Assembly (NCBI GenBank): GCA_000004695.1
Contig: CM000150.2
Location: 4,384,001-4,448,000, forward strand
Reading direction: 5' to 3'
DNA from: Dictyostelium discoideum
Lineage: Eukaryota
DNA length: 64,000 bases
Position 1 is the stretch's first letter; each line of letters starts with the position of its first letter. Shown in pieces: positions 1-64,000 of this stretch. Under the pieces are notes generated by a model. The model saw only the letters and a list, made by a program, of their open reading frames with translations, was not told the origin of the DNA and did no database searches. Position numbers and translations under genes: made by a program.

Positions 1-21
1 AAAAAAAAAAAAAAAAAAAAA

Positions 22-30
22 ATCCCATAA
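22..30 (+). promoter_or_regulatory. DUSE-like motif ATCCCATAA (consensus [AT]CCCA[CT]AA of the Dictyostelium upstream sequence element found ~60 nt upstream of ncRNA genes)
   Basis: Exact consensus match. A GC-rich block unusual for this genome starts ~55-60 nt downstream (pos 85 GGGTTTGGCACGAGGTGC) and ends in CCCCCTTTTT at 178-187. This is the only DUSE match in the window on either strand outside coding sequence. Confidence 0.2.
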
Positions 31-84
31 CCAAATCATAATTAATACTGGTTATTTCAGAAATTTATAATTTAATTATAATTG

Positions 85-187
85 GGTTTGGCACGAGGTG
101 CTATTCCCCAAGATAGATATTTATCAAAGTTATTGATATACTTTGCATTTATTATTTTGGAGAACATATAAGTTCTTCCCCCTTTTT
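85..187 (+). ncRNA. candidate small ncRNA of unknown class downstream of the DUSE-like motif
   Basis: GC-rich ~100-nt block (GGGTTTGGCACGAGGTGCTATTCCCC...TTCTTCCCCC) ending in a T5 run. The 5-prime G-run and 3-prime C-run could pair. It has no class I 11-nt motif and no C/D or H/ACA boxes, so its class is undetermined. Confidence 0.1.
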
Positions 188-589
188 AAATAAAAAAAAA
201 AAAAAAAAATTAATTAAAACCTTATTTAATATCCAATTCTCAAAGAATTTATCCCAATTTAATAGGTATCTCACTCATCAAATCATCTTCCAAAAACTAT
301 TCATGTGGACCAAAATCAAAACTCAACAACCTAAAAGAAATTGAAATTTATTACATTAAAGTGTATGAAATTTTAAGAAATTATTAAAACATATCAACCA
401 AGATAAATTAAAATATAATTTCAAAGTTTGGAAAAACTCCCAACCATTAAAAATAAAAAAAATAAATAAAAAGTTAAAAATAAAATTAATAATTAAATAA
501 TTAAATAATTGAATATAAAATAAAATAAATAATTTTTATTAATATTATTATTATTATTAATATTATTATTATTATTGTTAAATATAATT

Positions 590-620
<31 letters not shown>

Positions 621-628
<8 letters not shown>

Positions 629-1769
629 GAGTAAATGTAATTACAGTACTACTAGAAACAATATAACCAAATGATAAAGTTTGACCAGGACTAATTTGGT
701 TATTCCAACTTGTAAATGAAACAATATTTGAACTAACTAAATTCAATTCCCAAGATGATGATGGAGTTTTATCAATTGCAAATCTTGGAATAGGAATTGG
801 ACTACTTGATGGATTGGTTAATGTACAATCAACCAAAGTATTTGTATTTGTACCATCAAACCAAGTTTGTCTAATAGTTTGTTTAATAACTGCTTTAACA
901 TTTGATGATCCAGTTGTACTTGATCCACCAGTGGTTGTTGTTGTTGTTGTTGTTGTTGTTGATGGTTTAGTTGTAGTTGTTGATGAACCTGATCCACCAG
1001 TGGTTGTTGGTTTACTAGTTGTTGAACCTGTTCCAGTTGTTGTTGTTGTTGTTGATTGTGAAGCAGTTGTAGTTGAACTACCAATTGTTGAAATTGTTGA
1101 AACTTGACCAAGACAAATTTGATTACCATTTGGAGTGAATTTTGAAGGTGAAGAATTAATTTTTCTTAAATAATTCATTGTTTTTTGATTAACAGTTTTC
1201 CAATCTTCATATAAAATTGAATCAGTATCAGCAGAATCTGGATTTAAAGAGAAGAAAAGATGTGATTTCATATTTTTATCATTTAAATATTGAGTGAATC
1301 TATCCATAAATAATGAATTTTTAGTGGTGTTTACTTTACAACCCCATTCACCTAATAAAACTGCATATTGATTGGTTGGAACATTATCAGCCAAGAAACC
1401 AAATTCAGCGTCCCAAACGGTTGGCATATTATTTGGATAATCTGGAGCATTGAAAAATTCTTGATCGAAAACACTTGAACAATAGGTATGTGGAGCGTAG
1501 ACAACACGATTTGGTTGATTCAAATAAATTGGGAAACATCTTACTGGTGACATATTACCACCCCACCAATTATTATACATATTTGAACAAATTCCTTGAT
1601 TATTTTGAACACCTTCAATAAAATAAACACCATTGAAATTTGTTGATGAATCAATTTGATTTACAATTCTAACAAATGCTTTATCCCAATCTGTTGAAGG
1701 ATTACCAGTACCCCATGTAACTGGGTCATGTGGTTCATTTTTAATATCTAATGCCCATAAATTCCAACT

Positions 1770-1800
<31 letters not shown>

Positions 1801-2445
1801 TATTTAAAAAATTAAAATTAAATAATTAAAATAATTGAAATAATTGAAATAATTAAAAAAAAAAAAAAATACTTACTATTGTTTAAATAAATTTGTTAAA
1901 TTAATCCAAGAATCAATTACCATTTGTTCAGTATAATTTATACATACACCATCAACATTTTTAAAACATTCAGTTGTATACCAAAGTGGTGAAATATAAT
2001 CAGCTGGATCAAATCTATGTTGTTCAAGTACAATCAAAATACCACGTTTACCAGATTCAGAAGTTATATATTGTAATACTTCAAGTGCTGTCTTACCTTG
2101 TAAATTTGGATTTAAACTATAATTAATATGATTTGGATAACGTTTATTAATAAGCATATCAACTGAAAATGGTAAACGTAATGCATTGAAACCAGTTGCA
2201 ACTAAAATATCTAAAATTGATTCAACACTTTGACTTTGTAAACCACCTGGTGAAAATGTACCAGTTTCCATACCAAACCATGCAATACCTTGAATTGTAA
2301 TTTCTACACCATTCAATGTTAATTTACGATCACCACCACTTCTCCAACTTAAATTATCTTTATTCCAACATTGTTGACCATTTACAATAATTGTTAAAAA
2401 AAATGATAAATATAAACAAATAAATAATTTTAAATAATTATTATT

Positions 2446-2448
<3 letters not shown>
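621..2448 (-). CDS. secreted glycoside hydrolase family 5 (cellulase/endoglucanase-like) with Thr/Ser-rich linker and C-terminal putative carbohydrate-binding domain
   Basis: Two exons: 2448..1877 and 1767..621, with intron 1876..1768 (GTAAGT...AG, phase 2). N-terminal hydrophobic signal peptide. GH5 catalytic motifs DIKNEPH (NEP acid/base) and LGEWG (nucleophile). Long TTTTT/GSS linker encoded by (GTT)n-like repeats on the complement. Confidence 0.85.
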
Positions 2449-2501
<53 letters not shown>

Positions 2502-3585
2502 AAAAAATAAAAAAATAAATTAATTTATTTTTATTGTATAATTATTATTTTTTGTTTTTACAATTTTATTGATTTTATTAAATCTATAATATTTAATTAT
2601 ATATATTTATATATTTTTTTTTAAAAAATTGTTATTACTATGTGATTGTTATTTGTTAATTATTTCAAGAAAAAAAAAAAAATTAATTCTATTTATACAT
2701 ATTTTTTTTTTTTTTTTTCTTCTTATTTTTCTTGTTTTTTATTATTTATTTTTTATTATTTTTTTAACGTTTTGATTTATTTCTATTTATTTTATAATAT
2801 TGTTTTTTTAATTGTTTTTTTTATAATAAAAAATATTATTTTTTATTGGTTAATAATACTACTTGATGGGTGTGTATTCTATCCTCAATTAATAATAATT
2901 TTTTTAAAATTTCTATTTTGTTTTATTAATTTATTTGTGTATTTAGGTGTTTTAATTGTTATTCACCTATTGTGTGTGTATTTAAAATTTTTGTGTGTTA
3001 GTGGTGGTGTAAGTAGTGGTGTTGATTTAAAAGTGTGAAAATTTAAATTTTTCTGTTTGGGGGTAATAATTTATAAAAATAATATATAAATAATTAAAAA
3101 AAAAAAAAAAAAAAAAAAAACCTTTGATGTCAAATGTAATCTTCAATTTTAGATCCTATTGTAAATAAAATTTTTATTTAAAATTGTTTATATTTGTTAG
3201 TGTGTTTTTTTAAAATTAATATTTATTTTTAAAATTAATATTACAATCTGATTAAAAATTCTCACACACACTTAATAGATACTACCCTAAATGAAAAATT
3301 AGTGTGTGAATATTTGACAATAACCTATAAATAGAACCCATTAATAAACAAAGGGGCATTATTAACAATAAAAAAAATAACAATAGCTTTTTTTAAGAAA
3401 AATTAAAAAAATGAAAAAAAAAAAAAAAAAAAAAAATATAAAAGTTAAAATATGGTTTATTGTATATAAACATCAAATTTTTAGATGATGAAATTATTTG
3501 TGTATACTGACATCCAGAAAAAAATATCTCAAATAACCAATAATAATTTCACCCACTCACATTTATTTAAATTTATAAATTTTTT

Positions 3586-3632
<47 letters not shown>

Positions 3633-3798
3633 AATTAAATTTGGTTTGATGTTTTTCAAAAAAATTAATAATTTATTTTAAAAAATTACTCATTATTATG
3701 AGACAATAATATAAATTCTTTTAAAAAATAAAAAATAGATATATCAATTGATAAAAACTTACTCTATAAGATTAACACATAGTAAAACGTTAATTTCC

Positions 3799-3834
<36 letters not shown>

Positions 3835-4410
3835 GTGTGATATCTCGTCTTTCTTGATTTCAAGAAAATAGATCATTTGTAAATAAAATTTTATTTATTT
3901 TTTTTTTTTAATAATTTTTTTTATTTATTTATTTATTTAATTTTAATTTTAATAACAAATATTTGAAATAAATATTAATAATTACTATTTATTTATTAAA
4001 TTTATTTATTAATTTTATTAATTTATTAATAAATTTTATTTATTTATTAATTTTATAAATTTAATTATTAATTTATTTATTATTTATTTTATTTTATTTT
4101 ATTATATTTATTTTGTTTATTAATTTTATTTTATTTTATTTTATTTATTTATTAAATTTTATTTATTTTATTTTATTTTATTTATTTATTCCTCAAAGGT
4201 ACAATCATTTGTATATTTGTAAAAATTAGGTTTTCGCTATTATTGTTAATTTTTATTAATATGTAGATTAATTTATGAATTTTATTTTTGAGCTTATTGT
4301 TATTATTTTTTTTATTGTCAAAGAGTTGTTGTTAAAAATAATTATTTGAATTGTTATTGGTTTTTTTTTTTTTTTTTTACAAGATTTATTTAATACCAAA
4401 TAAATTATTA

Positions 4411-4543
4411 CAATGCTTTACGAAAATGAAAAAAAAAATTTATGATAATTGTGAAATAAAATAAAAAAAAACAAATACAAAATATATATTTAAAAATTAT
4501 CATAAATTTTTTTTTTTTCATTTTCGTAAAGCATTGTAATAAT
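4411..4543. repeat. near-perfect inverted repeat (hairpin): ~45-bp arms ATTACAATGCTTTACGAAAATGAAAAAAAAAATTTATGATAATT / reverse complement, ~38-nt spacer
   Basis: Arms at 4411-4456 and 4496-4543 are reverse complements of each other apart from an A/T homopolymer length difference. The repeat is intergenic between the GH5 and HGSNAT-like genes. Confidence 0.8.
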
Positions 4544-4571
4544 TAATCCTTTTTCCGATTTTAGGGATTTG

Positions 4572-4602
<31 letters not shown>

Positions 4603-4625
4603 TGTATCACTACTTGAAAAGGGTT

Positions 4626-4656
<31 letters not shown>

Positions 4657-5262
4657 AAAGGTCTTTGGGACCTCAATTATTAAAAAAAAAAACTTTTTTT
4701 TTTTTCAATTTCCCTAATAGAAATATAAATAGTGGTACATACATTAAACATAAAATTATTTTATGTGAATACAAAAATATTACTATGTGAAATACTATTT
4801 GTGGCTGTGTAACAAATAAATACACATTAAAAAAAAAAAAAAAAAACCAAAACTATATTTTTATCTACACACACAATATAAATAGATATATTCATATTTT
4901 TTTTTGTGCATGTATTATTCAATTAAAAAAAAAAAATTTTGCTTTCTTGACCTGTTTTAACTGTAAAGTAAAGTGCAGTGGCTTTAAAAAATGAAAAAAA
5001 ATTAAAAAATGAATAAAGATTTTTTTTTTCCCAATTGTTATCCGATTTTCCCAAAGATATTTATTTTTTTTTTTTATTTTATTTTATTTTAATTTTATTT
5101 TATACGATTTTTTTTTTAAAAAAAAAAAAAAAAAATTTTATTTTTTTTTTTATTTTTTTTTTTTGATCAATAGTCTAAACTAGTTAATTTTTATTTTTAT
5201 TTTATTTTTTTTTTTATTTATGCATAAACAAAAAAAAAAAAAAAAAAAAAAAGTTTTTACAT

Positions 5263-5483
5263 ATGATGGTGCCAAATTATAAAAATATACAAGATGAAGA
5301 GTCAAAACCATTGATTGAACATAGCAGTAGTACTCATATTAATCATGGAAAAGATACAAAAACTAAAATTATTGAATACCTTAAACCAGTTCAAAGAAGA
5401 ATGGGTAGTTTAGATGCTGTTAGAGGTCTAACTATTTTCGGAATGATGTAAATATTTACATTTTAAAAATTTTTAATTTATTT

Positions 5484-5544
<61 letters not shown>

Positions 5545-5779
5545 TTTATTAAAATTATAGTTTAGTTGATAATCAAGCTGGTAATGATGTTATTTGGCCA
5601 TTAAATGAAACTGAATGGAATGGTTTATCAACTGCTGATTTAATTTTCCCATCTTTTATTTTTATTAGTGGTTTTTCAATCGCTTTAGCTTTAAAGAATT
5701 CAAAAAATACAACATCAAGTAAGTAAAATAAATTTATTTTCTTTTATTTATTTATTTATTTTTTTATTAATTTATAAAT

Positions 5780-5842
<63 letters not shown>

Positions 5843-6889
5843 TAAATAGCATGGTATGGTATTATTAGAAGAACATTATTATTATTTTTTATTCAATGTT
5901 TTTTAAATTTAATGGGAGATCATTTTAATTTTACAACATTTAGAATTATGGGTGTTTTACAAAGAATTGCAATTTGTTATTTTTTTAGTTGTCTTTCTTT
6001 TCTTTGTTTTCCAATTTTCCTTCAAAGATTATTTTTATTAAGTGTAACTGTAACTTATATTTCAATTATGTATGCATTAAATGTACCAAAATGTGGTAGA
6101 GCAAATTTAACTCAAAATTGTAATGCTGGTGCTTATATTGATTCAAAAGTATTTGGTTTAAATATGTAAGTAGAAAAAAATAAAAATAAAAAAAATAAAA
6201 TATATGTGTGTATGTTTATTAATTATTATTTTTTTATTTTTTTTTTTTTTTTTTTTATTTTTAGAATGAAAGAAAGTAATTTAAATGGACCATATTATAA
6301 TGATCCAGAAGGTTTAATTTCAACAATGAGTTCATTTATTACAGCATGGATGGGATTAGAATTTGGTAGAATTTTTACAAGATTTTATAAAAAACATGAT
6401 TTTGGTAATACTGATATTATTGTAAGATGGATTTTATTGGTTATTTTATTTATGGTACCAGCGATTTCATTAGGTGCAACAGTTATGCCATTTAATAAAA
6501 AGATTTGGAGTTTTAGTTTTGCTTTATTTACAGTTGGTGCAAGTGGTTCATTAATTTTAATTGCATTTATTTTAATTGATGTTATTGATTGGGAATCATT
6601 AAAATGTGAAAAAGTTAGAAAAATAATCGATTTAATTATTAAACCAATGAAATGGATTGGTCAAAATCCAATCACAATCTATTCATTAATGGTTTTCATT
6701 GAAATCATTCTAATGTATTATATTAATGTTGGTTCAAATTCACTTTGGGTTCAAATTTATGAAAAAATGTATTTATCTTGGTTAAAAAATGGTTACTTAG
6801 CTTCAACTGTTTTTTCAATAGGTTGGTTAATATTTTTTATTTTAATTGCATATATTATGCAAAGAAATAAAATATTTATTAAACTTTAA
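5263..6889 (+). CDS. heparan-alpha-glucosaminide N-acetyltransferase-like multi-pass membrane protein (HGSNAT/DUF1624 family)
   Basis: Four exons: 5263..5447, 5561..5718, 5849..6165, 6265..6889. Conserved LDAVRGLTIFGMM...WNGLSTADLIFPSFIFISGFS block matches the HGSNAT N-terminal transmembrane region, followed by multiple hydrophobic helices. Exon phases are consistent across junctions. Confidence 0.85.
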
Positions 6890-7051
6890 AAAAATAATAA
6901 AAAAAAAAATAAAAAATAAATAAATTTAAAAAATTATTAAAAAATTTTGAAAATTAAAATATTTAATCATAAATAAATCTATATTTAGAAAATAAATTTT
7001 TATTAATTAAATATATTTTATTAATTTTTTTTTTTTTTTGGGAAAACACAC

Positions 7052-7096
<45 letters not shown>

Positions 7097-7157
7097 CATT
7101 TTATTTCAAAAAAAAAAAAAGATTCACATTAAAATAATAATTTAGAAAAAAAAAAAA

Positions 7158-7944
7158 ATGGTCAGACAATCAATTTCATTAAAAGCTGAATTAGAAGAAA
7201 TTCAAAATATTTTTCCAGCAACATATAAAATATTTTTTTTAAAGATTAAATGTTCAAATTGTGGTGAAATCCCAGATAAATGGATTGGTTTAGATAAATC
7301 AAATATTGAAGTCATTGGAAAATCAAATGTAAATTTAGCAAGTATGTTTGATATAAAAATAATTTATAAATGATTGAAATAAAAAAATTAAAAAATTAAA
7401 AAAATTATTAAGTAATTAAAATACTGATCAGTATTTTTATTCACTCATTTCAATTAATCATTTAATAAAATATATATATTAGCAAAATGTAAGGGTTGTA
7501 ATAGGGAAAATAGCATTGTAATTGAAGATACTGATTATTCATCAAGAACAATTGAATCAGAAAAAGATTTTGAAATTGCTAGATTTGATTGTAGAGGTGT
7601 TGAAATTGAAGAATTTGATCCAAGAGTAATAATACTATCAATATTAAATATTTAAATAATTTCAATTTTTAAAAACAATTACTAATAATAAATAATTAAA
7701 AAATAGGATAATTGGATTGTTGTCTCATCATCTGGTAAAGAATATAAAGATGTCGATTTAGAAGAGTAATTATAAATATTCAAATACAATATTTATATGT
7801 GATTGTTTTAACTAATAACCATTTTTTTTTTTTTTTTTTTATTATTATTATCTAAACAGAGGAGAATGGTCAGAATTTGAAGAAAGAACTTCAACTTCAT
7901 TAACTATTTTAAGTATTGAATCTTCTATTAAAAAAATCAAATAA
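7158..7944 (+). CDS. CXXC-motif zinc-binding protein (CZIB / UPF0587 / DUF866, human C1orf123 homolog)
   Basis: Four exons: 7158..7341, 7483..7625, 7707..7765, 7860..7944. Motifs KCSNCGE...KCKGCNRENS...FDCRG match the DUF866 family throughout. Confidence 0.8.
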
Positions 7945-8082
7945 AAACAAATTAAATACATGTATTTATTTAAAAAAAAAAAAAAAAAAACAAAAACAAA
8001 AACACTTTTGTCTTTAAACAATCAAAACTTTTTTTTTTTATTATTTTTATTTATTTTTTTTTTTTTCATTTTTTCATTTTTT

Positions 8083-8121
<39 letters not shown>

Positions 8122-8162
8122 TGTTTTTTATCAAAATTTTGCTTCAACCACACACAAAAATG

Positions 8163-8426
8163 ATGAGATTTTCAAAGTTAGTCAGATGTACTAATAGTAT
8201 CATCAAATCAAACCAAATTCAAAGATCATTTATCTCAACTTCATTTGTACAACAACAACAACCATCAAAATCAGTTTTAACTTTAAACAACAACAACAAT
8301 AAATATATTCAAAAGAGATCTTATGCATCTGGTAGTGAAGATGAACCATGGTTATTAGAAAAAGCTGGTAAAGTGTTTTACATTTTTTATTTTTTAATTA
8401 TACTATCTTATAGTTTTGTTTATTAT

Positions 8427-8457
<31 letters not shown>

Positions 8458-9068
8458 CATACTAACAATGAAATTTTAATTTTTATATAAATATTACAGA
8501 TCCATCAATTCTTCAAGATGATCGTAGGTTTCAATTTTATTTATTATAGAGTTTTAGAAATTATTTTGATAATTATGATGATTACATGTTAACACATACA
8601 TATTTAAATTCATACACACATATACATATATATTTATATTATAGATCCAGGTTATCCATTTTCAGAATTAGTAGATACAACACTTCCAGAATTTAGCATT
8701 CAAGAAGTCTCTCGTCATAATTCAAGAGAGGATTGTTGGATTATCATTAATGAAAAAGTTTACAATGTTTCCTCATATGTTTCATCTCATCCAGGTGGTG
8801 ATATGATTTTACAAGTAAATATTATTATTATTATTTATTTATTAATAAATGGTTTTCATAACCATTAAATCATTTTTAATTATTAATTATTATTATTATT
8901 ATTATTATTTCTATAGAATGCAGGTGGTGAATCAACAACTTTATTCAAAGAAGCACCAATGACTTCATATGCACATGTTATCATGAAAGATTTTCATATT
9001 GGATATTGTCGTCATCAAAGAAGATTTGATGGCTTCACTCCAAGACAACATGACGAAGATCATCACTA
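8163..9068 (+). CDS. cytochrome b5-like heme-binding domain protein with N-terminal mitochondrial-type presequence
   Basis: Exon 1 from 8163 carries the presequence MMRFSKLVRCTNSIIKS. Internal exon ~8645..8814 encodes EVSRHNSREDCWIIINEKVYNVSSYVSSHPGGDMILQ, with the HPGG heme-binding motif. Last exon is 8917..9068. The exon-1 donor (8367 vs 8372) and a possible 24-nt mini-exon at 8500..8523 are ambiguous. Confidence 0.7.
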
Positions 9069-9509
9069 AATTCATTTAATCTATACTACTATTATTATTT
9101 TTATCATCATACCAATCCGAATTTTCTCATTTAAAAAAAGAAAAGAAAAGAAAAAGAAAAAGAAAAAAAAAAAGAAAGAAAAAAAAAAAAAAAAAACCAA
9201 GTAATATATAAAAAAAAAAAAAGAATAAAATATAAACTAAAAAAAAAAAAAAAAAAATAAAAATAAAAAAAGAGAATTTTATTTATACTTTTTTAATTTT
9301 TATTTATAGATTTTTATTTTTAATTTTATTTAAACATTTTTTTTTATTTTATTTTTATTTTTTTTATTATTTTTTTTTTTTCTTTTTTTAACTACACACA
9401 TGCAATATTTATGAAATCTGTACTTCATTTAAAATTTATTTTTCGTTTTTTTTTGAAAATAAAATAAAAAATAAATAAAAAATAAATAAAAATTTTTTTT
9501 TTTTTTTGA

Positions 9510-9543
<34 letters not shown>

Positions 9544-9808
9544 CATTTCATTTCCTATTGCATATATGTGGTAATATCGTTAACAGATTTTAATATTACT
9601 AATATTGTAGAAAATGATTTTAAATAAAGTAGCAAGTAAGTTTATATTAATGAATATTCATAAAAAAATAAAAAATAAAGAATTTTAAAAAATTAAAAAA
9701 TTTTATTTTATTTTATTTTCTCTTTTTTTTTTATTTTATTTTTATTTTATAAAAACATAATTATTAATTTATTTATCCTTTTAAAAAAAAGAATGTTATG
9801 GTAAACAA

Positions 9809-11336
<1,528 letters not shown>

Positions 11337-11637
11337 ATTAAATTAAATAAAATAAAAATAAAATAAAATATAAAAAAAAAGAAAAAAAAAATATTAATAA
11401 TAATATAATAATAATAATAATTATAATTATAATAATGTTTTTACAATCAAATTGTTTATTATTTATTGATTTTTTTTTTTTTTTTTTAATATAAAATTTA
11501 TTTTAAATATATGTAAAACTTAATTATAGCATCAATTAATAAATTTAAATTAATTATAAATAAAAAAAATAATTTAAAATAAATAAATAAAAAAAATGTT
11601 GGCCATTGTTTTAATATTTTTTTTTTTTTGTTTAATT

Positions 11638-11678
<41 letters not shown>

Positions 11679-11944
11679 AAAAAAAAATTGTAATTATCTG
11701 TTTTTTTTTGTTTTTTACTTTTTTTATTTTTATTTTTATTTTTTTATTTTTTATTTAATTATTATTATTATTAAACTAAGTTTTAAGATAATATTTATTT
11801 TTTCCACAAATTAATTAAATTAATTTAAAATCTTTTTTTATTTTTTTATTTTTTTTTTTATTGCCAAATTAAAATTTTTATTTTTTTATTTTTTTATAAT
11901 TATTTCAAACAACAGATAATAAATAAAGAAATAAATTGTAAAAA

Positions 11945-12774
11945 ATGGGTAAAACAAATAAAAAAAAAATTGAAGAAGAATCAGAAGAAGAAGAAGCAGG
12001 AGATGTTTTTGAAGTTGAAAAAATTTTAGATAAAAGAGTTCAGGTAAGATATTAAAATGGACTGAAATAAAAATTTAATAATTAATAAAATAAATTAAAA
12101 TCTAAAAATATACTAACCAAAAGGTTTTTTTTTTTTTTAATTATAAAAAAAAGCATGGAAGAATTCAATATAATATAAGATGGAAAGGATTTTCAGCAGA
12201 TTATGATACATGGGAAGATGAAGCTAATGTTGTAGGTTGTCCAGAACTTGTAAGAGAATTTGAAAGTTCAAGAATTAAAGAAAAAAAAAAAAATAGAAAA
12301 AGAAAAAATGTTATAATTGATGAAGATCCAACAGAAGAAATATCGTCATCATTATCATCAATATTATCATCACCTCAACCACAACCACCACCACCATTAC
12401 AACTAACCAACCACTCACCAGCATCATCAGAATTGGCAATAACAACAAATACTTTTTTAATTTCTAATTGTACATCAACATCTAATAAAACAAAAATTTC
12501 AATAGAAAATGAAGAAATTATTAAAAATGACCATGCAAGATATGGTGTACCATATGTTGAAGGTATTGGTTTTGAAAATGGTGATTGTGTTGATGAGATT
12601 GTTGGATGTAAACCCTTTGGTGAAAACAATTTATTATATTTCTTTATTAGGTGGAGAGGTAAAGAAAAATTATCATGGGTATCAAATGAATCCATTAAAC
12701 AGAAAGAACCCTTACAATTAATTGAATTTTATGAAAGTAGACTTAAATTTGGTTATAAAGGTGAAGAAAATTAA
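11945..12774 (+). CDS. HP1-like heterochromatin protein (chromo domain + chromo shadow domain)
   Basis: Two exons: 11945..12043 and 12154..12774. Chromodomain VFEVEKILDKRVQ/HGRIQYNIRWKGFSADYDTWEDEANV. C-terminal chromo shadow domain GCKPFGENNLLYFFIRWRGKEKLSWVSNESIKQKEPLQLIEFYESRL. Likely one of the Dictyostelium hcp genes. Confidence 0.8.
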
Positions 12775-13166
12775 AAAAAAAAAAAAATAAAACATTTGTA
12801 TATTTAAAATCATTAAAAAAAAGGTTTTGTTTTTTTTTTTCAAAAAAATAATTAATAAAATATTTAATTATTTTATATATATATTTTGGAATAAAAAGAA
12901 AACAAATAAAAATATTTAACTAAAAATATTGAAAAACAATAAAATTCAGATAAATAATATAAATGATTTATTTATAAATTCAAATACTAATAAAAATAAT
13001 AATAATAATAATTATAGTTATAATTAAAATAATAAATAAAAAATAAAAACTCAAAATAATATCAAAACTTAAATCAATTGATTTAACTATTTTTATAATT
13101 TAAAAAAAAAAAAAAAAAAAAATTATTATTTTATTTTTATAAAAATTATTAATTAAATATTAATTA

Positions 13167-15472
<2,306 letters not shown>

Positions 15473-15858
15473 CTGTATATTATTATTTTGATTATTATTA
15501 TTATTATTATTATTATTATTTATTTTTTTTAGTAATAGAAACTCATATTATTATGTGTATCTTCTTTAATTTATTGGTTTTTAATTTTTTGTAGTCATAT
15601 GAATATTTTTTTAATTATAAAAAAAAAAAAAAAATAAAAAGAAAATTTTAATTTTAAAAATTTCAAAAAAAAAATAATTAAAAAAAAAAAAAATAAAAAA
15701 AAAAATAAAAAAAATAAAAAAGTTGGGAAAAAAAGAGAATTGATAATAAAAAAAGAATTAATATCATTTTTTGATTTTATTGTTTTTAATTCACCTTTTA
15801 TCATTTAAAATTATTTATATATAAATTTAAATATATATATGAACATTATTATTATTAT

Positions 15859-15909
<51 letters not shown>

Positions 15910-16103
15910 CATTTAATTTAATTAATTTAAATTTTAAAAGGAAAAAAATTAAAAATAAATTTAAAAATTATTAAAAAAAAAAAAATAAAAATAAAAAAAA
16001 ATAAAAAAATTTTCGTTCGTTTTTTTTTTTTAATTTTTTTTATTTTCAATTTTTTTCTTTTTAAAATATATTTATATTTATATAAATTATAAAAAAATAC
16101 AAA

Positions 16104-16817
16104 ATGAATTATAGTAATATTGTACAACAAAATTTAGAACAACAAATTCAACAACAACAAATTCAACAACAACAAGAACAAAATTTACGTGAACAACAAA
16201 TTAGACAACAAATTGAAGAACAAATAAAGAGAGGTCAACAAAACCAAGAAACAACACAAGTTGATAATAGACCAGAAGGCGAATATTGGCAAATTTTTGA
16301 TCAAGCAGTATTAAGAATCTTTAAAGAATGGACAGCACTTCAATTGGCAATCACCAATGAATGGGGTGGTAATAAAACCTCTGAAAGAGCTGAAGATATG
16401 AGACAAGATGTTTTAGATTTATTTTTAATGGGTAAACAAGTTTATTCTGATCAAATTGAAAAGATCTTGGATGAATGTTTATCTCAAGATTTAAATACAG
16501 TTGCTGAAGATGATAGTTGTAAACAAGTTGCAACACTTATTATTCAATGTTATAATTTAGCAATCAATGGTGCCTATAATGATATGGTGTCACTTTTAGG
16601 TCCTGAAACTGCTTCTGTAATTAGTAGTTGTATTAAAGGTGCTGGTAATGATTCTGATGATGAAATTGATGCTCCTGAATCTGAAATGGGTGATGATGAT
16701 TATGATGATGAAATGATGGATGATGATGATAATAATGATAATAATAATAATAAACCAAAAAAATATAGTGAACCTGATGAAGATGGTTGGGTAACTGTAA
16801 ATTCAAAAAGAAGATAA
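16104..16817 (+). CDS. tsr2: pre-rRNA processing protein TSR2 homolog
   Basis: Single exon, 237 aa. TSR2 signature FKEWTALQLAITNEWGG and an acidic C-terminal tail. Confidence 0.85.
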   Translation: MNYSNIVQQNLEQQIQQQQIQQQQEQNLREQQIRQQIEEQIKRGQQNQETTQVDNRPEGEYWQIFDQAVLRIFKEWTALQLAITNEWGGNKTSERAEDMRQDVLDLFLMGKQVYSDQIEKILDECLSQDLNTVAEDDSCKQVATLIIQCYNLAINGAYNDMVSLLGPETASVISSCIKGAGNDSDDEIDAPESEMGDDDYDDEMMDDDDNNDNNNNKPKKYSEPDEDGWVTVNSKRR

Positions 16818-16951
16818 AAATAAAAAAATAAAAAAAATAAAAATAAAAATTTATGTAAAATTCTAAAATTAAAAATTAAGGTTTTTAAGATTTATTTATT
16901 TATTTTACAATATCCAAATAAATTTTTTTTTTTTTTTAAAAAAAAAATCTT

Positions 16952-16984
<33 letters not shown>

Positions 16985-17510
16985 AAATTATTGATTCTGA
17001 ATGTTAAATTAGAAGAAGTTGAATATCATAGAACAAAAGGAAAATACACAAGAATTTAATATAAACAAATTTATGAGGGGTGAGTTGAGTGGAAAATAAA
17101 AAATAAAAATTGAAAAAAAAAAGAGGTAACCAACCCACCACCGCCACATATAATTTCTTTTAATTCTTAAATTTTTATATCTAGCCTACCTAACAAATTC
17201 AAAATATGTATTTTTTTATTTTATTTTTATTTTTTTTTTTTTATTAAATTAATAATAGTTTAATTAAAAAATTGTTAGGAAAAAAAAAAAAAAAAAAAGT
17301 AATTATTAAAAAATAAGGCTTTCATTGGGATTTTCAAAAGAAAGGTTCTGAAACAAAAAAAAAATTTTATAAAATCCTGGGACAAACAATTGTTTATGAT
17401 ATTTAAGATATTTTTTTTTTGTCGGCGAATTTTTCAAGCTTAAAAAAAAAAAAAAAATTATTCTAACGTTTTTTTATTTTTATTTTTATTTTTATTTTTT
17501 TAGGTTTTTG

Positions 17511-17544
<34 letters not shown>

Positions 17545-17608
17545 GTTTTTTTTGCATATCATATATAAACCATTATTGGGGACACATAGATGTACACAAC
17601 AAATATTA

Positions 17609-17653
<45 letters not shown>

Positions 17654-17702
17654 AAATTAAAACACACTTATATAAAAAAAAAAAAAAAATAAAAAAAAAA
17701 AA

Positions 17703-19287
17703 ATGGGAAGTGATGAAAGAAAACCACTTTTATCAATTAATGATGGTGATGATGATTTTAATCATCAAGATGTATCAACAAAAACACCACCAATTAAAAA
17801 AGAATCATTATCTAATAAATTTAAAAGTTTTTTAAAAAAATCAATGACAAAAGAAACTCTTCCAATTTTAATATATGTTTTATTATATATTATTTCTGGT
17901 GTTATTAATGTTGTTTTATTAAAAAAACTTATGATTAAATTTGTAAATTATGGTTTTTTCCTTAGTCAAATAACAAATTATGGGTAACTTTTAAAAATTA
18001 ATTTTATAAAAATAAAAAAAAAAAAAAAAAAATTTATTAACTTTTTTATTTATTAATAAAGTTATTTACCAATTTTTTTAGTTGCAATGTGGTATAAAAT
18101 GTATTGTACAAGTGATGTACCAAAAGAAACTAGAAATTTTCCACAATATAAATTTGTGATAATGGGATTATTGGATGCAATTAATGGTTTTTTCGTTGTG
18201 ATTGGTGGTGTTTCAACATCGGGTCCATTGCAACAGTTATTGAATCAAGCTATTATTCCATTCACAATGATTGCATCATTTATATTTTTAAGAGAACGTT
18301 ATTCATTATTTCAATTGGGTGGAGCAGCAGTGATTTTAGGTGGTGTTATAGTTTCATTGATTCCATCATTGGTTGGTGGTTCCTCTGGTGGTAATATTTT
18401 ATTTTATAATTTTTTTTACTTAATTTCAGTTATTCCAGGTGCACTTTCAAATGTTTATAAGGATATAGCTTTTCAATCGATTGATATGGATGTTTGGTAT
18501 TTACAATTCTGGGATTGTCTTTATCAATCTTTATTTGGTAGTATTCTATTCCCAGTTAATAATTGGTTACCACCACCAGCAACTATTAAATTCACTGAAA
18601 TTATACCATCTGTATGTATTTAATTTAATTACAATTCAATTAAATAATTATTTATTAATTTTTTATTTTTTTTAATTATAGATGAGAGATGGTGCATTAT
18701 GTTTAGGTGGTAAAAATACTATTTTACCAATTTTTAATGGTACAACATCAACATTGGCATTTGGATCATGTGGTATTAATGATAATTTTGTTTGTGATGA
18801 TTGTCATAATACATGGATTATAGTTTTAATTTATATGACAGTTAATATCGCTTATAATATTTTCATTTTATTAGTATTGAAACATGCTGGTGCAACCGTT
18901 TATTCAATTGCAAATACTGTGATTTTACCATTAACAAATATTTTCTTTTCAATTCATTTCATTATGGGTGCTGCAACTACACCATTCTCTGCTTTATCAG
19001 TTGCTGGTTTACTTTTAATTCTATTTGGTTTAGGTGGTTATCGTATTGGTTCAATGATTAAAAAACCACCTCCAGATTCAAAGAAAGATTCAGAACAACA
19101 AGGTGGTGAAGGAGGTGCTGGTGATGGCGATTCATCTGATAATAAAAATAATTTAGGTGATAGTGCTGAAATTCCTCAACAAATTCAACCAAAGACTCAA
19201 TTACATTTAAGAAATCAATTCTTTGGTAGATTAGGTATTGATATACCTGAATCAAGATATAGAGCTACAAATATTATTAATAATTAA
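17703..19287 (+). CDS. chloroquine-resistance-transporter-like (CRT-like, drug/metabolite transporter superfamily) membrane protein
   Basis: Three exons: 17703..17983, ~18062..18611, 18682..19287. Multiple TM helices and a CRT-like family pattern (IMGLLDAINGFFVVIGG, SNVYKDIAFQ). The exon-2 acceptor was chosen by phase (18060-61 AG); the alternative AG at 18080-81 is out of frame. Confidence 0.75.
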
Positions 19288-19939
19288 ATCAATGTATTAT
19301 TATTTTTTTGATTTTTAATATTTATATTCTATACATATATATATATATTTTTTTTTATTTAAAAAAAAAATAAAAAAATAAAAAAAAAATAAAAAAATAA
19401 TTATTATTATTTAAAAAATTTTAAATAAATAAAAATAAAAATAAAAAATAAAAAAAAAAAATAATATATATATGTTTAACTTTTTTTTTTTTACCAAATA
19501 ATTCATAATTTTTATTTTTCTTCATTTTCTTTTTTTTACTTTTTTTTTAACCCAGACCATTTTCATTATTTTTTTTATTTTTTTTTAAAAATATTATTTT
19601 AGTTTTTGGAAATAAAAAAAACAATAATATATTGGAAAAAATGATACTCAATTAGGTACACCATCGGGTATTCTTTTAATAATCAATTTTTTAAAAGTCA
19701 TTGAGAAATATTAATGTTTTTATAAATAAGTTATAATCAATAATTCAAAATTATAAAAAGAAAAAAAAAAAGAATTAAAAATGTTTAAATTATAATAAAA
19801 GATAGAAAAGGATTCAAATTTTAATAGATTTTTTTTTTCCCCCAATTTATATTTTTAAACACATTTTCCATAAAAAAAAGTGTAAACTAGTATTAAAATC
19901 TAATAGTAATAATATTAAAAATAATAATAATAATATTAA

Positions 19940-20155
19940 AAATGTTGATAATAAGTTAATTTATGTCCATTATGTAAAAAAGAAATTTCATCAGTAATTA
20001 GAGTTTTTTAAATAAAAATACCAACGTTTCTTGGTTACAAACAACACTTGTAAAAAAAAAAAAAAAATAAAAAATAATAAATAAATAAATAGAAAAATAA
20101 AAATAAATTATTAGTTTAAATTTCATTTGGAAGTGGTTGTCAAAGAAAGAAGGTA
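19940..20155 (+). pseudogene. duplicated 3-prime fragment (last RING-finger codons plus 3-prime UTR) of the downstream TPR-Kelch-MYND-RING gene
   Basis: 19944-20155 aligns at ~85-90% identity with 24026-24215: GTTGATAAYAAGTTAATTT..ATGTCC.TTATGTAAAAAAGAAATTTCATCAG ... TTTTTTAAATAAAAATACCAACGTTT.TTGGTTACAA.CAACACTTGTAAAAA ... TTTAAATTTCATTTGGAAGTGGTTGT. It lies ~270 bp upstream of the ATG of that same gene. Confidence 0.75.
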
Positions 20156-20294
20156 TTGGTGATACTAAAAATAAAATAATTTATTGGTGAAATTCAATTC
20201 ATTTTTTTTTGTATTTTTTAAAAAAAAAATAATTATTTTTTTTTTTTATTTGAGTTTTTTTTTTTTTTTTTATTAAATTATAAAACAATAACAA

Positions 20295-20395
<101 letters not shown>

Positions 20396-20423
20396 TAAAA
20401 ATAATAATAATAGTAATAATAAA

Positions 20424-24096
<3,673 letters not shown>

Positions 24097-24195
24097 ATAA
24101 AAATACCAACGTTTATTGGTTACAACCAACACTTGTAAAAAATAAAAAAATAAATAAATAAAATTATAGCCTTGTTTAAATTTCATTTGGAAGTG

Positions 24196-24244
<49 letters not shown>

Positions 24245-24355
24245 TCCACCAACTCGACAAAAGTCAAATATTTTTATATTTTTTTAAAATTATTAAAATT
24301 CAAATTTCATTTTTTTTATTCCAATTTTTTTTTTTTTTTTTTTTATAAACAAAGA

Positions 24356-24401
<46 letters not shown>

Positions 24402-25295
24402 AATCCACCATTCTTTTTTTTTCTTTTTCTTTTTAAAATTTTCAAAACTTTTATAAATTCAACATATATTGTGTAGATTTATTCATATAAAATTTTTTTA
24501 TTTTTGATATTAATATTAATTAACATGTTTTCTGGAATTTTTTTTTTTCAAAATAAAATTTAAAAAAAAATTATTCCAATTTGTATAATTTAAATAAAAA
24601 TAGTAATAATAAAATAATTACAATGTTTATAGTAATTAACAAGAAATCTAATCAATAAATTAAAAAATACTAATTTCAATCATTCTTTTTTGTTGGAATT
24701 TTCACAGTAAAATACGCTGTGTATACGTAGTGATAAAATTCACTAAAAATTTTTTTTTTTTTTTTTTTTAATATTAAAAACTATTAATTTAACCAAAACA
24801 ATAAAAAAACTATTTATAAACAGTTTTTTGATTGTTTTAAGATTATAATTTACAATTTACTTTCAACACCAAATTTTTTTTTTTTTTTTTTTTTTTCAAT
24901 TTTTGCTCCCTTCGTAAAAATGAAATAAAAAATTAAAGAAATATGAAAAAATGAAATAATAACAATAAATATTTTATTATTAATAATAATAATAATAATA
25001 AATAATTATAATAATTATAAATATAAGATTCAAAAGATTCAAAAGAAGAATTTTCATTAATGTTTATTAATTTAGAACGTAGTTGAAATCATAGAATCAT
25101 GACCCAACCAAAATTTGGTGGATTATCAAAGAAACCAACCCATCGATGTATATTGAAACATCTGTAAAAAAAAAGTTCATAAAACTTGGCCTTAAATCAC
25201 CTCAGATTACATAAATAAATAAAAAAATATATAAATAAAAAAATAAAAAAAATTAATTCACTGTGTAATAAATAAAAAATAGTAATAAAAAAATA

Positions 25296-25313
25296 AATAA
25301 ATAAATAAATAAG

Positions 25314-25364
<51 letters not shown>

Positions 25365-25395
25365 GTAAATAAATAAGTAAATAAGTAAATAAATA
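25296..25395. repeat. (AAAT)n / (TAAA)n microsatellite
   Basis: Direct reading. It explains the spurious ORF 25197..25424. Confidence 0.9.
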
Positions 25396-26083
25396 AAAAT
25401 TACTCCACAACCTTTTTTTTTCATTTATTTTTTTAACTCAAAAATTATATCGTTCTCTCCTTATTTTATAAAATTTTATTCTTTTCTTTTTTTTTTTTTT
25501 TTTTTTTTTTTTTGTTAAACGTCATTATTGTCTTTAAGATACTCTCAATTGATATAAAAAAAATAAAAAAATAACAAATAATTAAATTTTAGTATTTTTT
25601 TTTTTTTCAAGTGAAATTAATTTTTTAGTTAATACCATAGCTTACATATTCCCAAAGCACAATATATACTTTTCTAAATATATGAGACCAATTAACTTAA
25701 AAAAAAAAAAAAAAAAAAGAAATTATTAGGGAAAAAAAATGGAAAATTTAAATGAAGAAATTAAAAATAAAAGTTTTTCCTCATATTAAAATTATTTAAA
25801 TTAAAATTTTATGTATTACTAAAATTATAGGAATGGATATATTATATACCAACATTTTTTGGTATATCTGGCAAAATTGAGATCAAGATTTTTGTCCTGG
25901 CTTCACCATACAAACATAAACATATCATGATAACAGCAAATTACAATAAGAATGTTAATAAAAAAAAAATTCAAAAATAAAAATATTAATGTGTACTATA
26001 TATGAGAAGCTTTATTGATTTTACTAACTTATTATTTTTTAAGAAATCTATTTGATAGAGATGTTTTCCTCTGAAAAATTCCG

Positions 26084-28006
26084 TCAATCTAATTCGTCTA
26101 CTTTGTTGTTTGAACTCTTTGGTGAATCATTTGACATACCACCTGGCATACCACCACCTTGTGGCATACCTCCTTCTTGATAGAGTTTACTCATGATTGG
26201 ATTGACAACTGCTTCTAAGGCTTTCATCTTATCTTCATATTCATCCTTTTCTGCGGTTTGATTTGATTCTAACCATTTGAGTACACTTTCAGTTTCAGAT
26301 TCAATAGTTGATTTATCTGAATCTGAAATTTTGGCTGCAACTTTTTCATCTTTAATTGAATTTTTAACAGTGAATGCATAATTTTCCAATTTATTCTTTG
26401 ATTCAACACGATCTTTTTGTTGTTCATCTTGTTGTTTGAATTTCTCTGCATCAGCAACCATTTTTTCAATTTCTTCTTTTGAAAGACGACCTTTATCATT
26501 GGTAATTGTAATCTTTTGTTTGTTACCAGTTGATTTATCTTCAGCTGATACATTTAAGATACCATTTGCATCAACATCAAATGTAACTTCAACTTGTGGT
26601 ACACCTCTTGGTGCTGGTGGAATACCAGAAAGTTCAAATTTACCCAATAAATTATTATCTTTGGTCATAGCACGTTCACCTTCATAAACTTGAATTAATA
26701 CACCTGGTTGATTATCAGAGTATGTAGAGAAGGTTTGAGTTTTCTTACATGGAATTGTTGTATTTCTTGGAATAAGAGTTGTCATAACACCACCAGCAGT
26801 TTCTAAACCCATTGATAATGGTGCAACATCTAACAATAAAAGATCAGCAACTTTAGCACCACCTTCATTTGAAAGAATTGCAGCTTGTACAGCGGCACCA
26901 TAAGCAACAGCTTCATCTGGATTAATTGATTTATTCAATTCTTTACCATTGAAAAATTCTTGTAATAATTGTTGTACCTTTGGAATACGAGTTGAACCAC
27001 CAACTAAAACAATTTCATGAATTGATTTCTTATCCAATTTACTATCTTTTAATACTTTTTCAACTGGATCTAAACAACCACGGAAAAGATCAGCACAGAG
27101 TTCTTCAAAACGTGCTCTAGTAATTGAAGTATAGAAATCAATACCTTCAAAGAGTGAATCAATTTCAATTGAAGCTTGAGCAGATGATGAAAGAGTTCTT
27201 TTGGCACGTTCACAAGCAGTTCTTAAACGACGAACAGCACGTTGATTACCCATAATATCTTTTTTATGTTTACGTTTAAATTCATCAACAAAGTGAGAAA
27301 CGAGACGATTATCAAAATCTTCACCACCTAAATGAGTATCACCAGCGGTGGCTTTAACTTCAAATACACCATCTTCAATGGTAAGGAGAGAAACATCAAA
27401 TGTACCACCACCTAAATCGAAAATTAAAATATTCTTTTCACCAGAACCTTTCTTTTCTAAACCATAAGCAATAGCAGCAGCAGTTGGTTCATTAATAATA
27501 CGTTGAACATTTAATTTTGAAATTGTACCAGCATCTTTGGTTGCTTGACGTTGACTATCATTGAAATAAGCTGGAACGGTAATTACAGCATTATTAATGG
27601 TTTTACCAAGATAAGCTTCAGCGGTTTCTTTCATTTTTAAGAGTACCATTGAAGAGATTTCTTCTGGTGAGAAAACTTTAGTTTCACCTTTGAATTCAAC
27701 TTGAATATGTGGCTTATCACCATCCTTTGGAATAACTTTGAATGGCCAATGTTTCATATCACTTTGAACTTCTTTGTCACTAAATTTACGACCAATTAAA
27801 CGTTTAGCATCAAATACTGTATTGGTTGGATTCATTGCAACTTGATTCTTTGCAGCATCACCAATTAAACGTTCTGTATCAGTAAATGCAACATAAGATG
27901 GAGTGGTTCTATTACCTTGATCATTTGCAATAATTTCAACACGATCATTTTGCCAAACACCAACACATGAATATGTTGTACCTAAATCAATACCAATTGA
28001 TGACAT
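26084..28006 (-). CDS. Hsp70 family chaperone, cytosolic type (640 aa, intronless)
   Basis: [39 protein letters not shown] and the rest of the canonical Hsp70 ATPase and substrate-binding domains. No signal peptide or organellar presequence. C-terminus GGMPGGM...NNKVDELD rather than EEVD. Confidence 0.95.
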
Positions 28007-28304
28007 TTTTTAATATTTAATTATTTAATATTCTTTTATAAAAAAAAAAAAAAAATTTTAAAATGTTAATAAAAAATAATTATTTAATAAAAAAAAAAAT
28101 AAAGTAATAATAATAATAAAAATAAAAAAAATAAAAATTTGGAATTTATTAAAAAAAAAATAATATATATATATATATAAAAATATATAATAAATTAAAT
28201 AATACAAAAAAAAAAAATAATTATTATTATTATTTTTTTTGTTGTTCAAATTAAATAAAAAATATAAAAAATATAAAAATTTTTATTCTTGATAGTGTGT
28301 GTGT

Positions 28305-28370
28305 GTTTGTTTGTTTTGAATGTGTTTGTGTGTTTTTGTTTGGTAACTTACTATATGTATGTGTGTGAAT
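28305..28370. other. GT-rich (CA-rich on the Hsp70 strand) tract ~300-360 bp upstream of the Hsp70 ATG
   Basis: GTGTGTGTGTTTGTTTGTTTTGAATGTGTTTGTGTGTTTTTGTTTGG is unusual in this AT-rich intergenic context. Similar GT-rich patches occur at 2860-3060, 43660-43700 and 44740-44910. Confidence 0.5.
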
Positions 28371-28846
28371 TAAAAAAAAAATTATTATTTATTTATTTAT
28401 TTACAAAAATTTATATACAAAAAAATTAATCTTTATATATTTATACTATTATTATTATTATAAATTAAATTGAACTACTGAATTAACAATAATGAAAGAT
28501 TTTTATTTGGGGTTTAAATAATTTTTTTTTTTTTTTAAATTTTCAACCACTGGATTTTTTTTTTGGTTTTTGGATGAAATTTAAAAAAAAATCCATAAAT
28601 TTTTATCGTAAAATTTTGAGATTTAATGGGATTTCACATAGTTTCACCCAAAAAGGTTTCAAGATCCCAAATAAAAATTTTTTAAATTTTTTTTTTTTTT
28701 TATTTTTTTTTTTTTTATTTTTATTTTTATTTTTTTATTTTTTTATTTTTTTTTTATGTTGAATCGTAAAAAAAATTAATTTTTTTAAAATTTTTTTCCT
28801 TATTAATTTTTTACGATCCAATGAACGCATGTGATTAATTTTATTG

Positions 28847-28884
<38 letters not shown>

Positions 28885-28998
28885 ATGATAATAATAATAA
28901 TAAATAAATACAATGAATTTACTTTAAAATATGGAATAGTAATAAAACAAAAAAATTTAATGGAAAGAAGAAAAAAAAAAAATAGTGGAAAAAAAGAG

Positions 28999-29030
<32 letters not shown>

Positions 29031-29093
29031 ATAATAATAATAATAAATAAATACAATGAAGTTAACTTACTACTTTTATTTTAACAATAATGA

Positions 29094-29125
<32 letters not shown>

Positions 29126-29498
29126 TATTATTAAAAAAAAATTATTAAAAAAAAAAATAATAAAAAAAAAAATAAAAAAAAAAATAAAATTAAATCCAAT
29201 TTCGAAAAAAAAAAGGGGTGCGAGTTCAGTGGCAAATTTACTTTTTTTTTTTTTGAAAAATAATTATTGTTAACACAAAGATATTTTTAATTTTTTTTTT
29301 ATTTTTTTTTATTTTTTTTTTTTTTTTAAATTTTAATTTTTTTAATTTTTTATTTTATTATTAAAACACTGTAAATTAATTTCTTATTTTCACATTAAAT
29401 AAAAAAATTCAAGTTTTATTGTAATATTTTTATTTTAATTTTAATTTTTATTTTAATTTTTTATTATTATTTATTATTATTATTTTTTTTTTTTTTTA

Positions 29499-30514
29499 TT
29501 AAAAATTTAAAATATTTAAATTATTATCAATTGAACCAATTATTAAATTATTATTATTATTATTATTATTTAATAATAAATCAAATGATTTTATAAAATC
29601 TAAAGATTTATATTTAAAAATAATTTCTTGAGTTTTAATATTAAAAATTTTTAAATATGAATCATCCGATATTGAAATTAATTCATTAAAATTATTTTCA
29701 TTAAACGATAATTGATTAATACCTAATTCATGTAATTTCCAATTTTTATTATTATCATTATCATTTGAATTATCGATTGAATTGGTTGTTGGTGGTGGTG
29801 TTAAAACTCTAATATCAAATTGTTTAATTGTACCATTTTTTAAACCTGCATAAAATAAATAATCATTTTCTTTACTCCAACAAATTGAATTTACTGGTAT
29901 ACCATTTGTTTCATTTAAAAATATACTTTTATTTTTATTACCACCATTATTACCAATATTACTAATATTAATTCTTGAATCCCAAATTACAATACCATTA
30001 TCTGATGCTGATAAAAATAAAAAATCATTAAATTCTGACCAAATCGTTTGATTAATTTTTTTATAATGTACTAAATTTATTATAAATTATTAAAAATAAA
30101 AAAAAAAAAAAGAAAAAAAAAAAAAAAAGAAAAAATTAATATCACATGCAAAAAAAAATTAAAAAAAAAAAAAGAAAAAAATTTACATGAAAATTCAGAA
30201 ATTAAAGAATTTGTATTAATATCCCATTGTTTAATTAATTTATCCCAACCAGATGATAATAATTGTTTTGTATTTAAATTTAAATTTAAATGAGAAATTA
30301 TAGAGTTATTATGAACTTTTTCAAATAAAATATCATCATCTTTTAATATATTCTTTTTTGATGGTTTATCTTCATTATCATTTTCTTTTAAACAACTATT
30401 TAATAAATAAATATTTGAATCATCACCTGAAACTAAACATTTTTCATTATCAATCCATTCTAAACATGTCGTACCAGAATAAAATGGTATTGATTTATTT
30501 GGTATTTCATTAAA

Positions 30515-30550
<36 letters not shown>

Positions 30551-30682
30551 GATAATATTATTATTTATATCAAAAAATTCTACTGAACCATTCCATACAG
30601 AATTTGTAAGATTACTTTTACAAACACCTAATTTTGTTTTATCATTATTTAATTTTAAAAAACTAATTGAAGATGGTATCAT
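29499..30682 (-). CDS. WD40-repeat protein (~355 aa)
   Basis: Two exons: 30682..30187 and 30070..29499 (GTAAAT donor, phase 1). WD-repeat signatures LVSGDDSNIYLL, SGWDKLIKQWDI, SASDNGIVIWDSR, GLKNGTIKQFDI. Confidence 0.7.
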
Positions 30683-30713
30683 TACTTTATTAATTTTTTT
30701 TTTTTTTTGAATG

Positions 30714-30747
<34 letters not shown>

Positions 30748-30778
30748 TGGTGATTTTCGAGATTTTTTAGAAAAAAAA

Positions 30779-30810
<32 letters not shown>

Positions 30811-31135
30811 ATTTAATTAGTTTTCACCCAAAGCCTCACAGTTTTTTGATAATGCCTAAAAAAAAAAAAAAAAAAATTTTAAAAATTAATCCAAATTTTT
30901 TTTTTTAAAATAAAAAAAAAAAAAAAAAAGTAAGTGGGAAAATTGTTTAAGAATTAAATTCGGGTCTTGATCCGAATTGGATGGAATTATATAAAAAAAA
31001 AAAAAAAAAAAAAAGAAAATTTTATTTATTTATATATTTATTTAATTTTTTAGATACAACACTTGTAAAATTACAATTTTTTTTTTATTTTTTTTTTTAA
31101 TTTTTTAATTTTTTTTTTTTTTATTTTTAAAAATA

Positions 31136-31508
31136 TTAATATAACATTTGACCCATTGAATCATAAAAACAAATCATTTTACAAAATTTATCAGAATTTG
31201 AAGCAGCTTTAATAAATTCTTCTTTATTCATTCCTTTTTTTTTATTTGACATATTTTCAGCTGAACAAATTGAAAATACATAATTTGTTACACCACTATA
31301 ATCCATACCCAATGATGTACCACATGCAACTGCAACTCCAATTAATTTTTCAACTTCATCAACTTCAAGATGACCACTTTGATCTTTATCAAATAAATCA
31401 AATAAAAGACTTAATTTTTCAACAACTGGTGCTTTTGTCATAATATATAATGATGTTACAAATTCTTTAAAATCTAATATTCCATTCTAATTAATTAATT
31501 AAATAAGT

Positions 31509-31547
<39 letters not shown>

Positions 31548-31868
31548 AAATTAATATTATTAATAATTAATTATTATTTATTATCTAATATTATTTTATT
31601 AATTTTTTTTTTTTTTTTAAAAAAAATAACATACACAATCAGTATCAAATAATTTAAATAATTGTATTAATAAATCTTTATCCCAATCTCTGAAACGACA
31701 ATAAAAGAAATCTATAAATTCAGATTCTGTAAAACCAGATTTTTTATCTTTTGATGAGTATTCATTATAATCTTTACTAAGTTTATCAATTTGATCTTTT
31801 GTATAATTTGTTTTTTTAATTAATTCATTAATTTCTTCTTTTGATAATTTTGTATTTCCAGCTCCCAT
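31136..31868 (-). CDS. N-myristoylated EF-hand calcium-binding protein (NCS/calcineurin-B-like, ~195 aa)
   Basis: Two exons: 31868..31635 and 31486..31136. MGAGNTK myristoylation motif. EF-hand loops DTDC|NGILDFKE (split by the intron) and DKDQSGHLEVDE. Confidence 0.75.
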
Positions 31869-31998
31869 TTTTTTAAATTTTTTAAATTAAAAAAAAGTTA
31901 TATATATATATATATATATTTATTATTTATAAAAAAAAAATAAATAAATAATTATTAAAAAAAAAAAAAAAAAAAAAAAAAATATCTTTTTTATAAAT

Positions 31999-32051
<53 letters not shown>

Positions 32052-32313
32052 CTTTTCTATTTTTTTCTTTGGTTTTGGTTGAATGTCACAAAAAAATCAA
32101 TGTCACACACAATTTCAAATAATTTCCGCATAATTTCATTTTTTTTTATTTATTTTTTATTTCATTTTATTTTTTTTTTTATGTAAGTTTCAAAAGATCT
32201 AAATATGTGTTGGGGAATCCTTTTTTTTTTTTTTTTTTTTTTTTTTGTTTATGGTAAAAACATCACAAATGTGGCTAATAGTGATTAAAATAAAATTTAT
32301 TATTTTTGTTAAT

Positions 32314-32897
32314 TTATTCTAATGAAGTTGCAACATAATCTGCTCTTAAATTATAAGCTCTTGCATTTCTCCATACATAGAAACGAGCTTTAAATCCTTT
32401 GGTTGTTACATTAATTGCTTGAACATCAACACGAGTTTGTTGGTAAACATTTGTACCAGTTGCATCAGCAGATGTTGTATCGATATGACCTAATGTAATT
32501 GCAATCAATGGAATTGATTTAAATTCGACTGGGAATAAAACATCAACAAGAATTTCACGAGCACCAGTATTTGTAGTACTATTTAAAACAGTATCAGCAC
32601 CTGGTGAAATATTTCTACCAACTTGAGTGAAACTGTGTTGTTCAATTTCAGCATATAATTCAAATCTTAATGAAATATGAGTATTCCAAGTCAATGGACA
32701 AATAGCAATTGAACGAGCTCTAATTGGAGTATCAAAGAAATGAGTGGTAACTGTATTACGATCACTATTAGCAGCAATAGAACTACCATTTCTATACTCT
32801 TTCCAATTAACACCATCAAGAGTATAACGAACTTTAAATGATGTTACCCATTGATCCACTATTATTTATTCAAATTATTAAATTAATAAATTTTATT

Positions 32898-32973
<76 letters not shown>

Positions 32974-33227
32974 AAAAACTTACAATCACCACGACCTTGA
33001 ATTGCTAAAGAAACATAGGTTTTTGGATTTTCAGAACCAGCCATAATGTATTGATTAGTATCGAGAATAGCAGCACACCAAGCTTCTGAACCACCTTGAG
33101 TATTTGGAGCACCATTTTTAAAATTTAAAACACTATTAAATTGAGTGTGAACACCATTAAAATTAGTTGAAGTTCTAAGATTAACAAGAGAGTTATAAAC
33201 TACTGGAACTAAATTTGCTGTTGACAT
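32314..33227 (-). CDS. discoidin-I-family lectin, copy 1 (N-terminal discoidin/F5-8 type C domain + C-terminal H-type lectin domain)
   Basis: Two exons: 33227..32984 and 32858..32314 (phase 1; junction reads RGD-L-DQW). Strong similarity to discoidin I throughout: [92 protein letters not shown]. The ORF-track M at 32859 is a GTG inside the exon, not a start codon. Confidence 0.85.
32899..32971. repeat. A73 homopolymer (T73 on the gene strand) making up most of discoidin copy-1 intron 1
   Basis: Direct reading. Intron 32983..32859 is GTAAGTTTTTAAT + T73 + a short AT-rich tail ending AATAG. Confidence 0.95.
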
Positions 33228-33240
33228 TTTTTTTTTTTTT

Positions 33241-33790
33241 TTTTAATAAAAGTTAATTTAAATACAATTTATTTAAATTTGATTATAAATGAAATTTATG
33301 TTTTTGTTGATATTAAAAATAAAAAAAAAATTTGTTCTTTTAATAGTTTTTTTTTTTTAATTATAAAATAATAAAATTAAAAAATTAATATAAAAAATAA
33401 ATAAATATATTATTATTTTAGAATCACAAGAATTTTTTTTTAGTTACTATAATTTTTTTTTTTTTTAAATTATCTTTAGATTTTTTTTTTTTTTGGAAAG
33501 ACAAGGAGATGGGAAAAAATAAAAAAATTTGGTTAACACAAAGAAAATGACCGACATTTTTAAATGAAGACATTTTTTTGAGATTTTATTTTTAAAAAAA
33601 AAAAAAAAAAAAAATATCTTTTCTATTTTCTCAAATGATTTTTTGGGCTTTTTTTTTTGACTTTTTAAGATTTTTTGATTAATAGTTTATAGTAGAAAAA
33701 ATAAAATAAAAAATAAAATAAAAAATAAAAAAAAAATAAAATAAAAAATAAAAAAATCCCAAGATTTTGAAATAAAATAGTTTTTTTTTT
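33241..33790 (-). promoter_or_regulatory. conserved upstream/promoter region of discoidin copy 1 (duplicated at 35470-36060)
   Basis: Long blocks identical between the two copies directly 5-prime of both discoidin start codons. Contains the 34-bp segment 33535-33568 that is inverted in copy 2. Confidence 0.4.
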
Positions 33791-33975
33791 TTATTTTTAT
33801 AATATTAAAATAAGTTTTTATAATTTTAATAACATTATCCAATTGAAATAATTAAATCTTAGTTAATAATTCTTCAAAATAAAATTGAATTTTTTGAATG
33901 ATATTATTGAATTCAATAAAAAAAATATTTTATTTGTGATAATACTTAATTAATTGAAATTAAAATGAATTTAAA
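33790..33975 (-). pseudogene. decayed fragment of the 3-prime end of the DUF4209-like gene (homolog of 36069-36408), with the internal (ATT)n tract collapsed
   Basis: The reverse complement reads [40 protein letters not shown], compared with [35 protein letters not shown] in the intact gene. The nucleotide alignment 33781-33966 vs 36060-36408 is clear. Confidence 0.6.
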
Positions 33976-34260
33976 ACAACCACTTTAATCCACATCAATT
34001 TCAATATGACCTGTTTGATCTTTATCAAATAAATCAAATTACTATTTAAATAAATCTTTATCAAAACCTCTGAAATGGTTTAAAAAGAAATCTATAAATT
34101 CATATTCTTAAAAACCAGATTTTTTATCTTTTGAAGTGTATTCATTGTAATCTTTAGTTGGTCTATCAATTTTTATTTTATTTGTTTTTTTAAATTAATT
34201 TATTTATTTCTTCTTTTGATAATTTTGTATTTTCTAGCTCCATTTTTTTAATTTAAAAAA
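33976..34260 (-). pseudogene. decayed partial copy of the EF-hand gene (homolog of ~31338-31860) with an internal ~235-bp deletion, no intact ORF
   Basis: CCACATCAATTTCAATATGACCTGTTTGATCTTTATCAAATAAATCAAAT matches exon 2 of the EF-hand gene. The following segment matches exon 1 (AAATCTTTATC..CTCTGAAA...AAATCTATAAATTCA.ATTCT.AAAACCAGATTTTTTATCTTTTGA). The intron and flanking exon parts are missing between the ATCAAATAA microhomologies. Confidence 0.6.
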
Positions 34261-34563
34261 AAAAAAAAAAAAAACAATCATTAAGTTTTTAAAATAAAAT
34301 AAATAAAAAAATAACTTTTTTGAGTATAAAAAAAAAAAAAAAAAAAAAAAAGAACCTTTCTATTTTTTTTTTCTATTGTTCAATTTAATAAAAGAAATCA
34401 ATTATTCCCATTTTTTTTTATTTTTTTTAATAGAAATTTCAAAAGATATAAATTAAAAAAAAAACTAAATAAATAAGTGAAAATTTGTTTTTTTTTTTTG
34501 TTTTCTGGTAAAAACATAACACATGTGGTAATTAAAATAAAATAAAATTTATTTTTTTTTAAT

Positions 34564-35147
34564 TTATTCTAATGAAGTTGCAACATAATCTGCTCTTAAA
34601 TTATAAGCTCTTGCATTTCTCCATACATAGAAACGAGCTTTGAATCCTTTAGTTGTTACATTAATTGCTTGAACATCGACACGAGTTTGTTGGTAAACAT
34701 TTGTACCAGTTGCATCAGCAGATGTTGTATCGATATGACCTAATGTAATTGCAATCAATGGAATTGATTTAAATTCGACTGGGAATAAAACATCAACAAG
34801 AATTTCACGGGCACCAGTATTTGTAGTACTATTTAAAACAGTATCAGCACCTGGTGAAATATTTCTACCAACTTGAGTGAAACTGTGTTGTTCAATTTCA
34901 GCATATAATTCAAATCTTAATGAAATATGAGTATTCCAAGTCAATGGACAAATTGCAATTGAACGAGCTCTAATTGGAGTATCAAAGAAATGAGTGGTAA
35001 CTGTATTACGATCACTATTAGCAGCAATAGAACTACCATTTCTATACTCTTTCCAATTAACACCATCAAGAGTATAACGAACTTTAAATGATGTTACCCA
35101 TTGATCCACTATTATGTATTTAAATTATTAAATTAATAAATTTTAAT

Positions 35148-35215
<68 letters not shown>

Positions 35216-35469
35216 AAATACTTACAATCACCACGACCTTGAATTGCTAAAGAAACATAGGTTTTTGGATTTTCAGAACCAGCCATAATGTATTGATTAG
35301 TATCGAGAATAGCAGCACACCAAGCTTTTGAACCACCTTGAGTATTTGGAGCACCATTTTTAAAATTTAAAACACTATTAAATTGAGTGTGAACACCATT
35401 AAAATTAGTTGAAGTTTTAAGATTAACAAGAGAGTTATAAACTACTGGAACTAAATTTGCTGTTGACAT
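34564..35469 (-). CDS. discoidin-I-family lectin, copy 2
   Basis: Two exons: 35469..35226 and 35108..34564. Exon 2 protein is identical to copy 1. Exon 1 differs at two residues (R18K, E48K). Intron 1 contains an A65/T65 homopolymer (35149-35213). Confidence 0.85.
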
Positions 35470-36060
35470 TTTTTTTTTTTTTTTTTAATAAAAGTTAATT
35501 TAATACAATGTTTTTAAATTTGATTATAAATGAAATTTATGTTTTGTTGATATTAAATAAAAAAAAAATTTCCTCTTTTTATAGTTTTTTTTTATTATTA
35601 AAATAATAAAAAATAAAAAATTAAAATAAAAATAAATAATTATTTCAGAATCTTGGGAATTTTTAGATTTTAGTTATAATAAATTTTTTTTTTTTTTTTT
35701 TAAATATCTTTGTAATAATTTTTTTTGGAAAGATAAGAAAATGGGAAAATATAAAAAAATTTAGTTCATTTAAAAATGTCGGTCATTTCTTTGTGTTATG
35801 ACATTTTTTTGAGATTTTATTTTTTCAAAAAAAACAAAAAAAAAAAAAAAAAATATCTTTTCTATTTTTGCAAATGATTTTTTTTTTTTTTTTTTTGGGG
35901 TGAAGGGGTAGGCTTTTTTTTGCATTTTAAGATTTTTTGGTCAAAAGTTTATAGTAAAAAAAATTAAATAAAAAATAAAAAAAAAAAAAAAAAATAATAA
36001 TATTAACTAAAAAAAAAAAAATTTCCTAAGATTTTGAAATAAAATAATTATCTTTTTTTT
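35470..36060 (-). promoter_or_regulatory. conserved upstream/promoter region of discoidin copy 2
   Basis: Alignable to 33241-33790. Carries a G-rich insertion GGGGTGAAGGGGTAGG (35893-35915) that copy 1 lacks, and the inverted 34-bp segment (35766-35798). Confidence 0.4.
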
Positions 36061-36068
36061 TTTTTTCC

Positions 36069-39204
<3,136 letters not shown>

Positions 39205-39542
39205 AAGATTTTTTTTTTTTTTTTTTTTTTTCAAAACAGTGCTAGAAAACACATCACTTAATAAAAAAAAAAAAATGAAAAAAAAAAAAATGGAAATTGT
39301 TTGTAGCCTGATTGCGAATTTTTAAATAATGGTAAAAAAAAAAAAATAAATAAAAATAAAAATAAATAAAAAAATAAATAAAAAAATAAATAAAAAAAAA
39401 AAATAAGATCTTATTAACAAAATTAAAAAATATTTTAGAAAACAATTAACCTTATTTTTTTATTATTTTTTTATATTTTATTTTTTTTTTTTTTTTTTTT
39501 TTTTTCAAAAAATATCAAAAAAAAAAAAAAAAAAAAAAAATG

Positions 39543-39579
<37 letters not shown>

Positions 39580-39806
39580 TGATATTTTATATTCAAAACA
39601 CATCACCACCAAATTGTATATTTAAAAAATAAATATCAAACGAAAGTTCAATAAAAAAAAAAAAATAAAAAATAAAAAATAAAAAAAGATAAAATAAAAT
39701 AAAAAGTTGTATACTATAAAAATTACACAAATATTACAATAATATAAAATAAAATAAAATAAAAAAATACATGGTTTATTATTAAAATTTATAAATATAT
39801 ACAAAG

Positions 39807-40042
39807 ATGATAGCAGCACAATGGAAAATTATTGGTAATTCAACTTATATTAAAAAAGAAATTTATAGTATGAGTTGGGATGTAGATTTAAAACAACAAG
39901 TTTCAGTTGGTTCTCCATTTGCAGGTCCAATAGCTGTAATGAGAGATTCTTCAAAATTTGTTGAAATGAACTCTCAAAATATGAAACCATATTTAAAAAT
40001 TTTTACAGCATCTGGTGATTTAATTTCTCAAATGATTGTATG

Positions 40043-40073
<31 letters not shown>

Positions 40074-42401
40074 AAATATATATATATAAAAAAATATATT
40101 AATATTTTATATAATTTTTTTGAAAAAAAAAAGTGGGATTCATCAAAAAATATAGTTGCAATGGATTGGATTGAAAAAGAAAGATTAGTTATAGTTTTAC
40201 AAAATGCAACAGTTTTAATATTTAATGTATTTTGTGAACAAATGACACAATTTTCATTAGGTGATATAGTTAGAGAGGAGGAGATATTGGAATGTAAGAT
40301 ATGGAGTGATGGCATAGTTGTATTGACATCAGCATCACAATTATATTCAGTACCATCGATTAATGATTTCTTTGTAGAGAGTGGTCGTGTAATTAGATTA
40401 CCACCATTACCAGAGGAGCCAAAGGCTAGACCGGAATGGGCGATATTGGAGCCACAATTCTCGTTATCCCAATCGATTGAGATATTCATGTCAATCAATG
40501 GCACACTTTATTTAATTGATGAAGATAAAGTTGAGAGTCAATTAGAGGCGACCGAGCCCATTCAAAAGATGGTGGTATCGCCATGTGGCAAAAAGTTGGC
40601 ATGCTTCGATACCAAAGGGACATTACTGATTTTAAAGACCGATGGGTCGACCACCAACCCCGATCGTATGGACACAAAAGCCACCAAATCACCAGTATTG
40701 AAATGGTGTGGTAGCGACGGGGTTATGATGTACTGGGACTCGATTAAGGACCCAATCCTATTCTACTTTTCCAAAGGTGACAGTTGGGCCAAATTCACAT
40801 TGGACCAACCAGTTTCATTAGTCACTGAAATCGATGGTCTTAGAATCATATCCGATACGACATCGGAATTCTTTCATAAAGTATCTGATGTCACAATCGA
40901 TATCTTTAAAATTGGCACAACCAGTCCTGCAAGTATACTATACGATGCAACAGATCATTTCATTTCAAAATCTCCACAAGCCGATGAATCAATTCGTTCA
41001 ATTAATGATCAATTGGAGGATGCAGTAAATGATTGTATTTTAGCAGCAGGTTTTGAATTTAATGGTGGTGAACAATCTAAACTATTAAAAGCTGCAAGCT
41101 TTGGTAAATGTTTCCTCGAGAATTACAATCCTTCACAATTCGTCACAATGTGTAGATCACTACGTGTATTGAATGCAGTACGTCATCATGAAATTGGTAT
41201 ACCATTATCAATCAAACAATACTACCATATTGGTATTGAAGAATTAATCGATCGTTTAATTAGCAGAAGAAAACATCTACTAGCATGGCGTATTTGTGAT
41301 TATTTAAAAATTAAATCAGATGTTGTATTAAATCATTGGGCTTGTACAAAAGTTAGAACCGATATACCAGATCAAGAATTGGGTAAAATTATCATTAAAA
41401 AGTTGGAATCTGTACCTGGTATTTCTTTTGCAAACATTGCATCTGCAGCTTATTTAGCTGGTAGAAGTAAATTGGCAACTAAATTATTAGAGTATGAACC
41501 AAAGGCTGCAGAACAAGTACCACCATTGATTAAAATGGGTGAAAGTGGTTTAGCATTAAATAAAGCTATAGAATCTGGTGATACTGATTTAGTTTATTTA
41601 GTATTGCTAGCAATGCAAAGATCCCTACCATTGGCTGATTTCTTAGAATTAACATTCAGTAAAGTGGTTGCATTGGATTTACTAATTTCAATGTGTAAAC
41701 AAAAGAATGATTTCCCACTACTAAGAGAGATCTACCATATTAAAGATCAGTCAAAAGAAATGGGTAATATCTATCTTCAAGAAGCATTATCCTCCCACCC
41801 ATCTCAATTGGATCAAAGAATTAAAGCATACAATAAATCCATCGAGCATTACCATCACTCAAAGGATAAAGACGATCAAGCCACTTCAAAATTCATTGAT
41901 GATCAAATTAAATTGGAAATGTTACAAAAGGAATTAGAAACCAATTTACAAGATGAATCATTCGTTGGAATTTCAATCAATGATACAATCTATAAATTAA
42001 TCACTATGAATCAACCAAAGAAAGCTCAATCAATTAGATCAGAATTTAAAGTTCCTGATAAAAGATTTTGGTGGATTAAAATTAAAGCTCTTTCAATTAT
42101 GAATGATTGGGAAGAATTAATGAAATTTTCAAAAGAAAAAAAATCTCCAATTGGTTATGAACCTTTTGTTGAAGTTTGTCTTGATCAAAAAAATCAAATT
42201 GAAGCTTTAAAATATATTCCAAAAATTACTGATATTTTACCAAAAATTCAATTCTATATTCAAATTGGTTACTTTAGAGAAGCTGCTGATATTGCTTTTA
42301 AAGAGAAAAATTTTGATCTTTTAAATCTTATCTCTAGAAAATGTACAAATAATGAAATTTTAAATATTATTGAACAAATGAAATCACAAATTAGAAGATA
42401 A
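39807..42401 (+). CDS. vps16: vacuolar protein sorting-associated protein 16 (Vps16, HOPS/CORVET subunit)
   Basis: Two exons: 39807..40037 and 40134..42401. The 96-nt intron is in frame and stop-free, so the ORF track fuses it into one ORF. Vps16 N-terminal YSMSWDV, a beta-propeller region and the Vps16 C-terminal domain are conserved throughout. Confidence 0.9.
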
Positions 42402-42424
42402 AAAAAAAAAATAATAATAAATAA

Positions 42425-42455
<31 letters not shown>

Positions 42456-44582
42456 AAATAATAATGAAAAAAAAAAAAAAAAAGAATTTAAAAATATAAA
42501 ATTAAAAATAAAAATAAAATAAATTAAATAAAAATAAAATAAAAAAAAAGAAATGAATAATTAAAAAAATAATTAAAGAGTTTTAAAAAAAAAAATATAT
42601 TTTTTAAACTTTATAATCTATTTTTAAAATGCCCCCTTAAATAGAATTTTTATGGAAAAATTGACTTTTAAAAGATTTAATAATTCCATTTTTAGTATGA
42701 AAATAGAAAAAAAAATAATATAAAAAAAAAAAAAGAAATAAAAAGGTGAAAAGATTATAAAAATAAAAAAAAAAAAATGAAAAAAAAAAATGAAAAAAAA
42801 AAAAAAAACACAATTGTGTTGTGTGTGTTGATCAAATCAAAAAAAAAAAAAAAACACAATTGTATTATTTTTATTATCTAAAATTAGATTTGAACCACTA
42901 ATTCTTATATTTTTGTTTTTATTTTTGGTATTTTTTTTATAAAAATAATATAATTTTTTTTTTTTTTTTTTTAAAAAATAAAAAAAAAAAAAAAAAAAAA
43001 AAAAAGAAAATTAAAAATAATCAAAAAAAAAATAAAGATGAAAATTACTCAAACATTTGAAAAAATTTAAAAATAATTAATAAAAGAACAATTAAATATA
43101 TAAGCTTTGGTTAAATTTATTTATATTAAATTTTAAACTACAAAAAAAAAAAAAAAAAAACATTAAAACAATAAAAGCACACACACAAACACTTAAAAAC
43201 ACTAATTCAATTAAAAAAAAAAAAAAAAAAAAAAAACATTGTTTCTATTCAAAAAAAAAATTATTTCAATCTTTTTATTCTTTTTTTTTTTTTTTTTTTT
43301 AGGTAATTAAAAATAATCATTGAATTATTAATTAATTATTTTTTATATTATCAAATTTATTCACCTTTAAGTTTGGTAAGTTTTTTAAAATGACAGTTTT
43401 TGATAATTTTCAAAAAACAGTAAAAAGAATCAAATAAATCATGTTTGTAATTCACATAGTTTTTTTTTTTTTTTTTTTTGAAACTATATATAATTAAATT
43501 TTTTATTTTTTTTTTAAATTATATTTTTTATATCTCAAAATAATATTACAGTAATTTTTATTGTTTTTTTTTTTTTTCAATGAAGATGTTCAGAAATTTA
43601 ATAAAAAAAAAAAAAAGAAAAATAGAAAAATAAAAATAACTATGTTTTTAGTGGTGTGTGTTTTTTTTTTGGTGTTTATATGTGGGAAAGTTATTGTTTT
43701 TCTTTCAATTTGGTTAGAGAGAGTGATTGAATATTTTTTTTTTTATTTTTTTTTTTTTTTTATTTTTTTTTTATTTTTTTTTTTTTTTTTTTATATTGAA
43801 ATTAATCACTGACAAAAGATTTCTCAAATAATTTTGTTAATTTTTTTTTATTTAAATTTCCTTTTTAAACTAAATACACACACTCACACATTTCAACCAC
43901 ACTCACATTAAAAAAACAAATATTTCTTATTTAATTTTTTTTTTTTTTTTTTTTTTTTAATTTATAAAAAAAAAAAATAATAAAATATAATAATAAAAAA
44001 AAAAAAAAAAAAACATTTATTGTCTTGATTAAATTATTTTTTATTTTTTATTTTTTTGATATATCTATTTTATTTTTTAAATAAATTAAAATAATTATTT
44101 TAGAATTTTTTAATTTTCTAAATAAAGTCATTGGAAAAAAAAAAAAAAAAAAATTCTCACCATATCAAAAAAAAAATAAAAAATAAAATAATTAAAATAG
44201 TATTGAATATCGGGGTAAGGTTTTTTAATAATTATATATTAAAAATATTAAAAAGTTCACATTGTTACCCACATTATGGATTTAGCATTCAATAAATAAC
44301 CTATTACCTTTTTTGTTCTTTTATTATTATTTTTTTTTAATCACTTTTTTTTTATTTTATTTTAAAATTTTATTTATTTTTTTTTTTTTTTAAATAAATT
44401 AAAAATTTTTGATTTATTTTAATAATACAAAAACATAACTGTTCAACATTTATTAATATAATTAAAATTTAACAATATTATTTTTTATTTTTTTTTTATT
44501 TTAATTTTTATTTTTTTCTTTTTCTTTTTGTGTGGTGTTGCCTATTAATAAATTATCCAATTATCTATATCAATAAAATACA

Positions 44583-44645
<63 letters not shown>

Positions 44646-44968
44646 TTAAAAAAAAAAAAAAAAAAAACATTTAATAACATATACCATTATTTATATAAAT
44701 AAATCATCCATTTTTTTAATAATATATTAATGCGTTACAGTTATTTTGTGTGTGTTTTTTGCGCCTTTTTTTATTTTTGTGTGGTACTACATTTATATAA
44801 ATACACCCTAAAAGATTCAGTAATTTTTGTTTTTTTTCTTTTTTTTTTTTTTTTTTTTTCAATTTATTTTTATTTATTTTTATTTTTTTAACAGTGTTTG
44901 TGTGTGTGTTCAATACAACTACAACAACAATAATAATTTATATCAATTATAAAAATAACTTTACTTTG

Positions 44969-45007
<39 letters not shown>

Positions 45008-45408
45008 CCAATTATTTATATAAAAATATTTTTAATTAAATAATTTATTTTTTTATTTTTTCTGTCTCAATTTTAACCATACATAACAATAAAATAAAAA
45101 TAAATAAAATAAAAAAATAATAAATAAAAAAATAATAAATAAAAAATAAATAAATAAATAAAAAATAATTAACTTAATAAAAAAAAAAAAAAAAACCATA
45201 AAAATAAGATTTTAATTGATTTTGGCTAAATAATAATAATAATAAAATAATAACATAAAATAGTTAAAATATTAATTTTTTTTTTTTTTTCTTGTAGATA
45301 AAAATAAAAATAAACAAAAATAAAAATAAAAATTTAAAAATAAAAAAAAAAAAAAAAAAAAACCAAAAACTTAATTTGCAATTTTATAAATAAATTAAAA
45401 TCAAAATA

Positions 45409-45444
<36 letters not shown>

Positions 45445-45641
45445 ACAATAAACCAACTTTTTTTTTTTTTTTTTTTTTAAATCATTTTTTAAATTCCACT
45501 ATATTCAATTAAATTATTATTTTCTTTTATAAACAACAATAAAAAAATTTTTTAAAAATATTAATATTAATAATTTGTATATTATTTAATATTAATATAA
45601 ATTAAAAAGTTTCAAAAATTCAATTATTTAAAAGACATAAA

Positions 45642-45705
45642 ATGATAAATTCAAAAATGACAATTCCAACAGATAATAATAGTAGTAATAATAAAGGTTA
45701 TAACG

Positions 45706-45779
<74 letters not shown>

Positions 45780-45794
45780 GAACATCCAAATATA

Positions 45795-45837
<43 letters not shown>

Positions 45838-46923
45838 TAAAAGAATCATCATCATCAAATTCAAATCATTCATCATCACAATCTTCATCAACAGCAACTG
45901 TAAATAGTAATCCAAAAGTTTATCCATATGAAATTATAAAGCAAGTTGGTCAAGGTACATTTGGTAAAGTTTATGAAGCAAAAAATCAAGATAATAAAAG
46001 AGTGGCCATTAAAAAAGTTGAAAAATCAAATCATTTCATTAGTAGAGAATACGATATTCTTAAAATTGTTGCTCATCCAAATTGTTTAAGAATTTTAGAT
46101 ATGTTTTATACTGCCGAGGATAATAAAAAAATGCAAGTAAGTATAACTATTTAATTTTATAAAAAAAAAAAAAAAAAAAAAAATTAAACAAAAAAAAAAA
46201 AAAAAAAAAAAAATATTAAAAATTGTTTATTATTTTATTTTAGAATTTAGTATTCGATTTTATTCCATATACTTTAGCAAGTTTATTAAAGAAAAGACAA
46301 TTATCAATTAATTTCATTAAAGTGCTATTTTATCAATTATGTCAAGCAATTAAACATATTCATTCAAAAGCAATTTGTCATAGAGATATAACTCCAAATA
46401 ATATTTTATTAAGTTCAAAAGGTGAATTAACATTAGCTGATTTTGGAAGTGCTAAAATTTTAGAATCAAATCATACAAGTATGTCATATATTTGTTCAAG
46501 ATATTATAGAGCTCCTGAATTATTAGTTGGTTGTTCAAATTATACTACTAAAATTGTATGTTTTTTTTTTTTTTTTTAAAAAATTTATTTAATTATTAAC
46601 TTTTTTTTTTTTTTTATTTTTTTATTATTTTTTTTTTATTAGGATATTTGGTCAATTGGATGTATTTTAGCAGAAATGTTAATTGGTAAACCATTATTCC
46701 CTGGTACAAATTCAAATGATCAATTGGGTAGAATTATTGAAGTATTAGGATCACCAACAAAAGATGATATGGAAGCAATGAAACCAAGTAAACCATACCA
46801 TTTACAATTACCAAATATTAATCCAAAGTTTTTCGAATCATTACATAATGTTGAAGATAAAACAGTTGTTGATTTATTATCAAAAATTTTCATTTTTGAT
46901 CCTGTAAAGAGTAATTAATTTAT

Positions 46924-46959
<36 letters not shown>

Positions 46960-47380
46960 AACATTATTTATTTTTATTTATTTGTATTTAATTTCTTTTT
47001 TTTTTTTATTTTTAATAGGAGCATCGATTGATGAAATTATTGCACACCCATTTTTAAGAGATGTAAATATAAATAGTTTAGAATTATTTGATGAAATGAA
47101 ATGTTTTTCAGTATCAGGTAATGGTAAATCATCATTAACAACAAATTCAACTTCATCATCTTCGACAACTGCTAATATGACCTCTTTAGCAAGTTCAAGT
47201 AGTAATAATAAAACAACTTGCTCTGAAACTTATCTTTCAAGACTACCAACAAGCGCAATCACAAGTAGTAGTAATTTAAAAAGTATAGATAATAGTAATA
47301 ATGGAAAATCTTCTTCCTCTTCAAATAATATTCCAAGTTTAAATAATAGTAATAATGGTGTAATTACAAATACTATTTAA
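45642..47380 (+). CDS. GSK3-like CMGC protein kinase (divergent glycogen synthase kinase-3 family; possibly the Dictyostelium glkA-type gene)
   Basis: Four exons: 45642..46136, 46244..46555, 46643..46910, 47019..47380. [26 protein letters not shown]. The GSK3 hallmark [14 protein letters not shown]...[21 protein letters not shown]. Spliced C-terminal motif [18 protein letters not shown]- and C-terminal low-complexity extensions. Confidence 0.85.
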
Positions 47381-48688
47381 AGTTAAAACTTTATAAAAAA
47401 AAAAAAAAAAAAAAAAATAACACTAAAAAAAAAAAAAAACAAATTAAAACCAAATTAAAACAAATTTAAAGAAAAAAAAAAAAAAAAAAAAAAAAAATTG
47501 GAAAAAAAAAAAAAAAAGAAAAAAAAAAAGAAAAAAGAATAAATCAATTTTTAAAAAAAAAAAAAAAAAAAAAAGTAATAATAAGATATTTAAATGGTAT
47601 TTGTCAAAAATGTGTTAGTTATTAATAACAAATATATATAATGCGGCTGATATTAATAAAAATTGAAGAAAGAAAAAAAAAAAAATGTAAATAATTAAGA
47701 AAAAAAAAAAAATAATAACATATTAAGTCCTCAACTCTTCAATAAATATGCACATTAAAAAAACAAATAACAAAAACTCACCACACACAATATAAAAAAA
47801 AAAAAAAAAATAATAATAATAAAAAAAAAATAAAATCTAAAAATAAATTTTTGAAAAAAAAAATAATAATAATAAAAAAAAAAAAAAAAAAAAAAAAAAG
47901 ATAAACCGTGTTGTATGATTATTTTTATTTTTTTTTTTATTTTTTTTTTTTTTTTTTTTTTTTCTTTATTTTTTTTTTTCAAAAATTTATTTTTGGGATT
48001 TCAGTTATACAAAAAAAGAATTTTGAGGGTATAATAAATATAGAATTATAAATTACCATTGAATCATAAATTTTCTCAAAAAAAAAAATAAATAAAAAAT
48101 AAAAAAATAAAAAAATAAAAACAAAAAAAGTTGGATAAATATTAAATTTAATTTAACTCTTACATTCACTCACACATTAAATATCTCAACGCCGTTTGAG
48201 TGGTAGTCTGAAAAAAAAATAAAAAAAAAAATAAAAATAAAATAAAATTTTTTTTTTTTGAAATAAAAAAAAAAAAAAAAAAAACCAAAATATATTTTTT
48301 TTTTTTCTGTTAACTATCATTCTTTTTAAATCAACAAGTTGAAATATAAAACAATAATAATAAAAAAATAAAATAAAATAAAAATCTAAAATAAAAACAT
48401 TAAAAAATTTTAAAATAAAATTGTAATATTAGTCCTTCATCAGATAATAATAAAATTTATTATAAAAATAAAATTTTAAAATAAAATAAAAAAAAAAAAA
48501 AAAAAAAAAAACAAAATTTTATTTTTTATTTTTTATTTTTTTAAAATTTTTTCAAAAATCAATCATCAAGAATAAAAATTAGAATAAAACATTAAGAAAT
48601 AATAAAAAAATAAAAATAAATAAATATATTTATATAAAGAAGTAAAAAAAAAAAAAAAAAATAATAATAATTTAATATAAAAAAAAAA

Positions 48689-49078
48689 ATGTCGACAAAT
48701 AATCTTGGTAGACCAGTAAGACCAACTGGTAGTAAAAAGACAGGTGGAGCAAGCTCAGTAACGATAACAATGTCAGATTTTCAAACATATGAAATGCAAG
48801 CTAGACAGGTCGAATGTAAATTATGGATAGAATCGATTATAGATGAAGAAATTGATAATGATCTTCATCAAGCATTAAAAGATGGTGTAGTTTTATGTAA
48901 ATTAGCAAATACAATGTTTCCTGCTATTATAACACGTTATAATAAACAATCTTCAATTACTTTTAAATTATTAGAAAATATTAATTCGTATGTATATATT
49001 TTACTTCAATTATTTCTATCAATAACTTCACCCACTCCCCCTTCCCCCCTCCCCCACTTGTATAACCATACTAACTCA

Positions 49079-49142
<64 letters not shown>

Positions 49143-51367
49143 AAAGATTTTTACAAGTTGCAAAAAAGATGGGAATTAGTGATAATCAATTATTTATTGC
49201 AACAGATTTATGGGAAAATAAAAATTTTCAAATGGTAATTAGTACAATTAATAAGATGGCAACAATAGCGGTATCAAAAGGATTTCCAATTAAATGGCCA
49301 ACAGTTGATGATCCAAATAAAGAGACAAAATTTGAAAAAGCATCACCTGATAGAGTGCTTGAATGGGATAATAGTTTTATATATAGTAATAATAGTAGTA
49401 ATAGTAATAATGGTAATAATAGTCCAAAATCACCAGCTTCAACAATTGGTAAGAAAACAACATCATTTGGTACACCAACTACATCAAGAAATAGCATAAA
49501 CTTTTCTTTACCACCAAAATTAACAGCTTCATCAACTTCAACTTCAAATTTAATTCAAACAAATTCAAATCCAACAACTCCAACAACTTCAACAACTTCA
49601 ACACCAAATTTATCATCAACTGTAACAATAACAACAACAACACCAACAACAACACCAACACCAACACCAACTAAACCAATAACACCATTAGTTGTCACAC
49701 CACCAGCTACTGTAGTTTCACCATTATCACCAATTTCACTTGTATCAACACCACCACCACCAACAACAACAACAATTGTTGTAAAAGAAAATGAAAATGA
49801 AAAAGAAAAAGAACAATTACCACCACCACAATCACAATCACAACCACAACCAAAAATAGAAAAAGAAAATGAAAATGAAAAAATAAAAACAAATTTAGAA
49901 ACAGAAATTTTAATTAAAAAAGAATTAACAAAACAAGATAAAATTGAAATTATAATTAATCAATATAAAGAATTATCAATTAAAGAGAATAATGGTAATG
50001 AATCAATTCATTATGCAGTTAGAGATGGTAATATTGAAGTTATAAAATCAATTGCCAATAGTGATAATGTAAATAGTAAAAATCAAAATACAGGTCGTAC
50101 ACCATTACATGTTGGTGTATTGAATGGAAATGTTGAAATTGTAGAGATATTATTAGAGATTGAAGGATGTGATTGTAATCAAGCAGATACCGATGGCAAT
50201 ACACCCATTCATTTGGCTGTGCTTAAAGGTAATCATTCAATGGTTGAAACATTGATTAAGAAAGGCACCCAAACCAACACCAATGCTGTCAATAGGGATG
50301 GCTCAACACCAATGATGATGGTGTCGGTTAATGGCGATGAGAGAATGGTGGATTTGTTATTGGAGGGTGGTGCAGATGTGAATTCGTCCAATAAGAAGGG
50401 CAACACTGCATTGCATTACGCAACTTTGAAGGGCCATAAAAAGGTGGTTGATAAATTGTTGGAGGCAGGCTCCGATGTTAATGCAGTCAATCAGGATGGT
50501 GCAACTTCATTACATGTGGCCGCTGAAGAGAATTTCCCAAACATTATTGAATCATTGGCAAATTCAGGTGCAGTAGTTGACCAACAACGTTTAGATGGTT
50601 GGACACCATTGTATAGTGCCGCTTTCAAGGGTAATCGTGAAACTGCAATTTCACTCCTATCAAAGGGTGCAAGTGTTGATTCTCATAATCTTGAGGGTTG
50701 GACACCACTTCATTCAGCTTGTTCAGAGGGTCATCTTAAAATGGCTCAACTCTTGATTACAACCTATAAATCCGATGTCAATAGTCAAAATTTTCAAGGT
50801 ACAACATCATTATTTCACGCTTGTTCATCTGGTCATTTAGAATTGGTTAAATATTTATTCCAAGTTGGATCCAATCCTGAATTGTCAAGACCTGGTGGTT
50901 GGAAACCAATTCATATCGCTTGTTATAATGAAAATGATTTAATCACTCGTTATTTAATTGAAAAAAATGTAAATTTAAATTGTACAAACTCTGAAATCAA
51001 AGGTTACGCTCCAATTCATATTCTAATTAGTACTGAAGAACCACGTTTAGAAATTATTGAACTATTATTAAGTAAAAAAATCAATGTAAACATTAAAAAT
51101 GTTAATGGTTCAACTCCACTTCATTTGGCTGTATTTTGGAATCATTTTAAAGTACTCGAATTATTACTCAAATATGGTGCCTCTCTTGAAGAAAAAAATA
51201 ATAAAGGTAGAACGCCTCTAAGTTTAGCTTGTCATTATGGTAATGAAATCATTGCAAAATATTTAGCTGAAAAAACAAACAAAGATGTAAAAAAATTAAA
51301 AATTAAAAATAACAAACAAAAAATTTTAGATATGGAAATTCCAGATTCACCACCAGTACCATTATAA
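48689..51367 (+). CDS. calponin-homology (CH) domain + Ser/Thr/Pro-rich linker + ~10 ankyrin repeats protein
   Basis: Two exons: 48689..48987 and 49147..51367 (phase 2). CH domain ARQVECKLWIESII...VVLCKLANTMFP...FLQVAKKMGISDNQLFIATDLWENKNFQMVISTINKMATIA. Ankyrin repeats TPLHVGVLNGNVEIVEILL, TPIHLAVLKGNHSMVETLI, TALHYATLKGHKKVVDKLL and others. Confidence 0.8.
49021..49056 (+). other. C-rich motif TCACCCACTCCCCCTTCCCCCCTCCCCCACTTG in intron 1 of the CH/ankyrin gene
   Basis: Shares the 13-mer CCTTCCCCCCTCC with a second C-rich motif (51661-51686) just downstream of the same gene. Both are highly atypical for this AT-rich genome. Confidence 0.5.
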
Positions 51368-51660
51368 AAATAAATAATAAATAATAAATAATAAATAATA
51401 AATAATAATTATAATTATCATTCTACCTCTCCTTTTAACAACATTTAAAAAATTATAAAAATAAAAAAAAATAAAAAATAAAAATTAAATAAAAAAAAAT
51501 AATTTATTGTATATTTACATTTTTATTTAATTTTTTTATAATTATCTAAACAAAATTTTTTTATTTTTTTTTTTTTATTTAGTCAAAATTAATTTAATGA
51601 AAATAAAAATACTTTTTATAGAAAATGAAAAATAAAAACAATTGTTTAAAAAATACACTT

Positions 51661-51686
51661 TTAGGTTCTCTCCTTCCCCCCTCCTC
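51661..51686 (+). other. C-rich motif TTCTCTCCTTCCCCCCTCCTCATTT ~300 bp downstream of the CH/ankyrin gene stop codon
   Basis: See 49021-49056. It could equally lie in the 3-prime UTR of the minus-strand gene 51722..52301. Confidence 0.5.
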
Positions 51687-51721
51687 ATTTAAAAAATGAT
51701 AAATTATTTCAATTTTATTTT

Positions 51722-52301
51722 TTAAAAAATTAAAAACATTATTGTTGATATTAAAAATATTAAAATAAAATTTGAAGTTATTATTTGGGAATTATTACAA
51801 ACTAAGAATGCAAAACATTCATCAGTAAAAGTTCTATTATTTGCTAATAAAATACAATTTTCATTATCTGGATTTAATGTATTATTTACAATTGGATAAG
51901 TGAATGATTCAACATATCTTTCATTACCTTCTACTAAAACTGTTTTATTTTCTGAAATATATTTAAATTGCATATACATTACACCATTCCAACGATTTTC
52001 TGAAACTTTAATATCATTTCTAAGAAATTTTGTGCTTTCACCTTCAAAAATTCCTCTTGGACAAGAACTACTACACTAAATAAATAAAATAAATTTTTTG
52101 GTAATTATTTTTTTATTAATTATTAATATCACATGTAATAAATTAACTTTAACATTTTTTTTTTTTTTTTTTTAATAAAATATTTACAGTTTGTCTACAA
52201 AAGAAATATTTCAAGTAAATATATGGTGATTCATCATCACAATAGACAGTTGATGATAATAAACAAATAATTAATGTTATAATAAATAAATTCGATTTCA
52301 T
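51722..52301 (-). CDS. small secreted / possibly GPI-anchored hypothetical protein (~155 aa)
   Basis: Two exons: 52301..52188 (MKSNLFIITLIICLLSSTVYC signal peptide) and 52075..51722 (GTAAAT...TAG, phase 0). Hydrophobic C-terminal tail FILIFLISTIMFLIF. No family recognised. Confidence 0.5.
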
Positions 52302-52995
52302 TTTTTTTTTTTTTTTTTTTTATTTAATTTTATTTTATTTTTTTTTTTTTTTTTTTTCGTTGATCAAATTAACTGATCAAAAATTTAATTTTTTTTTTAT
52401 TTTTATTTTTTTTTTTTTAAAAAAAAAAAGATATTTCCCAAAGGTTTATAACCAATAAAAAAATCTAAAACATGTTCCAAATTAAAACCAAAAGGTTAAA
52501 AAAATATAGAATGAGACAATAAAAATTTGGAATTCTGTGATTGGTTTTATTAAAATAAAAAAAGTGGGTCAAGTAAAGAAAAGAGAATATTTTTATTTTT
52601 TTATTTAAATTCGAAAAAAAAAAATAAAAAGAAGATAAAAGAAAAAGTACAAGATTCACGACAAACACCCCTTGTTTTTTTTTATTTTTATTTTTATTTT
52701 ATTTTATTTTTTTTTTTTTTTTGATATCTTTCGGATTAATTATTAAGTTAGATTAGATTAGGTTGACAATTGTTTAAAAATAAAAATAAAAATAAAATCA
52801 CAAAAAAATTAAAAAAAAATTTTTGTAAAAAAAAAAAAAAAAAAAAAAATCAAAAACATTATTTGAAAAAGTAATAATGACAATATTTTTTAATTTTTTT
52901 AATTTTTTTTTTTTTTTTTGAAAAAAAAAAAAAAAAAAAAAAATTGAATAGCAAAAAATTAATTCATTTAAAGATAATTAATTTATTCAATAAAA

Positions 52996-53055
<60 letters not shown>

Positions 53056-53083
53056 AAACAAATAAATAAAATAAATAAATGTA

Positions 53084-56698
<3,615 letters not shown>

Positions 56699-57409
56699 AA
56701 ATAATAAATAAAATAAAAAATAAATAAATAAATTTGTTTGCACCTTGAATTTCTATTTGATTTTTTTTTTTTTTGTTTATTTTTTTTATTTTGAAAACTA
56801 AAAATTAAAAATTGCATATTATTAAGAAACTAATGGTGTCATGGTTTTTATGGTGTGATCTTATTTTTATTTATATAATTTGATGGATTTAGTGAAGTTT
56901 AAAAATAAATAAAATAAACTGAATAAGTCCACCACATAAAATTGACCATTTATTTATTATTAAATTATTTAATTATTTAATTATTTAATTTTTTTTTTTT
57001 TTTTTTTTAATTTATTTTTTTTTTTTTTTTTTTTTTTTTGTGGTTGTTCAATAAAACCCATAGAGAAATAAAATCAATTTAAATATATTGGGGGATTTTA
57101 AATTTTTTTTTTTTTAATCAAATTGGGCAATGTGTAAAAAATTGATTATATTTGTACAATAATTGTTCTAAAAAAAAACAATTGGATTTGATTTGATTTG
57201 ATTTCATTTTATCTTCATTTTTTGGATTTAAAAATAACATCAATACTATTTTATTATTGATTTTTGTTTTAAAAATAAGGTATTTAATCAAAAATATTCG
57301 AAATAAATCAAATTAAAATAAAATTTAAATTTCCATTAAAATATAAATAAACAAAATTATTAATATAAAATTAAAAATGATTTTCAATTCTTTAACTAAT
57401 ATTTTAAAT

Positions 57410-57414
<5 letters not shown>

Positions 57415-57440
<26 letters not shown>

Positions 57441-57441
57441 T

Positions 57442-57532
<91 letters not shown>

Positions 57533-57535
57533 CCA
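57415..57535. repeat. (ATC)n microsatellite
   Basis: Direct reading. It gives the poly-S (plus strand) and poly-D (minus strand) ORF artefacts 57377..57559 and 57325..57621. Confidence 0.95.
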
Positions 57536-58021
57536 ATCATTATCATCATCATTAAATAATAATTATAGTAAAAATTCCGAATCTCTTCAAAATGAATCAA
57601 ATTACCAAAACAATAATCCACTTAGTAATCAAGGGGTGTTTCAAATTTATGGTTTGCCTAATTCTAAAAAATATTAAAACGATATCATTCTAAGAAATGA
57701 AATTTCATTCTTAAAATAAAAAAAAAAAAAAATAAAATAAAAAATCTCAATCCAATTTCAAATTACTTCAAACTAATAAATAGAAAATTCGAAATAATTA
57801 TTAAATAAACTATGTTCTATTATTTTTAGAAAAAACCTTAATTACTTTTTTTTCTTTTTTTTTTAAAATTAAAACTTATTTTGTTTTTAATTTTTTTTTT
57901 ATTTATTTTATATTATTTACATTGTGAAGAGATTCTAAACTATTATTTGTTTTTTTTTTTTAGATTTGATTAAAGAAATTTATTAAACTTTCAAAAAAAA
58001 AAAAAATAAAAAAAATAAAAC

Positions 58022-58057
<36 letters not shown>

Positions 58058-58109
58058 TATTTTAATCAATTCGTTCGTTTTTTTTTTTAAAAAAAAAAAA
58101 AACTAAAAA

Positions 58110-59725
58110 ATGATTAAAAGATTATTTTGCTCAATTAATAAAAATAAAATAATAAATGAACCACCAAAATTATCAATAATAAAAGATACAATTTATAATT
58201 TATCATCAGGTGTTGGAAAGAGTGGAGTTGCAATTATTAGAGTTTCAGGACCACAAGCAGAAACAGTTATAAGAAAATTAATAAAAAAAAGTGATGTAGA
58301 TAAAAATGAGGAAATTAAATCACGTTATGCAACATTATCAACATTTTATAATCCAAAAACTAATGAACAACTTGATAAAGGTATGTTTATTTGGTTTCCA
58401 TCACCAAATAGTTTTACAGGTGAAGATGTTGTTGAATTTCATATTCATGGTGGTAGAGCAGTAATCTATGAGACAATGGAAGCAATTGGATTAATTGAAG
58501 GAACTAGACCATCTGAACAAGGTGAATTTACAAAGAGAGCATTTGAAAATGGTAAAATGGATTTAACACAAGTCGAGGGTTTATCAGATTTATTAGATGC
58601 TTCAACATCATTTCAAAAAAAGATTGCACTTAAACAAATGCAAGGTTCAATTAGTGAGTTTTATTTATCACTTAGAAAAGATTTAATTAGAGCATCGGCT
58701 TATATGGAAGCATTTATTGATTTTGGTGATGATGCTGAATTGGATCCTGAAATAGTTGATCAATCTAGAAATAGAATCATTTCAATTCGTGATAAAATTC
58801 AACAACATTTAAATGATGGTAAAAGAGGTGAACGTTTAAGAGATGGTGCAAACATTGCAATCGTTGGACCACCAAATGCTGGTAAAAGTTCATTAATTAA
58901 TTTATTAACAAATAGAAAAGCGTCAATAGTTTCACCAATCGCTGGTACAACTAGAGATATAGTTGAAGTGATTTTAGATATAGATGGTTATCCTGTAATC
59001 ATTGGTGATACCGCTGGTCTTAGAAATTCAACAAATGATCAAATTGAAATTGAAGGTATTGAAATGGCAAAAGATAGATTTAATAATTCTGATATTAAAT
59101 TATTTTTATTTGATTCTTTTAATTTATTTAGTCAATTAAATCAAAATCAAAATTTAAATTCATCATTTAATTTTAATGAAGAAATTAAAAATTTATTTAA
59201 TTTTATTGATAATGAAACTATTATAATATTTAATAAATCAGATTTATTAAAACAATTTGATAATTTAAAAGAATGGGAAAATTTAAAATTAAACCTTTTA
59301 GATAATATTAAAAAATCAAATAATTTAAATTCAATTCAATCAATTGAAATCTCTTGTAATAATAATGAAAATATTAAAGATTTATTAAATTTATTAAAAT
59401 TAAATTTAAAAAATTTGTAAGTAATTTATTAATTCCCAAAAAAAAAAAAAAAAAGTAAATTAATTAATTTTTTTTTTTTTTTTTAAAAAAAAGATTTGAA
59501 ATTCAAGATAAAGAATCTCCACTTTTAACAAGATTAAGATATAAACAACATTTAAGTGATTGTGTTGAATCTTTAGATAGATATTTGTATTATTGCGAAC
59601 ATGATGTGGTTTTGGCATCTGAGGAATTAAGAAGTGCAATCCTCTCAATCAGTGAAATTACTCACTCTGTAAATATTGATGACCTTTTAGATATAATTTT
59701 CAAAGATTTTTGTATTGGAAAATAG
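58110..59725 (+). CDS. tRNA modification GTPase MnmE/TrmE family (mitochondrial GTPBP3/MSS1 homolog)
   Basis: Two exons: 58110..59416 and 59494..59725 (GTAAGT...AG, phase 2). MnmE N-domain, G-domain motifs GPPNAGKSSLIN, DTAG, NKSD. Spliced C-terminus ends in the family-defining FCIGK. Confidence 0.85.
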
Positions 59726-60265
59726 TTTTTCACTTTTAAAAATTAATAATAATAACAATAAATATAATGATAATAAAAATAAAAATAAAAATAAAAATAA
59801 ATTTATTATTTCTGTAAATACAAAAAAAAAAATAAAAAAAATTTATCTCTTTGAAACTATTATTTTTTTTTTTTTTTGTTTATTTGGTTTTGATTGTCCT
59901 AGGTGACTAAATAAAATATATATATAGCTTTTTTTTATTTTAATTTTTTTTATTTATTTTTGTTTGGGTTAATGGTGGTGTTCATAAAATTTTTTATTAT
60001 TATATTTGTAAATCATTCAACCAAATTACTGTTTGAGTTAATGTGGTGGTATTCATTATCATAAAATTATTTTCTTAAAAAAGACACTCTTTTTAAAAAA
60101 TTTTTTGTATTATTTTAAAAATATTTAAAATTAACTTGAATGTATATGTATTTCAACAAATTTTAGTGGGTATAAAAACAAATATTTTTTTTTTTTTAAA
60201 ACAAAATATTATATTTAAATACAAAAAAAAAAAAAAAAAGTTAAAGAAATAGAAAAAATATAAAA

Positions 60266-60636
60266 ATGACACTTTTTAGTATTTATTATTTATAAAATTA
60301 TTTATTAATTTTCACTTATACTAATATTAATTTTTTATAGTGAATTGATATTAACATTTTTTTTTATTAAAATTATAATAGATTCAATTTCATCAATTTC
60401 AAACTCTACTGGAATCTCTAAACAAAGTTTAATTGGGAATGTTGAAGGTAATACAATTGCAAATGGTGGTAATAGTGCTTCATGGTTGTGGTGGATTCGG
60501 TGGTGGTTGTGGTGGATTCGGTGGTGGTTGTGGTGGATTCGGTGGTGGTTGTGGTGGTAGTGGATGTGGTGGTTCAAATTTAAATATTATAAATGTTGAT
60601 ATTGATATTGGTCGTCGTCGTCGTAGATGTTGTTAA
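60266..60636 (+). pseudogene. hssA/2C/7E-family-like small Gly/Cys-rich protein gene with an apparent +1 frame disruption (or a sequence error)
   Basis: ATG ACA CTT TTT A at 60266, then a 102-nt intron (60279..60380). Frame A reads [38 protein letters not shown]. The G/C-rich tail [51 protein letters not shown] is in the +1 frame (ATG at 60439), and frame A runs into a W-rich nonsense tail. Contains a 3 x 24-nt tandem repeat GGTGGATTCGGTGGTGGTTGTGGT (60486-60557). Confidence 0.4.
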
Positions 60637-61248
60637 AAAACCACTTAAAATTAGGTTCAAAATTAAATAAATTAAAATTTTTAAAAAAATATTACATACA
60701 ATATCTTTTTAAACTATTACTGTTAATTTTTATATTTTTGATTTTTTGGTAAATAACTTTTTTTATTCTTTGGGAAAATAAAAGAAACAATTTTTTTTTT
60801 CATTATATTTTAATAACTTATTTTTATACTTATATCATTTGTATTTTTGTTTATATCCATATAAAAAATAAATAAAATTAAATCATTGTTAAAAAAAATA
60901 AAAAAAATAAAAATAAAAATATAATAAAATTTTTTTTATTTTTTATTTTATTCCAGGTGTCAAAATTTTGTTTTCAATATTATCTTTTTATACCTGATAA
61001 TAATAATTTAAAATATCAAAATGATTAAAAAAAAAAAAAATATCAAATTGATTAAAAAAAAAATAAAAATAAAAAAAAATAAAAATAAAAAAACAGTCGT
61101 TTTTTTTTTTAGACGAAAAAAAAAAATTTTATTTTTATTTTATTTTTATATTATTTTTTTATATTTTCATAATAAATCTAAATTTAATATTACACACCAT
61201 ATACACATAAATACATATTTTATATATATATATAATATTTTTAAAAAA

Positions 61249-62106
61249 ATGTCATCAATGAATTTACGTAGATTATTGCCACAAAGGGCAAAACAAGAAA
61301 GACCACAACCAGAAAGTTCAAAGAAAAAAGGTTTTTTAGAGAGAAAGAAAGATTATGTTGAACGTGCAAAAGATTATAATAATAAAAGAGATACATTAAA
61401 GAAATTAAAATTACAAGCAGCATTTAAAAATCCAGATGAATTTAATTATAAAATGATTAGTAGTAAATTAGTTGATGGTGTACATAGTGAAATTAGTAAA
61501 ACCTCTTTAAAAAAAGAGCAAATTATAGATATTAAAACTCAAGATATATTATATTTACAAAGTAAAAGAAGAGCAGATGATAAAGTAAAGTAAAAATTAA
61601 ATTATAAAAATAAATAAATAAATAAATAAACAATATTAATATTTATTTTTTTATTAATTTTTTTTTTTAAAATCAAATATAAATATTAGAAAATTGAAAG
61701 ATTACAAGCAACATTACAATATATGGATTCAGGATTAGAACCAACAGAACAAATTATTTATGTAGATGATGAAAAAGAAGTAAAGAATTTTTCAGCAACC
61801 AAATATTTTGATACAGTACCAGATGCATTTAATGGATCATTGTCAACAATACCAAAAATTTCAAAACTTAAAGAAGGTTCATTGGTTGTAAACCCAAAGA
61901 CAGCACCAACATTGGGTCAATTAGAAGCAATGACTGCAACATCATATAAAGAATTAAAAGAAAGAAAATTAAGAAGAGATCAATTATTTAAAGCTGAAAT
62001 GGATTTATCAAAATCAAAAATTCAATTAAAAAGAGGTACAAAATCTGGTGTAACTAAAAAAGTTGGTAAAAAAGAAGTTGTTTTTAAACAAGTTAGATCA
62101 AAATAA
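61249..62106 (+). CDS. utp11: U3 snoRNP protein UTP11 homolog
   Basis: Two exons: 61249..61584 and 61690..62106 (GTAAAG donor, phase 0). GFLERKKDYVERAKDYNNKRDTLKKLKLQAAFKNPDEFNYKMISSKLVDGVH and KIERLQ match UTP11 along its whole length. Confidence 0.85.
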
Positions 62107-62394
62107 ATAAATAAATAAATAATAAAAATAATAAAAATAATAATAATATAAATAATAAAAAAAATGGAAAGAATTCATTTTTTTTTTTTTTTTTTTTTGT
62201 CAAATATAAAATACAAGTTTATTATATCAATAATAATTTTATTTATTTTGGTGTGTATAATATGGTGTGGGTGATGATAAAATTGAATTCAATTAAGATT
62301 GATGATGATGATGATGATTATTGATGATAATTGATGATTGATGAATTACATATTATAATTCTTATTATTTATGTTTTTTTTTTTTTTTTTTAAT

Positions 62395-63197
62395 TTAAAT
62401 TGAACCATTTAATGAATAATTAATTTTATTATTATTTGTATTTAAAGTATTTCTTGTATTTTCAGGAGTTTTTAAAGATGAAAATGTTAATGGTTTAAAT
62501 GATGAAGTTGCACTTGTTGTATTGTATTGAGTGTTTGTGTTTGGTATATTATAGGATGAAGATGAGTAAGAGGATGTCGAAGAAGATGAAGATGAGGAAG
62601 AAGAGGAGGATGATGAGGAGGATGATGAGGAGGATGCATTATTTGGAGTATTTAAATATGGAACATTAGCAGCAGTATTAAATAATGGTAATAAACTTGG
62701 AGTGACATAAGATTCCAACATGTTACCTCTATGATAAGAGTAAGAGTTACTATGAAGTAGTAATTTATGTAAATTAGTTTCTTCTTCTCTTTGTTTCTTT
62801 GCATAAGCTAAACCACATGCATTACATAATGTTGCAGGGCCGGATGGACCTCTTCTCCATTCTGGTGTATTCTTTGTACCGCAATTATGACAATATAATG
62901 TTGATTTATCAATATTAGCAGGTCTTCTTCTATGAGTTTTCTTTACTGGTGGATGTGGGAAACTTTGATCATAATAAGTGAAATTATTTTGATAAATATG
63001 AGATTGTGACATTTGATCATGATAATTTGATGATGATGTTGGTTCATATTTAATATGACCATTATTTGATGATAATTTATTATTATTATTTAATGATGAT
63101 AAGGTTGATGAAGATGAAGAGGATGATGAAGATGAAGAGGATGAAGAGGATGGATTTGAATTATTCGACATTGAAGAGTAATAACTACTACTATGAG

Positions 63198-63242
<45 letters not shown>

Positions 63243-64000
63243 CGCCAATTGAAGAAAGTAATGATAATGAAGAATTTGAGTCGTATTTATTTGTTAAATT
63301 ATTGCTATTTGAATTATTTGAATTATTATTATTGCTATTGTTGTTGTTGTTGTTATTGTTGTTATTGTTGCTATTATAATCGTTATGGGAAGGAGAGTGA
63401 CCTAATGATTGAGGTGTTGTCATGCCACTACCAGAATTACTATTATAATAGCTATTATTTGAACTTGAATTTAATGAAATATAATCATTTATATCATTAT
63501 GACTATTGGATGAATTATAAACATTATTTGAATTATGATTATTATTTAATGGATTTGATGATTTTTGGAATGGTGATAAAATTACAGGTGATTGGAAATA
63601 ACCACTACCACCATTATTATTATTGTTGTTATTATTGTTATTGTTATTTCCATCACTAGCACCAGTGTTTTGATTAGAAGCCAATGAACCATAGAATGAA
63701 TGATTATTAGTTAATGTTGGATTTGTACCATATTGATTAATTAAAGGTGATGTAACTGATGATGATACAGTCGAAGATGTATTTGGTGAATGATGGGTAT
63801 ATGGATTGGTTGTTGATAACATTCCACTTGTTGAATAATCTTGACCCATTGGATTCATATAGGAATGTAAATTATTTGAGGAAAGATTATTAGTAACTGA
63901 ATATGGAATATTAGTTGAAGTTGAGAGTGGTGATGCTCCAATACTACCACTACTATTTGTTGACGAGGAAGATGTTACTGTTGTTGGTGTTAATGAAATC
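62395..64000 (-). CDS. GATA-type zinc finger transcription factor, 5-prime end beyond the window
   Basis: CHNCGTKNTPEWRRGPSGPATLCNACGLAYAKK is a canonical GATA finger. The reading frame stays open upstream of the first listed Met (63858) to the window edge. Extensive Ser/Asn low complexity. Confidence 0.8.

Follow-up and report, generated by a model that had tools for sequence, protein, structure and literature searches.

The palindrome described here, a long and nearly perfect inverted repeat in the AT-rich Dictyostelium discoideum genome, raises the question of whether such a structure is a small-RNA gene, the remnant of a mobile element, a by-product of a regulatory site or the outcome of a mutational process. 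The window, i.e., the whole stretch of 64,000 nucleotides that was analysed, was assigned by exact protein look-ups to chromosome 1 of D. discoideum AX4, and it has a GC content of ~18% with long homopolymer runs. Exact protein matches place Hsc70 (P36415) at 26084-28006, the spliced cellulase gene DDB_G0270190 (XP_646607.1) at 621-2448 on the minus strand, and the DUF866 protein XP_646609.1 at 7158-7944. A four-exon model of 427 aa (5263-5447, 5561-5718, 5850-6165, 6265-6889) represents an HGSNAT-like gene. No AX4 protein on record matches this model, orthologues in other genomes are annotated with 425-427 aa, and the AX4 annotation may differ. The palindrome lies in the 2.8-kb divergent spacer between the start of the cellulase gene (2448) and the start of the HGSNAT-like gene (5263), 715 nt upstream of the latter, which agrees with the intergenic position given in a first-pass annotation of this DNA. 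Neither tRNA genes nor Rfam families were found; the whole window was compared with Rfam using the gathering score, and 2449-5262 with the looser limit of E <= 5. The window contains several further repeats: in a tandem duplication (32231-33899 and 34484-36182, 1.7 kb with 89.7% identity) there are two discoidin-domain ORFs of 181 aa, identical to each other, on the minus strand (32314-32859 and 34564-35109), whose best matches are discoidin-1A (E = 3e-57) and discoidin-2 (E = 1.5e-41) and which are clearly diverged paralogues of both. An inverted duplicate of 258 bp with 90.7% identity (23536-23784 and 36186-36443, at a distance of 12.4 kb) falls within long ORFs of opposite strands that share a 16-residue peptide, and a direct repeat of 139 bp with 90% identity (19943-20078 and 24027-24164) has a 35-bp extra piece at 20114-20148 and 24174-24208.

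The left arm of the palindrome (4403-4450, 48 nt) is the reverse complement of the right arm (4495-4544, 50 nt) except for the length of one A/T run, and the arms enclose an A-rich loop of 44 nt (4451-4494) that is homologous to the start of the longer spacer of the other genomes compared below; none of these features has an assigned strand. The sole asymmetry is the A10 run at 4429-4438, likewise unstranded, whose partner is the T12 run at 4507-4518, giving a 2-nt bulge, and there is not a single substitution between the arms. Beyond an A/A mismatch two extra pairs can be added, so that the repeat then spans 4400 to 4547. The near-perfect hairpin of the first-pass annotation is therefore real, as is its remark that only the length of the A/T run distinguishes the arms. 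Its long perfect stem likewise stands, measured as 48 bp with a loop of 44 nt instead of 45 bp and ~38 nt; the two arm sequences that it quoted occur once each, at 4407-4450 and 4495-4543, so that its coordinates of 4411-4456 and 4496-4543 are off by 4-6 nt on the left and by 1 nt on the right. RNA folding, proposed there as a check, gives -54.1 kcal/mol for the plus strand (z = -16.3) and -55.4 kcal/mol for the minus strand (z = -12.6), and the palindrome folded as DNA gives -44.4 kcal/mol (z = -12.6); in all three cases none of 200 shuffled sequences folded as well. The 23-mer of the arm has only two sites in the 64-kb window at <=3 mismatches, with a chance expectation of 0. In a census of all inverted repeats within 600 nt, no other long repeat of the 64 kb consists of complex sequence, all remaining long ones being an A/T run against a T/A run; the first-pass annotation had described the palindrome as far more structured than the simple-sequence DNA around it.

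On both sides the hairpin is accompanied by homopolymer runs. A T18 run followed by ACAAGATT (4361-4386, plus strand) lies 24 nt upstream of the stem in a promoter/TSS-like arrangement, and an unstranded A28 run (4572-4599), which is equivalent to an upstream T28 on the minus strand, lies 27 nt downstream. Of the non-coding positions, only 1.5% have both a T-run of >=15 no more than 60 nt to the left and an A-run of >=15 no more than 60 nt to the right. The stretches of 24-27 nt between the stem and the T18 and A28 runs show no complementarity to each other (P = 0.81), and therefore the ends of the palindrome are sharp. For the same reason we rejected the idea that T18 and A28 are decayed outer parts of a larger palindrome. 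The AT skew of the plus strand changes from T-rich (3800-4400) to A-rich (4400-4900), with the switch exactly at the hairpin, which is the pattern expected at a transcription start in the D. discoideum genome. Starts of both pri-miRNAs and mRNAs of D. discoideum come after T-runs (PMC6161686).

For comparison, seven syntenic 20-kb loci around the DUF866 gene were collected via the cluster members of this protein, comprising two D. discoideum loci (ACTFIW, L013; ACTFIR, L014), two of D. cf. discoideum (ACTFIY, L012; ACTFIZ, L015), two assemblies of D. citrinum (L016 and L017) and D. firmibasis (L018). Together with AX4, the first four of these loci represent the D. discoideum complex, i.e., five genomes. 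In a distance tree built on 2.6 kb of coding exon sequence the order is (D. firmibasis, (D. citrinum, (ACTFIZ, (ACTFIY, (AX4, (ACTFIW, ACTFIR)))))), and the spacer is collinear across all seven related loci. The T-run with ACAAGATT is retained in every genome of the complex, with ACAAAATT in ACTFIZ, and both parts are found in D. citrinum as well, where the T-run is shortened to T7. In ACTFIY the spacer has 5.0 kb compared to 2.8 kb (~5100-7600 of its locus); it contains an additional annotated gene for a BP74_N protein of 135 aa (5771-6661, minus strand), and the homologue of AX4 4741-4960 is doubled there (5115-5330 and 7475-7594). Several blocks of the spacer are exactly conserved. A 38-nt block at 3324-3362, CTATAAATAGAACCCATTAATAAACAAAGGGGCATTAT, with a TATA-like motif inside, is identical in D. 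firmibasis, and a block of 37-38 nt at 2860-2896, beginning with TACTTGATGGGTGTGTATTCTATCC and containing the G-box-like GGGTGTGT, is identical in D. citrinum. Two more blocks of 21-30 nt lie at 3267-3296 and 3125-3146. These exact blocks are probably promoter elements or belong to an unannotated small gene or ncRNA. The motif TATAAATAG has four plus-strand copies in the 64 kb, three of which are in the 2.8-kb spacer (3326, 4724, and 4877).

The outer part of the left arm belongs to the conserved sequences of this spacer. Its core, TTATTACAATGCTTTACGAAAAT (4405-4427, plus strand, 23 nt), marks the ancestral site: AX4 4396-4427 is a 32-nt exact match to D. citrinum (L017), and the 23-nt core is exact in D. 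firmibasis at 7336-7358 of its locus, here in inverted orientation. Among the complex exact matches of AX4 with either outgroup in the 2.8-kb spacer, the core ranks third in length. Each outgroup contains one copy only, in plus orientation in D. citrinum and inverted in D. firmibasis. When the 45 nt at 7321-7365 of the D. firmibasis locus are re-inverted, the alignment score to D. citrinum rises from 73 to 113 with both flanks collinear. Judged from this alignment, the D. firmibasis core lies within a 45-nt inversion in place. It is not a retained "right arm", as both flanks are collinear with the left-arm site of D. citrinum. The inverted segment is bounded by short inverted repeats of its own, AAATAATTTAT...ATAAATTAT. 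The conservation of the core exceeds the background in species that have no hairpin, with modest statistical weight. As these outgroups conserve the core without a hairpin, the constraint on it is not base pairing, and the core is constrained for some other reason. This bears on the cruciform-forming regulatory element that the first-pass annotation had also proposed.

The second copy of the core, the inverted duplicate at 4520-4542 on the minus strand, is restricted to the D. discoideum complex. It is present in AX4 and in the ACTFIW, ACTFIR, ACTFIY, and ACTFIZ genomes, and absent at <=4 errors from D. firmibasis and both D. citrinum assemblies, where the best candidates, with 5-6 errors, resemble AT-rich noise. 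Throughout the complex, in each of its five genomes, the two inverted arms are present with an outer stem of 27-30 bp and a (TTA)n-like AT-rich spacer of 100-190 nt. As both arms occur in all genomes of the complex and only one in the outgroups, the second copy arose, by parsimony, on the stem branch of the complex. The older hairpins with their long spacers still fold, with -36 to -45 kcal/mol (z = -3.8 to -8.2). The arms differ from each other at no position in AX4, and at 1, 2, 2, and 3-4 positions in the other four genomes. Pairs were counted on a gap-free construct of arm, linker, and arm because MAFFT misplaced the right arm of ACTFIZ. Among the 34 pairs of the outer stem in the five genomes, 25 are invariant, eight vary solely by broken pairs, and one is a trivial A/T swap. 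No compensatory change was found in the stem among these genomes, and the covariation score was reached by 333 of 500 shuffles. Variable columns are less frequent in the outer arms (9/59) than in the flanks and loop (22/88), which could mean a weak constraint on the stem and not on the core alone. However, the core is equally conserved where no hairpin exists, and therefore the low variability of the outer arms is no argument for pairing. Thus, selection on the pairing is not demonstrable.

The inner half of the stem is younger than the outer half and is present in AX4 alone, the perfect state being seen in one reference assembly. The segment AATTATCATAAA-T12-C at 4495-4519 (no strand assigned) is the reverse complement of 4426-4450 apart from two extra T in the homopolymer, and replaces 52-65 nt of the (TTA)n-like spacer of the sister strains. 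At the replaced site the two ACTFIW/ACTFIR strains and the two D. cf. discoideum genomes carry a (TTA)n-like spacer of 52-190 nt. Following AAAAATTAT, AX4 reads CATAAA-T12-C and runs directly into the outer arm, where ACTFIR and ACTFIW have TATTATTATTTATTT...AACTATTTATTTTC. The junction of the perfect form is AATTATCATAAATTTTTT, its ancestral counterpart AATTATTATTATTATTTATTT. A linear alignment of AX4 with ACTFIR or ACTFIW needs three substitutions and two deletions (26-39 nt in total); the changes of the inner stem are clustered within ~25 nt, and each of them raises the complementarity. The replaced tract ends at complementarity that existed before, namely the outer stem of 27-30 bp and AATTAT/ATAATT, both of which are found in the sister strains. 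Hence all four features of a template-switch product are found here: a reverse-complement source, a different ancestral state, a cluster of changes that one event can produce, and complementarity at the switch points. The AX4 inner stem bears the classical signature of quasi-palindrome correction by template switching. In the left inner arm AX4 also has a deletion of 6-7 nt compared to the sister strains, and therefore at least one further small event, or a more complex single event, is needed. A single recent inverted duplication of the whole 48-bp arm was rejected since the outer stem is old and the inner half alone is new.

We consider it probable that templated mutations, acting step by step on a small conserved non-coding element, produced the hairpin. 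The mechanism would be template switching during replication or, as an equivalent, repair synthesis with the other arm as template. The process would have started from the single-copy core of ~23-32 nt as it stands in D. citrinum and, within the 45-nt in-place inversion, in D. firmibasis. The ancestor of the complex would have gained a reverse-complement copy of ~25 nt of the core 100-190 nt downstream; the distribution among the genomes is that described above, and the templated origin of the copy is proposed. The product would have been an imperfect repeat capable of forming a hairpin, whose arms have drifted since then without compensation. Then, in the lineage leading to AX4 and in no other, one outer arm may have primed synthesis that copied the inner part of the other arm and returned at the AATTAT/ATAATT complementarity that was already there. 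Such an event would have removed the (TTA)n-like spacer and at once made the 48-bp perfect stem out of the quasi-palindrome, and the leftover difference between A10 and T12 can be assumed to reflect homopolymer slippage. We infer this mechanism from the end states, in an AT-rich spacer that aligns poorly. The suggestion in the first-pass annotation of a replication or recombination hotspot fits in so far as it concerns the origin of the hairpin, since inversion, inverted duplication, and the perfecting in AX4 are outcomes of templated mutation. It is most likely that the perfect stem is a recent and neutral or at most proto-functional structure, i.e., at most a proto-hairpin-RNA locus.

Template switching is documented for perfect stems of 30-55 bp made in one step, for in-place inversions of loops, and for quasi-palindrome correction, and in mammalian genomes it is a source of perfect stems and of inverted hairpin loops (PMC10710096). 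The AX4 locus resembles these hairpins, which include de novo miRNA genes (Monttinen, Frilander & Loytynoja 2023, PMC10710096), as well as classical quasi-palindrome correction. The derived segment is the exact reverse complement of adjacent sequence, one event covers the substitutions together with the deletions, the stem falls into the class of 30-55 bp, and the junctions lie at pre-existing complementarity. Furthermore, a loop or core inverted in place is found at the same locus in another lineage, D. firmibasis. Unlike those cases, the organism is an amoebozoan and not a mammal, the hairpin locus is known here from its sequence alone, and the duplicated unit is a conserved non-coding block.

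Other explanations for the palindrome start from its architecture. Inverted ends of 48 bp with a short AT-rich interior and 142 nt overall would suit a MITE or the remnant of transposon terminal inverted repeats, the latter being a suggestion of the first-pass annotation, and element borders at 4404 and 4543 would give a TAA/TAA flank. However, the orthologous sites of D. citrinum and D. firmibasis are not empty but occupied by one arm and loop-homologous DNA, so that the palindrome was not inserted as a unit, which contradicts that suggestion. In addition, the inner half of the repeat stems from a replacement found in AX4 only, the sequence is single-copy in the window of 64 kb and in the related loci (8 x 20 kb), and the TAA "duplication" is the palindrome read one base further in, within AT-rich DNA. 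The locus has terminal inverted symmetry and hairpin potential in common with MITEs and with the miRNA loci of D. discoideum derived from thug-S, whose copies yield small RNAs (PMC6161686); unlike them it is single-copy in the searched loci, has neither an empty site nor a convincing target-site duplication, and was formed stepwise in situ. A transposon origin is thus extremely improbable. The restriction of the perfect state to one assembly, with the four closest genomes having no inner stem, would also be expected if the inner stem were an artefact of the AX4 reference, produced, for example, by correction or deletion during cloning in Escherichia coli or by mis-assembly. AT-rich Dictyostelium inserts are unstable in E. 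coli, and template-switch correction of quasi-palindromes is well documented in this host. Against this, the change is a specific templated replacement within collinear sequence and not a collapse at a contig end, and the AX4 reference is presumably the consensus of many independent clones. We regard an artefact as very unlikely. A third possibility is a functional hairpin-RNA gene or young miRNA gene of the D. discoideum complex, with a Pol II transcript that would start after the T18 run (or after T28 on the other strand) and fold into the stem, from which DrnB/RbdB or DrnA would dice one or two adjacent 21-nt duplexes. If Pol II reads through the locus, a 48-bp AU-rich duplex would form that Dicer-like enzymes would be able to cut, and expressed hairpin RNA is diced in D. 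discoideum (PMC3661229). The criteria for Dictyostelium miRNAs (Liao 2018, Edelbroek 2024) comprise an MFE below -0.2 kcal/mol/nt and >=60% pairing of the duplex, and furthermore >=10 reads per arm, a 2-nt 3' overhang, precise 5' ends, and DrnB dependence. With regard to energy and pairing, the hairpin reaches -0.37 kcal/mol/nt at 37 C (-0.48 at 22 C) with a fully paired stem, a full pairing that is flagged as "0 unpaired bases" under MirGeneDB-style rules. The hairpin potential is kept in all five genomes of the complex, mir-1180 and mir-7102 are precedents for two adjacent duplexes per stem, and long mismatch-free hairpins of dictyostelids have been described as young miRNAs (Edelbroek et al. 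2024, PMC11014262). The inner half, on the other hand, would yield near-homopolymeric small RNAs with 1-3 G/C per 21-mer. A structure maintained in evolution, which is also expected of a miRNA, is not observed, as eight of the nine variable pairs are changed by breakage only; all arm substitutions in the five genomes break pairs, apart from the one A/T swap in an A/T run, and the second arm is missing from the outgroups. Thus the miRNA-like precursor considered in the first-pass annotation is structurally possible, and neither an Rfam match, a match in the published tables searched nor a compensatory change accompanies it.

The comparison with known miRNA loci leads to a similar result. The T18 and A28 runs and the switch in skew resemble the ddi-mir-1177 locus, and by this analogy transcription and processing are possible. 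In pri-mir-1177 the start site is preceded by a T26 run, and an A-run separates the hairpin from the downstream gene (PMC6161686); the order of T-run, hairpin, A-run, and downstream gene is parallel here. Like ddi-mir-1177 (Liao et al. 2018, PMC6161686), the AX4 hairpin is intergenic, lies past a long T-run, is followed by an A-run and a protein-coding gene on the same strand, and is found in sister species as well. However, mir-1177-5p is perfectly conserved across group-4 species and the changes in its 3p arm preserve the structure, whereas here a second arm is absent from the outgroups and the changes in the arms disrupt pairs. With dfi-mir-1190 and also ppo-mir-1226, young miRNAs of a dictyostelid and a myxomycete (Edelbroek et al. 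2024, PMC11014262) the hairpin shares a long mismatch-free stem, an intergenic position, and the restriction to one lineage. Those two are represented by tens of thousands of small-RNA reads, whereas the AX4 hairpin is in none of the published lists searched, and its stem is far more AU-rich (-0.37 kcal/mol/nt compared to -0.56 for dfi-mir-1190 and -0.63 for ppo-mir-1226). Neither Liao 2018 nor Edelbroek 2024 has an 8-mer or 12-mer of the arms in the supplementary material on miRNAs, Edelbroek Table S3 contains ten D. discoideum candidates of which none matches in energy, Rfam gives no match even at E <= 5, and none of ten published ddi-miRNA sequences matches the window at <=3 mismatches. A full-text literature search with the arm 12-mers returned unrelated primers only, and in metagenome, viral, and prokaryote collections the arm 20-mer had chance matches in bacterial coding sequence only, which extend by <=6 nt and include the partner arm in no case. 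All in all we think it unlikely that the hairpin is such a gene. A narrower form of the proposal, namely that the AX4 template switch itself made a newborn small-RNA gene, whose transcript would start at the conserved T-run and be cut by Dicer-like enzymes into 21-nt RNAs, and that the mismatched stems with large loops of the wild sister strains yield few small RNAs or none, appears doubtful to us; if true, this would be a de novo hairpin-RNA/miRNA locus observed in Amoebozoa at its birth, while the ancestral allele still segregates. As to the core, it might be a protein-binding cis-regulatory site that works in either orientation, so that two inverted copies stand in a shared promoter region and the hairpin potential is incidental. 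In favour of this, the single-copy core is exact over 32 nt in D. citrinum and 23 nt in D. firmibasis, has outlasted an in-place inversion as orientation-independent sites typically do, and ranks with conserved blocks of the promoter region such as the G-box-like one at 2860-2896 and the TATA-containing one at 3324-3362, and the outer arms are the locally least variable segment. On the other side, by our own estimate a 23-nt exact run is expected ~0.8 times by chance at ~75% identity over 2.4 kb, so that the conservation in D. firmibasis alone is weak evidence. Moreover, the core matched no known factor or motif, was seen nowhere else in the window or the fetched loci, and carries 1-3 changes in single strains. 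An orientation-independent cis-regulatory site is the most plausible and most economical reading of the constraint on the core, which we regard as a candidate site; as an explanation of the locus we put it forward tentatively.

Stepwise templated mutation, the history favoured here, makes this locus a further case of a type already known, the hairpin that arises by template switching, and as far as the genome comparison can tell it is an unusually well resolved one because all intermediate states survive in related genomes. It also shows that caution is needed, as a striking perfect palindrome can be a recent mutational product without evidence of function; the conserved thing at this locus is the short core and not the pairing. 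Template switching has been proposed as a one-step source of the perfect stems that feed the origin of miRNA genes, and the cases documented in PMC10710096 are mammalian, from primates and rodents. In social amoebae the series from a single conserved element to an imperfect inverted duplicate and on to a perfected 48-bp stem is present entirely in living genomes, with its last stage specific to AX4, the laboratory reference lineage. Therefore, a comparison of AX4 with wild D. discoideum isolates would make it testable whether a newly perfected hairpin at once feeds the RNAi machinery.

Follow-up and report, generated by a model that had tools for sequence, protein, structure and literature searches.

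Why should a short stretch of promoter DNA read in opposite directions upstream of two neighbouring lectin genes whose products are nearly identical? An earlier note on this locus described a precise small inversion between the two promoter copies, which raises the questions of whether the inversion is real, which of the copies was turned, by what process, and whether the change has any effect. The window, by which we mean the whole stretch of 64,000 nucleotides analysed, belongs to chromosome 1 of Dictyostelium discoideum AX4 and has a G+C content of about 20%. The inversion, its polarity, its breakpoints, the inverted repeat that flanks it and the conservation of the motif it carries were all established in the present analysis, and the points on which they bear are taken up in turn below.

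The two genes and the flipped promoter segment

The genes, here called g1 and g2, form a tandem pair on the minus strand in which g2 is the upstream and g1 the downstream copy, and each has one intron (Table 1). Their spliced products match exactly the AX4 proteins XP_646620 (g1) and XP_646621 (g2), both from the 4.92-Mb chromosome 1 contig, and differ from each other at 2 residues. Pfam domains F5_F8_type_C and H_lectin were found on homologues of these proteins. The duplicated unit spans about 2.25 kb and is recovered by BLAST as a plus-strand tandem of 89% overall identity. Identity reaches 98-99% in the coding parts, with differences at 2 codons in exon 1 and at 5 sites in exon 2; global alignment shows distinctly greater divergence between the promoters. 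Genes encoding vps16, an N-rich unknown protein, an EF-hand protein, a WD40 protein and hsc70 lie near the flip. Low-complexity A/T and ATT repeats pervade the window from 28 to 42 kb.

The earlier note had called these discoidin promoters, but the pair are not the classical discoidin I genes. The chains of discoidin I (A, B/C and D; 253 aa) fall into a separate 90% cluster encoded on the 8.48-Mb chromosome 2 contig, and the g1 and g2 proteins share 57-59% identity with the A/B/C/D chains. The two groups have in common their gene family (a discoidin domain joined to an H-type lectin domain) and a tandem arrangement. They differ in chromosome (1, not 2), in protein sequence (about 59% identity) and in the promoter, since the flipped block is absent upstream of dscC and dscD. 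The genes studied here are thus discoidin-like paralogues, distinct from the classical discoidin I genes, and the result corrects a mis-annotation that is likely to be made by eye. A literature search by the g1 and g2 protein accessions returned nothing linked to either gene.

Table 1. Coordinates of the genes, promoter segments, conserved blocks, inverted-repeat arms and second flip in the window.
Feature	Position	Strand	Remarks
g1, discoidin-like lectin, XP_646620/EAL72456, 262 aa	32314..33227	-	Exons 33227..32984 and 32858..32314; splice model
g2, discoidin-like lectin, XP_646621/EAL72457, 262 aa	34564..35469	-	Exons 35469..35226 and 35108..34564; splice model
Homologous segment of g1, ancestral orientation	33533..33568	-	-341 to -306 from ATG; reads TTCATTTAAAAATGTCGGTCATTTTCTTTGTGTTAA in gene orientation
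Derived, flipped 35-bp promoter segment of g2	35765..35799	-	-330 to -296 from ATG; reads ATAACACAAAGAAATGACCGACATTTTTAAATGAA in gene orientation
Conserved block TTTCCCAT (gene orientation) at g1	33509..33516	-	Alignment of promoter copies
Conserved block TTTCCCAT (gene orientation) at g2	35741..35748	-	Just downstream of the flipped segment
Inverted-repeat arm AAAAAAAT at unflipped g1	33521..33528	.	Arm length 8, offset 4/3 set
Inverted-repeat arm ATTTTTTT at unflipped g1	33572..33579	.	Arm length 8, offset 4/3 set
Inverted-repeat arm AAAAAAAT (+ strand) at g2	35753..35760	.	Inner edge 4 nt outside the breakpoint
Inverted-repeat arm ATTTTTTT (+ strand) at g2	35803..35810	.	Inner edge 3 nt outside the breakpoint
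Second flip, upstream of the hsc70 gene	28797-28823		About 7 kb from the main flip; 45-pair scan

Copy 1 (g1) reads AACACAAAGAAAATGACCGACATTTTTAAATGAA at 33535-33568, exactly as first described. The string given for copy 2 (g2), TTCATTTAAAAATGTCGGTCATTTCTTTGTGTT, is also present, at 35765-35797, one position away from where it had been placed (35766-35798). Copy 2 indeed equals copy 1 reverse-complemented, save for a single T in a T-run, and the flanks are colinear and well conserved, as had been claimed: global alignment of the two upstream regions collapses solely across the segment. Re-alignment of the two copies, proposed earlier as a check, found them to be reverse-complementary and not merely diverged. 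BLAST returned a minus-strand match between 33521-33587 and 35810-35746 within the 89%-identical plus-strand tandem unit. The flipped segment matches its paralogue in g1 as a reverse complement at 33/33 positions plus one indel. The true orthologue of the g2 segment in other strains is the sequence S, TTCATTTAAAAATGTCGGTCATTTCTTTGTGTTAA. The g2 segment agrees with the reverse complement of S, as carried by the copies L002_up and L003, at 34/35 positions with no indel, and with S read colinearly at 15/35.

A reading without inversion, in which chance-looking divergence or mis-assembly of the reference imitates a flip, draws on the composition of the segment: the sequence is AT-rich and partly self-complementary (AAATG...CATTT), which lifts the background, and 16/35 positions of the segment agree with its own reverse complement. 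Against divergence, the 34/35 match stands far above the maximum from shuffling, since none of 200,000 shuffles exceeded 24/35. The centre of the segment is flipped as well (GTCGGT in one copy, ACCGAC in the other), and because it is non-palindromic, an ordinary palindrome is ruled out. Mis-assembly of the reference is excluded because the identical arrangement recurs in L004, a long-read assembly made independently from the same lineage, whose identity to the window is 99.6-100%. The chance that there was no inversion is, in our judgement, next to nil.

The segment is the sole non-repetitive 20-mer pair in the window that is reverse-complementary at homologous positions of the duplication. 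Microinversions have been defined in the literature as more than 15 nt of reverse-complementary sequence, beyond chance, between otherwise colinear homologues, and this is what was found here. The description of a precise small inversion in a conserved promoter was borne out too, since the segment belongs to a block conserved across species, at a distance of about 300-340 nt upstream from the ATG. The flip is an in-place microinversion, an ordinary and well-described type of mutation, of which this instance is new.

Polarity of the flip and its place in the lineage

The orthologous locus was compared in nine further assemblies (the L001-L010 set), whose names were assigned by comparison with Holland et al. 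2025 (PMC12745789). L004 probably corresponds to AX2-214. L002 and L003 are D. discoideum isolates with about 2% coding divergence, L001/L006 and L005 represent two 'D. cf. discoideum' isolates, L007 and L008 are D. citrinum, L009 is D. dimigraforme and L010 is D. firmibasis.

The g1-like orientation was found in 10 promoter copies from 7 genomes, extending from D. discoideum out to D. firmibasis. Besides g1 itself, these comprise both copies of L002, the single copy of L003, three in L001/L006, and those of L007, L008 and L010. The flipped form was seen only in g2 of the window and of L004, leaving 10/11 promoter copies unflipped. In gene orientation, the block reads ...AAAATCTCA...TC/TTCATTTAAAAATGTCGGTCATTT(T)CTTTGTGT(T)AA/C...TTTCCCATCTTC, with slashes at the segment's edges. 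When the 35 nt are re-inverted, g2 aligns column for column with all orthologues; left unaltered, its segment matches D. citrinum on the minus strand only. Promoter-wide BLAST against the distant species was noisy owing to low complexity, and the footprints were not ranked from it, but the minus-strand match to D. citrinum was confirmed.

The earlier note had asked which orientation is ancestral. The outgroup loci show that copy 1 (g1) is ancestral and that the flip of g2 is confined to a single derived lineage, that of the NC4-derived strains AX4 and AX2. If L004 is AX2-214, the flip should be older than the separate derivation of AX2 and AX3/AX4.

The single T by which the two copies differ has another history. 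The difference is present, as described, but it is not part of the inversion event: the upstream-type copies (L002_up, L003 and the flipped g2) read CATTTCTTTG and the downstream-type copies (g1 and L002_dn) read CATTTTCTTTG, which makes it an older difference between upstream-type and downstream-type paralogues. Because the flipped copy carries the upstream-type TTT run and not the TTTT of g1, the donor of the reversed sequence was the g2 segment itself. Copying from g1 as an inter-paralogue template is excluded by the same TTT run.

Breakpoints, flanking repeat and mechanism

The ancestral sequence reads ...CTCAAAAAAATGTC/S/CTAAATTTTTTTAT..., where S runs from TTCATTT to GTGTTAA, and the derived sequence consists of unchanged flanks around the reverse complement of S, with A instead of T as its first base. 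This junction mismatch (T>A at 35799; TTAACAC expected, ATAACAC observed) could have arisen with the event or later, or could reflect an unsampled ancestral allele. S starts with TT and ends with AA, giving a junction microhomology of just 2 nt. Flips of 33 or 34 nt do not reproduce the observed junctions, and parsimony favours a flip of 35 nt together with one substitution.

At g2, the segment is enclosed by a perfect 8-bp inverted repeat with offsets of +4 and +3 nt. [quoted passage not shown] The inner edges of the g2 repeat fall within this published range of about -5 to +4 nt, against a background probability of 0.053 for such a repeat (random 35-nt windows in comparably AT-rich parts of the window). 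The flanking A/T repeat is therefore suggestive, not proof, and may be coincidental, because A/T runs are common here (about 5% of random AT-rich positions).

The resemblance to the human-chimpanzee set is close. In both cases, tens of bases (35 nt here) were replaced in place by a nearly pure reverse complement (here with one mismatch), a short inverted repeat lies near both breakpoints at similar offsets (+4/+3), and the same candidate mechanisms apply. Unlike that set, the flip described here occurred in an organism of about 78% A+T, its arms consist of plain A/T runs that would be expected by chance in about 5% of cases, and it affects a conserved promoter block of a recent duplicate, for which the unflipped paralogue provides an internal reference.

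Hairpin-mediated template switching had been suggested as one origin of the flip. An origin of the template-switch type is plausible and fits best; the hairpin found no support, since the folds are no stabler than those of shuffled sequences. DNA folding of 76-77-mers gave no significant hairpin, with z = -1.7 for the ancestral-like, -0.55 for the derived and -1.0 for the reconstructed ancestral sequence relative to shuffles. The structural feature of relevance is the flanking A/T inverted repeat, not an internal hairpin. A quasi-palindrome (AAATG-N5-CATTT) whose centre is displaced by 1 nt from the midpoint of the segment was judged uninformative.

The bases between the arms and the segment (GTC and CTAA) were left uninverted. 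A flip of the whole spacer between the 8-bp arms (the 'entire loop') was rejected, as it predicts TTAG...GAC margins where GTC...CTAA is observed. Minute inversions of hairpin loops in chloroplast non-coding DNA were reportedly described by Kelchner and Wendel in 1996 as recurrent and sometimes homoplastic, and in these cases the entire loop between the stem arms is said to flip. The flip in g2 resembles them in its small size, in having short inverted repeats on either side and in lying in AT-rich non-coding DNA; unlike them, it is nuclear, the 3-4 nt beside each arm are unflipped and no stable hairpin is predicted.

We consider it probable that a replication-based event associated with the inverted repeat, be it a template switch or microhomology-mediated break-induced replication (MMBIR), gave rise to the flip. 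In such an event, a 35-bp stretch of the g2 promoter would have been replaced by its own reverse complement in an ancestor of the NC4 lineage. The nascent strand may have made two template switches, to the complementary strand and back, or MMBIR may have followed a break inside the segment. A double template switch at the replication fork is discussed for the human-chimpanzee events, with MMBIR proposed for short or imperfect arms (PMC8755829). The four-point template-switch model also allows inversion of a fragment only, together with inter-strand inversion of a spacer (Loytynoja & Goldman 2017, PMC5453318). As in short template-switch mutations (PMC5453318; Walker et al. 2021, PMC7954356), what looks like a cluster of substitutions would here be a single event of reverse-complement copying. 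Most such events differ from ours in that a neighbouring sequence is copied, an inverted repeat is created or perfected and the donor is kept, whereas in g2 the donor is the replaced segment. The classical correction of a quasi-palindrome (Ripley-type) was rejected: the segment was flipped in place, the donor was not retained, the X-arm-loop-arm'-X' product is absent and the folds are not significant.

Support for a replication-based origin comes from the 34/35 match, the conserved colinear flanks, the donor being the segment itself and the 8-bp repeat at +4/+3. Against it stand the 3-4 unflipped nt beside each arm, which a simple switch within perfect arms does not predict, the one changed junction base, the microhomology of 2 nt, the identical inverted repeat at the unflipped g1 and the lack of a significant hairpin on folding. 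Some of these features would suit a different process, in which two double-strand breaks excised the 35-bp fragment and nonhomologous (NHEJ) or alternative (alt-EJ) end joining religated it in reverse, the repeat being coincidental. Microhomology of 2 nt with one altered junction base is typical of processed ends, the bases between arms and segment are uninverted, and a flanking repeat is expected by chance in 5% of cases in this AT-rich context. It is nevertheless improbable that two breaks should occur at once 35 bp apart and that so small a fragment should be kept with no base lost or gained. A second flip nearby (see below) also has arms right at its boundary, and inverted repeats consistently flank the definite microinversions that have been published (PMC8755829). 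On these grounds, excision and religation seem unlikely.

The existence of a short promoter segment with inverted repeats in both orientations also bears a formal resemblance to a programmed, reversible element, a switch of the phase-variation kind turned by a site-specific recombinase. The likeness goes no further: each paralogue has one fixed orientation in two independent assemblies of the lineage, all other genomes show a single orientation, the arms are plain A/T runs, and no recombinase is encoded among the neighbouring genes. Moreover, by an argument taken from PMC8755829, recombinase synapsis would require far more than 35 bp. Such a switch is highly improbable, and a replication-based event is the origin that we prefer.

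Conservation of the block, possible effect and a second flip

The segment contains a core, TCATTT(T)CTTTGTG (13-14 nt), that lies in the g1 segment and does not vary among the ten unflipped copies, even in D. firmibasis. Conservation extends to the neighbouring blocks AAAATCT and TTTCCCATCTTC, and the adjacent CCCATCTTC shows a C>T change specific to g2, giving CCCATTTTC. A phylogenetic footprint is defined by conservation between species amid intergenic DNA that otherwise evolves fast, and the conservation of this block argues for a putative cis-regulatory module. The block is missing in L005, in which the promoter is largely deleted, and in D. dimigraforme (L009), so that the element is dispensable in some lineages and the constraint is not absolute. 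A scan of metagenomes with a 17-mer of the core gave at least 120 matches; among the matches listed, none extended beyond 24 nt of the block, and they are thus chance matches in unrelated contigs.

The control elements of discoidin promoters to which the earlier note had referred do not carry over to these genes, which occupy a different locus. In the dscC/dscD tandem (L011), the 720 nt upstream of each gene contained neither the core nor any match to the 600-nt promoters of g1 and g2 beyond low-complexity sequence, in a comparison that covered dscC and dscD among the discoidin I genes. Upstream elements of dscA were the subject of work by Poole & Firtel 1984, as cited in PMC2148174.

Relative to the TTTCCCATCTTC/TTTCCCAT block, the flip shifts the core about 15 bp further upstream (about 1.5 helical turns) and onto the other strand. 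A further consequence is that a local direct repeat, AAAAATGTC...AAAAATGTC, has become an inverted repeat of 9 bp, AAAAATGTC...GACATTTTT. If the element depended on orientation, as the earlier note had suggested, or on spacing, the flip might have altered the regulation of g2 and set the duplicates on diverging courses, being adaptive or at least functionally consequential. The single orientation kept by the core in 10 promoter copies of 7 genomes would fit this, as would the displacement of the core by about 15 bp with a change of strand relative to the TTTCCCATCTTC block, where the C>T specific to g2 is also found. However, the element is absent from L005 and D. dimigraforme (L009), a conserved orientation is expected anyway if flips are rare, and the coding sequence of g2 is nearly identical to that of g1, a redundancy that could permit a neutral or mildly deleterious change. 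We therefore regard a functional consequence as possible but rather doubtful. That the flip is tolerated or neutral is our assumption, suggested by the redundancy of the near-identical g2 and by the fact that upstream elements are often orientation-free. The functional reading concerns the effect of the flip, not its origin, and is compatible with either mechanism. In g1 and g2, nature offers an experiment on the orientation of a cis-element with a built-in control, two near-identical genes of which one has the block flipped, and other D. discoideum isolates with both copies unflipped add to this comparison.

When all 45 locus pairs were scanned without bias for in-place reverse-complement matches, just two definite non-palindromic events of 15 nt or more emerged, both on the AX lineage. 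The second lies upstream of the hsc70 gene (Table 1). In gene orientation, AX strains read CATTGGATCGTAAAAAATTAATAAGGA there. All 27 nt are exactly reverse-complemented at this position in L002 and L003, where the arms TTCATTG/CAATG enclose the segment; the reverse complement of the core (…TTTTACGATCCAAT…) occurs in L005 and L006, oriented as in L002 and L003. Beside the segment, about 24 nt are deleted in the AX allele. This flip, of the same lineage and with adjacent inverted-repeat arms, was counted as a recurrence of the process at this locus.

The AX4/NC4 branch thus acquired two definite events, one of 35 nt and one of at least 27 nt, in a single locus of 16.5 kb, at about 2% coding divergence. 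The human-chimpanzee comparison yields 59 events per 3 Gb, or about 2x10^-8 per bp, so that the local density here is orders of magnitude higher per substitution, with n = 2 and one of the two having prompted the examination. Microinversions with short inverted repeats of A/T runs may be unusually frequent in the AT-rich intergenic DNA of Dictyostelium, a hypothesis that we put forward tentatively. If it were true, flips would be a regular route for the in-place reorientation of conserved promoter elements, for which g1 and g2 provide a ready-made test. The alignment and interpretation of Dictyostelium promoters would then be affected, because microinversions resemble clusters of substitutions. 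In L002 and L003 there may be a third and very short flip, CAAAAAAATG versus CATTTTTG, separated from the main segment by 2 nt.

A second microinversion upstream of hsc70

Comparison of the orthologous loci revealed a further in-place microinversion that is confined to the AX4/AX2 lineage and reads, in gene orientation, CATTGGATCGTAAAAAATTAATAAGGA in both strains. At the matching position, all 27 nt are exactly reverse-complemented in the two other D. discoideum isolates (L002 and L003), where the segment is flanked by the inverted-repeat arms TTCATTG/CAATG. The D. cf. discoideum loci L005 and L006 have the orientation of L002 and L003, with the core TTTTACGATCCAAT as the reverse complement. 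The AX allele also lacks ~24 nt adjoining the flipped segment. The flip turns a direct repeat (two copies of TTTTTTACGATYCAATG) into an inverted one, a conversion shared with the flip of the 35-bp promoter segment at g2, the second of the tandem discoidin-like lectin genes.

Features identified in the window and at orthologous loci
Feature	Position	Remark
Second microinversion	window 28797-28823	upstream of hsc70 gene 26084..28006, minus strand
Short A-run site	window 33571-33580, 35802-35811; L002 ~7650, ~9350; L003 ~7660	2 nt from the 35-bp segment
Reverse-complement 20-mer pair 1	window 23548-23600 vs 36409-36431	
Reverse-complement 20-mer pair 2	window 4403-4422 vs 4525-4544	local inverted repeat, ~100 nt apart, near 4.4 kb
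Gene remnants in the lectin-gene spacer	window 33993-34363 and 33780-33975	
Lectin copies compared	window 32314-33227 vs 34564-35469; L004 (AX2) 5790-6664 and 8001-8878	
Conserved promoter block missing	L005 7580-8000; L009 7580-8000	

Other inverted and possibly inverted short sequences

The short A-run site beside the 35-bp segment reads CAAAAAAATG in both AX4 copies and TAAAAATTG in D. cf. discoideum. It is CATTTTTG in both copies of L002 and CATTTTGG in L003, a difference that, judged from the sequences, looks like a very short inversion of the A-run. In these two isolates the flanking inverted repeat thereby loses its left arm.

Besides the 35-bp segment, the 64-kb window holds two further exact reverse-complement 20-mer pairs. 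The first involves TCATTTTATAAATGGATTGGTAG, present twice in the plus-strand ORF 21355..24096, with its reverse complement at the 3' end of a neighbour gene on the minus strand, 36069..38522. The two may therefore be paralogues. The second pair is formed by AATTATTACAATGCTTTACG.

Duplication and divergence of the lectin genes

Between g1 and g2, coding regions and introns show 98-99% identity, against only ~85-89% for the promoters, and the AX4 paralogues are closer to each other (99.1%) than to their L002 orthologues (97.2%), suggesting gene conversion confined to the transcribed part. Both AX2 copies encode the g1 protein, from which the AX4 g2 protein differs by R18K and E48K.

Part of the downstream EF-hand gene recurs in degenerate form in the g1-g2 spacer (34023-34363 vs 31643-31994, ~77% identity; 33993-34039 vs 31357-31403, ~91%), together with a copy of the upstream neighbour gene's 3' end (33922-33975 vs 36354-36408, ~91%) devoid of the long (ATT)n tract. 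These remnants indicate that more than the lectin gene was included in the original duplication unit.

Lectin gene copy number varies among the orthologous loci. L003 and L005 have one copy each; AX4, AX2, and L002 have two, in pairs of differing spacing (~2.24 kb vs 1.71 kb). The conserved promoter block is missing from the tabulated intervals of L005, one of the D. cf. discoideum isolates, and of D. dimigraforme (L009), where only TTTTCCCATCTTCC remains. The L005 lectin gene, annotated as truncated (227 aa), begins only ~200 nt past the (AAT)n-containing end of its neighbour. D. citrinum, D. dimigraforme, and D. firmibasis carry two extra discoidin-like genes (259/261 aa) between the EF-hand and WD40 genes, absent from the D. 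discoideum loci compared. The other D. cf. discoideum isolate (L001/L006) has three lectin copies, one of them split by a 1903-aa ORF, a probable retroelement.
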